Assembly: GCA_030324005.1 (NCBI GenBank)
Contig: JARDVH010000099.1
Location: 36,292,460 to 36,356,459, forward strand
DNA from: Negaprion brevirostris
Taxonomy: Eukaryota
Length of the DNA: 64,000 nucleotides
Reading direction: 5' to 3'
Position 1 is the first letter of the stretch. Every line of letters begins with the position of its first letter. This document shows positions 1 through 64,000 of the stretch, piece by piece. The notes beneath the pieces are model-generated. The model did no database searches. It was not told the DNA's origin and saw only the letters and a list, made by a program, of their open reading frames with translations. The position numbers were made by a program, and so were the translations under genes.

Positions 1-80
1 AGTTTTTCGCCGTTTAAGTAATAGTCCTTCCTACCATTATTCCTACCAAAGTGGACCACCTCGCACTTGCCAACATTCCC
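1..80 (-). mobile_element. CR1-type LINE ORF2 (RT) fragment
   Basis: The reverse strand reads NVGKCEVVHFGRNNGRKDYYLNGEK, the KCEVxHFG motif typical of the CR1 RT C-terminal region. Confidence 0.8.
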
Positions 81-154
81 TGAGGGAGATTCCTGGAAAG
101 AGAAGAGAGGCTTATATCTGGGCAGTGAGCATGAGGACCAGATTGATCTTTAAG

Positions 155-480
155 GCTAGCATTTATATTGCACCTTTGAACTTTTAGAAAACCTCCTATG
201 TCACCAGAGCATTCTTGAACAAAATTTTACACAAAAGTGAGGTATTAGGACAGATGGCCAAAAGCAAGAGTTGAGTTTTAGGAATGTCTGTAAAGTTTCG
301 AGTAAAATAAGAAATGGAAAGATTTAGGAAGGAAATTCAAGGGCTTTCAAACAAAGTTATGGCTGCCAATGGTGAAGTGATTAAATTGTGTGCCCAACAG
401 GCCAGAATTGGAAGAACACAGGTATCCAAGAGTGCTGTAAAGTTGGAGGAAGTTAGAGATGTATGTCCTTACTCGAGTGC
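155..480 (-). mobile_element. Decayed L2-type LINE 3' end
   Basis: It starts with GCATTTATATTGCACCTTT, the reverse complement of an AAAGGYGCTATATAAATGC-like L2/Deu tail, followed by purine-rich L2-like sequence. Recognised from memory of the family. Confidence 0.55.
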
Positions 481-1809
481 TTAAACTATTTGCTTTTTCC
501 CCTTTTTTGTGAAACGGATTGTTGGTGATTTTGTAGTAACAACTCCTAGCATTGATGATGAGGTTAGTTTTCACTGAAAGTGTCTTTAATGCTTTCTATG
601 GTTGCAGATTTTGCTTTCTGTAGGTCTTTTTATATGTCTTACATATTTGTTGAGTTGGTAGGAAGAATCACTGGTATTGATTATTCGTAAACACGGAGAC
701 CAAAGAGAGGGAAGGGGTCTGGTTGCTCCAACATTTGGACTTGAACCATTGTACGACAGTTTCATTCAGCCTTGTCAGCCCATTGGTGAGTGAATTTGAC
801 TGCCCATCTCGGTGTTCGCTGATTTGTGACGTTCAGCATGGTTCTGGGACAGGAGGTGAAATCCCAGTAGGGTAGTGGGATTTCAAAGAGTGAACCTGAA
901 AGGTAAACAAATTGTGAGGAGGTTTAGTTCCTTTCAACCATTTGGAGGATTATTATCAGAGTAAGCCTCATTGTGCACCACAGGGATTCTTTGACTCTGG
1001 ATTTAGAATTGTAATCTTTGCTATCTTCTACAATAGAATACCTCTGGGTTTCAGGTCCTGAACTATTACTGAAATTGCTGACATTAATGCTTGCACTGAG
1101 TGGATTCATTCAGCGATATTAGTGCTGCAGCTAATGTGCGTCAAGGTACATCTTTTGAGGAACAAGTGGAGAATGAGATAGAGAGTGGGAGGGTGGAATT
1201 TCAATGAAATTGGCAACTCTAGATTGTATAAATGGAATGTTCAGTGAGTGAAACAAAAGACATTGAATAATACATTCAGCTATATCAAATCATGATGAAA
1301 ATATTACAGCTTTGTGGTACATTTTAGATTCTAAACTGTGCCCAGGGAAGATATCCCAGGTTGTTTAGATGGCACATTTTGGCCGGCATGTATGTTAATT
1401 GCCCAGCTGAAGATCTGAAATCTACTTTAGTGCTTGTTTTGTTAGCTTAACATCAGCTGTTTCCTGTAGAACAGGATCTGAATGACTGGGTCCAGTGTGT
1501 GCACAGCATTGTGGCGTGCCAATACCTGCTGGCACGATGACAGATTCCTTATTTAATTTGTAATTGATTAAACTATTTAACAAATTGATTTTAGAATCTG
1601 CTTTTAAACCCAGACTGTTCTAAATCAGCTATAGTCTTCATTAAGTAATGTAGATTTGTTTTACATACTGCAGTAAGCAGGAACTTTGACATATGGCACT
1701 ACAGATTGGAAGGGGAGCTGGTGATGGCAGTAGTTAGTTGTGGTGGAGATGACCTCTGAGTTCCTAATCCCAGTCTGATCTCTGACAAGATCTTGAAAGT
1801 TGTCTAATT

Positions 1810-2067
1810 TTCTTTCTCCTACTCCTCACCTGAAGGTGCTGACTGGTGCAAAGGAGCTGTCATTCATTTAGTTCCTTGCCCAAGTGGTAGCTGTCAAGAT
1901 GTTAGCTGAGAAGGTATATGGTTGCAGCCTATTCCACAGTGGGGAGAATTGCAACTCAGAAAAGTTAAGGCCGTTTGTAGAAATTTACACCATTTGCATC
2001 AATATCTTCAGATAACTTTGCAGACCAAGGATCAGAGCTGAAAGTTGCCTGGTGTTTGTGATTTAGT
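1810..2067 (-). mobile_element. Ancient degenerate SINE-like repeat (family also at about 4850, 24640 and 32750)
   Basis: Shares motifs with the other copies (TCTCCT...CCTGAAGGTGCTGAC; CCTTGCCCAAGTGG here versus CCTTGCCCAAGTGA at 4906). Confidence 0.5.
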
Positions 2068-2867
2068 NNNNNNNNNNNNNNNNNNNNNNNNNNNNNNNNN
2101 NNNNNNNNNNNNNNNNNNNNNNNNAGATTGGTTTCAATGATTCTTGAATACTTAAGTTATAGTTATAATTATGTTGAATGTATGCACCTGTATAGGAGGG
2201 AATGGGGATAGAAAATATAACTAGATATTTTTGATGTTGAAATGTGCGCTGTCGTTTCTTTTTACTTTTCCCTTATACATTATGTAGATTGGGAATCATG
2301 CAGGCAGTGCCAAATACCAGTAGCATACAGTCTTTAATTGTCTATTCATTCTTGCACTATAGCCCAGTGCTGATAATTAATTGTAAGGTATATGTGTGCA
2401 ACTGAAGTGAACCTCATTTGCTTGCCAGCACTCATGATTTTCCTTAAGAATAAATGGGTCAGAATCACGACCTCTAAACTCAACATGGAAAGAGTTCCAA
2501 ATTTTTGCAGTACACTAATCAATGCAGGTTGAACCAGGAACTTGCATTCTCTAACCCTGGAATTACTTCTTGGAAAGATGGACATAATTTCAATTGTCTG
2601 GGAATTATATATGATGTGCACTGATTACAATGGTACATTTTGCTGTTAACCTGAGACACTATACCTTCAGCACTCCCAATGTTGGTTGGATCCAAAGTTT
2701 CAGAACACTGAGAAGCAGTTCATGTACATCCATCTCAATACCCATTAAAATAAGGAAGGATTTGATTTTGTTTTGTAATTTGGAAAGTTTTTGGAATAAT
2801 TCTAATTAAAATAACTTGGCAGCAATAAGGAGACAAAATCATGATGGGATCAATGAAAAAATACCAT

Positions 2868-2995
2868 GGGACGCATTTTCCCATTCTGCCCACCATGGGA
2901 ATCGTAGCGGGTGAGGGGTAGACCATGGAAAGATCCATTGACCTCGGGTGGGATTTTCTGATTTTGGGCTGAGCGTAGGTGGGAAAATCCTGCCC
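2868..2995. mobile_element. MITE, PIF/Harbinger-like non-autonomous element
   Basis: Imperfect terminal inverted repeats GGGACGCATTTTCCCA ... TGGGAAAATCCTGCCC. The interior is homologous in reverse orientation to 44421-44535 (GACCTCGGGTGGGATTTTCTG versus CAGAAATTCCCACCCGAGGTC). Confidence 0.75.
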
Positions 2996-3304
2996 ACAGT
3001 CTTTCTACAGCGTCATGAAATGAAAAAATGCTTGGAAATGTCTTGAAGTATTTTTCTTGCTTTGCATTGCAATATGTGCATATGAAAGTGTTAAAGTGGC
3101 ATGAATTGATTACTATCTTTAGCAGTTGTCATGAGGTTGGCTTAATTACTGTATGTTCCTTTTAGACAAAGAGGATGCCCGTATTTCCCACCCTCTCACC
3201 CGCGATTGGGAAACCTATTGTGGGGAAAGATGCTGGTACTTGAACCGTTTTTGTGATTCTGATGATCTTGTGGACGTTGGAGGGGAAAAAACCCTCATTT
3301 TTTG

Positions 3305-3382
3305 ATGATTGAATTGCATCTCAGCCAAAACTGAGCAGGTACATATATATGCTAAGTTTTGGCAGAGATGCAATTCAATCAT
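3305..3382. repeat. Long inverted repeat/hairpin (33-bp arms, 2 mismatches, 12-nt loop)
   Basis: Left arm ATGATTGAATTGCATCTCAGCCAAAACTGAGCA, loop GGTACATATATA, right arm TGCTAAGTTTTGGCAGAGATGCAATTCAATCAT. Confidence 0.95.
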
Positions 3383-4849
3383 TATGAGTTTTTTTTCAAA
3401 TCTGTGTGGTCGGTGGTGGAAGTTTTACTCACCAGTTGGTTAATAGTGATTGTATGTAGTAACTGTATTCTTTGTTGCTTCAATATTTGCCACCTGGTTA
3501 TGTTTCTTCATTCATAATGTTAGATTTTCCTATAAGGAACTTTTATTTTTCTTGAAATGAAATCTTATTTTTATTTAACTTGTGGGTGAATGCAAATCTA
3601 CTGTTTTGCAGATGTTTTTCTTACCAACTAGAATTAGTGTTAAATTTCACACACAGAATAGGTTCTGGCTCCAGTGCTGGACCTTGCCACTGTCTCAAAG
3701 ATGTTTTCACTGCAGCGGAAGTTCTGCATCTTTTCCTGTTGCTTAGAGTCTTTAACCTACAGTACAACATGACTCTTCCATTTCTTTGTATTTTCATACT
3801 CGTGCAACAAGTGCTTTCTATAAATGTTGATTGGAAAGCTATTTCAATTGAATTTCTGGTGGCAAATGTGAAGCGTTCATTTTTTATGATCGTGGTTTGA
3901 CCTCCCATTTGGCAAAGGAACAAAACACTGTTGGGTGAAATTTATTTCCTGTTTTCTTTTGTCTATTTGTATTATGGGCAGAAAATACTCCAAATATTAA
4001 AACTGTCAGTTCTCATTGGCTAAATGATTTCCTTGGTGGAACCTGGGGGAGAAACATAATTGTTTATTATAAAGAAAGGGATTGAAGTGTGGATGTGATG
4101 TGTGGATACTTTTTGCATAACCGGGAAGAAAGAATCAGTGAACATAAAAGCCAGAAGCCTTAAATGTATTTTGAAGGGAAACTTCAGACATGATTCATGA
4201 AATATGTCCTAACATACTGAGTAATAACTACTAATTCAACAAGGTTTAGGATCTGAAATTGGTGCTAAGGTTGGGGTTCACAAAAATGGTCTGTGGCATT
4301 CCTCTGGCAACTGAATGACTGTTGCATTTTGATGTACAGATTACTTATTATCACAAGCTTTACGCATGTGACATACAGTGAATATCTAAGGCTATGATTG
4401 GAAATTCTACCCAAACCCTATTATGGTGAGCATTGTGTTGTAGTTAGGGTTGTTTTATCTGGTTTCTGTGTAGAAGCCATAAATGCTGTGTGCTCTGTTG
4501 TATGTCATAGTATAAAGCAGACAGCTGTACTGAGGAGCTACTGTAAAATATTTTCTGGCAGCAGATAAAGCAGAAAACCTGCTTGTCTGGCTACTGCTAC
4601 AATGTCACCAGTGTGCTCAGCACCATGGGAGAGTTTTAATCCAAACCTCCTGAAACGTCTGCCTGTGTTACCAAGAACAATATTGCCAGAGGCACCTGCT
4701 TTACTTGAGCTGACTAAAGTTCAGATCTAAACATTATTTTAACTTTGCCTGCCATTTTCGTTCAGTACATAATGTGATTAGCCCTCTCTGAAGGGAAAGG
4801 TGAGGACTTGTGGCCATTTAGGCTTAATTTAAAACTTGTTTTTTTCCAG

Positions 4850-5225
4850 TTTTCTCTCCTGGTGGCAGACACTTTTACTGGGAATGACTCATGAAGCCCT
4901 TAGGTACCTTGCCCAAGTGACCGTTTAATAAACAGAAGTTTAGTGTTGAGCCTTAACTGGCTAAATCCTATTCATGGGCTACCACAATCAAACCCAATTC
5001 TGTGTCTTGCAAACATGCATTTGTGAGCAGAGGTTGCTGGTTAGCAACCAGATTGGGAATCCTGCCTCATTATGCTTCTCCCCTTCATAGACCTTGTAAT
5101 GTAATGGGCTATTACATTAATTGACACTACCTGTCTGATGGAGCTAAGCTAGCTCAACACATACCAGGAACTTTTGGGTGGCAGAGTACTTTTTACATAG
5201 TCTCTTTACCCAGTAAGCCATGCCA
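4850..5225 (-). mobile_element. Ancient degenerate SINE-like repeat
   Basis: Collinear with 24640-25010 (GTACCT..., AGCAG..GTT.CTGG.TA.CAA, GAATCCTG, terminal TAAGCCAT). Confidence 0.55.
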
Positions 5226-6247
5226 GGAAACTATTATGAACTGTTTTCACAAAGTGTATAGGGACAGATTTTTCTCCTCTTCACATGCAGCAGGGTGAGT
5301 GTGGGTATCTAGGAGTGGCTGGGGTTCAAAATTCAGCCCACTTCCTGCAGATCACAGTTTGAATTGTATTTGCACTTCCAGATGAGGCAGTTGAAACAAA
5401 AAGGCTCATGATCCCCAGAGGTCTTAAAAAATGTGCATGGGTCAGTGTTTCAAATTAATGTGTCTTCTCTGCACTGATGATACCTAATGGATTTGTAGTT
5501 TCTGTTAGCTGGAGTGAAAAATCTATTCCTCATTAGGCCAAGTGTTTTTAATGCAATGTGACAAATGCAGCATTTTTATCCCATTTGCTGCATAGTTTGT
5601 TACCTTACATAAAATGATCCACAGACAATGAAAATGGTGATTCCTAATCAGATCTAAGTGATAACAAATCATTTATTTTAACTATTTATGGATGTGGGGT
5701 TACTTGGGTCACATTGGGATCCTATCAATACAAAAGTATAATAGAGCAAAGAATTGTTTGTAAGTGTGATGAATGAATAATGGAGCATGCCATCATAACA
5801 ATTGTGGCAAATTAGTGACCTCTTTTCATTCTCCTTAGCTACAAATTTGTTGATTCAAACTGACAAATGTGAAAATTTTCAGTCACAGTTTTGATAAAAG
5901 TTTGGAGGATGCTGTTTATTACTTAAGACTGACTGATTTTAGTACATTTATGCTGTATCTGTTCTATCAGGATTCCAAACAAGCCATTCTGAAAATCTTT
6001 GTTTTTCCTTTAAATAAAATGTGTTATGGGACATCACTGCAAAAAGAGCAGGCCAAAACATGTTTATACTCATTGATTTGATCATTTAAATTGGTTGACC
6101 TCTTCAAGGTAAAACATCAACCTACATAAAATATATTAATACCTGCAAGAGCTTTTTCAGTTGTTTTCTGTTATTATAGTGCTTTTAGTTCTTTCTGACC
6201 AATTCTTTTTTTCTGTTTCTTACGTTGACATTTTTTGCTATACTTAG

Positions 6248-6306
6248 AATGTCAAATCCTTTCAGACGGGAGGTTGCTTTAGAAAACCTGTATACAAGCT
6301 GGAAAA
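6248..6306 (+). CDS. Candidate 59-nt internal exon of an unidentified host gene
   Basis: A long polypyrimidine tract ends in TACTTAG (acceptor) and the donor is a strong AA|GTAAGT. Two frames are open (NVKSFQTGGCFRKPVYKLE or MSNPFRREVALENLYTSWK). Protein not recognised, and it could be a non-coding exon. Confidence 0.45.
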
Positions 6307-6469
6307 GTAAGTACAAATTATTCCCATCCCCGCTTCTTCCGTTAATTTACTGTTTTAAACAAAGGCCTAGATTTTTGCAGAGTTGTGGAAACTGTACGAT
6401 GTATCCAAAATGACGGATAGACCGCTGATCTGAAAGTTCTGTCCCTATTTCCATCAGAACCCATTTTCA

Positions 6470-7350
6470 ATAGGGAGAAGGACTTGGGGGGCGGGATGGA
6501 AGGGGCAGGCAGTGACTCTCATATTAGGGAAACCAAACTGAGTGGCGCCTATTTAAAATCAGTGCTGGAGTAAGGGCCTTATTCTGCAGCTTGAGAGTTA
6601 TGGCTTTTTTGAATTGATGTAAATGTTATTGAAGGAGAGCTCAGTATGTAGCGCTATCAAGTTATTTAAATGCCCAGCCCATTAAAAATTGAAAACAAAA
6701 CACTGCTTGCCTCTGTCTGAGGGCTGAAAAAAATCAGTTCTAGCTGTTTAAACGCTATCATTATTAATATTTTCCAAAACCTAGCATTAACACAATGGAG
6801 CGGCTCCACGTTCATAGTTGACTGACAGTTCAAAGAGATTGGTAAATTGGGACATAATTCATTGAATGGGCTTTCATAAATTCCAGTTTATTTATGTACT
6901 GTAGTAAGGTCTGTAATAGATAGCGCTTTATTATATTTCAACTTAACATGGCTTCTGAAGTCTGCTCATAGTGGATACTGGGTAAGTTGATATAGGGACT
7001 ATAAAGGGCTATGGGATGGATGGGTGTCATGAGTTGGCATGGAGGCTGTGCAAGGCCATTCGGATGGGTGGGGAATGTGTTGGCATGAGATGACATGTAT
7101 GGGCATGGTGCATTGGGGTGAGAGCTAGAAAACCAAGTGTTTAAGAAAACAGTTGGACAAAGTCCTGGAGCACTATGGTGGACCTTTTAACCAACCTGTT
7201 TTGGCACGGGGCAACTCGCGTGGCCACTTTCAATCTGCCACTGGGTACCTGATTCCATTTTGCCATTTAGGTCATTTTTTTCCTGAGGCAGGTGTGGTGA
7301 GCTGTTAAATTTCCTGGCACTGTGCGCCCACCTTGGCAGTGAGAACCCAG
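6470..7350. mobile_element. Decayed Harbinger-like non-autonomous DNA transposon
   Basis: Contains a G-rich GGCATG-repeat block (7000-7120) and end motifs resembling those at 29345-30110 and 58783-59297. Confidence 0.4.
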
Positions 7351-8119
7351 GATATAGAATCTGTCTGGCTCATGCCAATATGGACATGTTGTTACTCTAT
7401 TTCAGGATTTGTAAGTAATGTTTCTTTAGTTAAATGGAGGCAGTGATTGACACCCCATAAGTGATTTAAATGTGCAAGAGATTTCGCTGCCTCTCCAACA
7501 GGCTGAAACCTTTATGGTTCTACTTCCTATTTTAATGGGAAGTGAAGCAGCTGGGCCATTAGTCCCAATGTGGAGGGATTTTTGAGAGTGAATGCAACAC
7601 TAAATAAGGGCCTATGCCAGAATTCAATCAAAATGCCTTCGAGTGTGCAGACTTTTTTGAGCGCTAAGAGGGATGGATGGGATAGTTTTTTCCTTTCAGA
7701 ATAGATTTATAGGAAGGCCATGTGAATAATGCTTTGGGGAGAAGTCAGCTATTGTAACCAAGCTGGAGAGGTCGAAATGTAGGGAATATTTGAATTCTCT
7801 ATGAAAACACACAGAATTATAGTGTGGCTCCTGCATTTCTAAAATTTTCTGTTTGTTTTGAGGGGCAGAACGTAGTTGGCAGTGAGCACTGTGTTCCTTT
7901 CTGTTGACATAGAGCTTTGTCTACTGGGGCTTTTGCAGGTGTTTGAAATGTGGAAGCAGAAGTGCTTTAAATGGTGGTTTTTGCAGAAACTGGGTAACCA
8001 GTTTAGCAGAACTCTGCTCATTTGAATGCTATTCAATCAGACCCACCCCCGCAAACCTGCTTTTACCCTGTCTTGCATCTCTGGTCTATCTGATTTTAAC
8101 ATGGCTGTATTACTTCCGC

Positions 8120-8190
8120 TCAAGGGGATTTTCACAGTAATTTCATTGCAGAGTTAATGTAAGCCTACTTAGGAGACTAATAAACTTTAA
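8120..8190 (+). mobile_element. Isolated LINE/SINE 3' tail
   Basis: GGATTTTCACAGTAATTTCATTGCAGAGTTAATGTAAGCCTACTT...AATAAA is nearly identical to the tail of the SINE at 38196-38255. Confidence 0.8.
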
Positions 8191-8279
8191 ACAAAGTAGT
8201 TGTTCACCTGAGACAAACAAACCATTGCAAGTCCTATTCAACTTACGCAGGGGACAACGATTGCAGGCAAAGGGTAACT

Positions 8280-8535
8280 CATTACATGACGTGGCTTTGA
8301 TCTCCCTCTTCTTCCGCCCCCTCCCAACCGGCTCTATCATTTCTGCCCCTATCCTCCCCCACCCTCCCGACGTTTTCTGAGAATGATCTCCTAAATGCCT
8401 TCCAGGAGAGTGGTGATTTGGTGCTGGGCTCTCTTCATGCGCAGATGCCAGGGAAATCCTTGTGAGCTTCTTCTCCTTTGCTCTGTGCTATGCTTAATTT
8501 ACTGTCTCCCCACCCTCAATTCCGCCCCCCCCCCC
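8280..8535. promoter_or_regulatory. Candidate intronic promoter/enhancer motif cluster
   Basis: A locally C-rich, CpG-retaining block. It has TGACGTGG (8287), GC boxes CCGCCCC (8314, 8522), a STAT-type TTCTGAGAA (8375), CATGCGCA (8436) and an NF-kB-like GGGAAATCC (8451). Motif evidence only. Confidence 0.35.
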
Positions 8536-9078
8536 AATTGCAGAGTGATGGCTTGTGTTGTAGTATGTACTTCAGAAAGTTAACAGAAAATGCAATAAAT
8601 AGATCACTGCTACATTCGCTGCACTGTGACCATTCACTCAATGCAGTGTGAANNNNNNNNNNNNNNNNNNNNNNNNNNNNNNNNNNNNNNNNNNNNNNNN
8701 NNNNNNNNNNNNNNNNNNNNNNNNNNNNNNNNNNNNNNNNNNNNNNNNNNNNAATGCAGTGTGAAGGATTCCAACTCATAAATATCCACTGCACTCAGAA
8801 CTCACGAAGGCAACTTTGCATATAGTCAGAAACTTGTCAGATTTGTTAAGGTTAAAGTTGAAGAAAATGTCTGATTTTATTCCCAACAAAATGACTACAA
8901 CATTGATTTCTATTTGCCCCTGGTAATTTTAATTCCCTCTTACATTGCAACCTCGTTATGTAATTGTTTCTTTACTTCTCTTGCTCTGTGATAGGTGTGG
9001 TTCTCTGCTTATATGGGGCTAGCCATAAAACTGTATTCTTAGTTCCTCTATTTTCCTCATACACCATCCCCATTCTCT

Positions 9079-9855
9079 ACAAATGTGAAGTTATCCACTT
9101 TGGTAGCAAAAACAGGAAGACAGATTATTATGTGAATGACTATAAATTAAGAGAAGGGAACTGTGCAACAAAACCTGGGTGTCCAAGTACTCCAACTGCT
9201 GTAAGCATGCAAGTACAGCCGGTGGTAAAGAAGGCAAATGTTGGCCTTCATAGTGTGAGGATTCAAATACAGGAGCAGGGATGTCTTGTTGCAACTATAC
9301 AGGGCCTTGAAGTGACCACACTTGAAATATTATGTGCAATCTTGATCTCCTTATCTGAGGAAGGATGTTCTTGCTCTACAGGGAGTACAGAAAAGGTTTA
9401 CTAGACTGAATCCTGGGATGGCAGGACTGACATGAGGATACTTTAAGTCAGTTAGGATTATATTCGCTGGAGTTTAGGAGAACAAGGGGAATCTCATAGA
9501 AGCTTAAAATTCTAACGACTACGAAGAGTAGATGTCAGAAGGATGTTCCCAATGGTAGCGGTGTTCAGGACCAGGGGTCATAGTCTAAACAAATGGGATA
9601 GACCATGTAGTAATGGGATGAAGAGAAATTTATTCACCCAGAGAGTGGCAAGCCTGCAGAATTAGTTACCACAGAAAGCAGTTGAGGCCAAAACACACTT
9701 TTCAAGAAGAAGTTAGATGTAGCTCTGGCGGTAAGGGGGATCAAATGATATGGGGGAAGATGGGATCAGGGTATTGAGTTGGATGATCATAATGAATTGT
9801 GGAGCAGGCTTGAAATGCCAACTGGCCTACTACAACTACTATTTCTATGTTTCTC
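9079..9855 (+). mobile_element. CR1-type LINE 3' fragment (RT C-terminus plus 3' UTR)
   Basis: Contains KCEVIHFGSKNRKTDYY and MQVQPVVKKAN with frameshifts, and ends in TGGCCTACT...ATTTCTATGTTTCT, the CR1 tail. Confidence 0.9.
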
Positions 9856-12800
9856 ATCACCACCATCCCCAGATTAGAGAGTGCAAACTTCTCAATTTAA
9901 CAACCAAACAAGAACTGATCTAAGTCATTAAATGAAGCCAAAACCGTTCCAGCTGTGATTCAACTATATTTGGCATGTGTCCAATGCCCAAACAGTTGAA
10001 CCAACAAGTTATCTGTTGTGGATCTAAGTCTTTCTTTTAAAAACAGGTGATAAATGTACCTTTTTTTTGTTCTTTTGAATTCACAAATGTTGAGAAGCGA
10101 ATTGGTCAATATCTTCTCCATTCCATTTTTTATTTTGAATTGTAGATATCTGAGATTAGAATCATGCATTCCTGCAAAGAATGCCTTGTGTCTGTGATCC
10201 TGAGCAATCAGGAGTTATGATGTTAGACAATGCTTTCAACATACTCAGACTAGGATAGAATATACAGTCTTGAGCAGAATGTATCTGGCTTCCATGGCAA
10301 CTTTGAGTCACGAGTGTCCAATCCCAAGATATGAATATTTTTATTGAGAATATAATTCATTACGCAAAAGGCAGGATTATTCAAGTAACTTTGACTTGAG
10401 TGACTTTTAATTTTATATTAATTCATAATTGCCCCATGTGTCTTTCTTTCATGTTCAAATCGTTTTATTTTCATGCACGGAATAGTTAATAGAGATACTT
10501 ACTTGCCTCTGTGTACTTTTTAAAAAAAAATTAAGTTCTGTCAGCTCAGTAGGTTTATGGAAGTTTTCACCTGAGAATGATTTTAGGTCAATAAAATATA
10601 CTGTGTCCCTGATCAGAGTTCTGTGAAGCCCAAGAGCATGCAAAGCCACTCTGTGCAGTACCAGATTTCACCTTCTCCTTGATGGAGAAATCTGAGGTTA
10701 ATGTTGTGCTTAATGCTTCGTACAAAGCTCCTTTTTTCCTTATTGTAGTGGAAAAGTTAACCTATTTATTTTTGAATAACTAAACTCTTTGTTAAAAAAG
10801 AGTGAAGGAGAATCCTGTGAATATGTTAAATGTTCGTTAATATTCACCCTCTGTTATTTAAAGGCCTGGAGAGAATATTTAGTCCTGATTTCTGAAGGCT
10901 TAAAGCACTGCACCTGAACAAGTCTATTTTTAGGTACAAAGTTGCTTCCTGAATAAATTAATCTGTATTTCAGCTTTTACTAGCTCCAGTCCTTTGTATG
11001 CTCTCAATCAAAGTTTGCATAAAAATGCAGAAAACTGAATTTGTAATGCAAGTTTCACTTGAAGGGGAAAATAAATGAAGGCAATATCTTGAGATGAGAA
11101 AAAGATACAAAACAAAAAGTCAAATAATGAGAGTGTAATGTTCTGCAGAATAAAGCTGTTGCTGCATTTTTGTTGTCCCTTGGCAGTGCTGAGTCCTTCT
11201 AAATCCACTGCCTGTATTATATGTTTGCATTACCAATGCTCATCATTGCAGNNNNNNNNNNACCTGTATGCAGCGCTGATTGAAAGATTAAAGAAAAGGT
11301 GGAGACTGCAGATTTAGAAGGGCAGGGAGTGCTGCATGAATTAATTTGGTTGAAATGTTTGTCCAGCCTGAACTCATCCCACCCTGATACTGTAGCTGCT
11401 GAGTGATTCTAGGTCAGACAGCTGCTTTTGGGCTGCCTCTACAGTAGCTGCAAGTCCCAACAAATCCTTAGCTGTGGCTGGCCTCTCATGTTGCTGTGAA
11501 TCTGCTAACCCGTGCTGTATGTGACGAATGGGAATATTTAATTCAAGCTACTGTCTTCCACACCTCTCTCATTAAAACTAATTGCCTGTCACTTTCCATT
11601 GGAAAATGTAGACTTGTGAATGGAATGTACTAAATGCACAGTTACATTTACTGGAAGTAATTTTTTTTGTCCCTGTGTTCTTTCCATTATTTTATTTCAC
11701 TATTTTTCTGAAAGACATTTTTTTTGAAAGTAATATCTGCATTCTTGTTGGAAGGTTAACTGACCTCATACCAAATGGGTATATTTAGTCACTTCCAATA
11801 TAAGCTATTTTGGGATAGCTTCAGGGATTAGACCAAGTGCAAAGTAGGGCTAAACTGTTCATTGTAGTTAGTTGAAGAATTTTATTGAGTTTTTAAAGAA
11901 ATTTGAACCATTAAAGTTTGTTAACACAATACTTTTCAGTCCCGTGTTTAGGGTTGTTAAGAAGATGGTCAATATTTGGAAGACATTATGGATTATGGAC
12001 AGTCCAGCTGTTTGTTAATATAGCACCATTGCCATTGGAAGTAATTGCATGAGGGAGAGGGTGGCAGGGAAGAGAATGAAAAACTTATTTTATTTTGATG
12101 GTATTTTGTCACCCCAAGCAGCTTTTTAGAATAAGGAATCATTACTTAGCCTGCATGGCATTCCCAGTCTTTCTAGCTGAGTGTGAGGGAGGTAGAGCTG
12201 AGACTGAAAGGTTTTGTTGGTTAAGGTTAATAAGNNNNNNNNNNNNNNNNNNNNNNNNNNNNNNNNNNNNNNNNNNNNNNNNNNNNNNNNNNNNNNNNNN
12301 NNNNNNNNNNNNNNNNNNNNNNNNNNNNNNNNNNAAAGAAAGATCAATATGTGAAGGTGTCAAACTATAATTGATTGAAGGATATGCCATTGTTAGATTG
12401 ACAGAACAGTGGATGAATGAAATTGCTTTTAATTAAGTGCTGGGCTGTATAATCTGAAAACAAAATCTATGACCGTTCTGCTTTTTGGCATGGAATCTAA
12501 GATCTTTTGAGAATGCTTCATAGCTAATTTGCTGTGTAGCTGAAGTCAGAGATTTTCCTTTCGGCCGAAAGAGTCTTGTCTCTTAAGTCTTGTCTTAATT
12601 GCATGCTTGTCTGAATATTTTTAATTTGTAATGTTTTTGATTCTCACATTTCAATGTTTTAATAAAAACTAATTTAATTGAAGAATTTCATTGAACTGGA
12701 TAAACTTTTTTTTGCCTTTGTGAAATGAAATGTTTCATGAAAAGATTTAGTCTTTAAATTAATCAGGTCACCTAGAAAATCTTCCCATGACACACCTGAT

Positions 12801-13254
12801 CCCTTTTCACAGTGGTCCAACCAAAAGGTTTCTTGGCCATTACAATCCTCTGTCTTGGCACAAATTTCCTATTTCTTCAAATCTTAACTCATTATTCACA
12901 ATGGGTTTTGACACTGGATATTTTCCTATGCGAGAGGCAACCTCTTACGCTGTTCAAACACTGAGCCAGTGATGAAGTGTGTCAAAAAATTGATGCAAAA
13001 GGGTGCACTAATATTTGAAGTGCTTAAACTTTATCAGTGAGGACTAAGTCTATTGTTTCAGGTCCGACTGATGGTGATTAATGTGTCAGTAAGTGTCCTC
13101 CAATCTCAGCATACCAATGAATGTCATTAAATCATCACTCACAGTGATGGACTTTGGCTTGGCTGACTGAATTTGATTACAGATAAAAGTTTAGTGTTCA
13201 GATTCAGAAGCAGGAGACAGAATATTCATTTAACAATATTAATGGTCAGGGAGG

Positions 13255-13370
13255 AGGGGGCAGACTTCCTCTGTCATAAATCTATATAATCAAATTTCTA
13301 ATTGAATGGTAGAATAGTCTCAGGGAGCTGAATGGGCCTACTCCTGATCTATTGTGCCTGTACCTATATT
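13255..13370 (+). mobile_element. CR1 3' tail remnant
   Basis: TTGAATGGTAGAATAGTCTCAGGGAGCTGAATGGGCCTACTCCTG matches the CR1 tails at 30948 and 62820. Confidence 0.7.
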
Positions 13371-14317
13371 CCAAAGCTGGGCTTTTTCTTTCTGTTGTGC
13401 AAATTTTATTATATTCACATATGAACCATAATTATTTTATCTATACGTTGGTGTGAGAGTGAGGGCACCAGGAGTAACTCCGGATTCAGTTCCTTGGATA
13501 GTTTAGTTTCACTTTTAAAGTGGAGAAACAAAAATGAAACTCATTTTTGAAATAAAATTNNNNNNNNNNTTGCTATTTAAGAGAATTTTAAAAAGCCACA
13601 TTTCAGAATAGCATTCAGTGCTGTAACTGAGCTACTGTAGATGACATTTAACCCCACGCTAACATTTTCTTTCAGGAAAGTCCATGTCAAGTCAAAGCAA
13701 CCTCAATTATAGGATAATAGTTTTGACTGAGAAATTGCAGAGTGCATTTGTGGTCTTGTTGCTGAGGTTGGAAATGCTGCTCAGCCACAAAACTCCAGAT
13801 CTAGCCGTTGTGGAAATTGTGTAACTTGATTGGTGTTTTGCTTTCTTCACCAAGGTCCGTATGTTAATAATCCTTGCTTTATGGTCACCGTTCAGAATCA
13901 GCAAGTGTACCATCAGACACCAACCACCTCATTTAAAACTATGGCAGTGCCTATGCAACCATCATCTTTAGCTTGTAAAAGTGTTTCTGTGGGGGTGTGA
14001 ACTAAACAAACAACAAAAAGGAAGTTGAACTAAAACTACAAAGTTAACTATTCCTACGTTCAGTAGTAAAAGTTTGTCAATATCCAGTTGTTATTATATA
14101 TTCCTGTACAGTACACCTTTTTGGATTTCATAAATCTCTTTGGACTTGCTGTACATTGTGTAGCTGTGACTTCGAGCTTTATATTAACACAAACAAAGAA
14201 GGGGAAAGAGTCAGTGTAATTGTAAATTGCAAAGAAAGTGAAATGGAAATACCGATATCTGTTCATATTCTGTATTTAAGACTTAGCTCCAGAAAGTGCA
14301 AATTATTAAACATTTAT

Positions 14318-14513
14318 TTGAGTATTGTTGAAAAAAGAAATTGTAGCTTTTCATCTTGCATTCATCAGGACAGCTCACAAGAAATGATCAATTTATCTTA
14401 TTATTTGATTGTAATTTTTAAAAACAACTTAGGTTGGTAGTTTCTTGCAAGCAGTCCTGATGAGTGCAAGATGAAAAACTTTAACAGCATCTTAATTTTT
14501 CAGCAATACTTAA
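14318..14513. mobile_element. Fold-back element family 1, copy A (inverted arms of about 70 bp, each with a decayed hammerhead core)
   Basis: The reverse complement of the left arm (TTTCTTGTGAGCTGTCCTGATGAATGCAAGATGAAAAGCTACA...CAACAATACTCAA) aligns with the right arm (TTTCTTGCAAGCAGTCCTGATGAGTGCAAGATGAAAAACTTTAACA...CAGCAATACTTAA). The spacer is about 56 nt. Confidence 0.85.
14453..14486 (+). ncRNA. Degenerate minimal type I hammerhead ribozyme motif
   Basis: AGTC-CTGATGA-GT-GCAAG-AT-GAAA-AACT-TT-AACA. The CUGAUGA and GAAA boxes are intact but stems I and III are mutated. Confidence 0.65.
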
Positions 14514-15174
14514 GTTCCTTTATTACTTTTGAAATCTAAAACTCCTTCCTTGCTCTTTTTTTGAAAAAAGTTTCATAATCAAAAATCAACAACCAAAAAA
14601 ATTAAGATCCTCTCCCATTTATTGTTAAATATTTATATTGTCATTTGCTTTGTCCTTTTGATTTCTCAGCAATTGAACTGCCATAAAGGAGGAGGGGGGA
14701 GACGGTTGTGAAGCACAGTCTGATATAACATCTGTGGGGCTGGTATTTAGGTTTGGAAAAGGTGTGCAAACTCTGTTCCTGAACTATCTGAGCATTGAGA
14801 TTTAAGAGCAATGCCTACTCTACTGATGTACGAGACCACGCTGCATATCATTGACCTGAAAGTAATATTTGGCTAAACAGTGATTGAATGAATGGTGCTT
14901 TGGTCTCCTGATTAATGGCCCTTGTTCTTAATGTTTTCATTGGCTGCTTCAGAACTCATAAATGAAAAGCTGGTTAAATAAACTGCGCATTGATAATTGT
15001 GATGACATTGACACAGTGATTTTTAAAAAAAATTGTTTTGATTCTGCAGTATGGTTAAAAGCAACACTTCACATCACATCCACTTGGCAATGCCAAACCC
15101 ACACGCACACAATAATACATACCTGTGAGAGATTTGGAATACACCAACTTGGTAAGGGGCTCAGATGACATAAT

Positions 15175-15288
15175 GGGTGAAATTTCGTGGCCTTGCTCGT
15201 CCCAAAACCATAAAATCCTGCCTGTGTCAACAGACCTCCCCATGCTCCCCTCACCCACTCCAACTCCTGTGGCAGTAAAATTCCGGCT
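15175..15288. mobile_element. MITE, PIF/Harbinger-like
   Basis: Imperfect TIRs GGGTGAAATTT ... AAAATTCCGGCT flanked by a 3-bp duplication AAT (15172-15174 and 15289-15291). The interior resembles 44421-44535. Confidence 0.7.
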
Positions 15289-15550
15289 AATAAATCTGAG
15301 AGGAAAGCTTAAGCAGTCGATGAATGTTATCTGAATTCATGGATTATTTTAGCAGTATAACTTCCTTGTGGTCATCTTCTTATAATAAGAAGGGATCAAA
15401 AAGATATGTGCATAAGAATCCTACTGGTCAAGCTTCCATGATGATGCATTGGGAAACGAGATAGTTTTTAGGCAAAGTGCAGTTTAAAGATAAAGCAAAA
15501 TTAAATCTAGGTGTACAGATAATTCAGCTACATATAATGTCCTTATTTTA

Positions 15551-15646
15551 GGGTGGCATAGTGGTTAGCACCATTTCCTCACAGCACCAGGGACCCGGGT
15601 TCCATTCTGGCCTTGGATGACTGTGGAGTTTGCATGTTCTCCCTGT

Positions 15647-15679
<33 letters not shown>

Positions 15680-15922
15680 GGGGGGGAGAGGTTTCCTCCC
15701 ATAGTCCAAAGATGTGCTGGTTAAGTGCATTGGTCATGATAAAAATAAAATGTCCCTTAGTGTCCAAAGATGTCTGGGCTGGATGGATTGGTCATGGTAA
15801 ATGTGTGAGATTATGAGGATGGGGAGAGGGGTGGGCCTGGGTGGTGTGCTCTTTCAGATAGTTGGTGCAGACTCAATGGGCCAAATGGCCTCTTAACTGC
15901 ACTGTAGGGATTTTATGATTCT
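15551..15922 (+). mobile_element. tRNA-derived SINE (HE1/V-SINE-like) with internal (GT)n
   Basis: A-box-like GGCATAGTGGTTAG, B-box-like GGGTTCCATTC, central TGTGGAGTTTGCATGTTCTCCC...GGTTTCC domain, and a CR1-like tail GGGCCAAATGGCCTC...CTGCACTGTAGGGATT. Confidence 0.9.
15648..15677. repeat. (GT)n microsatellite followed by a G-run
   Basis: Directly visible GTGTGT... tract inside the SINE. Confidence 0.95.
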
Positions 15923-16019
15923 AGGATTTATACAATACTTTGATTTTGTGTTATTCTTTATAATTGATTTGCAAAAGGTACAACAGTTTGGTAATTTGAA
16001 TTTGTACTGATTGTCTTGT

Positions 16020-16293
16020 TTAAGTATTGCTGAAAAAAGACACTGTCAAAAAAAAATTTTCTTGCACTCATCAGGACAATTTGCAAGAATACTAAATGTA
16101 AACAACAAACTTGGCAGTAACTCAGTCATCAGCTAAGTGGTGCATTCTCCATGGCAACACCTCTACCAACCAGCACTCTCTCTTTTCATGCAGTCTCAAC
16201 TGCTGTTCCCTTTATATTTGATATTCTTGCAAATTGTCATGATGAGTGCAATACAAAAAGCTTTGACATGTGTCTTTTTTCAGTAATACTCAA
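16020..16293. mobile_element. Fold-back element family 1, copy B
   Basis: The left arm TTAAGTATTGCTGAAAAAAGACACTGTCAAA...CTTGCACTCATCAGGACAATTTGCAAGAATA is the reverse complement of the right arm TATTCTTGCAAATTGTCATGATGAGTGCAATACAAAAAGCTTTGACATGTGTCTTTTTTCAGTAATACTCAA. The interior GGTGCATTCTCCATG is shared with copy C. Confidence 0.9.
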
Positions 16294-16694
16294 CCACTAT
16301 CTCTTCTATCAAATGACTAATTGTCTTATTCCTTTTAGTTCTGTCTGTTTATTCTTGGATGTGCAAGTGACCAAGGGGAAAATAGACTATTTTTAAAATA
16401 ATTGTGAATATAGGTTTGATTAATATAGATTAGATTTCCTCCTCATGTTGCTCCATTAGAAAACTGGTTACAACTTTATCTTCATGCCTACTGGTTACAA
16501 AATATGGCAGATGCCTTTGAAGCCTTCATGTGGACACCAGTTGAGAATCCTTGATCTAGGTGACCCATTGTAGTAGTTATAAAATTCTGTATTATTTTGG
16601 ATATTTGTTCTAGGACTGACTAGAGCTCAATGTTATGAATGGTTTGCAGCAATTATTGTGTTCTGCATTTTCTAGGTATTTTTCATATAGTGAA

Positions 16695-18360
16695 TATAGA
16701 ATCATAAAATAGCATCCTTCTGTGCTGTAACCATTCAGCTTGTCACATCGTTAAGAGTTAGTTAGCTAGTCTCATTCCTCTATCTTTCACCAATATTCCT
16801 GCACTTTTTCTCTTTAGATAATTATCCCATTCAGTTTTGAAAACTGTGATTAAATTTGTCTCCACCTAATTTTCAGGCAGTGCCACAAGCAAATTTTGAA
16901 ATTGTGCCCTCTACACCCAAGACTAACTTATATCAAGGAAAATAGTAGCCCTAAACTAAACCCTGGAGAATCCCATTATAAAACTTAATAAGTTGGAGAA
17001 ACAGTATTCATACCTACTGTTTCCTGTCATTTGGCCAACTTTATATCCATGCTGCCACTGTCCCTTCTATATCATTGGGTTCAATTTTGACACTTGTTAT
17101 GTGGCATCTTTATCAAACGTCTTTTGAAAGTTCATGTACATCAATCACATTGCCCTCTGTCTCTTTGAGCATATTAGTTAAACATGATTTGCTCTTAACA
17201 AAATTCGTGTTTGCTTTTCTTAATTAATTCAAATGTCCATGTGATTGTTAACCACAGATTATTATTTCTAACAGATTTCCCACCCCAATATCACACTTGC
17301 CTGTAGTTGCTGTTTATCCTTGCACACATTTTTTGAATAAGACTAACACATGTCATTCTCTAGTCTTGGAGCACCACCCTTGTATCTAAAGAGAATGGAA
17401 CAATTATGATAATTGCCTCTGCAGGCCCCACAGTATCCCTGTTTGCATCTCATTGGATCCTGATGATTTGTCAACTTTTAAGTATAGCCATGATTTTGAA
17501 TACCTTCTGTCTATCAATTTTTCTTAACCCAGACATACCAGAGTTGTTAGTTCTATGCCGACTGTATATAATGATGAGATATTCTCATTAAATAGGAGCT
17601 TACAAACCTTTTCCCTATTTCCCAACTACCTCCTCTTTCATTGTGCCTTTGGCAGCATATTTATCCTGGGCCAAGATAGATGCAAGTATTCATTTAGTAC
17701 CTCCATCAAGTAAAATCCCCTGTAATAACTACTCAGTATTTTTCACGTATCATTGTAAGTTGTTTGCAAATTTGTTCCTCAATATTTTTCCCACTGGTTG
17801 GAAAGACATCGTCTGTCTCCAGCACTATAATATTATCCTTTAATTAGCATGTGGTTCCTCCTCCTCGTTTCTTTCCTTCCATATGTTACTGGAACTTGTA
17901 TCTAGGAATAATTAGTACACCCTGTCCTATCTTCTTACAGGTCTCCATTATTGTAATAACATCCTCCCACATGCTACCTGCATTTTTCTGTGAATTCACA
18001 TAAATGCACTATAAACCTAATTTAAATCTTACTGCATTCCCTCTTACTCTGAACCCACCACAGTATCTTTTACTCTAGTGCTATCTGTCTCTCCTAATTC
18101 TTTGTGCACCTTGTTTTTCTATCCCTAATGTTACTTCCTGGTTTTCACTCACTTGCCTCCCCAATAGCACCAGCAAACAGCCCTGCAAGGACATTGATTC
18201 CTGGCTCTGTTCAGGTGCAACCTTTCTGGCCTGCTCATCTCCCATCTCCCCATGAACGGTTCCCGATGTTGCAATGACCTGAAACCCTCCCTCCTGCACA
18301 AATGTTCCAGCCACACATTCATATGCTATATCCTCCTATTTCTATACTCAGGGAGGCAAC
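16695..18360 (-). mobile_element. Long decayed CR1-type LINE, including an ORF1 esterase-like remnant
   Basis: CR1 tail at about 16700 and RT-like remnants. At about 18180-18320 the reverse strand reads MNVWLEHLCRREGFRSL, resembling the CR1 ORF1 SGNH-esterase motif NxWLxxWCRREGF. Confidence 0.7.
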
Positions 18361-18431
18361 ATATCTTCCTAAATTGAGGTTTGTGGCACAGAAACACCTG
18401 TCTGTTGTGCTAACTACAGAATTCCCTGCAT

Positions 18432-18850
18432 GGCCTGAAATCTTTGGGTGTCAGGGGCCTAGAATTGGCGTGAACACATCCCTGCCAACTCTGACAGACC
18501 CACTGCCAATTAAACCATCAGTAAGCACTGTATGGCAGCAGGAAGGACATCCATCCTCACTTGGTTTGAAGACCTGCCTTAGAGTGCTGCTGGCCAATCA
18601 GATTGGCTGGCAAGTCTTCAAACCTTCGGGCACTGCCCTGGAGGTGGGTGGTGGTGGTCAGTAGGGTGTGTTATTGGGGTCTGAGGGAATAAGGAAGGGG
18701 AAGCCCAGGCCTTCAGAGGATGGTGCTCTCTATCAGAAGGGAACTCATTTGCCTGCCAGCTAAAAACTGAAATTGAGTGCACCACTTAGGGGCCTTAAAT
18801 GAGGCAAGGAGACCCCCCTCCTGCCAAGGCCTTGCCTGTCCCAGCATAAA
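18432..18850. mobile_element. Decayed Harbinger-like non-autonomous element
   Basis: Begins TGGCCTGAAATCT. It is a GC-richer island with GGCCAATCAGATTGGCTGG and CTTAGGGGCCTTAAAT motifs like other MITE-derived blocks in the window. Confidence 0.45.
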
Positions 18851-18894
18851 TTGCTTTCTGTTCAGGGCCTGGTGGGTCCCGGAGGTGTTATTAC

Positions 18895-19880
18895 TAAGTT
18901 ACATAACTCCTCATTCGTCCTTTCCAAACTGGAATGTCTAATTTTCTCTGGCAGATCTTTTTATAATGTCGACCTTTTCACTCTAGCGATCAGTCTAGTG
19001 GATCTTTACCGTACTGCTCCCAGTGGAGTGTTTTCGTTAATTCTTGGCAACCGGAATTCGATATAAGATTCAAAAGTGTGGTCTGATCATAACAGTTGAA
19101 TCACTACTTCCTCTGACTTTTACTCTGTTGTTTTGGCTTTTTGTTCAACATTCTATCGGCTTTATTGATTGCTGCTCTGCACAGTTAGGCATGCTGGTTT
19201 TGAATTTACTAAGACCCCTAGATACTAAACATTTTGAGAGTATACATTCCTGGTACAAAGTACTTTGCATTTGTCTGCGTTTAACTTCCTGTCATTTTCT
19301 GCCCGCAGACATATTTTGTCCGACTAACTCTCATTTGTGAGCTGTCTCCTTTGATTTGTCTCCCCCCACCATTTGAAAATTGTACTATGCATTGAGTTTT
19401 GGAGGACAGGTCATTTATGTAAATTAGAATAGCTGTTGTCTCAATGCTTAGCGCTGGTGCTCCCCATCTTTACCTCTCCCAACACTGACAAAACTTTAAT
19501 CTGTACCTATTATACTCCACCTTTCAGCCAATTTTTATCCATTTCTAAGATTTGCATAGCCTTCCTTACAGCTTTAAGTTTAACCACTATCTTTTTGTGT
19601 GGAGCTTTTCCAAATGCCTTTTGGAAATCTCGCTTAGTGGAGACTAAANNNNNNNNNNNNNNNNNNNNNNNNNNNNNNNNNNNNNNNNNNNNNNNNNNNN
19701 NNNNNNNNNNNNNNNNNNNNNNNNNNNNNNNNNNNNNNNNNNNNNNNNTCCAAATGCCTTTTGGAAATCTAGCTTAGTGGAGACTAAAAGGTTGTTCACG
19801 GATCACTTTGGTTATCAATTCAAAGTTGTTGAGATTTTTCAGGCTGTATCTTTCCCAGTTTTGTTTCATCCTAATTGCTG
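18895..19880 (-). mobile_element. Decayed CR1-type LINE RT fragment
   Basis: CAAATGCCTTTTGGAAATCT is the reverse complement of the codons for DFQKAF, and further RT remnants are present. Spans an assembly gap. Confidence 0.7.
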
Positions 19881-20104
19881 CCTACTTGCCCTCTATTATC
19901 TTTTGTGAAGCATTTAACTTGCAAAGCTGATCCCATCCAATTCATGTCTGACGATGAATAGCCATGATGTTTAAATTAATTTCCCTCCTCATGAAAGCTA
20001 AATGTACAGGAGCGAATTCAAGAAGGAAAATGTGTAACTCATTAAATATTGCACTGCTTAACTTGCGTAAACGCTTCCAAGTTCTGCTCCCTGCTTTCTC
20101 TACA

Positions 20105-21243
20105 GAGTAGAACATACAATCATTTGAATTAGGAGCAGAAGTAGGCACATTAAGCCTGCTCTGTCATTTAATAAGATTGTGATAACCCCCAAGAAGTCCA
20201 TAGGAAATTACTGGTTGATCTCCCTGTGAGACCTGTTGAGTATGAGTTCTCCTGGTAACAGGTAAAGGCCTACCCATCACCTACCTTTTATAAGGCAGGC
20301 CCAGGACTTGACCCGCTGAACAGTAGTCCAGGCAGGGACTAGTGTATGTTCACCATGAAAGTGGTTTGACCTGGCAAATGTTCCTTTCCAGTTCGGCTTC
20401 CTGAGTTATTACAAAGGTCATGGTTGATCCAATTGTGGCCTCTATGTCACTTTCTTGCCTATATCTCCTAGTCTTTGATTTCCAGGTTAATCAAGAATCT
20501 ATTGGTCTCTGCTTTAAAAATATTCAATGACCTGCCTCAGCCACTCTGAGGAAGAAAGTTCCATCGACTCATGGCCCTCTGAAAGAAATAAAATTCTCCT
20601 TATCACTGACTTAAATGGAAGACCCCTTATCTTTCAACTGTGTCCCTTAGTTTTGGTCTCTTCCACAGAGGGAAACATCCTTCCAGCATTCACTCTGTCA
20701 AGCCCCTTCAAGTTCTTGTATGTTTCAATAAGACCACTTCTCATTTTTCTAAATACCAATGCATACAGGCCTAACCTGTCCAACATTTCCTCATAAGATA
20801 ACGCTGTCATCCCAAAAATCAGTTGAGTGAATCTTTTATGAACTGCTTATGTAATATATAATTTCTTAAATATGGAGACCAAAACTGTACAAACAACTGC
20901 AGATGTGACTTCAACAATGTCCTTTTTAACTGTAGGAAATCATCCCTACTATTATTGCAAGATAAATGGAATATAAACAAGAACATTCCGTTCCTAACCA
21001 CTTGCTGTACCTGCACATGAATCTTTTATGATTCATGTACTTGATCATCCAGATCCCTCTATATCTCAGAATTCTTTAATCTCTCTCTATTCTTCCTACT
21101 GTGGACACCTTCACATTTTCCCACATTACACTCCATCTGCCAAATCTCTGCCGCTGACTTAACCTATTTATTTCCCTTAACAGATCCCTTCTAACCTCGA
21201 AACAGCTTACTTTCCTGTCTATTTTTGTGTCATCAGCAAATGT
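20105..21243 (-). mobile_element. CR1-type LINE 3' fragment interrupted by a solo LTR
   Basis: The reverse strand encodes FADDTKIDRKVSC, MQVQQVVR and VQFWSPYLR. The tail is at about 20105-20177 and resumes at 20414. Confidence 0.9.
20178..20413. mobile_element. Solo LTR (236 bp)
   Basis: Termini TGTGATAA ... TTATTACA (TG...CA with a short inverted repeat). A 5-bp target duplication AAGAT/AAGGT flanks it, and it splits an otherwise contiguous CR1 tail. Confidence 0.8.
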
Positions 21244-21244
21244 A

Positions 21245-21460
21245 GGAAATGCATTTGAAAGCCAAATCAAGAGTAAATCAAGGCATTGCTGGATCTGAAG
21301 CCAATTTAAGTCAGCAAGAAGAGGGGAGATGGATAATCGGAATCTACTGTTAGTTAGGGCTTGGGCAGTGAGGGAAATTTTGGACCTGCTCAAGTTTTTG
21401 GAGGATGATAGGTGTTCTGAATAATGTCTCTCTATGTTTACCTGAACAGAACTCCTGCCT
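21245..21460 (-). mobile_element. L2-type LINE ORF2 C-terminal fragment
   Basis: The reverse strand reads ISPLLADLNWLQIQQCLDL, resembling the L2 motif ITPxLxxLHWLPxxxRIxF. Confidence 0.7.
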
Positions 21461-24400
21461 TGAAGTTCTATTGCATGACAAAAATGCCTGTCACTGATCT
21501 TTACTAGGCAGTACACTGCAAATCATGGGATTTACTGCTGGCATGTGCTATTCTGGAAGCATCATGGGTGGCAGGTGAAGATGCTGAATCTATTCAGACA
21601 CCCTGAAGTGGTTTAAAATGGTTCCTGTGGCCCTATGTAGAATAGGCTGATATCCAAAATGCACTAGGCTTTTCAGGGATCCTCTTTATGTACAGAATTC
21701 CCTTCTGTATGTAAATAGCCATGTTTATGATGGGCAGGCATCTGGAAAAAAACAGCCACAAGTTGTAACCCGATCTACCTGAGTTGTGGCCTATTTTACA
21801 GTTCTTCTGCTGTATTCTCCTTCAGGTAATGGTGGTAGTGGATGAGCTAAGCATTTTCAGACTGTGTATCTTCTTAATTGGACCTGAGCACTTTTACAGC
21901 AATATATATGAGCCCTTGTGAATCCCTACTCCCCTTTGGAGTGGACTAATAATCAGGTGCTTTACATATTTTTTTAATGAGCTGCCTATCTTGTTGCACA
22001 CCCCATGGCCCCAGCATTTAATTTCAGTCTGAACTTTATCTAATTTGCAGGGTCTTGATGGTCTCTTCAAAGTGTATGTGCTTCAATATATACCATATAA
22101 CATGTGGAATTAGGCCTCTTCATAATTCAAAGAGCCAGTTCAATCACAACACACACTCGTAATCAATTGCGACACCTGCTTTAGTTTAAATTTATTGCAG
22201 TTGCACTTAGCCATTTGCTGTTTTTGTGAATAGTAAAAAGAAATTGAAAAACTTAGTGACCTCAAATATCATGTGATTTTAGAAAAGAGTCTTGTATCAT
22301 TTTGTCTCATATCGAGCCAGGTAAGTCAGCACGGCGGTTAAATGTAATTGACACTGGTTGGCATGAATCTTGATCACTGAAATGTGGTTTTGGCAGTCCT
22401 CCCTGAGTTGGAAGGGTGTGTGTACTTTGTGACATATTATAATGCATTTAGAATATTTAACCAAATTGTCTGCTCTTTGAAATACTGTGAAATTCCTGAA
22501 ATGTCTTCTGAAATGAAGTTACCTCAGGCACAATTGATCATTTTCTGCTAGCACTGGGCTACAACTATCAGAGTGTTTCCTGTTTGGGAGATGGCTATAT
22601 GTAAACTGGCTCTTGGATAGTTGTATAAATTAGACATGTCAAGAATTGTAAGAAGTGGGGAGGGGGTAAGGCAGCTATAAATGGTTTTAACAGAATGAAG
22701 ATGCCATGGGAGATTATTTAAAATTCTTGCTGTGTACAGCTGCATCCTCATCTCTGAATAAGAAGTGAGATTACTTTGCTCTGTTCTATGACATTCACGT
22801 CTTTGCTCAATTAGGACCCAAGTACAAAATCCTCCCACCCAGAATTGTCAGTTAACTTTTCAGCTTAAATGTAGTGAAAGTGGGCAATGAGTTTTTTTCA
22901 TATAAAGGTGTAACCAATTCCATTTTAATCAGTGACAAACTATATACTACTTTTGATGAGAACTTCCTCAAAATGCTCAAAAATGAGGTTTAAAATGAAA
23001 TTTTTGTTACTGTAAAGCAGTAGTCAAATAATTGTGTTTTGTAAATATGTGACAGAAAGATGCAATTCAGCTTGCAATGGCATACTTGAGCAAAACTGTT
23101 ACTTGCACATGATGTCATCACAATGGGCAACAATTTGCCTTTTACAAAGTGACAATAGCCATCTCATACCACTGCCATTAGTGAAACCTCTAGAAATCAG
23201 AGACTCACAAATATTTACTGCCCCTGTTAAATCTGTAAAAAATAAAGTTTAGAATGATTGTTCCATTTGTCTGGGCAGAATTTCTATTTAATTGTGATAA
23301 AATGCTTGTCTGAGCCAAAGAGGGCCAGTTGTTTGACGAGGACTGTTGCTGTATATTTTTAAGCACGAACAAGGTTAAATTTAGCTCTTGAGAAGAGGAA
23401 GATGCGAGGAAATGACTACCACCTTTTAGACGCTAATTAATAAAAACAGCATTTAGGAAGCCGTAGTCGCTTAATAGAAAGAAGCTGTATTTGAATAACT
23501 ATGAAGTGTGATTGCGTGCACAATTTTCACTGCTGATAGTAAAATAAATGAAATGTTATTGCACACAGTTACCAATCACCACCATTCAATTTGTGAGTTT
23601 GCCATTTACAGGAAAGCTACGCTTCAAAACTGGCTTTGAACTATCTTTTAAAAATGTATCATTTTTAAAGNNNNNNNNNNNNNNNNNNNNNNNNNNNNNN
23701 NNNNNNNNNNNNNNNNNNNNNNNNNNNNNNNNNNNNNNNNNNNNNNNNATATCCATATATAAGACCAGCTTCCATGTTTTCAGTGTATGAGTATACACAG
23801 GCACAAAGTAAGATTATTTTGCTGTGACCTAATAGATGGTATAGCTTTGTGCTGAGGATATTTTGCAAAATGCAAGTTGAATTATTTTCCTTTCCCCCTC
23901 CCTCCCTCCACCTCTCCAACCAATAGTTCCACACTTATTGTGTACTGAAAACAAATGGCAATAACTGAATCCTATGTATTTTCAAATGGTCTGCTGGCTG
24001 TGGCCACTGTAAGGGACATTATTTCACTCTGGGCATTTGCTAACATTGATCTACCCTTAATTTTTCTTTCACCTTTTTCCCTCTTCATTTTTAGAAAGTG
24101 ATTTAGAGAATAGTATTAGTGCTAAAATCTATTTCTTTCCTTGGAACTTTCTGGACTGCCATGCAAATCGCAATTTTTGTTGGGGTTGGTTAGCACTGCC
24201 AAATGGATTTGATGAGAATGTTGCCTGGAGGCTCTGTGATGACATTGACACAGTAGAATTCAGTCCAAAATTTTGCTTCATTATATATAATACGTTTTAC
24301 ATTTCTTTAGTACTGCAGTATTAACAAAACTGATATGTTGTATTTACTGTGGTAAGCAGTTGTGTTAAAGATCTGTTAAGGCATGATGTAACTGGGAATT

Positions 24401-24639
24401 CCTCCAAGGATCCCTGACACTGCTTCAGGCAGATATATTCTTTTACAAATGCACCTTTTAGCCAAGCCTCTGAACGCTGACCAGTCAATTGTGAAACTTT
24501 GTGGTTTAATTTTGCAACAAAATAAACCCATTCAGTAAGAGTGATTTGCTATAAAGGAGATGCATGAACAAGTGTTAAGTTTAGTTCTTTTAGTCTTTTA
24601 CTTTTTAGTTGCTAACTCGCCTATTTGACTCCACAACCA

Positions 24640-25010
24640 CTGACAGCTCCCTAGTACCTCAAGCATGCAGCTGTCTTTCATATTCAGTCCTAGATAGTGA
24701 GAGCCAGCAAGATATTTGGCTATGAAGGGCAATTGACCTTGAACTTAGCCTCACAGAATCATAAAAAATTTTCTAGCAGGCGTTACTGGCTAACAATTAA
24801 CAATGAGAATCCTGACCTTGCCCCCCACCCTGACCACCACCACCACCTCAAGCACCCCTTCCCACCTCTTCTCTTCCAGTCCATGTGACTGAAAGTGTAG
24901 AGTTTCCAGCAAATTTATCAAAAATCAGGGATCAAACTAAGGAACTGGAAAGTCTATATGGTTAAGCATCTCACAATGCAGTGCATTTATTTACTAAGCC
25001 ATTCAGGCAG
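24640..25010 (-). mobile_element. Ancient degenerate SINE-like repeat
   Basis: Collinear with 4850-5225, ending in a tRNA-like head remnant (CAGGGATCAAAC...TACTAAGCCAT). Confidence 0.55.
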
Positions 25011-25944
25011 TAAAAGTTCAATGTTAATGCTGGCTTTTGAAATAATCTGGAATAATTGATAGAGAGAGAACACTTAATGAGGGTGCTTCTTCGATGATGA
25101 CTGTCGCTCGTTTATTTGTCAATTCCCAACACTGCAATAGTAATGGCGGGATAAAAGCAACAATGACGTTGCCACAGGGGTTTTCCGATTACCAGTAAGA
25201 GGCTTCTAATATAACTTTAAAGTGCCTTGTACCTTTTTGTATCAGACTGCTGTTGCCTTGTACTCTGTAGTGTCTATTTTTGTAGAAGAAAATTGCTCAG
25301 GGGGTGAATCCCTGGGGCTTTGCACAGCAGTGCATACCTTTTTAATTAATTTGACGTGTTTGTGGAAACCATCATTGGTGTTTAATATTTAACCCATTGA
25401 ATACCATTGCGTTACTTATTTTTTCAGTCCTTAAAGAAGTGACAAAGTTTTTGGTAAATTAAAGTGTTCGATTAATAGAGCACAATAATTGGACTTTGAA
25501 ACTCAGCTCTTAGAATGGTGTTTTTAAAGTTTAAAGGAGTTTTTAAATGATCTCTTTTTGGAAAGTTACTTGGACAACTCAATATTTGATAAGTTATTAT
25601 GGAGCAACACAGTTAAATGTAATTGTTTTTCAGCGAAAGTTGGACACTTCTGCTGGTGCTCCAGACCAAATGAAAGCTTTCAGCAGACTGTACTGAACTC
25701 GGACCACATTAATACCACTTAACCATCACTGGTTGGTGCAAAAAAAGCTGCATGTTATTTTCCAAAAAGCATAAAAGGTGTTGCTATGGGCGACTGCAAT
25801 AGGTGAAATGTTCTTTATTCCTGTCCTACTCGGGTCCCCTCTCTCACCCCTTTTTCTAATATATTAATGACTGTATCAGTCCAGTTTCAGAGTCAATTTT
25901 CTTGGTTTGAATTGGATCAAAAGTTTGACAGTTAACTGTTCCCT

Positions 25945-26120
25945 GGTGCATTCTCCATGCTAACTTTTCCACCAATCAGTGTCCACTTGTCAGTGAACTA
26001 GCACCCTCTTATAAATTTTTGTTCCTTTTGAGATTTGGCATTCTTGCAAATCTGTACTGGTGAGTGCAAGATGAAAAATTTCAACAACATGTCTCTTTTC
26101 AGCAATTCTGAAGTTCTGTA
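25945..26120 (+). mobile_element. Fold-back element family 1, copy C (interior plus right arm only)
   Basis: Interior GGTGCATTCTCCATG...ACCAATCAG, then ATTCTTGCAAATCTGTACTGGTGAGTGCAAGATGAAAAATTTCAACAACATGTCTCTTTTCAGCAATTCT, which is homologous to the arms of copies A and B. Confidence 0.85.
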
Positions 26121-26884
26121 CAATAAAGTGACTGAGGTTTTATGTTTGAAACCAGAGTATGGCATCAGACCCAGAACTCAAAAACAATTTGCTCATGGGC
26201 TGCATTCCCTCTGAGGGAGGAAACAGAGGACTTATGGGGGTCGTTTATTGGATTTTTCATTCCCTTGACTGTGATAGAGACAAGTTATTTTTCCAAATAA
26301 GTGGAGATAGGCTCTTGAAGTGAGTGGACTAACCAGAGGTCTTCCAGCTTGAGTGGAGCAATAGGCTGCAGAGGAAATTATGTAACAGAGAGGGTGTTTC
26401 AACATGGAGATACCATTCTGCCTTAAAGACAGATGATGCAGCTTAGCCACCACTGCTAGAGAATCTCTCTAGTTGGTGGCATCTACTTCTTTTGCACCAA
26501 AGCAGGCTGCGAGGACCTCTTGGGCTGCCTGAAACTGGCCTGGTGTGCTTGCTCTAGGGACCAAAATTGCAGCAGATTGGAAAGTACCAGTTAGCCCTCT
26601 TTAATTGGACTAGAGGCACCACAAAGCCTGATTTGGTACCACGGTTCTACCTCTGCAAGAAACTGGCACACTGGCTGGCGTGGATCATTTTCAAGCCTAT
26701 CTGCTTCCGTCCCTGCCCTTGATGGAGGGTAGGGGGAGGAGCGAATGCAATATCTTTTTTCACATGTTTGCAGTTGTGTAAATCTGACCATTTGAAAGAA
26801 TAGCCTTTCGCACCTAAATTTTTTACTTAAATTCATAGCTGAGGTATTTTTTAAGTGATGAATATTTATTTTATTATATAGTTA

Positions 26885-27090
26885 TTGTCAAATGGAATGC
26901 CATGCCTGAATGGTTGGGAAAAATAGATTCAATAGCAACTTGCAAAAGGAAGGTGAATAAGTACTTGAAAAGTAAAAAGCAAAATTTGCAAAGCTACAGG
27001 GTAAGCATAGGGAAGTGTAACTGGCTAGCTCTTGAAATGAACTGGCAAAGTTATGTTTGGCCGCCTTTTGCCTGTCAAAATCTATACTTT
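26885..27090 (+). mobile_element. Decayed CR1 3' UTR
   Basis: TGGAATGC...GATTCAATAGCAACTTGCAAAAGGAAGGTGAATAAGTACTTGAAAAG is homologous to 32285-32550. Confidence 0.65.
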
Positions 27091-27993
27091 TTGTGAGAAG
27101 GTCTGGGTGAATTTCTCTTATTTGTCTATTAGAATGTTATTTCATAAAATATTGAAATAAAGTAGTGAAATGGCTGGAAGCAGCTGAGTCTATTCCAGAT
27201 TTAAGGTCAGTTCTCACTCAGTTAGGATGTTATTTTCCGACTGATGATTCTGGACTGTCTGCCTCGTTGCACATAACTCCTTTGTTTTTCAGCCACTGAT
27301 TTAACAACTCTCTGAATTGAGGCAGTAATTGTAACCAATTCCATTCTATATGTTTAATACATTCTTAAATAGTTGATCAGTGTTCGCAATCTGTTAGGTT
27401 AATTAAATCCCAGTTATATCGGCTACTGTGGCTAATGCATATTAATCACTAAATTGTTCTAAGTACAGTAAAAGCAAGTGGATGATTAATGTATCATAAC
27501 AGGTAATTGATTAAAAATGCTCAGGCACTCATAAACAGCAGAAGTACAAACAGGTCCACGTAGGACATTTATGTTCTTTAATTTTATAGCTGAGCTCTTG
27601 TGTGACTTGAGTGCTATTGCTGGATATAATTCACACTTACCATTGCTGCAGAGATCCTCTTTTTTCATTCATGTTGTATTGATCTCTGTACATGCTTTCT
27701 CTTTCTGTACTGATTGTGCTTGTGATTGGTCCCTTTTTATAATTTCCAATGTTATTTCCAAACATTTAAAACACACAGTCATAGACGTTGCATTTCTTAC
27801 CACACTCCCCTCCTGTAAGTGGAGGAAAGTGTTAGAACCCTCAGATATGTGAAATATTTCTGCTGGGTGCTACTGTGGATTTTCTCTTTACCTCTCATCA
27901 TGTTGGTGATTCTAGAGCCTGAATCAGCCTTTCCTTGATCATGACCACTTGCAGGGTTTCTTACTGGAATGTTGGCAGATATAAAACACCATA

Positions 27994-28289
27994 CAGCGGA
28001 TTTTCTGCCACTGCTCCCATAGCAGTGGTGAGCACTAACATTGGCAACATATTACTTGGCTCCAGCATTGATGAAGCACTCTTTAAAAAAAAAATAAAAT
28101 TGCTCCACCATGACTGTTGGAATCGATTGCAGGGTGATCATCTCATTTTGCCTCAGCAGTATAAGTTTTGAAAGGCTGTTCTCTTTTTGCACTGCCCCAC
28201 AAGCAGTTGGTTCTGCTTTGCTCCACCAACACAGATGCCTGAGATCTATTGCTGCCATTTTTCACTTTGCCAAGATGGAAAAAATTGCC
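27994..28289. mobile_element. Harbinger-like MITE remnant
   Basis: Ends CAGCGGATTTTC ... GGAAAAAATTGCC resemble the TIRs of the other MITEs. Confidence 0.45.
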
Positions 28290-28929
28290 ACAATTTAAGT
28301 GAAGAAACTATAGCTAAGTAAAATCTGGGGCTAGTAGCCATTGATGTAGAGAATGTTTCTGTTTGTCTTTGCTATCTAAAATTTTGTGCAGGATCTTTCT
28401 GATTTGGGTTAATGTGGACTGTTACACTTTCTGGCAGGTATAGTCTTGTGACCGCTAATGGTCAGAAAATAAAGCCTTGCCTTACTTGTCATCTTTGAGA
28501 ACGAAACAGTCAAAAGTACATAAAGTTTTTTTTCTTTGATATAATTGGTAACTTTTTATGACTAAACAATTACATTATACCAACATTGCTGCCACAGAAG
28601 CCCTGTTCATTCTAGCTATTGTTGAAGTAAATTACAAAAATACCTACTTTGGTTCATTGTTCTTATTTAACTTCATGAAATAATTTTAAGATTGCAATTA
28701 GAATGTTAAAGTAAATTTACTGGGTTTTCCTTTGGTCTTGTTTTATTTTCCAGGTCTATATTTTCTCCCAAATAAGAAATCCATAATTTACTTTATTATA
28801 CTTTTGCCTTATTTACAAAATCAAAAAAGGGCAATATGTGTATGTTTTTAGGTGATGTACCCCCCCATTGCAAAATAAATTGTAATTAAATCAGATTTTA
28901 AAAAACTTCAAAAAATAACTTGAGTGGTG

Positions 28930-29330
28930 AAGTCATGTCTGTGAGGGGCCAGGAGGGAGTGAAAGAAGCAACCAGTGAAGTCTGGGGCTAGAGTGGAACC
29001 TGAAGCTGAAGCCAGAAGAACATCTGGTGGGAAAGCAGCAGGAGGGGACTTTATATTGAGTGGCAAGAGTTGAGCTTAGAGGGAGAATGTGAGCAATTTA
29101 AGTTGAACTTTTAAATAAAGTAAATGGACTTGGTAGCAGCAGGCAATCGTGTAGTGATTAAGAACTGGATTTTCACTACAGTAGAAAGCACCTTTCCCTT
29201 GTGTTGAAAATGGTGGACAAGCCCCAAGATTGAAACTCCTAACTCCTAACATGGTGTATTCTATTTTCCCAGGAATGGGAATGATATTTAGCCATGGTTT
29301 GTGTATGCACAGTTTACAGAGACAGCTAGC
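28930..29330 (-). mobile_element. Decayed L2-like LINE fragment
   Basis: Purine-rich + strand (GTGAGGGGCCAGGAGGGAGTG...GAGTTGAGCTTAG) typical of antisense L2 ORF2 fossils. Weak evidence. Confidence 0.35.
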
Positions 29331-29344
29331 CATTTAAGTCACCA

Positions 29345-30110
29345 GTTACCTCCACTGAAATGGGACTTTGGTAGGCCCACAGTGCGAAATCTGGGACTCT
29401 GTGGATGAGACAAGATGATGGTCGAAGCCTGATGGACTTGTTTGGATAGCTAGGATGGTACTATTTTAGAGAGCTAAAGTACCGTTTTGGAACTGGTCCC
29501 ATGACACCATTAATAAAGGTCAGGTGCCCTCTCGGATAGATCAAGTGCCCTTTAGAATTGTTGGAAGTCAGCATAAATGTACATAAATTCATTACAGTCA
29601 AGCTAATTGGAACTATCAATGGCCTTGTCACAATCAACTGTCAAAACAGTGAGGAGAACCTTCAGGAACTGTCAAGTGGAGCTGTCAATAGCATCTACCA
29701 AAGGGAGATGTCAAATTGTTAAGGCATTTAAAATACCCACCCTTTAATTATTTTGTGGAAAATATGTCTGATGTATTTAAAAGATGCTTTGGGTGCAAGG
29801 GCATAGGTTGGCATGGATAGTCTGGCAGTAGATAAAGGGGCATAAATTGACATGGAAGGTATAGGGGGTTCGCTGAAGGTTTTTTTTGCGTTTTTCTTTC
29901 AATCTTTCACTTGGTGCCAATGCACAGAGGCATTGGCTGTGCATTTAGAAGTCTCCACGTTCATTTCAGGGGCAGCAGGTTTGACTTCAAATTCAACCCA
30001 TCCCTTACCGGAATGAAATTCCCAATACCCACATTTTCATGGGATGAGTTTGCGGAGCTGAGAAATGTGCCCGGTCTGCAAACCTGACCCAGGAGCCAAA
30101 ATCTGCATCA
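29345..30110. mobile_element. Decayed Harbinger-like non-autonomous element
   Basis: Has a GGCATAGGTTGGCATGG block and a terminal CCTGACCCAGGAGCCAAAATCTG, resembling 6470-7350. Confidence 0.4.
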
Positions 30111-30447
30111 AGACCAGGATGTCGTATGGAAAGATGGGGAGATGCAAGATCTGGGTTGTGTATTGTCTCTTGAGGGGTTATAGTTTGGTTGCAGGCTTAC
30201 TTCATAGTACAATTGCACACATTTAGTAGATGACATGATAGAAGATGGACAATGATGGCTTATGAGATTGTTTGACTTGGATTTTTGTGTCCCAGTTGAC
30301 CAGTTAGGTTCACAGATACAAAATGAAGGATTTATAAATGTTCAGGAGGCTTGACAAGGCCATTTGTGTGGACTGATGGCAGTTACTGAGCAATTCAAGT
30401 ACTTCTTGCAGCTAAGTGATTTCTTGTGTCATTGTTTAGTGGTAGAT

Positions 30448-30825
30448 GGTGGCATAGTGGTAATGTCATTGGACTGGTAATCCAGAGGGCAGCCTAATGC
30501 TCTGGGAATACGAGTTGCAATCCCACCACAGCAGCTGGTTGAATTTAAATTCATTTAATAAATCTGGAATTGAAAGCTACTATCAGTAATGGTGATCATG
30601 AAACCATCATCGATTGTTGTAAAGACCCAGCTACTCGCTCATGTCCTTTGAGGAAGGAATGCTGCTGTCCTTTTGTGGTCTGGCTTACTTGTGACTCAGG
30701 ATAACATAGCAATGTGGGTTGACTCTTAACTGAAATGGCCTAGCAAGCCGTTCAGTTCAAGGGCAGTTAGGAATGGGCAACTAATGCTGGTTTGCCAATG
30801 ACGTCCACATCCCATGAAAGAATTT
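30448..30825 (+). mobile_element. tRNA-derived SINE, second family
   Basis: Head GGTGGCATAGTGGTAATGTCATTGGACTGGTAATCCAGAG...GAGTTGCAATCCCACC (A and B boxes). A reverse copy is at 37758-38315. Confidence 0.85.
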
Positions 30826-30947
30826 TTTAAAATTATGACACTTACATCTGGGNNNNNNNNNNNNNNNNNNNNNNNNNNNNNNNNNNNNNNNNNNNNNNNN
30901 NNNNNNNNNNNNNNNNNNNNNNNNNNNNNNNNNNNNNNNNNNNNNNN

Positions 30948-31020
30948 AATGGCGGGGCAGGCTCGAAGGGCTGGATGGCCTACTCCTGCTCCTATTTCTT
31001 ATGTTCTTATGTTCTTATGA
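30948..31020 (+). mobile_element. CR1 3' terminus with (TTCTTATG)n tail
   Basis: GGCTCGAAGGGCTGGATGGCCTACTCCTGCTCCTATTTCTTATGTTCTTATGTTCTTATG. Confidence 0.9.
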
Positions 31021-32284
31021 ATCTGAGGTGGAACTGGCTCTGTTGGATCTCTGCCCGTTTCTGCCAATCATGTAAAATTCTGACAGCAGTGGGGGATCTG
31101 ATCCTTCTGTTACGTCAGTGAAAAGTGGTGGGGCAAGTGGGATAATGTGTCCTACTAGAAATCCCATCAGTTCCACAAATCTGGAGGGCAGTTTAAAGTC
31201 CCCTTACAGGACAGGCACATTGCATATGACGACGCATAAATAACAGATTGAGAAATTACTATCCTATTCATTGAAATAAATAGATCTCATTTTAAATTAG
31301 TTTACACGCTGAAATGGACCTGCGTTTTCCTAATGCTTTGACAATCATTCCTACTTTCAGGTGAAGCTGAATGCCCCACACTCTGCTCACAGCTTTCCCA
31401 CTGAATGCTGACCATCCAATTGCTTGTTTAGGTCATTAATGGAAAAGTCGCCTTTTTCCTCAACAAAGCAGCAACTTTTATGTGAAGATTTTCTGCTGCT
31501 GTGGTGAGATTTGAACTTATTTTCTACAAATCCAATATATAATTATTACACTATCATTCCCCTATTGTGGGCCACTTGCAGGGTAAAGAGCTCCCAGCAA
31601 GTTGCCTCAATCCAAATAACATTTGTAAAATATAATTTTATATTTCCCTCCACCCATCCATGTAACCTTTCTGAATGCAGATACCAAATTATGGGCCCGT
31701 GCTATCAGAGAAAAAATATAACTCTATCAGGCTGGACAAGATTCAAATCTAGATCCCAAAAGTGTGAAGCTTGTTGTAACTCACTGTGCAGACAAGTCTC
31801 TGGANNNNNNNNNNNNNNNNNNNNNNNNNNNNNNNNNNNNNNNNNNNNNNNNNNNNNNNNNNNNNNNNNNNNNNNNNNNNNNNNNNNNNNNNNNNNNNNN
31901 NNNNNNNNNNNNNNNNNNNNNNNNNNNNNNNNNNNNNNNNNNNNNNNNNNNNNNNNNNNNNNNNNNNNNNNNNNNNNNNNNNNNNNNNNNNNNNNNNNNN
32001 NNNNNNNNNNNNNNNNNNNNNNNNNNNNNNNNNNNNNNNNNNNNNNNNNNNNNNTTAAAGGCAGTGTTCTAATGTTGGAGTTGAGCAGACGAATTGCATT
32101 GTTGCAGACGAGGTAAACAGGGTCTGTAATCTGTACAGTTTGCACTTGTATGCCATGATATTCATGTTGAATCAAGCCATGTTGAATAGACACGAAGCTT
32201 CCCCTGTGTAATGAGAATAGTGATAGATGTGTTGACAAATAAAATGGGTCTTGATAAGAGCATGTTAACGTTGGGAATGTTGTC

Positions 32285-32550
32285 TATATAATTGGCAGAA
32301 GAACCAGAGGGCGATGAGGGGGATTGTTTTTAATGATGAGTTATGATCTGGAATGCACTATATCAAAGAAGTGGTGGAAGCAGATTCAATAATAGCTTTT
32401 GAAAAGGAATTGGATATGTAATTGAAAAGGAAGTAAAATGTAGGACTGTGGGAAAAGAGAAGAGGAATGGGCCTATCTGAATAGCTCTTTCAAAGATTGG
32501 CACAGGCACAATGGGCTGAATGATCTTGTGTTCTTATGATTCTATAATCT
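32285..32550 (+). mobile_element. CR1 3' UTR fragment
   Basis: ATCTGGAATGCACT...GTGGTGGAAGCAGATTCAAT...ATGGGCTGAATG...TATGATTCTAT. Confidence 0.8.
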
Positions 32551-32749
32551 GCAAATAGCAATTTTTCTAGCTCCAAATCAACACCTAATTAGGAACCATT
32601 ACAGCAGTTTTTAGTAGCACCTGTTGCTGACTGGAAAGATTCCATCAGTTGATGGACAGCAAAACCATAAATGATCATTTTATTGTAAGGTGAGTAACTC
32701 CATTATGCAAACCATATGTTGTAGATTGGTGATCGTGGCCTTGAGAGTA

Positions 32750-33005
32750 GGGGATGGGATTTGTGATGATCAGCGGGGCAAGGAGCTACAGTGGTTGTGG
32801 ATGAGGTAGGGTTGAATCAGCTGTGACCTCATTGGAAAGTGTGGAACTGCAGTTTCTAAATAAGGGCGAGGTTGGGTTCAGTTGCTATCTGCTGGCATTA
32901 CTATCTGCACTCCCCTACTGGTGAATTATTGGAGGAACTGCCAGTGCCTGTGGAATTGTACTCTAGAACATCACTGGCATCAGGAGAGAACAGAAGAAAA
33001 TTAGA
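32750..33005 (+). mobile_element. Ancient degenerate SINE-like repeat (opposite orientation to the 1810 and 4850 copies)
   Basis: Ends ACTGCCAGTGCCTGTGGAATTGTAC...TCAGGAGAGAACAGAAGAAAATTAG, the reverse complement of the CTAATTTTCTT...CTCCT start of the 1810 copy. Confidence 0.45.
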
Positions 33006-36000
33006 TCAGAGTGAGCTGATAGTAAAGTAAAAGGCCATTTTGATTTGGTTGTGTGTGGCATGGTGGGTCTTTTCTGTCAGTTGTTGATGGCTTGTATCTG
33101 TGGACATAACCCTTTTAAGTAAAGAACTTAGAAATCTGTGAGTTGTTGGACTTTAAAGCACTGCAATTGTCAAGGGAACCTCCTAGCCTTGTTGTCACTG
33201 TTAATTGTAGCCTTTTGATTTGCCCATTTTCATTATCAGGATAACAAATGCTTTTCTGAGCTTGTTAATATATATGTTTGCGGATAATGCTGTTGGGTTG
33301 TGAAGCTGTGTGGAGCTGTCTGAACATCAATTTAGGCCCATAGCAACACTTCCTCTAACATGGTTTTGTTTTGGAACCACTGTTGGTCAAACAAGTTTTT
33401 GTTGTGTGCTGAGCGACTGACCACAAACAAAGCCTCAAGCATCGGACAATGAGAAAGCTGTTTTGCTGGTATACAGGGACAGTTGTGATAGTACAGTGAC
33501 TCACTGGGCATTAGCTGGACAATTAGGCTGAGTGAATCCAAGCAAGCTAAGGAACTGTAGTTTCAATGATTAGAAGGGAGGAAGAAAAGGTGAGGGGGTG
33601 GAGTGAAGAAGTAACGCAAATACCATTTTTTTTCAAAGCATTTTTCTTGTGAAGTATGTTTAATTAGTGAAAAGTTGCTTGGGCTTCAGCAATTTTTGAT
33701 CAGAAGCCATGGAGATCCATTTTGATGAAATTGCATCTGTCTTTTTGTGAATGGCAAAGTTACAGAATAAGCAAACGCTGGATTGTAGCGATGAATGAAA
33801 GCTGCTAATCATATTCATATGGATGAATGAACTGTATCGTCTTTGAGTCCTTTGCTGGCCTGGAGCATAAAGTGATGAATGGAGGAAGAGACAAACACAA
33901 TATCAAGATTTGAAAGATCTAACAGCCCAAAATAACATTGTTTTGTTCAGTCACACCAATGGAGGCACCTTTCCCTTTATAGCAAGTTAACCTATACTGT
34001 AGAATGAGAGAACACCAATTCAAAGTAGCAAGGCTCACTCAAGACCAGAAGCAAGCAAAATTCTTGAGATAATTCATAAGAGGAGTTGGATAAATTATGG
34101 TCAAGAGCAATGTTAAAAAACCTGGCAGTAACTTGTAGCTTGATTATTTATATTCTCCATGGTTACTGTGGGGATGGCGGTATCACCAGCTAGATAAGGA
34201 TTAACAGTGGGGGATGTGGAGAGGGGATTCATGGAGTTTTTGGTATCAGATTCCAGTGATACAGTACTTTCCTTCAGGAGATTATGTAAGCAGGAAATTC
34301 AAAGGTGGGTTAGATTATATTTTCCCATTTGAAGGATTAGGCTTGATGGGCCAAAATTCTGTTGCCCCTTGATCTGAAAAAATTGTATTGTCATTACTAT
34401 TTCAATAACCAAGTTATTTTCTAACAGGAGATTTCCATCCATCTTGTATTTGTCACATAATGCCAGACTTGTTTGTAAAGAGCATGGATGCCCTCAGAAT
34501 TCTGTACATCCTGCTTGCACATCCTCCTGTCAATCTGAACTTTTTGGTTTCCCATGGTGATTGATGCTGCATTTGTGATCTGTAACGCTCATGCTAATGG
34601 CACTAACTTCTAGTGAGCAAGCTTGTTGCAGCCTGCCATAATCCAAAGGCAAACCTGGTAGGTTCCACTGTGGCTGGTGGTTTAACCTGGATTTGCCCAC
34701 TTGCTAATCTCAGCAACTTTATTTATAGGTTTGAAATGACTGTTAGATCCACGAGTCAAATACCAGCAGCTCTGGCACAGGTCTCAGTGGACTGTAAATG
34801 CAACTTAAGACACGCTCCTTCCTCTTTGCTGGCCCATTAATTTATGAGAGCAGAAAGAGACTGTTTCTTTCTACACAATGCATTTTACCAGTGCTGTCAG
34901 GAACTGTCCATGTTGTACATTCCCTCAGTGCTTTCCTGGTTTGTTCAGAGTGTATTTTTTCAGAATGCAATCTATGTTCTGTCTAAGCATTCTGTTTCCC
35001 TAGTTCAGTCTGTGCTGCACACTCCTCTGATGGCTCAATCTGTGCTATTCCAGAAAGCTAAGCCGTGAAAGATAGATTTGGAACTTAATCTTTACATGCC
35101 TTTATTTACAGAGATACAGTTTACAAACATACAATTCCAATCCCAAAATCACAGCTTTAATTTGGTTTTGCATAATAAGCATGTGATTCTAGTTAATGCC
35201 CACCACCTGAATATATTAAACATTCAATTAATGTGCAATTAGTGGGCTCCACCGATGGTTGGGCCCACGCTCTGTGCCACCGATAGCTTGTCCCATGTTT
35301 GGTGTGCTGCTGGTANNNNNNNNNNCTCTACTGTGTGCGTCTCTGGTTTTGGCCTGGCTCTCATTACATTCCACTCTCAGTCAGACTTGTTATTTCTCAG
35401 CTGTGGTCGGGTGCTGAATCCTGACAGTTTTTTTTCGATAACTGAGCAAACTTTTTTACTGCTGTCTGTCTCAAGTGTGCAGCGCTTTCTCTTAAAAAAA
35501 AATTTTACTTTGAAGTGATTTATATATGAATGGAAACTGCGACCTTTCACACTACAGAAATGTACTTCTTTTTCTTTGAGAAATAGCATAGATTCTTGGC
35601 ACAAATGCACAAATTCTTGGCATAAACGCATATTTTTAATTCATAAATCCAAACAAATAATTGAACATCTAAATAATTCATTGAAAAGGTGAATTTGATT
35701 AAAAGAGCAACGTTTGTTCAGAATCTGCAGATGAAAATCTAATAAGGATTTACTGCTTAATTTGACAGTATTTTGGTGCAGTTTAAAGATGCTTGTTAGA
35801 ATGATGCTGCCTTTCTCCAAGTGATTGGGATGAGCTTAAAAAGCACACCTCTAGGTGCAAGGAGTTGGTAACTGCTCCCTATTTACCATTGTTGGTTGGG
35901 TCTCTTGTGCTAAACTCTGAATCAACAGGAGGTGTAAGCGGCCACTGTTATATCAGCTGGTGAGGGATGGTTGTTAGGCTAAGGCAGCTGTATAATTTTC

Positions 36001-37104
36001 AGCCACAAAGAATAAATGTAATATTTTCAACAGCCCAAGTATTATTGGATTTGCATGTATTTCTGTTTCTGGTCAAAACCTACTTGCTTTCTGTGAAGGT
36101 AATGGTAGCCATTTTTCTTCTAAAATATAAGGATGTATTTCGTAAGCCTTTTGTCCAGGTGTGCAGTCTTACAGAATTTACCCTGAAGAGAGGATCCAGT
36201 TGAAATATCAGCATGACAGTATACTTGCATTGTGATTGGCAATACAAATAAACTGCAAATGTCAGAGGTATTTTGGTGGTTGACCCATTTTCCAGAAGAG
36301 ATCACGGTTTACACCTGAAAGTTTAGAAAATTTGGCTTTGCACTTGCTAATAGACCTGCTGTAATTTCCTGTACATGATTACCTAGGATTGCTTAAAATC
36401 ATAAGAAGAAAATGTGGACTCATTGGATTGAGGCCTGTTAAAACATGCAGTATTCATTTAAAGTTTGATCTTGTGATCATTTTCGTGGAGATAGTAAAAC
36501 ACTGCATTTTGTCGAAGGAAAAAGACTGTTGAATTTTAAGTTTATTCCTCTCTACCCTAATTGGAATTTTTAGTAGTTGCTTAGTATCAGTGTATGTTTT
36601 TTTCATCCCTAGTATTGCCTTCACAATTGAGATCTGAGTGCCTCAGTTTGTTGTTTTTGTAACATTCCTGTGAAGGTATAAAAGCAAATAGTATATGGAA
36701 TAACAGCGTTATGATATGAAAGGAGCTTCGTCAGGCTCAGTTATGGTTGCAGTGAGCATTTTAATCGAAAGGTAAGGGTGATAATGCAGTTGTGTCCCTG
36801 CTCCAGAAACCTTTGTCAGAAATTAATCTCACCTTCCATAGATCTTTGAACTGTTCTGATATTTTCCTCCTCCTTTTACACTCCATGGCCAGAATTTTCC
36901 AGCTCTAGTGCCTGGATATAGTGAGCCAGCCAAACATCCATTGACTTTCGTGGAACCATAAAAACCCAACCTTACATGTGGTTGCCTGTTAGATTTGAGG
37001 GTGGACAACAAACTACTTAGAACTAAGTTATGAGATTTCTTGCAACTCCGAGGTAAATCCACATAATGTTGAAAAAGAAAGGGCAAAATATAATAGTTGG
37101 AAAA

Positions 37105-37455
37105 AGAAAAAGCAAACCTGTGTTCCTACAGTTCCTTTCACATACTCAGCACATCCCAAAGTGGTTCCAGCCAATGGTTTATTTTCAAAGTGTAGTCACG
37201 ATTAAGTGGGCTACTATTACATGTAGCCTACTTGCACCAAATAAAGTCTTGCGGACAACAGTGTTTGATTTGTTTTTGGAATGTTGGGCTGTTGGCTGAG
37301 GATAAGTGTTGGCCAGATACTGGGACAGCTCTCTTGCCCTCCTTCAAATCTTTTTACATTCATTTGATTAGACAGATGGGATCATGTTTGATGTCTTATC
37401 TGCAGGATTCCTTCAGTGCTGATATCAGTGTAGATTCTGTGGTCAAGAGCTCAGT
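37105..37455 (-). mobile_element. Deu-domain-like SINE (SacSINE1/AmnSINE1-like), decayed
   Basis: Tail CCTTTCAC..CTCAGCACATCCCAAAGTG..CCAGCCAAT..AAGTGTAGTCAC (also at 44316-44400), followed by GAGGATAAGTGTTGGCCAG...TCTTTTTACATTCA...AGACAGATGGG. Family assignment from memory. Confidence 0.6.
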
Positions 37456-37757
37456 TGCATAATAATGTGTCAATAAGGTTTGATATCAAGGTGGCTAAAG
37501 GAAGGAGTGGTTGAATCAACAGGTGGTGTTAGTGGCCATTGTTATGCTAAGTCAAGGCTGCTGTGTAATTGGTGGATTTTAATGTTAAAGTTTTATTTTG
37601 ATAAATTGTAACAACTGGATTTAAAGAACATTTTAAAAATTTGTTTATTTGTTATATAACATCAGTTAACCTGGTGGTTATTCTCCATTTTAACTTTAAT
37701 ATCTAAAATCACTTTTTCCTATCCCTTCTCTCATAATTTTGTTGAAATACACATTGT

Positions 37758-38315
37758 TTAATTCATTGGATGTGAGTGTCGCTGGTTGGGCCAGCATTTA
37801 TTGCCAATCCCCAATTGACTCTTAAATACTCTCTGAAATGGCAATCATATTGTTGAAGAGTATTAATGGACCAGATGGATTTTATAACAATGGTCATTTT
37901 TTTTAATCCCATGGAATTTTGATTCTATACTTTTGTGGACTTCAAATTTTACCATTTGCTGTAGTGGGATTCAAATCCAGGTTCCCAGAGCTGCTCACAG
38001 CACCAGGGACTCAGGCCCGATTCCTGGCTTGGACCACTATTTGTGTGGAGTTTGCACATTCTCCCCTTGTCTGTGTGGGTTTCCTCCAGATACTCCGGTT
38101 TCCTTCCACAGTCTAAAGATGTGCAGGTTAGTTGAATTGGCCATACTAAATTCTCCCTCAGTGTACGCGAACAGGCGCTGGAGTGTGGCAACTCGAGGAT
38201 TTTCACAGTAACTTCATTGCAGTGTGAATGTAAGCCTACTTGTGATTAATAAATTTTAGAGCATTACCCTGAATCTCTGGATTACTAGTTTAATGACAGT
38301 AGCACTATGATATCC
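37758..38315 (-). mobile_element. SINE of the 30448 family, split by a younger SINE
   Basis: Reverse-complement match to 30448-30825 on both sides of the insert (GTGGGATTCAAATCC...CCCAGAGC | ATTACCCTG...CTCTGGATTACTAGT..AATGACA). Confidence 0.8.
37992..38257 (+). mobile_element. 5'-truncated HE1/V-SINE-like SINE with an alternative tail
   Basis: Body TGTGTGGAGTTTGCACATTCTCCCC...GTGGGTTTCCTCC and tail ATTTTCACAGTAACTTCATTGCAGTG...AATAAA. AGAGC is duplicated at 37987-37991 and 38258-38262. Confidence 0.9.
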
Positions 38316-38465
38316 AGGATAATTTAGAATGTAAATGAAATTCATAGAGATTGTGATGAATTGGAATACATGATGTGGAGATGCCGGTGTTGGACTGGGG
38401 TAAACACAGTAAGAAGTCTCACAACACCAGGTTAAAGTCCAACAGGTTTATTTGGTAGTAAACAC

Positions 38466-38499
38466 CACTAGATTTCAGACGCTGTTCCTTCATCAGGTG
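38466..38499 (-). ncRNA. Degenerate minimal type I hammerhead ribozyme motif
   Basis: The reverse strand reads CAC-CTGATGA-A-GGAAC-AGC-GTCT-GAAA-TC-TA-GTG. The core boxes, stem I (CAC/GTG) and UA cleavage site are present. Stems II and III are mutated. Confidence 0.7.
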
Positions 38500-38724
38500 A
38501 GTGGAGAGTTCTGATCACAAACAGGGCATATAAAGGCACACACCGTTTACAGAATACTGATTAGAATGCAAGTCTTTACAGCTAACCTGCTATTCAAGTC
38601 TTAAAGATGCAGACAACGTGAGCGGAGAGTGAGTGGTTAAAGAGATGTGTGTTGGCTCCTGTCTGGAGACGATACACATCTCTTTAACCTATGCAAATGC
38701 TATCTCGACTCACATTATCCTGTA

Positions 38725-39050
38725 AGTTTCAATAAAACCGCCACTCATTCGTCGAAACTCCAACGAGTACAGATCCAGAGTCCTCAACCTTTCCATGTAC
38801 TACAAGCTTTTCATTCTTGTGAACCTCCATTCATCCCTTTCCAAGGCCAGCACATCCTTCTTTAGATATGGGGCCCAAAACTACTCCAATACTCTAAGTG
38901 TGGTCTCACCAGAGCCTCATAAAGCCACAGATACCCACCCTCTAACCAGTGAAAAAGTATCTTCTCAAATCCCCTCTAAGTCTCCTACTCCTGAGCTTAA
39001 ATGTGCCAGAACAGCTATTAGACTGCAGCTTTGTCGATGATCTCGGGAGT
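38725..39050 (-). mobile_element. CR1 fragments
   Basis: AGATATGGGGCCCAAAACTACTCCAATACTCTAAGTGTGGTCTCACCAG is the reverse complement of the LVRPHLEY...FWAPYL motif. A second piece reads FKLRSRRLRGDLRRYFFT. Confidence 0.85.
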
Positions 39051-39136
39051 ATCTGATGCTTTTCATTATATTTTTGATTTTGTTTTGCCTCTAAGTTATT
39101 AGGTAAGGGATATAAACTTTGTAAACAAAACAATTC

Positions 39137-39328
39137 TGATGAAGGAAGAGCGGTGGATGTGGTTTCCATGGACTTCAGCAAGGTGTTTGATAAAGTCCCC
39201 CATGCAAGACTTATTGAAAAGGCGAGAGGGCATGGGATCCAAGGGGCTGTTGCCTTGTGGATCCAGAACTGGCTTGCCTGCAGAAGGCAGAGAGTGGTTG
39301 TGGATGGGTCTTTTTCTGCATGGAGGTC
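39137..39328 (+). mobile_element. CR1 reverse transcriptase fragment
   Basis: DEGRAVDVVSMDFSKVFDKVPHARLIEKARGHGIQGAVALWIQNWLACRRQRVVVDGSFSAWR. Runs into a gap. Confidence 0.95.
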
Positions 39329-39616
39329 NNNNNNNNNNNNNNNNNNNNNNNNNNNNNNNNNNNNNNNNNNNNNNNNNNNNNNNNNNNNNNNNNNNNNNNN
39401 NNNNNNNNNNNNNNNNNNNNNNNNNNNNNNNNNNNNNNNNNNNNNNNNNNNNNNNNNNNNNNNNNNNNNNNNNNNNNNNNNNNNNNNNNNNNNNNNNNNN
39501 NNNNNNNNNNNNNNNNNNNNNNNNNNNNNNNNNNNNNNNNNNNNNNNNNNNNNNNNNNNNNNNNNNNNNNNNNNNNNNNNNNNNNNNNNNNNNNNNNNNN
39601 NNNNNNNNNNNNNNNN

Positions 39617-39847
39617 ATAAGCTAACCCCCTCATCTCCGGAATCAACCTGGTGAACCTTCTCTGCACTCCCTCCAAAGCCAATATATCCTTTCACAAATA
39701 AGGGGACCAAAATTGCACACAGTACTCTAGTTGCAGCCTCACCACTACCTTGTACAATTGCAGCAAGACCTCCCTGCTTTTATAATCCATCCGTCTCGCG
39801 ATAAAGGCCAACATTCCATTTGTCTTCTTGATCACCTGCTGCACCTG
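39617..39847 (-). mobile_element. CR1 ORF2 C-terminal fragment
   Basis: QVQQVIKKTNGMLAFIARRMDYKSREVLLQLYKVVVRLQLEYCVQFWSPYL and ALEGVQRRFTRLIPEMRGLAY. Confidence 0.95.
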
Positions 39848-39876
39848 ACAAAGGAACAGCGTTCCAAAAGCTAGTG
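39842..39876 (+). ncRNA. Degenerate minimal type I hammerhead ribozyme motif
   Basis: CAC-CTGACAA-A-GGAAC-AGC-GTTCC-AAAA-GC-TA-GTG. Stem II (GGAAC/GTTCC) is perfect and stem I is CAC/GTG. The two core changes are G>A after C, consistent with CpG decay. Confidence 0.65.
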
Positions 39877-41462
39877 GCATTTACTACCAAATAAACCTGT
39901 TGGACTTTAACCTGGTGTTGTGAGATGACTTAATGAATTGGAATATCCAGAGATCTCATTGCCTCAAAGTTCTTTGTAACTGCTGGCATATTTCTCTTGC
40001 TCTGATTCCTCACCCCTCCATGCTTCTGACCCCATCCATATCCCTCCACTCTACTGACTCACCCTTGGTGGTCCTGAGCCTCAGTGTAAACTGCCATTCT
40101 CCTGCTCTCCTTCACTATTCCACAGAATATACAAAGCTGACAGTTTTATAAATATACAAAGCTGACAGCTACACACCACCTTTAAATGACTGGGAACCAG
40201 CCATTATGACATTCTTATGAGTGTATGCCACTGATTATATCCTTGAGATGGGACATTATTGAAAATGGCTTCATGCTCACGGCATGCAAATATACTTGTT
40301 AAAAGTATGAATCCGCCACCATCCAGTATAATGCTCAACACTCTGCACACGTGCTGCTGACTTTATCTCTGCATCTCAGTTGCTGTTGGAAAATCATGAT
40401 TTAACATTCCACCTCATTAAATCACACCATGTTTCCTGCTCTTGCAGGTTCCATAAAAATACCCCCCTTCTCCCTGTGTCTGTCTTAGTTTATGCCTCAC
40501 AAAAAAGTGACCAATCATGCCTTGAATGTCCACTTTTTGTTAGGTTTGTTGATGTCCCATTGAAACTAACTGCCTTATGGATTCAATTGGCCTGCGTGGG
40601 ATTCGCAGCAGTCTTCAAAAGTTAAAATGTGAGAGTGATGTGAGGAAGTTGTTTTTGGGTTAGAGTGCATTTGGTAATAATACCTTTATTTCATGATAGA
40701 TAAATGACATTTTGAAATATGAGGGTCACTGTAATTAAAGGTCACTACAGCAGCCAACCTGCATTCGGCCAGGTCCCATATAAAATGGAGATAAATGGCC
40801 ACCTAGTCTTTTGACAAATAAATATGTTCTGGGCTTTGGCAGAACTCACTGCTCTTTTATGGTACTTTTGGATCTTTTGCAAGCAATTTTAATCTCCCAC
40901 TAGCAGGAGATTGGTGGGGTTGGGGTGAGTTTTGGGGGTGCGAAGGGGTGGTGTGTTAAATTAGTAAATATGTGAAACCTGACCACATTCCAACATGAAA
41001 GCGCCTGCTTCCAATTAATGGTGCCAGATTTTGGCAATTGGGATAACCTGTTCAGGAGAGGCAAGTCTGTAATTATAATATTTAAATGAATTTTGTTCCA
41101 CCAATGTTAGCAGCTATTTAAATTTAATGCAGCAAACATGGTAACTAAAGGGAACGGTGATGGGAAGAGGGGGACTGCCAACTCCAGCAGAAAAATGCTT
41201 ATGGGTCAACAGAATCAACATTGGTTGTTTCCCCAAGCCTTTCCAGCAAGTCTTCTTCCCTGATCTGCTGATCTCCCCAGATCTTTTGCTTGTTGTCACG
41301 ATCCCAACTGCGGTTTTCCACTGTTGGAGTTCCCTCCCTGCAACTGACTATGCTCTCAATCTAGCTGGCTCCTGAGAGAGAAGCTGTATTTAAAAACAAA
41401 AGGAGGCTGCAAGATGCTAAAAATCAGATCCGTGCAAATGGTTTGATATCTTTCCAGCATGT

Positions 41463-41503
41463 TCTCTCTCTCTCTCTCTCTCGCCACTCCTCCTCCTCCT
41501 CCC
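41463..41503. repeat. (TC)n and (CCT)n simple repeats
   Basis: Directly visible TCTCTCTC... and CTCCTCCTCC tracts. Confidence 0.9.
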
Positions 41504-42399
41504 GCACCATTGATGTTTCCCATCTCTCTGGTGTATTGTCATGCTGGCGTGAATCATTACTGCTCTATAAAACTGTGGTCAGGCATAACAGTACTGAAGG
41601 GGAGCGAGGAGGAGTGTACCACTGAGCACCAACCCCTAGACTGTATGGGGAGGGTGCGCTCAGACACTGTGGGGTTGGCTGAGGGGCTTGCATGGGTGCA
41701 GGGCTTGGGGGTGCTCATGCCAATATGGGGGGGGCGGTCCCCAGATTGGGTGTCGCTGCTGGCTTGGTCTCATGATGAGCTCATTCTGCCTGGCCACTGA
41801 ATGACCCCCGAGGGGTTGAATATGAAGTTGACTCCCCAACCCCACTGATGTCGCTCTGGCTACCCTGCCACCTGTCTGCTGGATAGGACCTGTGGTTTCT
41901 GTTGACATTCCATCCCAGACTTCACTAATAGTGACAAACACCACGTCTGGCAGCTGTCACCTCAGTCAAAAGAATTCTGCAGATACAACACAATTCCTCA
42001 CACTGCATGGTCTCTGCAGTGCTCGATACAAAGACAACTCATTTCATGATAGTTACGTGGGTGCTTGTCCATTGTTGGTTGGAGTTGCAAGCTATATCTG
42101 GAAGCCACTGCCCAGAAATTCAGGTGGGTGCACTCAGGAGTTCATATTGGGCACCCCCTCTCAGCCACCTAAGTGCTCTCCGAGCGTACTATGGTGAGGA
42201 TGTAGCAATGGCATTCCATTCTATTGCATTGCACCGGAAATATTGTTGGTTTGCCAGTGTCCAGATTCGGGATACGAGTGGCTGGGAGGGAATGTGGAGC
42301 CAGGGTTGTGTAATCTTACTGATTCATTCTTTCTGTCTGTTCTACTCCCATGTCACCGGGCCCTGCCAGTCATGGAGGTCCAATTGCTTCTGACTCATG

Positions 42400-43369
42400 T
42401 TGTGTGAGCCCTCAGCGATAGACCTCCGAGTCTGGAGCAAGTTCTGGATCCCTGCAGAAAGTACCCACTAAGCTTGGGTGGAGCTCTCAAGGCCCACAGC
42501 CATGGCCCACTATGTCTTGAGCATGATTCTGAGGCCTGTAGCAATGGCTTGCTGACACTCGACAATGTCTTGGACCCTGCCACCCATGATAACCGTTTCC
42601 TGCCCCAGACTTTCCACTACAGTTGCCACCCTTGCAGTGTTGGCCTAAGCACTGTGCAATGCTGGCACCACCTCCTGCAACCAGAAGTTGTGGGTCTCTT
42701 CAGAACAGCATTACAGTTGCTGCAGTGTTGCTGACGGTCCCTCCTGCAATCACTGGCTCCACATTTCCAGCAGTATTTGGAGAACTGATGCCAACGGTTC
42801 GGCAACTGGCTGGGGGCCAGGTGATTTCTTGGCTCTGGGAGACCTCTGTGTTTCCAACCCTCGGACATTTCTGCCTCCATCTGATGTGCATCATGACTTA
42901 TGTGCTCACCAGAAAATGGCCATGAAGCCTCACCACTAACATGTTCCACGTGGTGACTGTATTTGCACTGGTGGATGGTGCTTATGATGTCTGTGTCAAC
43001 TGCTGGGTGCTTTCTTCCAAGGTGTCATTGAAGCCTTCCTCTGGGGATTTGATGGGGATCTCAGTGGGGGCAGCGAGGGGACACTGACTCCTGAGGGCCC
43101 AGCCTCATCAGGTTCTGCCTCTGCAAAAGACACATGGGTAAGTGCAAGGGAGGGACAAGTATCTGGGCTGATTGCAACTTACTCTACAAAGGTAATATGT
43201 TTTGAGGTTTTGTAGTTCCTCACTTTGTGGCATGCCCTGACCTGGCTGTTGGTCACAGCTCTATCCCCTAACAGCTCCATTGCTCGCTTCTTGAAAATGG
43301 TTAGGATGCTCAGCTTGGGGATGCCACCTCTGGTCTTTGCATGCATTGGCAAATATGGGCCATTTTCTA
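42400..43369 (-). pseudogene. Fossil PIF/Harbinger Myb/SANT-like accessory gene with intron-exon structure
   Basis: A reverse-strand exon at 43369-43224 lies between CCTTCTCTCACAG and GTGAGG. It reads *KMAHI...KTRGGIPKLSILTIFKKRAMELLG (one stop, one frameshift), resembling EKxAHN..R..TGGG.P...LT..E.RA. The next acceptor (TGTCTTTTGCAG) opens a Ser/Thr/Pro-rich exon at 43120. It lies in a GC-richer island of about 41400-43470. Confidence 0.65.
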
Positions 43370-44309
43370 CTGTGAGAGAAGGGGGATTTGAAAGCTTGAT
43401 GGCTGGAAGGAATCGAGGTGTCAGGATGGAGTGGTTGGGTGGTGTGTGTATGTTGGGGCCGTGCCTTGGCTAAGCATGCAGAGCCTGGAATGAGGAACAG
43501 TGTTCTGGATTATCAGTCAGTGCCGACATTGGGCCAGACTGGCACAATATAAAAGCAGCTTTTGAATTTAATACCTGGGCTATTGTGTTCTGCATAGTTA
43601 CCTCAAGTCACTAAACAAGAAAATTAATTTCAGTATGTACTGGAGATTGCCTTTTTAATTACAGCAAATTTGTTTTTGAAAACTTTCCCAAGAAACACGT
43701 AGTTAGTAACACAACGGGCTAATGACATGATAGGATTGCAGACAAAAATCCCTTCTTCAAGGAAGCCATGGCCAGTGTATTGGAAATGAAGGAAAGATAA
43801 ATGGATTCTTCATAAGAGAGGCATGACACATCCATTCAGATCTTAGAAGGCCAACAGTTGTATTTAACACTATCTGCAGTAATACCAGCATATACAAGCT
43901 AGAGCTTGCAGAGAAACTAATAAAAGACTTCTGTTTTACTAGGGTCAGAAATGTATCCACTTGTGCATTAAGAAGTTTATTTCACGCTTTTTATCTTGTC
44001 ACTAGCAGTTAAAAGTTTTTTTAGGCTCAATTTTTCAGGCTCTGAATTAGGGTGCAAGGCAATCAGGAGGTTCAAGGCCTGTCCAAAATGAGCTTCTGGC
44101 TTCATTTCAATAATTTAGGTGAGCTGCCCGCCATGTCTCCACAAGTCTGAATATTATGCCTTGCTCCGGAATCTGTAAACCTGTTGGTGTAGCACTGAGG
44201 GATAAGCACTGCCTTTCAAGGAAGTTTGCTTTCCCATTTTGGGTAAATATGAGGGGGAACGGTAGCAAGGTTTTTTGGCCAGGTAGCCAGTGCTGTTAAA
44301 TTGTTATAT

Positions 44310-44410
44310 CATTGAAAGTAGCACCTTTCATGACCTCAGGATGTCCCAAAGTGCTTTCCAGCCAATTAAGTACTCTGGAAGTGTAGTCACTGTTGTACTG
44401 GAGACTTGAA
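44310..44410 (-). mobile_element. Deu-like SINE 3' tail
   Basis: TAGCACCTTTCATGACCTCAGGATGTCCCAAAGTGCTTTCCAGCCAAT...GAAGTGTAGTCACTGTTGTA matches 37125-37200. Confidence 0.7.
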
Positions 44411-44420
44411 GCCTGATGTT

Positions 44421-44535
44421 CTGACCGTGCTTGCCCCAAGACCAGAAATTCCCACCCGAGGTCAGCTGACCTTTGCATGGTCCATCCCCATCCGCTAAGA
44501 TTCCCGTAGCAGGCGTGATAGGAAAATTCCATCCG
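44421..44535. mobile_element. MITE, same family as 2868-2995
   Basis: Reverse-complement homology to 2868-2995. Terminal GGAAAATTCCATCC. Confidence 0.75.
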
Positions 44536-45732
44536 GTTGGTATCAGTTAAATTCTGTCAATACGTTGACGGGAAATTAGTTGAAAATGTTTATATAGAGG
44601 ATCAAAGAAATGTGACATTGTTTTGAATTCCAATTCTTATGTTTCAAAATTGTATACTTATCCCCCATTCTACCTACTGTGATGTATGTTGTGTAAGAAA
44701 TTCCTTATAGTTTATAAAACCTTCCCTCATGTTGAAATAAGTGACATACACAGCAGGTAGGAAACTAATAAAGCTCACCCATTTCAAAATTATGGACTGG
44801 GGCCCCAAAAAGCTTAAAACTCGAACAACTGCCCTGGATATAAACTTTATGATCTGTGAAGACAAGGAGTTAGACTGAAAGTGCATTATGACATGGGCTT
44901 GTCATTACTTAACCTGTAAATAGACCCAACATTTGATCACTTTTATTGCATGAAAAAGGCACATTTTACAACAGTGATCAATTTAGAATTTACTGAAGGG
45001 AGATGTAAGTGCTGAAGGCTTGAGATTTAATATCTAGTGGAGGTTGATAATGTGTTTATCCTCGAAAATTTTTGTCATTTGTTCAGGTGCATCTTTGTTA
45101 ATAATTGTGCTCTGTAAGCCAAAAATCATGGGGTTAAAACTATTTAAAATATGGGAAATATATATACAGACTTAACTACATTCCCTTTAGTTGGAAATCT
45201 ACCAGATAACTGGTGAATTGAAATTTTTTACAGTGCACACCTACAATTATCTCAGCCAGTAATCTAAGTCCTGATGTATTTTTTGCAATAGTTGTAAGAG
45301 CCTAAAGTTTAGGTTTTGATTGGCATTATTTTAATGTCCGTGGTACCCCATTCAAAATAAATGGATTACCACCAGCATTCCAATAAAGTATGTTCTGAAA
45401 TCTAGATTAGAGAATCAGATTGTGATGATTGTTACCACTTTAAATAAAATCCTGTGCTTTTTCCACTGGATCTGGTAAATGAGATGCTATATCCACAAAA
45501 AATACAACTGAGAGTGAGTGCAGAGGGCTTTGACAGCATGTATTTGCTTTTGTTACTTTGACAACTTGTTTTCTGCTTTTCATCAAGCACACAGAAGCGA
45601 GTTTAGAAAATGCATTCCCAGATTAACTGGAAAGCTTTATTTCTTGAAATGGGGCAATAAGGTCTAATTGAGATGCAATTGTAACTTTTAACTGCTTAGT
45701 GGTGGACTCAGTGCAACTTTCATTAAAAGTAA

Positions 45733-45868
45733 TGGTCAGAATTTTCCAGCTGTTCACGCCCTGCTGCCATTGCCAGCATGAACAGAGAATTTGGTGCTCA
45801 GCCAAATCTCCATTCTCTGTACCAGGACCAGAGGATCCCAGCTGCGAGTGAATTTGTAGAACCTGGCA
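45733..45868. mobile_element. MITE, Harbinger-like
   Basis: TGGTCAGAATTTTCCAGC start shared with 36886 (TGGCCAGAATTTTCCAGC). End GTAGAACCTGGCA. Confidence 0.6.
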
Positions 45869-46896
45869 CAGTATTTTCAAGCCCACCAATTTGTATATGT
45901 ACATTGTTCTTTCCCTGGTCTTCAAATACGGTCCATTTGGTGTACACACACACATTTTTGTATCTTATCAAATATGGAATATTAGCTTCAAGCATTCTGG
46001 ATGCAATCATATTGGTAATAATTTTGTTTTGAAGTAAGCATTGTTATATTGCTGATCCATACCCGTAATGGACTCTGCCTATACAAAAGTCTCATAGCCA
46101 GTAGAGTGAGGAGACTCTCATCCCTTCAATTTGCACTGGAACTGAACCTAGGTCCCAGAGGTGAAAAGCCTCTGTTTGACCCAACTCTTCAAATGCTGAC
46201 TGCAATCATCTTCCAATTCTTTCAGTGGGGAAGAAAAGCTCCAGGGAAAAATTAGCATCTTGAAATAAATTATAAAGAGCAGTCCAATCCAAGGATTCTG
46301 ATACCGTAAGAAGCTGCCCAGGTGAAATCTGTACAGGCCTGTTAATTGATCATCATCTTCCCCCAGCTCTTTGAAGATCTATTAATTTTTGTGTCATCAA
46401 AACCCTCAAATTGTGCACATTTTGTACCTGTCACCCATCTCATCATGGGTCAGTTGGCTTATTGTTCCACCTGAATCCCTTGGAGGCCCCAATAGTATAT
46501 GCCTGTCACCAGAGCTTCATACATGCCCAGAAGCTGTGGCAGCTTATATTTGTCATCAGAGACACCCCCTCTGATGCTCAGTCAGTTTATACTTGTCACC
46601 AGAGCCCTCTTAATTATATTATTGATTTAAATTCATTTACAGGTTTCCATTAGTGTTACTGTTTGTACAGTACACCAGATGGTGAATCTTTCTTTTAAAA
46701 ATAAATGAATTCTTGCTGGCAAATTGGTATGTTTATTTGATCTTTTTTTTTCCGTTCAATGTGAAAATCATGTGGCATTATTTTGGATAAGGATTAAGGA
46801 TGTGTGATCTGAATTTATGTTGGATCATATGACACATCCTTTTTGACAACTTGAAATACAAGAAAATGCAATTATCCGACCTATTTTCTTTCTTTT

Positions 46897-46976
46897 AATA
46901 GTTAAAATAGTTTAATAGTTATAAATAGTTAAACTATAAACAGTTATAAATAGTTAAAATAGTTTAATAGTTATAA
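46897..46976. repeat. AATAGTT-based tandem repeat
   Basis: The 28-mer AATAGTTAAAATAGTTTAATAGTTATAA occurs exactly at 46897-46924 and 46949-46976, with a related spacer. Confidence 0.9.
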
Positions 46977-48609
46977 GTCTATACAAGTCTATCGATTTTC
47001 ATGGGATGAGGAACAAAATCTCAGAATGTGATTCTGGAGTCTCTTGTAAGAGAAACAGAATTGGACTTACCCAATCACCTTAAGCTATTAGCTGTAATTA
47101 TGAACAGAGATACAATCCTTAAAAACCAGCAAAAATATTGAAATTTGGTCACCACAACCAGTGACTTTGAGTCTAAACTGTGCAGGTGACAAGATACTAC
47201 TGTATACCAGTGGGGTATTTTACTTTAGCTGCACTGCCTCACAGCAGTAAAATCAAACCACAAGGTCGGGCACAAAAAACATTAAGTTCTCAAAGGAAAT
47301 TATTTCACCACACAATGGAAAAAAAAAAGTTTTTCAAAATTCCTTAGAACTTTTTTGTGGCCAATTTTAAGTTTGAGGGCAATACAGATGTCGTCAGCAC
47401 TTGTTTAACATGAGGAAGTTGAGCACTGCACAGTGTAGTAACCTTGCCAGTAGCTTCCTGTTATAGGAGGCAGAAGTGATTGAATTCCCCACACTAAAAT
47501 TCTGGGTAATCCTGCCACTTTATGGAAGGTCAGCTCAACAACTGTCACACAGGAAGCATCACAGATAGAACTGTCAATAGTGACCCACATCTGTGTGAAT
47601 CTGAGGACTTTCTAATTAACTGAGGATCTGCAAATTAGAGCAGAGCTCCACTGCTATTCGCCTCCAACACTCCATGTCGAGCTGCAGCTAATCATTACAT
47701 CTAACAAACTGCAACTTTAGCAGCCTCTTAGAGACCAGATCGACTTTAAGAGAGCAAAATGTGAAACAAATGATATTGAACCCTTTCCTTGGCAACTAAT
47801 TGGATCTCATGAGCTGACTCATGTGACGCAGTTTAATCCAACAATAAAAATGTAGTCCTGTGGGTAAAACAGATGCTTTTACCCAACAGTTTAACCATAT
47901 TAGACCAGGTTTAATCACTAGGCATTCTCATTACTTATAAGAAATGTGATCCTGTTAATCTACAGTCTGGGTGCTCCTACAAAACAGGCTATAATCTTTA
48001 TTTAAGATGAAACAGGATGGTGGACCACAGTTGCAGAGGTGCAGTGCAGTATTAACCAGGATTAATCCAGATTATACTAACTAATGCTCCATTACCCGAG
48101 AGATCCAGTTTGGTTGGAGTTACATTCATTTTCACTATTTTGCCTAACTGCTGAATCAACTACCTTCTGATAGATATATTTGATTTTACAGATCTGAAGA
48201 AACATGTCATTTTGAATTTAATTCATTAAAGTTTCATGTGAAATGGATTGGTTTTAGATTTATTTTTCTTTCAAATTGAACTATCTTGAGGTAACATTCT
48301 GCCTATATATAGGCAAACCTTTCTCCAGGTGAGACATTCTAGTCTTCAGACCTTCTCCATAATTGCAGTTAATGCTGCTTCTCTACTTGGATGACCTACT
48401 TCCTGTTGGTCACCTTGAGCTTATCCCAGCTTTCTTTCCATTACCAGCAGACCATTTGTGACAAAATGGCTCTGATTATATATTTTTTAGAAACATTGCC
48501 TTGCCATGCAAACTAAGTTATGTTTCCATTTTCAGAGACAAATGGCCTAGGAAGGTCCTAGTATTTATCCCTATTAATTACCAAGTTGTCTGATCTCCTA
48601 TTAAAAAAA

Positions 48610-49655
48610 TCAGTAGAAGCTGTGGTAGATCATATGGCCCATCGAGCCTGCTTCACCATTCAATTCAAACTTGGCTGATCTTGGACTATCCAACCCACTT
48701 TTCCTATTCCTTGATATCTTGAAAAATCAAAAATCTGTCTATTCCAACCTTAAATGTAGCATCCAAAACCTCTGGGGTTGAGACTTCTGAAGATTCACAA
48801 TGCACAAGAGTAACTTCTCCTCATCTCTGTCCTAAATAGTCACTCCCTTATCTTGAGACTGTGCTCTGTATTTTAATGTTCCCTGAGCAGTGGAAACACT
48901 CTCAGCGTCTATCTTTTCAAGCCCCTTCAGAGTCTTGTATGTTGCAATGAGATCGCTACTCAGTGTTCTAAACTCTAGAGAATACAGGCTTAATTTACTC
49001 AGTCTTCCATCATAGAACAACCCCTCATTGCACAGAACGATTGTATTGCTACAGTGCAGGAGGAGGCCATTTAGCCTATCAAGTCTGTGGCAATTTGAAA
49101 GATTATCTTATGCTGGTGCGCAACCCTCCACACCTTTACCATGACTCATCTACCTAACTTGGACATCTTTTGGACTGGCTAGTGAGTCTTTGCTGTATTG
49201 CCTCTAATCCCAGTATATCTTCCATTAAATACAGAGGCGAAAACCACACNNNNNNNTCCAGATGTAGTCTCGCCAAAGCTCTGTATAATTGTAGGAAGGC
49301 TTCTTTTATTCCAGCCTTAAATATATTCAATGATAAAACATCCACAACCCTCCGGGGTAGAGAGTGCCAAAGATTCACAGCCCTTTGGGTAAAGACATTT
49401 CCCCTCTGTGTCCAAAATGATCATCCCCTTATCCTGAGACTCTGCCCCATGTTCTAGATTTCCCAATTAGGAGAAATAACCCCATAGTGTTTATCCTGTT
49501 AAGTCCCCTGGAGGATCGGGTATGTTTCAATGCGATCACGTCATTCTTCTGAACTCCATGGAATACAGGCTTAATTTTCTCAGCCTCTCATCGTTGGATA
49601 AGTCCTTCATCCCAGGGACCAATCTAGTGAATGTTTGGTGTACCACCTCCAAAGC
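48610..49655 (-). mobile_element. Cluster of CR1 3' fragments
   Basis: Includes RLSKLSLYSLEFR..DLIATYKTLKGLEKID, NLWHSLPRRVVD and FLQLYRALARLHL, plus two tail motifs (GGCCCATCGAGCCTGCT, GGAGGCCATTTAGCCTATC). Confidence 0.85.
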
Positions 49656-50961
49656 AGTGTTACAGGTGGGGTACTGTAGCCCCCATGAGTTAAAGAGGAG
49701 CAAATTGGGCAAGGTTCGTGCTGATCACAATAGTGATCCTTAAATGTGTCTGTGTTAACACTAGGTTAGGACAGGCTCGGGCTTGACTAGAACCTGCCAG
49801 CAATTGTTGCCAAGGCCCATGAANNNNNNNNNNNNNNNNNNNNNNNNNNNNNNNNNNNNNNNNNNNNNNNNNNNNNNNNNNNNNNNNNNNNNNNNNNNNN
49901 NNNNNNNNNNNNNNNNNNNNNNNCCCATGAATGAACGACTACAAAGGGAAGGGAGAAACATGAGAAAAGATTGTTTAAAAAATGTCAATGGCTGTAATTC
50001 TCATTTTTGTGTTTGCTTTGTCTCCAAATGGGCAGATTTGTAGTTATTAGCTATCCATCTCATTGTTCAATAATACCCAAGCATTGTTTTATTGGCTTGG
50101 TAGTGATTATTTCCTAACTTAGTCCATTTTTGCCAAAATGCTTCTTTTAGTAAGCTGCTATAATTACATTGCCAAAGCTCAATTCTTCTAAATAAAATAA
50201 ACTGTTTTTATTTGCCTAAACTAGAACGGTGTGATCAATAATCATGTAATCTTCTGGGTAGACAGGACTGCCAATTATGGCTGCAATTACTGGCCCAGAT
50301 GAATATTTTAAATGCCATCAAAAAGAGATGGCTATTTACTGGAGAAAGGCTGGTGCTCTCATATTTTCAGAGACAAGCTACACAGATGACCTTGGACTGA
50401 GGAGCTAGGAGGTCATGGGAAAATGGACAGATACCTCAATGAGCTTTTATCTATACAGGAGGGACGACATCTACTGTGGGGAAATTGGCTTTGCTGTTGG
50501 TTTGAGAGTTATCCAACTCTGTCAAAGCAGTGATTCTTGGCTGTAAGAATTGCTGCAGAATGTAGGGAGCTACCTAAGTCACTTGATGGCTTCCTGAGTT
50601 TTTGAGACAGTCAGTTTATTTTGTATGGCTGATTGTAATAAGATCAAATATGTGATCTATCACAGAATATCAACACAATCTGTACAATGAAAGAGGCTCC
50701 CTGATAATTTACTGTTAGTTTCACTGCTAGAGTTTAAATTCTAGTGGTATTTTTTATTTATACCTTCCTTCCGCATTGTGCAATGTTATCAGATGAAAGG
50801 AAGGGCCAGTGATCCAGTTCCAAACTTCCCCTCAGATCACATATGAGTAAGTATCTGGCCTCATTGTTCAGTGATTCACCATGATGGCATGGCTTAGAGG
50901 GACAATTCATCTGCAAGTTGATCATCATCTAACCAATTCTCTGCCCCTTGTGAATATAATG

Positions 50962-51016
50962 TGATGTGGGAGCTGACGACATCTTTACACAGTCATGTAC
51001 ATCAGCTCCCACATCA
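50962..51016. repeat. Hairpin with perfect 15-bp arms
   Basis: TGATGTGGGAGCTGA ... 25 nt ... TCAGCTCCCACATCA. Confidence 0.9.
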
Positions 51017-51689
51017 TCATCCTCTTTATCACCCTTTCACCTGTATTATGCCATCTCAAGTAGACTTGAGAGAGAATGACAAATATCTGACAGTGAGATG
51101 CAAGGTAATAATTCAGTCTCAATTCTGCTGATGCTCATAAACCTGTTCCACAGCTGTCAACAGTAGGGGATTGTTAGGAGTGGCATTTATGAGCAGTAAG
51201 AGTGACATGGCTTGCAAACCCATTTAAACATATGGAGCTGTGTTTATTTATAGGACTGACATGCATCAAAATAGGTTAAAATTTTAAATTTAACTAAGTG
51301 ATTGACACTTCTAATGAGTGACATTTGGTGGACCGAGTTTTAGGTATGCATCAGAATAACTTGGTTGAGTTTTCACTTTGGATATTGTTGTGAGCCATTG
51401 ATTGCCCTTTAACAAAATCTAAGAAAATCAAGAACATAAGAATATTTGGTATTTCAGTTTCCACTTTAATTTTGTTTTGCATAATTTTAATGTTCTATCT
51501 ATTGCTTTTGTTGGTATATTATTCCAGGTCTGATTAATGTTTGAATAGTTGAGTTCTTCACATTTAAAATTACTTATCACTGGTCTCCTCTGGTCCTCCT
51601 TTCTTAACCTGCTTAATATTTTGGACTGGAACAAATTGAACATAGACAATGGGTGGAATGTTCCCAAAGAATTTCTAAGTGTCATAACA

Positions 51690-52060
51690 GCGTGAAAACA
51701 GGAGTGTTCCGTGCTGATCTCTCAGGCATCGCAATCTTTCAATACTTAGTGAAATGAAAAAGCCTCCATATGAATCAGACCACCCTGGAGGCTCCAAACA
51801 TGTGCCTTGTCCCAAAGGGGCCGCAGTTGTGCATCGTTAAGCAGGGGGAGCTGCACTTAAACACTAATGATGACATACAGTTCGTCACCCCAGGAAGATA
51901 GCACCTCAGAGAGCAGTTCCATGATTTACAGAGGTAAAGTTGGTATACCTACTGGATGCCGGGGAGGAGAGGAGAGTATCACCTTCCTTCANNNNNGTTG
52001 ATGATCCAGGAGTCAGGCAGGCAATGTGGCCCAGTGTCGCAAGAAAATCATTAACAGTGA
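51690..52060 (+). mobile_element. Harbinger-derived remnant with a Myb/SANT N-terminal fragment
   Basis: 51925-51975 reads FTEVKLVYLLDAGEERR and about 52023-52055 reads NVAQCRKKIIN. Both resemble the Myb/SANT-like motifs F...EL..LL.AV..RR and T..QCRKK.N. Confidence 0.6.
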
Positions 52061-53938
52061 AATAATAGAAAAACATTCCCAAAAAGGATGGCTTGCAAAA
52101 CCTTTTTTTTGGTGTTTAGTAGTGAGTTGGTCCTCCCAACATTTATCACTGCTTTCTAGATAAGAATGCTCTTCCCCTTTACTAAAGTATTAGTGCATAA
52201 AACTGTCCTGTAGAAATGCTTTTCCTGAAAAGAATTTTACTGACCAGTTTGGTTTCCAATGCCTTGCCCAATTGTATTCGACAACATGAGCAAACTAAGA
52301 GCAGGGCCCAACATTTTGTATTGGTAACTTCTAAACTCATGAGAATCTGGCTTAAAGTAGGAAGGCCCCACCCTTCTGTCATGCTGGAGTTGTCTGGTTT
52401 GGTGAGACAGTTTTCGCATCAGGTTTTATGATTAGATCTTTCTCGTTAAAATTGATATTTTAAAAATAGTATATATCAAAATATGTGATTTTGAAGATAG
52501 CACGTAAGCTCAGATCTTGAGCATCATGTCAGGGCATGCCACGAAAAGTTAACTGGAATTAATCTCATACTTCACAGGAATGATTTATGCCAGGAATAAT
52601 TGGTTGAGGAACAAACTGAGATGTTTTTCATTTTTTTTGAGAGAGATTAATTCATATGCATCATTTTAAAATAGCATATAGATTGAGTTGCGCAATATAT
52701 GGTAACTTCTTAATTTTAAATATTTAATTGGTGAATAAGAAATCCAGTGTGCTCTAAAAGGCAATTTTTTGAGCTTGATCAATAAAATAGTAAATGTCTG
52801 ATAGCTTTTTTGATGAGGCTAATTGTAATACATAACTTGAAATGCTGAAATGTCCAGACGAGCCTAAATTTTTTGAGATAACTCTCGGAAAATGACTATT
52901 CTTGTTATGCGAGTAGTACAATTCCTNNNNNNNNNNNNNNNNNNNNNNNNNNNNNNNNNNNNNNNNNNNNNNNNNNNNNNNNNNNNNNNNNNNNNNNNNN
53001 NNNNNNNNNNNNNNNNNNNNNNNNNNNNNNNNNNNNNNNNNNNNNNNNNNNNNNNNNNNNNNNNNNNNNNNNNNNNNNNNNNNNNNNNNNNNNNNNNNNN
53101 NNNNNNNNNNNNNNNNNNNNNNNNNNNNNNNNNNNNNNNNNNNNNNNNNNNNNNNNNNNNNNNNNNNNNNNNNNNNNNNNNNNNNNNNNNNNNNNNNNNN
53201 NNNNNNNNNNNNNNNNNNNNNNNNNNNNNNNNNNNNNNNNNNNNNNNNNNNNNNNNNNNNNNNNNNNNNNNNNNNNNNNNNNNNNNNNNNNNNNNNNNNN
53301 NNNNNNNNNNNNNNNNNNNNNNNNNNNNNNNNNNNNNNNNNNNNNNNNNNNNNNNNNNNNNNNNNNNNNNNNNNNNNNNNNNNNNNNNNNNNNNNNNNNN
53401 NNNNNNNNNNNNNNNNNNNNNNNNNNNNNNNNNNNNNNNNNNNNNNNNNNNNNNNNNTTCAAACTTATTTGCATACTCACATATATAAAATCTTTCATGA
53501 ATAATTGCAATTGGGCTGTGTTTTACAACATGATTTTTTTCTTTTAAAAATATTCCTTGATGTAATCAAGATTGATATCTGGTGCAGTTTTTAGCAAAGT
53601 GGGAATGTGTTTATAACAAAATTGTAACATTTTTAGTAAGTTTCAGGTTGCCACCTTTTGATAATCAGATTTTAAGCAACTGAAAAGACTTTTAAAAAAC
53701 TACATAGAATTACTGTCTAATTTTATTGGTGTACACTGGTCAACGTCTTACATATTCTTAATACTTTAAAGTAATGTCAAAGGTGCCCACTTGGCATCTG
53801 TACACCAAGCAAAAAAACTGCTTAATTTGAAGGCCCCCAAAGTGGTACAGTTAGCAGAAATTCCCTATGCTTATTAAATTGATCTGGTGGCAAGGCCAGT
53901 TTGTGGACAGCACAGACTTCGAGAGTAATGTAATCACA

Positions 53939-54492
53939 GGGCCAGAGAATCGCTGAGTCCATTTAGTGCCAACACGAACCCCCTTTGGGATTTTCTGCTT
54001 CCTGCCCGGCAAGAGTGGAAACCAGATTAACATATTTAAACCTCCATGGAGACTATGTTGGGGATGGGTGTGTCTCCTGAAAGGGTGGGCCATGAAGAAG
54101 GGGGACTATGGGGAGACTCCTGAGGGGAGAGGCGGGGGGNNNNNNNNNNNNNNNNNNNNNNNNNNNNNNNNNNNNNNNNNNNNNNNNNNNNNNNNNNNNN
54201 NNNNNNNNNNNNNNNNNNNNNNNNNNNNNNNNNNNNNNNNNNNNNNNNNNNNNNNNNNNNNNNNNNNNNNNNNNNNNNNNNNNNNNNNNNNNNNNNNNNN
54301 NNNNNNNNNNNNNNNNNNNNNNNNNNNNNNNNNNNNNNNNNNNNNNNNNNNNNNNNNNNNNNNNNNNNCCACTGTTAAAAAAACATTTGAAGTGTGCGAG
54401 AATGCAATGAGAATTGACCCAAGCACCAAAAATATTTCTAAGTGTAGTTGAATTACAAACCGAATTGCACTGACCCAGTGGGAATCTCACCC
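53939..54492. mobile_element. Harbinger-like non-autonomous element spanning a gap
   Basis: Ends GGGCCAGAGAATC ... GGGAATCTCACCC with a GC-rich interior. Confidence 0.5.
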
Positions 54493-55168
54493 ATTTTCTT
54501 TTTCTCCCTGCTGAGGACAACAATTAGAAATATTTTGGGAGAATTCCATCCAATGTTTTGTAAACCAATAGAACAGATAATTCAGTTTGCATTGGGCAAA
54601 GCTAGTGCATGAAACTCCTTAATCTTTTACTCTGGCTATTTTCAGATGAATTGTGCCAATAAAACCAGCGGAACCTAACAGAAACCCTTACCTCCTTGTA
54701 TTCGCTTCTTGGGTTCAGAAAAATATTTTGGCCATTGGCAAACTTCCACATCCTGACACCTTTTGTTGTCAAACTTGAACCGGTGGGTTGGTATGCAAAA
54801 TACTTTTACACTGCGTTAATCACTGATCTAGCACAGATTGGACAAGTGTTTCTCCCTTTAAGAGCAACACTGTAGACGAAGGTATCCTGGTTTGAGGGAC
54901 CAATTAGGACAGAATGGGTTATCACACCAGGGGTGTGTCCTGTCTTGGGCAGAAGGCATCTAGAAGACAGCTGGTAGGTGCTCCAGGGCAACCGGGACAA
55001 CTTCAGGCCTCTGTCCAGTTTTTCCTTGTTAATAAATACCGTATGTATCATTACGATTTGATTCTTTTAATGGTATTAAAGAGCCATCCTAAAATGCTTA
55101 TCAGAGTGTGGTGATAAAAGAGATCTCGCAATTGACCTCAGCACCCTTAGACTAAGAAGGAGGAGAAT

Positions 55169-55320
55169 GGGGCAGCGCAGTGGCACAGTGATTAGCACGG
55201 CTGCCTCACAGCGCCAGGGACCAGCATTCANNNNNNNNNNTGGCTGTCTGTGTGGAGTTTGAATATTCTCCCCTTATCTGCCTGGGTTTATTCCAGGTGC
55301 TGCAATTTCTTCCCAAAGTA
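55169..55320 (+). mobile_element. HE1/V-SINE-like SINE, 5' half
   Basis: GGGGCAGCGCAGTGGCACAGTGATTAGCACGGCTGCCTCACAGCGCCAGGGACC...TGTGTGGAGTTTGAATATTCTCCCC. Confidence 0.9.
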
Positions 55321-55590
55321 CAATTCAATGAATTGGTCCCTTCTGCTGAATTGCTTCAGCTGGAAAAGGAATGTTTGTATGGCTGTTGGATGACAGTAGC
55401 AGCGAAGCTATCTGTGATACATCCACAGTTGAATACCTTGCCAGCATGCCCTCTCTCTCTAGACTCGTAGAATCCCGATAATGGCCCATCNNNNNNNNNN
55501 NNNNNNNNNNNNNNNNNNNNNNNNNNNNNNNNNNNNNNNNNNNNNNNNNNNNNNNNNNNNNNNNNNNNNNNNNNNNNNNNNNNNNNNNNN

Positions 55591-55870
55591 CCCGATAATG
55601 GCCCATCGAGACTGCACTGACAACAATTCCACCCAGGCCCTATCACTGTAGTCTCGCTGATTTGCCCTGCTAGACACCCTGACACTAAGGGGCAGTTTAC
55701 CATGGCCAATCCACCTAACCACACTTCCGGACTGTGGGAGGAACTGGAGCACCTGGAGGAAGCTTGTGCAGACATGGGGAGGTTGCACAAACTTCGCACA
55801 GTCACCCAAGAAGAACAGAATTGAATCTGGATCTCCGGCATTATAAAGCAGCGATACCACTGTGCCGCCC
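55591..55870 (-). mobile_element. HE1/V-SINE-like SINE
   Basis: The reverse complement begins GGGCGGCACAGTGGTATC and contains TTCCTCCCACAGTCC...GGTTAGGTGGATTGGCCATGGTAAACTGCCCCTTAGTGTC. Confidence 0.9.
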
Positions 55871-57327
55871 TCTAGATAGACATTTGAGGGAAGACCCTTG
55901 GCCCTATGGCACCCTTGGAATCAATGTATCAACACAATCACAAAAGTGGGGGCGGGGAAGAGAAATTGATACAATGTGCATTGGAGAAGAGAGCACCTTC
56001 TCTAATAATAATGCTTCATTATGAAAGCAAATAATTCTAATTTGAATGGAATCCATCCACACCCAGCTTGTGAAGAGATGATGATAATCGTCAAAGCACA
56101 AGATAAATTAGCCAAATGTTTCTGTGCTATTGAACATTCAGTAGGAGTGGTTACAGCGAAATGCACTGTTTTGCGGGCACCTGGCATTCTCTTTCTGTCT
56201 TACAAACAAAGCCCAGCACAAAAAAAAGTAGATTTTAAAAATTTTGTTACAAAACTGTTCGCAGTAAATTCAAATGGATTTGAATACAAAAGAATGATTT
56301 ATGTTAGCAGTGAGTGAATGTGAGGAAACAAAGTGGCAGAACCATGTTTAATGGAAGAGTAGGTGTTTAAAAGTGAGGAACTTTCATGCTATGTCCCATT
56401 CTTTACATTACCAGGATTATTTACTGGATTGTGCTCTGTATTGCTCCCATTAGGAAGATTATTGCTAAGAACCTTCCTGGGTCACACACTGCAGGTTATG
56501 GCGGAAATGCCAACCGGAGGTTAATTGTAATGGACATATGAAACTCAGCGACATCCTTTAATAACCAGGGGATTTGAGAGAGATGCTACTTCCATGAGAT
56601 TGGAATGGTTCCATATTGAGCCGTTTGAATTGTGTTTACTAGGATTTGTGGGCATTTCCCATATGATTAAGGCTACACCAGTAATGCAGGCTAAGTAACA
56701 AATTGGTTGAGTGAGGCTGAGGAATGAACAAAGACAATGTATAAAATTCTGTATTATCATTGTGTTTAGTTGACATTTGTGTCGGGTTTCCAACAATGAG
56801 TGAGAAATATGTAACAATTCTAAATAATGGGACAATGTGTTTCATAACTACTAGCAAAAAGTGTTTCAAAATTGCTCAGTTTCCCAGAATGCTACTGGCA
56901 GGTTCTGAGTTCCTTCCATTGGAGGTTTTCATTTATAATGCCTTTTCTTTAGCTCTTCTGCTGAATGAAATACAGATGGGATTTGGCAAGGAGTGTAATA
57001 GCATATGATGCATGAGCAACAGAAGTTGGGGGTTGGGGGGGTAGTGGTGGTGGTTGTGGGAGATTCTTTCTTTGAGATCCTTTTAAGGCATAAGACTGGA
57101 GCATTAGTGAAATAAAAATGAGGTCTTCCTTATTTTTGTGACTGTGATGTGATTCAGAAACTATTTTCAGGGGATGGTAAACTCTTTTCAATTTGCCTTT
57201 GCTAATCTGGCACCTATATCATAAAATGTACAGCAATATTCCACAGTCTGGTTTGATTTAGATTAGTGATTCTTGAACCATTGTAATCCATAGTATTATG
57301 CTGACCAGAAAGTAAGTTCAATTAATA

Positions 57328-58690
57328 TCATAGAATTGTTATGGTGCAGAAGAAGGCCATTTGGTCTGTCACTGGCTCGCCAAATGAACATCATAACTTA
57401 GTGCCATTTTCCTGCCTTTTTTCCCATACCGCTGCACATTCAGATAATAATCTCATGCTCCCTTGAATTGAACCTATCTCCACCACACTTCCTTGCAGAA
57501 CATTCCAGATTTGAACCACTCGCTGTGTGAAAAAGCTTTTTCTCACATCACGTTTGCTTCCTTTGCAAATTACTTTAAATCTGTGTCCTCTCATTCTTGA
57601 TCCTTTTACAAGTGGGAACAGTTTCTCCCTATCTACTCTGTCCCTTATGATTTTGAACACCTTTATCAAATCTCTGCTTCACCTTCCCCTCTTCAAGGAG
57701 AACAGTCCCAACCTCTCTAAGCTATCCTCATAATTGAAGTTTCTCATCCCTGGGATCATTCATGTAAACCTCTCCTGTACTCTCTCCAATGTGTTCACAC
57801 CCTTCCTATAATGTGGTGCCCAAAACTGTAGGCAATACTCCAGCTGAGGTCCAACTAGTGTCTTTTATAAGTTCAGCATAACCTCCTTGCACTTGTCTCT
57901 CTGTCCCTATAAATAATGTCCAGAATGCGCTATGTTTGGTTAACTGCTGTCCACCTGTCCTGCTATCTCCAGTGATCTATGCACAGATACACCCAGGTCC
58001 CTCTGCTTCTATATCCCCTTAACAATTTTACCCCTTATTTTGTATTGTCTCTTCATATTTTTCCTACCAAAATGCATCACCTCATACTTTATCTGCCACC
58101 ATTTTGCCCACTCTACCAGTCAGTCTATGTCCTTTTGAAATTCTGCATTCTCCTCCTCACAGTTTACAGTGCTTCCAAGTATTGTGTCATCCACAAACTT
58201 TAAAATATCAAAATCTGGATCATTAATATATAGCATGAAAAATAAGGGTCTCAGTACCAAACCCTGGGAAACTCCAAACCTTCCTCCACCCTAAAAATAT
58301 CCATCGCCCATTACTTTCTGTTTCTTATTACTCAGCCAATTTTGTACCCACATTGCTACTGTCCCTTCTATTCCATGAGCTATAAGTTTTCTCAAGTCTG
58401 TTGCATGGCACTATATTGAATGCTTTCTAAAAGTCCGTGTGCACCACAACATCATTACCGTCACCGGCCCTCTCTGTTACCTTTCCAAAAAACTCCAGAG
58501 AGTTAATTATACATAGTTTCCCCTTTAGAAATCCATGCTGGTTCCTTCTAATGAACCCATGTTTTACCAAGTACAATTTATTCTGTCCTGAATAATTGTC
58601 CCTCTAAGCTTCCTCACCACTGAAGTTATACTGGCTGGTCTGTAAATGCTGGGCTTATCCTCATGACCTTTCTATGATCAAGGGCGTAAT
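57328..58690 (-). mobile_element. CR1-type LINE 3' fragment of about 1.35 kb
   Basis: IKVFKIIRDRVDREKLFPLVKGSRMRGHRFKVICKG...FFTQRVVQIWNVL, upstream RT remnants, and a tail at about 57330. Confidence 0.9.
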
Positions 58691-58782
58691 GTTTCATGAT
58701 ATAATAGTGTGCCATTGATGACAGGAATCTGGTATTTCTTTCTGTAACTGGTAAGCTGTAGTATGAAGCAGGCTGAGTATGT

Positions 58783-59297
58783 TGGCTGAATTTCATCCCC
58801 AAGGTGGCTTGAAAATTCCTAGCTTGGCCTGCCCAGTCTGGGATAAACCACCAGGAAGGATGGAATGTTCATTCTGAGGGCGATGGGTGGGAGCGAATGC
58901 AAATCGTGGTCAAGCCATACCTTGGAATGGAGGGCATGAGGAGCCATGGGGCGTAGCCATTAGGGCTATGAGCAGGACCTTTTGAACTTGTCTTGCAAAA
59001 GGTTTCCTTTTGCAGACTGTGGTTCAAAACACCTTGAAGTGCTGTGAACCATGACTCTTTGAAAAGCTAGGTGGACTCCACGAAAATTGTGGAAGACTAG
59101 GATTTGTCCAACTTTGCAATGGAGTTGGCTAGGTTGGGAATACAGGGCATAGACTCGAACCAAATCAGTCCACACCCTTAACAGACTGTTAAAAATCAGA
59201 AACCCCCTGGAAAGGAGGTTGGGAATCCTGGAATTGGTTCCCAAACACCATTTTCAACCCACTGTGGAATCTCTCAGACTCAATGAAAATCCTGCCA
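58783..59297. mobile_element. Harbinger-like non-autonomous DNA transposon
   Basis: TIRs TGGCTGAATTTCAT ... ATGAAAATCCTGCCA with a 3-bp duplication TGT on both sides (58780-58782 and 59298-59300). Confidence 0.7.
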
Positions 59298-61098
59298 TGT
59301 CTCAAGAGCCAAAAGGCTAACTTTCATGGGATAGAGAGTGAAGGCTTGGACTATAATTTCTGCTTTTTTTTGCCTCTTCCAGAGGACCAGAAAACACACA
59401 AAGCCACTAAAAAGGGGACAGTCGTGTTGAACACATTTTAATGCCAGACATTAACGTATGTTGTATTAATAGTTCAGCTTGATATGTACTTCAGTGGAAA
59501 ATCTCATGGTAAGATATAAATGTGCAGTAACTTTGGTGTTTAAAGCTTATTTCACTTTGATGTAGGCAGTGAGTAACCATTAACTGCATTGAATGGAAAT
59601 TTGATTGGTGGATAACCATGGGTCCACAGTGATAACTGCCTCATTACCTGATGAAATGGCTTTGAATTGAGCTGGATGCCAAGAGTATTGTAGGTCCATA
59701 CTTGCACTATATTTGAGCCAAAGCTCAAATATATATGTGACTTTAAACTTATTTAGAAGTGTAAAGAATTATCACAGGGTTAGGTAAGCAGGGTCAGGAC
59801 TGCTTTGAAGTAACTCACCCTTCCCCTCCATAGGTCAATCACAGCAGTGATATTGACAGAACTAATAAAGAAGCTTATGGTCAAGGTTGTTTTACCCTCC
59901 TGACAGAAGAGTGAAGCACAATGGTAGATTCCAAATAGCCTATTTCTAGCTGCACACTCTTAAACCTACAAATACAGTATTAATGCTGAAAAAAGTTTAA
60001 TTGTTTAAATTTGAGGCTGCTTCAAAGGGTGACATTGGACCTTTATAGCTTTAGGAGAAGAAGTTCTTAAGTGAGTATGATGAAGGTTTCTGTAGAGCAA
60101 AAATACAAATATTTTACTGGAGCCACTGAGTGCAGTGTGGATGCTGTAAATATATTTGACATGAAAAAATAAGTTCTGGTGACTGGAAAGCAAATATTTT
60201 AATCTTAGCTATTAGTTTCTTAGCAGTTCTTCACTGTTGTAATGTTTTCATTCAATCAGTTTTTTTAAATTGAAATTATGACTGTACTGATTGCACAATT
60301 TTTTATACCCTTCTTTTGCATGAAAATGGCATTTTCTTGATCTAACCCTTGTGATAAGACTAAGAGAAAGGAGAAGGTCACATTGTGTTTGTAAGCCCAC
60401 TAGCTTCTCAATTCAGTCAAATTCATGCAGATGAAATTCATACTGCCCATGTGAATTTGTCAATTGGATGATTACATATTAAAATCTTTTGCCATTTAAA
60501 TACAGGCAGTCATATTTAATCAGATTGTTCATCAATGCATATCACTAATATTTATCTGAAACTGCATGCTACTCTGATCTTTCCCCTTGCCTTGTAAAAT
60601 ATGCTACTTAATTGCAACATATTCTATTTAGTGTATATTTGATATAGCCAGCTCTATACTGTTTGCTTTACAATTTTTCTCTATAATAAGACAGAATACT
60701 GCTATTTGAATCTGAACCATTTCATTTTTCTCACTACAAAAGGCAACATTCAGCTGCCTCCTACTGTAGCCTCTGATCCCATAAAGATGCCAAATGGCAT
60801 CAATATTGTGTCTGAATAGAAAACACTCAGGCTCGAGCAAATAATCTCATAGTAGTAGCATAGATTCAATGAAAATCTCGTGCTAGGATATAAATGCGCA
60901 GGACCTTTGGTTTTATAGCTCATTTCTTCTTGTTGAATACCTAGCCAGTGAACAGCCATTAACCAGATCACAGTTTGGAAATAGACTTGTTGGTTTATCA
61001 GACAGTGCAAGGAGGTATCCTGGTTCCCAGTGATATTGCTGTTAAGGTGTTTGCATTATTACCTAATGAAATGACCTTTAAATCTGAGTCCCACATTT

Positions 61099-61430
61099 GG
61101 CACGGTGGCATAGTGGTTTGCCCTGCTGCCTCATAGCACCAGGGATCTGGGTTTGATTTTGACCTTGGGTTACTGTCTTTATGGGGTTTGCACGTTCTCT
61201 CCATGTCTACGTGGGTTTCCTCCAGGTACTCCTTTTTCCTCAAACATTCTAAAGATGTGCGGGTTGGATTGATTGGCCATGATAAATTGCTCATCAGTGT
61301 CTAAAGATGTGTAGGTTTAGGTGGGTTAGCGGGATAAATATTGGGGTTACGGTGATAGGTGGGGAGTGGGCCTGGGTAAAGATATTCTGTTGGTGTGGAC
61401 TTGATGGGCCAAATGACTTCCTTTTGCACT
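61099..61430 (+). mobile_element. HE1/V-SINE-like SINE, near full length
   Basis: GGCACGGTGGCATAGTGGTT...GGGTTTGATT...GTTTGCACGTTCTCTCC...GATGGGCCAAATGACTTCC. Collinear with 15551-15922. Confidence 0.9.
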
Positions 61431-61759
61431 CATGTTAGAGAAGCTTTTGGCAGTTTCTGGTAATGCTGCTAACAGGAAAAATCAAAGAAACCACACGTCT
61501 TGTATAAACGCAATAAAAAACTAACCTACGCAAACATTATCTACAAGACCACATTGTAAAAATGTAGACATATTCTCTTTTGCCGGATTAACTCTTTTAC
61601 CACACATTGAAGTTGCAAAGTCATTCAGGAATCTTGTCCCCAGGTTTCATTTATTGCTATTCTTAAACTGGGTGCTAAGCTGAGCATGGGAGGAACCTTC
61701 CCTATTGAAGTATTTATTTTTTCACAACTTCTTTCCTTTGGGAAGATTGAGCACCTCTG

Positions 61760-62872
61760 AAGACATTATATAGGGAATGGTCAATTTCTAGAAGGTGTCA
61801 CATCAAAGGTTATTACAAAAAGTAAAAGCTCATTATGTAAGGGGGTATCATATTGGTGTGGACAGATGATTAGCTACCTAACAGGAAATTAGATAGGCAT
61901 AAATGGGTCTTTTTCTGATCGTCAAGATATAATGAGTGGTGTGCCACAGGAATCAGTGGAGGGACCTCAACTTTTTACAATTTATATGAATGACTTGGAT
62001 GAAAGGACCAAAGATATGGGGTGCTAAACTTGCGGATGAGGCAAAGGTAGATGGATAGTAAGATGTGAAGAGGACACAAGGAGGCTATAGTGGTAGATGG
62101 ATGGGTTGAGTGAATGAAGTATAATGGGAAAGTATGAAATTGTCCAAAATATCTAAAAGGTGAGAGATTGCAAAGCTCTGAGATGCAGAGAGACCTAGGT
62201 GTCCTAGGTTATCTAGGAGAATTGCAAAAGGATAGTATGCAGAAACTGCAAGTAATAGATTGTTATCATTCATTACAAAGGGAATTAAATACAAAATTAG
62301 GGAAGTTGTGCTCAAGTTAAACAAGGCATTGGTTAGACCACATCTGGAGTGCTTTGTACACCATTGGCCTCCTTATTTAGGGAAGAATACAACTGCATTG
62401 GAAGCAGTTCAGAGAAGGTTTCCTAAACCAATACCTGGATTGGGCAGGTGTCTTATGAAGCCAGGTTGGACAGGCTAGGTTTGTATCCACCGGAGTTTAG
62501 AAGATTGAGGCAATTTGATTGAAACATGTAAGTTCCTGAGGGCCTTTACAGAATTGATGTGAAGAGGATATTTTCTCTAGTGGGGGAATCTAGTACTGGG
62601 GTCACAGTTTAAAAAATAAAAATAAGGGGTCACCCATGAGGAGATTTTATTTTCTGAGGGTAGTGAGTTTTCAGAACTCTTTTCCTGAAAAGTGGTTGCA
62701 GAGTCTTGAATATTTTTAAGGCAGAGGTAAATAGATGCTTGATAAGCAAGAGGGTGAAAGGTTATTGGGGATAGGCAGGAATGTGGAGTTGAGGTTACAA
62801 TCAGATCAGCCATGATCTTACTGAATGGTGGAGTAGGTTCGAAGGGCTGAGTGGCCTACTCCTGTTCTTAAT
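61760..62872 (+). mobile_element. CR1-type LINE 3' fragment of about 1.1 kb
   Basis: SGVPQESVEGPQLFTIYMNDLD and FITKGIKYKIREVVLKLNKALVRPHLEC..HWPPYL..LEAVQRRF, with tail GGCTGAGTGGCCTACTCCTGTTC. Confidence 0.9.
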
Positions 62873-64000
62873 TGGGAGGGGAGGGTTAGAAACTGCACCC
62901 CAGTATTGTGTTGTATATGTTACTGCACTGGCGTGCTATAGGACATCCAAACGTCACAAAATGTAAAACTAAAAAAAACAAAATCATAATTGCATTGTTT
63001 TTCTTTATTTCTGCCAAATGTGAATTATGAGGCCAGATTTGTTATCTCTTCTGGGATCTGGAGTGGGACTATTCAGTACCTAAAGGCCTGCCTTATAATT
63101 TCTTTGGGCCCTTAGTAGGCAACAGAGAAGAGTGGCAATCATTCCATTCATCTGTGCTGGATTCGCTCTGAAACCTCAAAACTAATGGGACACAAACTTG
63201 CCGGCGAAGCATAGAGCACGATCAGGTGCACAACTCAATTACTTTCTCTTTCAGGAAGTTGGAGATGCTTTGAAAGATGTAATCTTAGAAGGTGTAATCC
63301 CAGCACTTGTTTTTTCTCTCTGCTTGTTGGCAAGATGGGGTTTCAGATCCGAAGGTTTCAGCCCTATGTGGTTGCAATGTACCCCTTTTAGCCACTGGAG
63401 GTCACCAGAGTATGTATCAAGCTCACTAGCAGTATCTAGTGGAAGGTCTTGGAACATGACAAAATTTATACCTGAGTGGCCCTGGGCCTGCACAGCATGT
63501 CCATGGAGGTAAATATTTGAATGCAGTTATTTCCTGGTTTCATCAACACCTAGAAATAACAAAATAGGAGGTATGCTTTCATTCTGTGGCCTTGTTGCAG
63601 ATAATTCCTCATGCAGTTTCCTCTGGATAGTTTCCATTTACTTTGTACAAGGAGTGTTTAATGAAAACGAGATGTGTTTTGACAGACTGTTAAGAACTAG
63701 TCTTATCTGCAGTTCTAGACTCAGCAGACTGGCCAAATTTCAAAAAGTTTACCAGAGAACTTCTGAAAGATATTACAATAAAAGGAAATGTAAATAGATT
63801 GGGCCTTTTTGAAGATGTCTCTTTTTTCTTCCCCCATTTGTTTCACTCATTTAAAAGATAAATTCCAGATTATGTTTAGTATGTAATCCTATAATAGGGA
63901 ATCTTTAAAGAAATTGTGTAAATATAATGAGATTATGTCTTCTTTGTGTTTTAAATTATGGGTCAGTTGAAGTCCCGTTTAAAGATGATTGTTCTTTCAG

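Follow-up and report, generated by a model that had tools for sequence, protein, structure and literature searches.

The 64,000-nt stretch of shark DNA analysed here (the window) contains five homologous arms, which a sequence-only reading had already located. They align with a mean column identity of 69%, and a profile search of the window returned exactly these five arms at E<=1e-15 and nothing further below E 0.5. That reading had sorted the arms into three fold-back copies. Copies 1 and 2 are indeed inverted pairs that fold into long hairpins (z of -13.0 and -12.6; 0 of 200 shuffles were equally stable), while copy 3 turned out to be a solo arm.

Copy 1 (14318..14517, both strands) consists of two very short Penelope 3' ends placed head to head, with its left arm at ~14318-14405 on the minus strand and its right arm at ~14420-14517 on the plus strand. 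The full terminal tail found on other copies is absent from both arms, and the flanks show a weak repeat (7/8). The hammerhead remnant of the left arm (14342..14372, minus strand) has lost stem II and the cleavage-site U, and that of the right arm (14453..14486, plus strand) has a broken stem III palindrome and a broken stem I; neither passes a minimal-hammerhead descriptor. Copy 2 consists of a short, tailless inverted arm (16020..16105, minus strand) and a long arm (16100..16319, plus strand) comprising ~195 nt of pseudo-LTR and a tail at 16294-16319, which moves the end of the copy to 16319 from the 16293 proposed earlier. The remnant in its short arm (16044-16078, minus strand) lacks the GAAA/stem III part, and the remnant in its long arm (16235-16268, plus strand) carries C3>A and G12>A. 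It is flanked by a 10-bp repeat matching at 9 of 10 positions (16010..16019 and 16320..16329, plus strand), likely the left and right copies of a target-site duplication. Copy 3, with ends revised to about 25887-26141 (plus strand), is a 5'-truncated 3' end with a tail from ~26113 and a hammerhead remnant at 26053-26086 (plus strand) in which A6>G has occurred and stem I and the palindrome are broken; no inverted partner was found in 24501-27500. Consistent with the earlier view that the window arms are mutated and probably inactive, each carries a broken core or stem and none of the five passes the descriptor.

The window contains no detectable coding remnant of the element (best E 2.0), and no tRNA genes were found in it. 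It belongs to a 2.69-Gb vertebrate assembly, and its SINEs have a shark-like appearance. DNA contigs labelled as another organism, ~3.5% different in unique flank, span the left junction of copy 1, and contigs of the same organism bridge both junctions of copy 2, indicating that these insertions are old and shared.

A minimal hammerhead motif in the arms

Using copy 2 as a query against the 2.69-Gb assembly, we obtained 76 matches from 40 scored among 2085 candidates. An arm set built from 144 loci and the window held 156 arms, 146 of them distinct. Column majorities across the distinct arms spell TGTC, CTGATGA, GT, a GCAAG loop, AC, GAAA, AGCT, TC and GACA, which gives, in majority letters, stem I as TGTC/GACA, stem II as GT/AC and the stem III palindrome as AAGCTT. 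This is the same motif that had been reconstructed from the five window arms by reversing TG and CA to CG. The majority letter of the CTGATGA core was present in 119-130 of the 146 arms, depending on the column. Among the 113 arms that were not picked by motif, TG or CA stood at the first CpG site in 90 arms and at the second in 82 (first site: TG 50, CA 40, CG 3; second site: TG 51, CA 31, CG 8), and non-CpG columns departed from the majority at 17%. The 32-nt motif has one exact occurrence in the genome and 36 at <=1 mismatch, as compared with 0 for a reversed control, and CpG transitions account for 27 of the 35 single mismatches. A single intact natural copy was found, at locus L115 and coordinates G000:C106:11057308-11057339, and 24 of the 146 arms pass the descriptor. 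An Rfam scan, proposed earlier as a check, gave no hammerhead at E<=10 in window positions 13000-27000 or at L115 with its intact motif.

Within dead copies, no clear excess conservation of the ribozyme was seen (hammerhead blocks were 12-16% off the majority and their neighbours 14% and 18%), and evidence of covariation was therefore taken from other families. Eighty loci of related elements were fetched from metagenomes with an endonuclease alignment. A loose match to the hammerhead core was present in 48 of them, mostly 117-240 nt 3' of the ORF, and most of these 48 loci belong to one family. In a covariation set of eight hand-picked examples, five of which are closely related to each other, 97.5% of cells pair, a value reached by 0 of 500 shuffles; controls with a slid register gave 23-48%. 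Across these families, all six stem I pairs changed on both sides, stem II showed no double change and a single one-sided change, and stem III was invariant. The covariation sought in stems I and II was thus borne out for stem I and not for stem II. One related-family example has U3-A8, which PMC4209133 gives as a core covariation of minimal hammerheads. On the strength of stem I covariation in related families, we read the arm motif as a conserved minimal type I hammerhead by structure, at the family level, and as a predicted ribozyme.

The motif resembles the minimal type I hammerheads of metazoan Penelope-like elements (PLEs), as these appear in PMC4209133 and PMC6765202, in its conserved core, G10.1-C11.1, a stem I of 4-5 bp, a palindromic stem III that needs a dimer, and its occurrence mostly as single motifs. 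Its stem II spans only 2 bp, the loop measures 5 nt and A9 is not followed by an extra base, whereas the Schistosoma motifs in PMC4209133 have 7-8 bp and an extra base. In a structure check, a closed stem III was not a legal fold for a monomer, in line with the earlier judgement that this stem is too short for one. PMC4209133 reports weak cleavage by dimers of minimal hammerheads, and cleavage may call for assistance by protein (PMC11167929). In the parent element the hammerhead would work as a dimer in tandem transcripts. The fold-backs present another situation, since their hammerheads are mutated and would be sequestered. A transcript had been expected to form a long hairpin with a sense ribozyme; the hairpin holds, but in the predicted fold-back RNA the sense core pairs with the other arm at 13 of 14 positions with probability ~1.0, so that the ribozyme would be locked and not free to cleave. 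The 2-bp stem II together with the invariant AAGCUU palindrome, common to distant families, makes a neat minimal candidate ribozyme.

The parent element

Homology among the arms has its anchor at the 3' end and gives out at variable points upstream. In longer copies, the sequence upstream of the arm is degraded coding sequence of an ORF with RT plus a C-terminal GIY-YIG endonuclease (EN), and the pseudo-LTR arm sits a few hundred bases downstream of that ORF. A 90-aa open piece upstream of an arm had 292 relatives at E<=0.001 in a HMMER search. Nineteen relatives were scanned: 12 match Pfam GIY-YIG (one above the cut-off and most just under it) and two match RVT_1. One relative is a 682-aa RT and endonuclease protein, and one related protein is labelled Scyliorhinus torazame. 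Pfam applied to the shark's own degraded 90-aa endonuclease piece gave no GIY-YIG, and only an Argonaute N-terminal match at E 0.08; a word-indexed homolog search among longer proteins gave none in 9 candidates, and a protein atlas pointed to a GIY-YIG cluster at 0.92, which we treat as a lead only. In the genome, 150 of 5519 first-look candidates for the 90-aa piece were scored, and all 150 match. A match in a 943-codon 'open frame' was discarded as mostly N.

Linkage of the arm to this ORF had been anticipated. With the full RT and EN relative as a query, 11 of 144 loci, representing 10 distinct places, proved to have RT, EN and arm one after another on a single strand. Where loci were chosen by EN alone, 30 of 48 had a hammerhead-bearing end downstream. 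The arms are accordingly pseudo-LTR ends of a Penelope element and not terminal inverted repeats (TIRs) of a DDE transposon, as had been argued.

The copies keep DKG, GxAMGS and YVDD, a CxC inside the GIY-YIG domain, two His, an Arg and a Glu. L051 and L255 retain PDKG, the YVDD columns read Y12 V15 D16 D16, and C58, C54, H48 and H55 are the commonest residues in ~65-70 aligned copies. The RT-EN linker has scattered Cys columns only, without a CX2-5CxxC zinc finger. PMC8557442 supplies clade definitions, including the linker zinc finger that bears on Penelope/Poseidon versus Neptune, and by these definitions the predicted protein of the parent element is of Penelope/Poseidon architecture. Assignment to Neptune was dropped as the linker zinc finger is absent; the defining feature of neither Neptune nor Nematis was found.

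No intact copy of the whole element was seen among the loci examined; L255 comes near to full length but is broken, and on its 5' side lies a truncated copy in inverted orientation. The 5' part of the ORF is present at 31 loci, upstream of which lies a same-strand end with tail in one case (L242) and an inverted arm in seven. At L242, end and tail continue into a sequence that is open for ~100 codons and leads to the RT region, and the sequence following the tail recurs at four other loci. Because the L242 tail runs into sequence leading to RT, the last bases of the arm and the tail probably make up the opening codons of the ORF, as PMC3846280 describes for its elements.

One close likeness is to the Anolis Poseidon element PAc (PMC11167929), which likewise combines RT with a C-terminal GIY-YIG, carries its hammerhead close to where the ORF begins, shows two 3' end points with the tail between them, and has AT-rich targets. 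PAc is active, whereas no intact copy of the shark family was seen, and PAc start sites lie ~111-118 nt into the ORF as compared with shark ends ~30 and 55 nt past the hammerhead cut site. In the main texts of the literature searched, no description of this shark-type family was found.

Arm pairs and the origin of the fold-backs

Neighbouring arms within 3.5 kb of each other form 33 pairs, all head-to-head, with none in tandem and none tail-to-tail. Counted among them are window copies 1 and 2, L018 (an inverted duplication including flanks) and L136 (an overlapping call). The first query biased this set toward pairs. Of the 30 loci for which the motif was the sole criterion, 4 gave a pair, with many flanks masked. 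Including copy 3, 80 of the 146 arms have no detected partner within 1.5-kb flanks, many of which are partly masked.

A tail of ~22-26 nt is present on one arm in 22 pairs, on neither in 11 and on both in none. The absence of double-tailed pairs compares with 3.7 expected (permutation p 0.004), an exclusion that weakens at stricter thresholds (p 0.025 at 20 and 0.06 at 23). The tailed arm is the longer one in 10 of the 22 pairs and the shorter one in 12, some by hundreds of bases. As for target-site duplications, exact flanking repeats were not above chance (p 0.30, 33 pairs), while mismatch-tolerant direct repeats were in excess (p 0.0005; 32 pairs, L136 left out, with local composition uncontrolled), reaching a score of >=7 in just 3 of 32 pairs. 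Such an excess would be expected if duplications of varying length had decayed. Flanks of the pairs are AT-rich (70% versus 59%).

We conclude, with a probability of roughly 0.9, that the fold-backs and the solo end derive from an old endonuclease-positive Penelope-like retrotransposon, of which they are decayed 3' ends truncated on the 5' side. Each head-to-head pair was likely formed in one insertion event, and the fold-backs likely represent an already described insertion pattern of Penelope rather than a new mini-element family. The sequence-only reading knew of no description of the family; the arrangement is on record. The legend to Fig. 2 of PMC8557442 shows insertion units of endonuclease-positive PLEs, tailed at one end and accompanied by an adjacent inverted copy that is truncated on the 5' side; PMC3846280 reports inverted pseudo-LTRs with 8-10 bp duplications, head-to-head being the commonest form; and PMC4209133 describes pairs of minimal hammerheads on opposite strands, 100-700 bp apart, in Schistosoma. 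The shark copies share with the units in PMC8557442 and PMC3846280 the heavy 5' truncation, the inverted truncated copy on the 5' side, the head-to-head order, the tail at one end and an overlap of pseudo-LTR and tail with the likely first ORF codons; a likely duplication of the 8-10 bp kind is seen at copy 2. The tail differs in length, being ~22-26 nt here and 30-40 bp in the same sources. Unlike those units, window copies 1 and 2 have lost so much by truncation that they retain no coding domain.

How such a pair arises is a separate question, for which we consider double priming of both cut target strands somewhat probable. The endonuclease would cut the two strands of an AT-rich target ~8-10 bp apart, and each cut 3' end would prime its own cDNA from element RNA. 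One cDNA would start at a distal site, tail included, and the other at a proximal site, tailless; both would stop early and then be joined at their truncated ends. If both stopped within ~100-200 nt, the product would look like a MITE. Two opposite-side cDNAs joined at truncated ends would account for the outward 3' ends, for arm lengths independent of the tail and for the likely outer duplication. In vitro, a Poseidon protein cleaves both strands of AT-rich DNA and extends each of them, with starts at two internal sites bounding the tail; it is a predicted dimer and inserts without need for ribozyme cleavage (PMC11167929). The same study saw no difference in start sites between strands, which counts against double priming as set out here.

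Rather unlikely, in our judgement, is that the same element, equally dead on arrival, was inverted by self-priming (fold-back) on antisense RNA or cDNA, an alternative that concerns the mechanism only and leaves the identity of the element unchanged. Self-priming on an antisense template has been proposed from junction palindromes in rotifer Penelope (PMC3846280), and, measured in profile coordinates, several of the pair junctions show overlaps of 1-25 nt. Arms of one pair also have slightly more variants in common than arms of different pairs (1.55 versus 1.05, p 0.003), as both models predict. By contrast, copying back from a tailed first cDNA would require the arm with the tail to exceed its partner in length. 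Pairs in which the short arm has the tail and the long one lacks it cannot arise in this way; the second arm was therefore not copied back from such a cDNA, and this version was rejected. The antisense-RNA version stays a candidate. The cutting and extension of both strands seen in vitro for the Poseidon element (PMC11167929) likewise speaks against self-priming.

Returning to double priming, we entertain, at a little under even odds, that the fold-backs record how insertion is completed: a dimer would cut both strands, the two primers would be forced onto different start sites, never both onto the tail site, and the cDNAs would then be joined. PMC11167929 states that the steps of Penelope transposition after first-strand priming are unvalidated. 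Limits on these steps come from the pair statistics, in which every pair is head-to-head, no pair has two tails and arm length is independent of the tail; such counts are scalable. If the fold-backs are such a record, thousands of copies in one genome would let a still-unvalidated step be tested by counting.

The sequence-only reading had the fold-backs as a non-autonomous family of their own, in which a unit of ~200-270 bp is transcribed and reinserted by Penelope proteins. This we now regard as very improbable. Eight of the 33 pairs do span under 300 bp, and the arms terminate where the protein would find its recognition sites. There are non-autonomous derivatives of Penelope in the form of retrozymes (10.64898/2026.07.22.740005), pseudo-LTR-driven mobilisation in trans is raised in PMC3846280, and a small sub-family could have escaped us, as scoring covered a few hundred out of thousands of candidates. 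The spans nevertheless form a continuum from 112 to 2423 bp, and among 18 tight junctions no two share both breakpoints. What lies inside a pair is no more than the continuation of the autonomous element, the arms being its truncated 3' ends. Arms within a pair are 74% alike versus 73% between pairs (0.744 versus 0.728; 31 pairs, L018 and L136 left out), and no young homogeneous subset was seen.

More improbable still are remnants of a tandem non-LTR retrozyme or satellite. Like non-LTR retrozymes (PMC7229834 and 10.64898/2026.07.22.740005), the shark repeats are short, Penelope-related and bear a type I hammerhead, and the latter source reports retrozymes in a cartilaginous fish. However, retrozymes are described there as head-to-tail arrays of a non-coding monomer, whereas the shark arms are inverted pairs or solo ends of a coding element: none of the 33 neighbouring pairs is in tandem on the same strand, and the interior consists of the autonomous element's coding DNA.

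A MITE of a DDE DNA transposon with TIRs that resemble a hammerhead by chance is scarcely credible: short size, long inverted ends and a hairpin fold would suit it, but most arms are solo, their ends are unequal owing to the tail, their lengths vary, no fixed-length duplication occurs in the 33 pairs, the motif covaries across Penelope families, and the collinearity of arms with RT and GIY-YIG, a linkage in cis to a Penelope ORF, refutes it. As a published footprint of Penelope-like elements, the structure carries little weight as a discovery; its relevance is to annotation, since such short hairpins are easily misfiled as MITEs or as new ribozyme elements.

Hammerhead variants and a possible second Penelope-type element

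The 2-bp stem II and the AAGCTT palindrome of the arm family's hammerhead were also found in related Penelope families of metagenome contigs (locus L146, positions 1304-1341, and loci L152-L224). Most copies of one metagenome Penelope family carry a U at core position 3 of the hammerhead, and a U3-A8 pair is present in the hammerhead core of L146 (1304-1341). A further variant, located at L147:2015-2055 and L149:1408-1449, possesses a longer A-run ahead of the stem III palindrome together with a different set of stem I pairs.

Within the genome assembly, a small contig contains a Penelope-type RT and endonuclease match without stop codons (locus L092; G000:C11832:178-1611, minus strand). Neither the arm nor the 3' profile of the window family matched this locus. 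It may represent a Penelope family different from that of the window arms, possibly a young one, or else foreign DNA. Several further small contigs are similar in appearance to that of L092.

Endonuclease region and flanks of the arm family

Several segments, in loci L004, L006, L024, L120 and L142, begin near profile position 586-594, within the endonuclease-coding part; this shared start reflects either a truncation hotspot or a profile artefact. In the catshark protein model P0095, a piece similar to the family's endonuclease region is joined behind an RNase H-like domain, a fusion that is probably a gene-prediction chimera. At L018:700-1522, the likeness between two arms extends into their outer flanks, indicating that host DNA was duplicated here in inverted orientation and that the two arms do not stem from a single insertion.

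Other repeats in the window

A SINE-like high-copy repeat, which we take to resemble the shark tRNA-derived SINE HE1, lies at 15552-15920, with further occurrences near 37968, 55179 and 61104. The 15552-15920 copy had by a wide margin the greatest depth of any stretch in the DNA sequencing runs. Unrelated to the Penelope arms are two short hairpin inverted repeats (3305-3382 and 38635-38689, with arms of 33 nt and 25 nt, respectively) and a 69-nt inverted-repeat pair, 1391 nt apart, at 38407-39935.

Follow-up and report, generated by a model that had tools for sequence, protein, structure and literature searches.

Two 5′-truncated ends of a Penelope-like element, head to head within one target-site duplication, in Negaprion brevirostris

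The palindrome at positions 38369–39932 of the 64,000-nucleotide stretch of Negaprion brevirostris DNA analysed here (the window) is a single old, dead insertion of a Penelope-like element (PLE), in which two 5′-truncated ends lie head to head within a 13-bp target-site duplication. Head-to-head inverted pLTRs, junction palindromes, one-sided tails and opposed hammerheads have all been published earlier, and the locus is a decayed and ordinary repeat; its value is that of one among thousands of fossils of an unsettled step in transposition. Counts over the family make this open question of PLE mechanism testable, and the regularities found there, namely a single tail per pair, a bias in arm length, a 5′ hot spot and duplications of 8–15 bp, provide sharp predictions for the in vitro PLE system.

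Results

Organization of the locus

The features of the locus are as follows, with arm coordinates mapped on a majority reference of the family built from 19 long copies (979 positions).

38356–38368, no strand: left copy of the 13-bp target-site duplication, ATGAATTGGAATA (sequence count: two in the window)
38369–38659, minus strand: left arm, a 5′-truncated pLTR of a PLE with tail, family positions ~688–980 (alignment)
38369–38409, minus strand: 41-bp tail, on the left arm only, with its end at the initial ATG of the ORF as known from full-length copies (alignment and contig loose ends)
38447–38452, minus strand: AATAAA of the left arm
38466–38499, minus strand: minimal type I hammerhead, left copy, with core boxes kept and stem II and the base after GAAA damaged
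38496–38504, minus strand: initiator-like site at the family 5′-truncation hot spot (positions 843–848), a predicted transcription start of putative function
38528–38534, minus strand: TATA-like motif ~29 nt upstream of the hot spot, of putative function
38657–38667, no strand: head-to-head junction at a native TCC...GGA micro-inverted repeat, with a 3-bp overlap, at the centre of the 38635–38689 hairpin
38657–38722, plus strand: right arm, first piece, family positions ~680–752
38723–38995 (end approximate), minus strand: decayed CR1-type LINE RT fragment (translation and repeat matches)
39137–39328, plus strand: CR1-type LINE RT fragment
39329–39616, no strand: assembly gap of 288 N
39617–39847, minus strand: CR1-type LINE RT fragment, its final 6 bp common to the right-arm restart
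39842–39876, plus strand: minimal hammerhead, right copy, with stems kept and both core boxes mutated
39842–39932, plus strand: right arm, second piece, tailless, family positions 849–939
39890–39895, plus strand: AATAAA of the right arm
39933–39945, no strand: right copy of the target-site duplication, a perfect match to the left copy

The original prediction had described a palindrome with two arms, and this is real: 38417–38499 and 39842–39925 form an inverted match of 84 bp that is 90% complementary, and 38635–38659 and 38665–38689 form a hairpin with 25-bp arms (88%). The limits proposed at the time, 38371–39926, identified the feature correctly but not its borders, and the flanking duplication was overlooked. 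The latter is perfect, lies outside both arms and occurs just twice in the whole 64-kb window, and both arms therefore belong to one insertion. They are unequal because only the left arm carries the tail, the borders of which coincide with pile-ups of loose ends of DNA contigs at 38369/70 and 38405–38408; the right arm extends 8 nt further in the 5′ direction. The left arm is 83–93% identical to its 39 best genomic copies, and the arms have diverged from each other by ~10%. Contigs from four DNA runs (three samples, three organisms) extend past the right border of the element into the same flanking sequence, so that the insertion is old and shared. No ORF was found at the locus itself, and no host gene was identified there.

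As predicted, the right arm continues to about 38722 (measured end 38719–38724) and restarts at 39842. However, it is not merely interrupted: ~96 bp of it (family positions ~753–848) are absent and replaced by CR1 pieces, which came in after the PLE insertion. The 6 bp common to the last of these pieces and the arm restart suggest that the missing stretch was lost by microhomology. The expected CR1 debris in both orientations was located as minus-strand and plus-strand RT pieces around the gap; that these three LINE fragments are CR1 is our presumption, made from the RT motifs and not from a library match. A single 5′-inverted CR1 as the source of the 1.1-kb interruption is ruled out, given that the pieces flanking the gap face each other and contain the thumb region twice. 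Among the DNA-run contigs searched, none was found to cross the 288-N gap, and the contiguity of the arms thus rests on the 13-bp duplication; their junction sits in gap-free sequence.

Two splice-like sequences were observed in the left arm. On the plus strand, the antisense sequence of the 5′ hot spot (38493–38501) reads like a splice donor of consensus type (AG|GTGAGT) and could affect host genes where copies are intronic. On the minus strand, the tail at 38390–38415 contains a stretch of pyrimidines followed by CAG, ~20 nt ahead of the ATG, which resembles a splice acceptor and for which no matching donor was found.

Identity of the element family

The arm has 4,259 candidate relatives, and one 38-mer has 8,278 exact matches. 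We are highly confident that the family is an endonuclease-bearing PLE of sharks, present in very high copy number. Longer copies encode an RT with a DKG motif and, after a CX4CxxC linker, a nuclease of the GIY-YIG type that contains a CCHH motif. In the sister copy L064, the RT matches RVT_1 above the cut-off (E 7e-8), and the nuclease follows in the same frame after a stop. The GIY-YIG match in Pfam is weak (E 0.002, below the cut-off, in one of three nuclease-region sequences), with no domain returned by a Pfam search of the first nuclease sequence and no relative found in a search of solved structures. Several protein homologs carry PF01541; the best homologs are shark proteins with 79–89% identity, followed by turtle proteins with 42–47%. 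The CCHH motif as defined for endonuclease-bearing PLEs (PMC8557442) is recognizable as VVYLIRCRKGC...WY.GE followed by two histidines, with two cysteines between the GIY and YIG halves.

The organization is likewise that of a PLE. A copy of the 3′ repeat lies ahead of the ORF as well, in partial tandem, and the pLTR with its tail lies directly before the ATG in 10 of 30 loci picked by the 5′ end of the ORF. An optional tail of 30–40 bp on one end, accompanied by an inverted 5′-truncated copy, is a further mark of membership, and the shark family shows both. The Penelope identity proposed originally is thus borne out by the RT, the GIY-YIG nuclease and a pLTR that runs into the ATG of the ORF. 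The linker between RT and nuclease reads CHSNxCKxC, which fits the CX2-5CxxC pattern common to Neptune and Nematis and absent from Penelope/Poseidon (PMC8557442), and the family protein contains a GxxF motif. Judged by this linker rather than by a tree, the clade is probably Neptune.

The hammerhead motif

The family motif consists of a helix I of 3–4 bp, CUGANGA, one extra A, a helix II of 5 bp, GAAA, and a palindromic remnant of helix III. It fits the published minimal type I hammerhead, with self-cleavage as a prediction from sequence. Both core boxes expected of the consensus are present in the family, together with helices I and II and a non-G cleavage base in 74 of 78 copies (A 27, U 25, C 22, G 4). 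Each of the two locus copies has lost part of this motif, and the damage is complementary, as had been noticed before: in the left copy, CUGAUGA and GAAA survive, but stem II is broken and the base that follows GAAA is altered; in the right copy, stem II survives, but CpG-type substitutions have changed both core boxes. Damage in both is largely at CpG sites. In an alignment of 32 rows (30 picked for intact cores, plus the two arms of the locus), 90.9% of cells pair, compared to 27–46% for slid partners, in a test that leans toward the structure because the structure was read from the consensus; helix II contains 15 compensatory cells in the same rows.

The covariance-model scan that had been proposed for the hammerhead came back empty: the Rfam hammerhead models matched neither the window (searched to E 1) nor a well-preserved copy (searched to E 10). 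Single-strand folding of five copies revealed no unusual stability (z −1.3 to +0.13), with helices I and II in the best fold of two of the five. The hammerhead cleavage site is ruled out as the origin of the 5′ ends, which do not pile up near position 880. No role is indicated for the ribozymes at the locus, which point outward because each arm is a pLTR end. In genome annotation, the appropriate label for palindromes whose hammerheads face outward is that of PLE ends, rather than of new non-coding RNA genes. Elsewhere in the window, a hairpin at 3313–3374 weakly resembles an Rfam microRNA model (E 0.54, well short of the cut-off), probably by chance.

Inverted pairs across the family

The family was sampled through 90 anchors taken in positional order along one contig, covering 93 of 100 listed places of the 38-mer (three places were second matches in the same locus, and the last seven were left out). 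The fraction of inverted pairs, a measurement proposed with the original prediction, turned out to be high in one orientation only: for 41 of 78 copies, a head-to-head partner in inverted orientation lies no more than 50 bp away (12 anchors with a gap at the 5′ end being dropped), a figure that overstates the rate per insertion somewhat because pairs are reachable via either arm, whereas a tail-to-tail partner within 50 bp was found for none of 83 (7 dropped for a gap at the 3′ end). Four apparent singles (L132, L135, L078 and L102) have inverted pieces of 12–20 bp at the 5′ junction, and the true inverted share may therefore exceed 41/78. A same-strand neighbour at most 50 bp upstream is present for 3 of the 90 anchors; with such neighbours this rare, and with the arms of the locus inverted and damaged, a non-LTR retrozyme, which would have head-to-tail units with intact hammerheads, is rejected.

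The 3′ ends of the copies are bimodal, falling near 939–944 and 977–979, and pile-ups at these two ends recur in independent contigs from four DNA runs (three samples). Of the 33 pairs in which both outer ends could be resolved, 32 have exactly one tail and no pair has two, where "tailed" refers to a cut-off at position 957 that was chosen after inspection of the data and to which two arms lie close. By outer ends, these pairs comprise 30 long with short, two long with a more truncated end, one short with short and none long with long. The tailless arm reaches further 5′ in 19 pairs and the tailed arm in 5, with 8 ties (p 0.007). In 23 of 24 pairs, both arms belong to one subfamily, compared to a mean of 7 and a maximum of 16 after shuffling; the single mixed pair, L128, would mean two templates or later conversion. 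Identity between arms is 0.876 within pairs versus 0.874 for other same-subfamily pairs (20 pairs, p 0.6), so that this comparison gives no sign of a shared template, and private variants common to both arms of a pair were not detectable. Among the 67 loci that were resolved throughout, 26 are surrounded by duplications of 8–15 bp (18 of 33 pairs and 8 of 34 singles), compared to 0–1 in 20 shuffles.

At the other end, 31 of 78 anchor arms start at 843–848, whereas the neighbouring bins of 6 nt contain 1 and 7. The base preceding the hot spot, where a cap-derived G might appear, is G in 6 of 10 arms that start at 846 and mixed at neighbouring positions. Initiator-like and TATA-like motifs make 843–848 the predicted start of transcription. 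The 41 junctions comprise 13 overlaps of at least 2 bp, 7 near-blunt joints and 21 with extra bases, and their position differs between copies. The fold-back point, which the original prediction had left to be determined as fixed or variable, is therefore variable.

Some further arrangements were noted. Direct tail-to-tail joins in the assembly are very few (long-to-short 1, long-to-long 0, short-to-short 0), the single case being a unit nested at the end of one from another subfamily, and long-to-short is the leading class of tail-to-tail joints in the table of contig joints. L216:1234-1714 contains two nested head-to-head units from different subfamilies, the second having landed precisely at the short end of its predecessor. 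The nesting and the contig joints together indicate that the element's own end may be preferred as a cut site. Several separate units lie less than 3 kb apart in L120 (three units), L122, L108, L136 and L154, which suggests that insertions cluster locally.

A second hammerhead family

The window contains a second hammerhead family, near 16017–16296, that has no meaningful similarity to the family of the locus (best E 1.5). Two opposed arms are present in 10 of its 30 best-hit loci, all of them head to head; these loci are not a random sample and include the copy in the window. Exactly one tail is found in eight of the ten pairs and two tails in none. In the window copy (16017–16296 and 14438–14513), the right arm is tailed and the left tailless, and the tail of ~22 bp likewise ends near an ATG. 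The layout is thus common to two unrelated families, as claimed originally (41/78 copies in one, 10/30 best-hit loci in the other), and so reflects the insertion process. The broader claim of a general insertion intermediate of shark Penelope elements holds as far as the insertion process is concerned; novelty and restriction to sharks are not supported, since head-to-head inverted pLTRs are known from rotifer, fly and other PLEs and opposed minimal hammerheads from schistosomes.

Discussion

Origin of the paired arms

We lean towards an origin of the two arms by reverse transcription primed from both strands of a staggered cut. The GIY-YIG nuclease would cut the two strands ~13 bp apart. Copying of the RNA would begin from one free end at the tail end, beside the ATG, and from the other ~35–40 nt upstream, so that one arm would receive a tail and the other none. 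Both cDNAs would end prematurely, in many cases where transcription is predicted to start, immediately ahead of the hammerhead, and their ends would be linked through short inverted microhomology (3 bp at the locus), bluntly or with a few additional bases. Two-strand priming accounts in one step for the duplication and the outward-facing arms as well as for the one-tail rule and for joints that vary, and the single tail per pair, together with a tailless arm that reaches further 5′, argues for it and against plain fold-back. The 3-bp hairpin junction at the locus suits fold-back equally well. Evidence from an anole PLE in vitro is divided: both target strands are cut and extended, and two RNA start sites bound the tail, yet no difference in start site between the strands was observed, and the coupling of long to short is not seen (PMC11167929). 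A bolder version, which we put forward tentatively and would not bet on, is that PLE integration is an obligate two-primer reaction of one enzyme dimer with fixed start sites ~35–40 nt apart, hence one tail per unit. The leading tailless cDNA would usually run further, often to the capped 5′ end of the RNA, and the inverted pLTR, for so long unexplained, would be a normal product and not a self-priming accident. A literature search with few subscription papers within reach found no proposal of two-strand priming for PLE inversions.

The alternative that survives best, a serious one although we consider it less likely, is self-priming or snap-back, in which an end folds at a short inverted repeat and copies itself, and a nuclease then trims one tail. 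The folding end may belong to antisense RNA, as proposed in PMC3846280, or to new cDNA. The locus junction does lie on a native 3-bp inverted repeat, the best-supported contig joints cluster at another, and the agreement of subfamily in nearly all pairs is what self-copying would produce. In plain cDNA snap-back, the arm that is longer at the 5′ side is the template, and its copy cannot gain a tail that the template lacks. At the locus and in 19 of 24 untied pairs, it is the would-be copy that has the tail, which disfavours this plain form and means that snap-back needs an extra trimming step. Such a step has a precedent in PMC8557442, where the tail is ascribed to nuclease resolution of an intermediate. 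A hairpin primed on antisense RNA would also favour a tail on the 5′-shorter arm, as in those 19 pairs; however, five pairs run the opposite way, 21 of 41 junctions contain extra bases instead of a hairpin, and the pile-up of 5′ ends below a TATA-like motif would fit the start of a sense RNA better than the 3′ end of an antisense one.

That the palindrome itself functions or spreads as a unit, in the manner of a non-autonomous retrozyme-like element or a bidirectional ribozyme cassette, is very improbable. The ribozyme-like constraint on the family motif (cleavage base A, U or C in 74/78, covariation in stem II) speaks in its favour, as does the reported derivation of retrozymes from PLE pLTRs (bioRxiv 10.64898/2026.07.22.740005). 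Nevertheless, the junction varies among copies, so that palindromes are not propagated as one fixed block. The locus has two damaged ribozymes, in arms that have diverged and of which one is split by CR1, and no tandem array, and 5′ ends do not accumulate at the predicted cleavage site. Finally, chance juxtaposition of the arms by two independent insertions or a scaffolding error, which the unspanned 288-N gap, the abundance of the family and the nesting in L216 might invite, is scarcely credible given the perfect duplication around both arms, their gap-free junction and a one-tail pattern like that of 32 of 33 other pairs.

Comparison with known systems

In LINE-1 twin priming, both cut strands prime as well, inverted pieces end up within one target duplication, and the two pieces are different parts of the RNA. 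The shark pairs differ in that both arms repeat the same 3′ region.

Among PLEs, Pen2a_Av of Adineta vaga has an inverted 5′-truncated pLTR, a head-to-head junction palindrome and a one-sided tail, and rotifer PLEs have duplications of 8–10 bp around the unit and a TATA and an initiator-like motif in the pLTR (PMC3846280). Tails of 30–40 bp on one end, adjoining the ORF start, are described in PMC3846280 and PMC8557442, and the legend of Fig. 2 in the latter presents the scheme of inverted pLTR and tail as typical of PLEs in general. Inverted repeats are the most frequent form of D. virilis Penelope (PMC2377424), the promoter of which is internal and TATA-less, in contrast to the TATA-like motif predicted here. 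What sets the locus apart from the rotifer and fly insertions is its shark family, the absence of an ORF, the 13-bp duplication and the later interruption by CR1. Inverted ends have been explained by self-priming (PMC3846280) or nuclease resolution (PMC8557442); the accessible parts of these papers and of PMC2377424 contain no count of the one-tail rule or of the arm-length bias for complex insertions.

With the Neptune clade, which is widespread in vertebrates (bioRxiv 10.64898/2026.07.22.740005), the shark family shares the C-terminal GIY-YIG with CCHH, the CX4CxxC linker and the DKG and GxxF motifs. Schistosomes have opposed minimal hammerheads 100–700 bp apart, and the shark motif resembles the minimal hammerheads of metazoan PLEs in structure (a short helix I, an additional base ahead of helix II, G-C as the first pair and a palindromic remnant of helix III), in its place within the pLTR and in forming opposed pairs (PMC4209133). 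It differs from that type in its helix II of 5 bp and in matching no Rfam model, and is a predicted ribozyme. The anole element studied in vitro, Poseidon PAc, belongs to a different clade, and the part of that study available to us offers no explanation of inverted products (PMC11167929). Its ORF starts inside the hammerhead, whereas that of the shark family starts ~100 nt after it.
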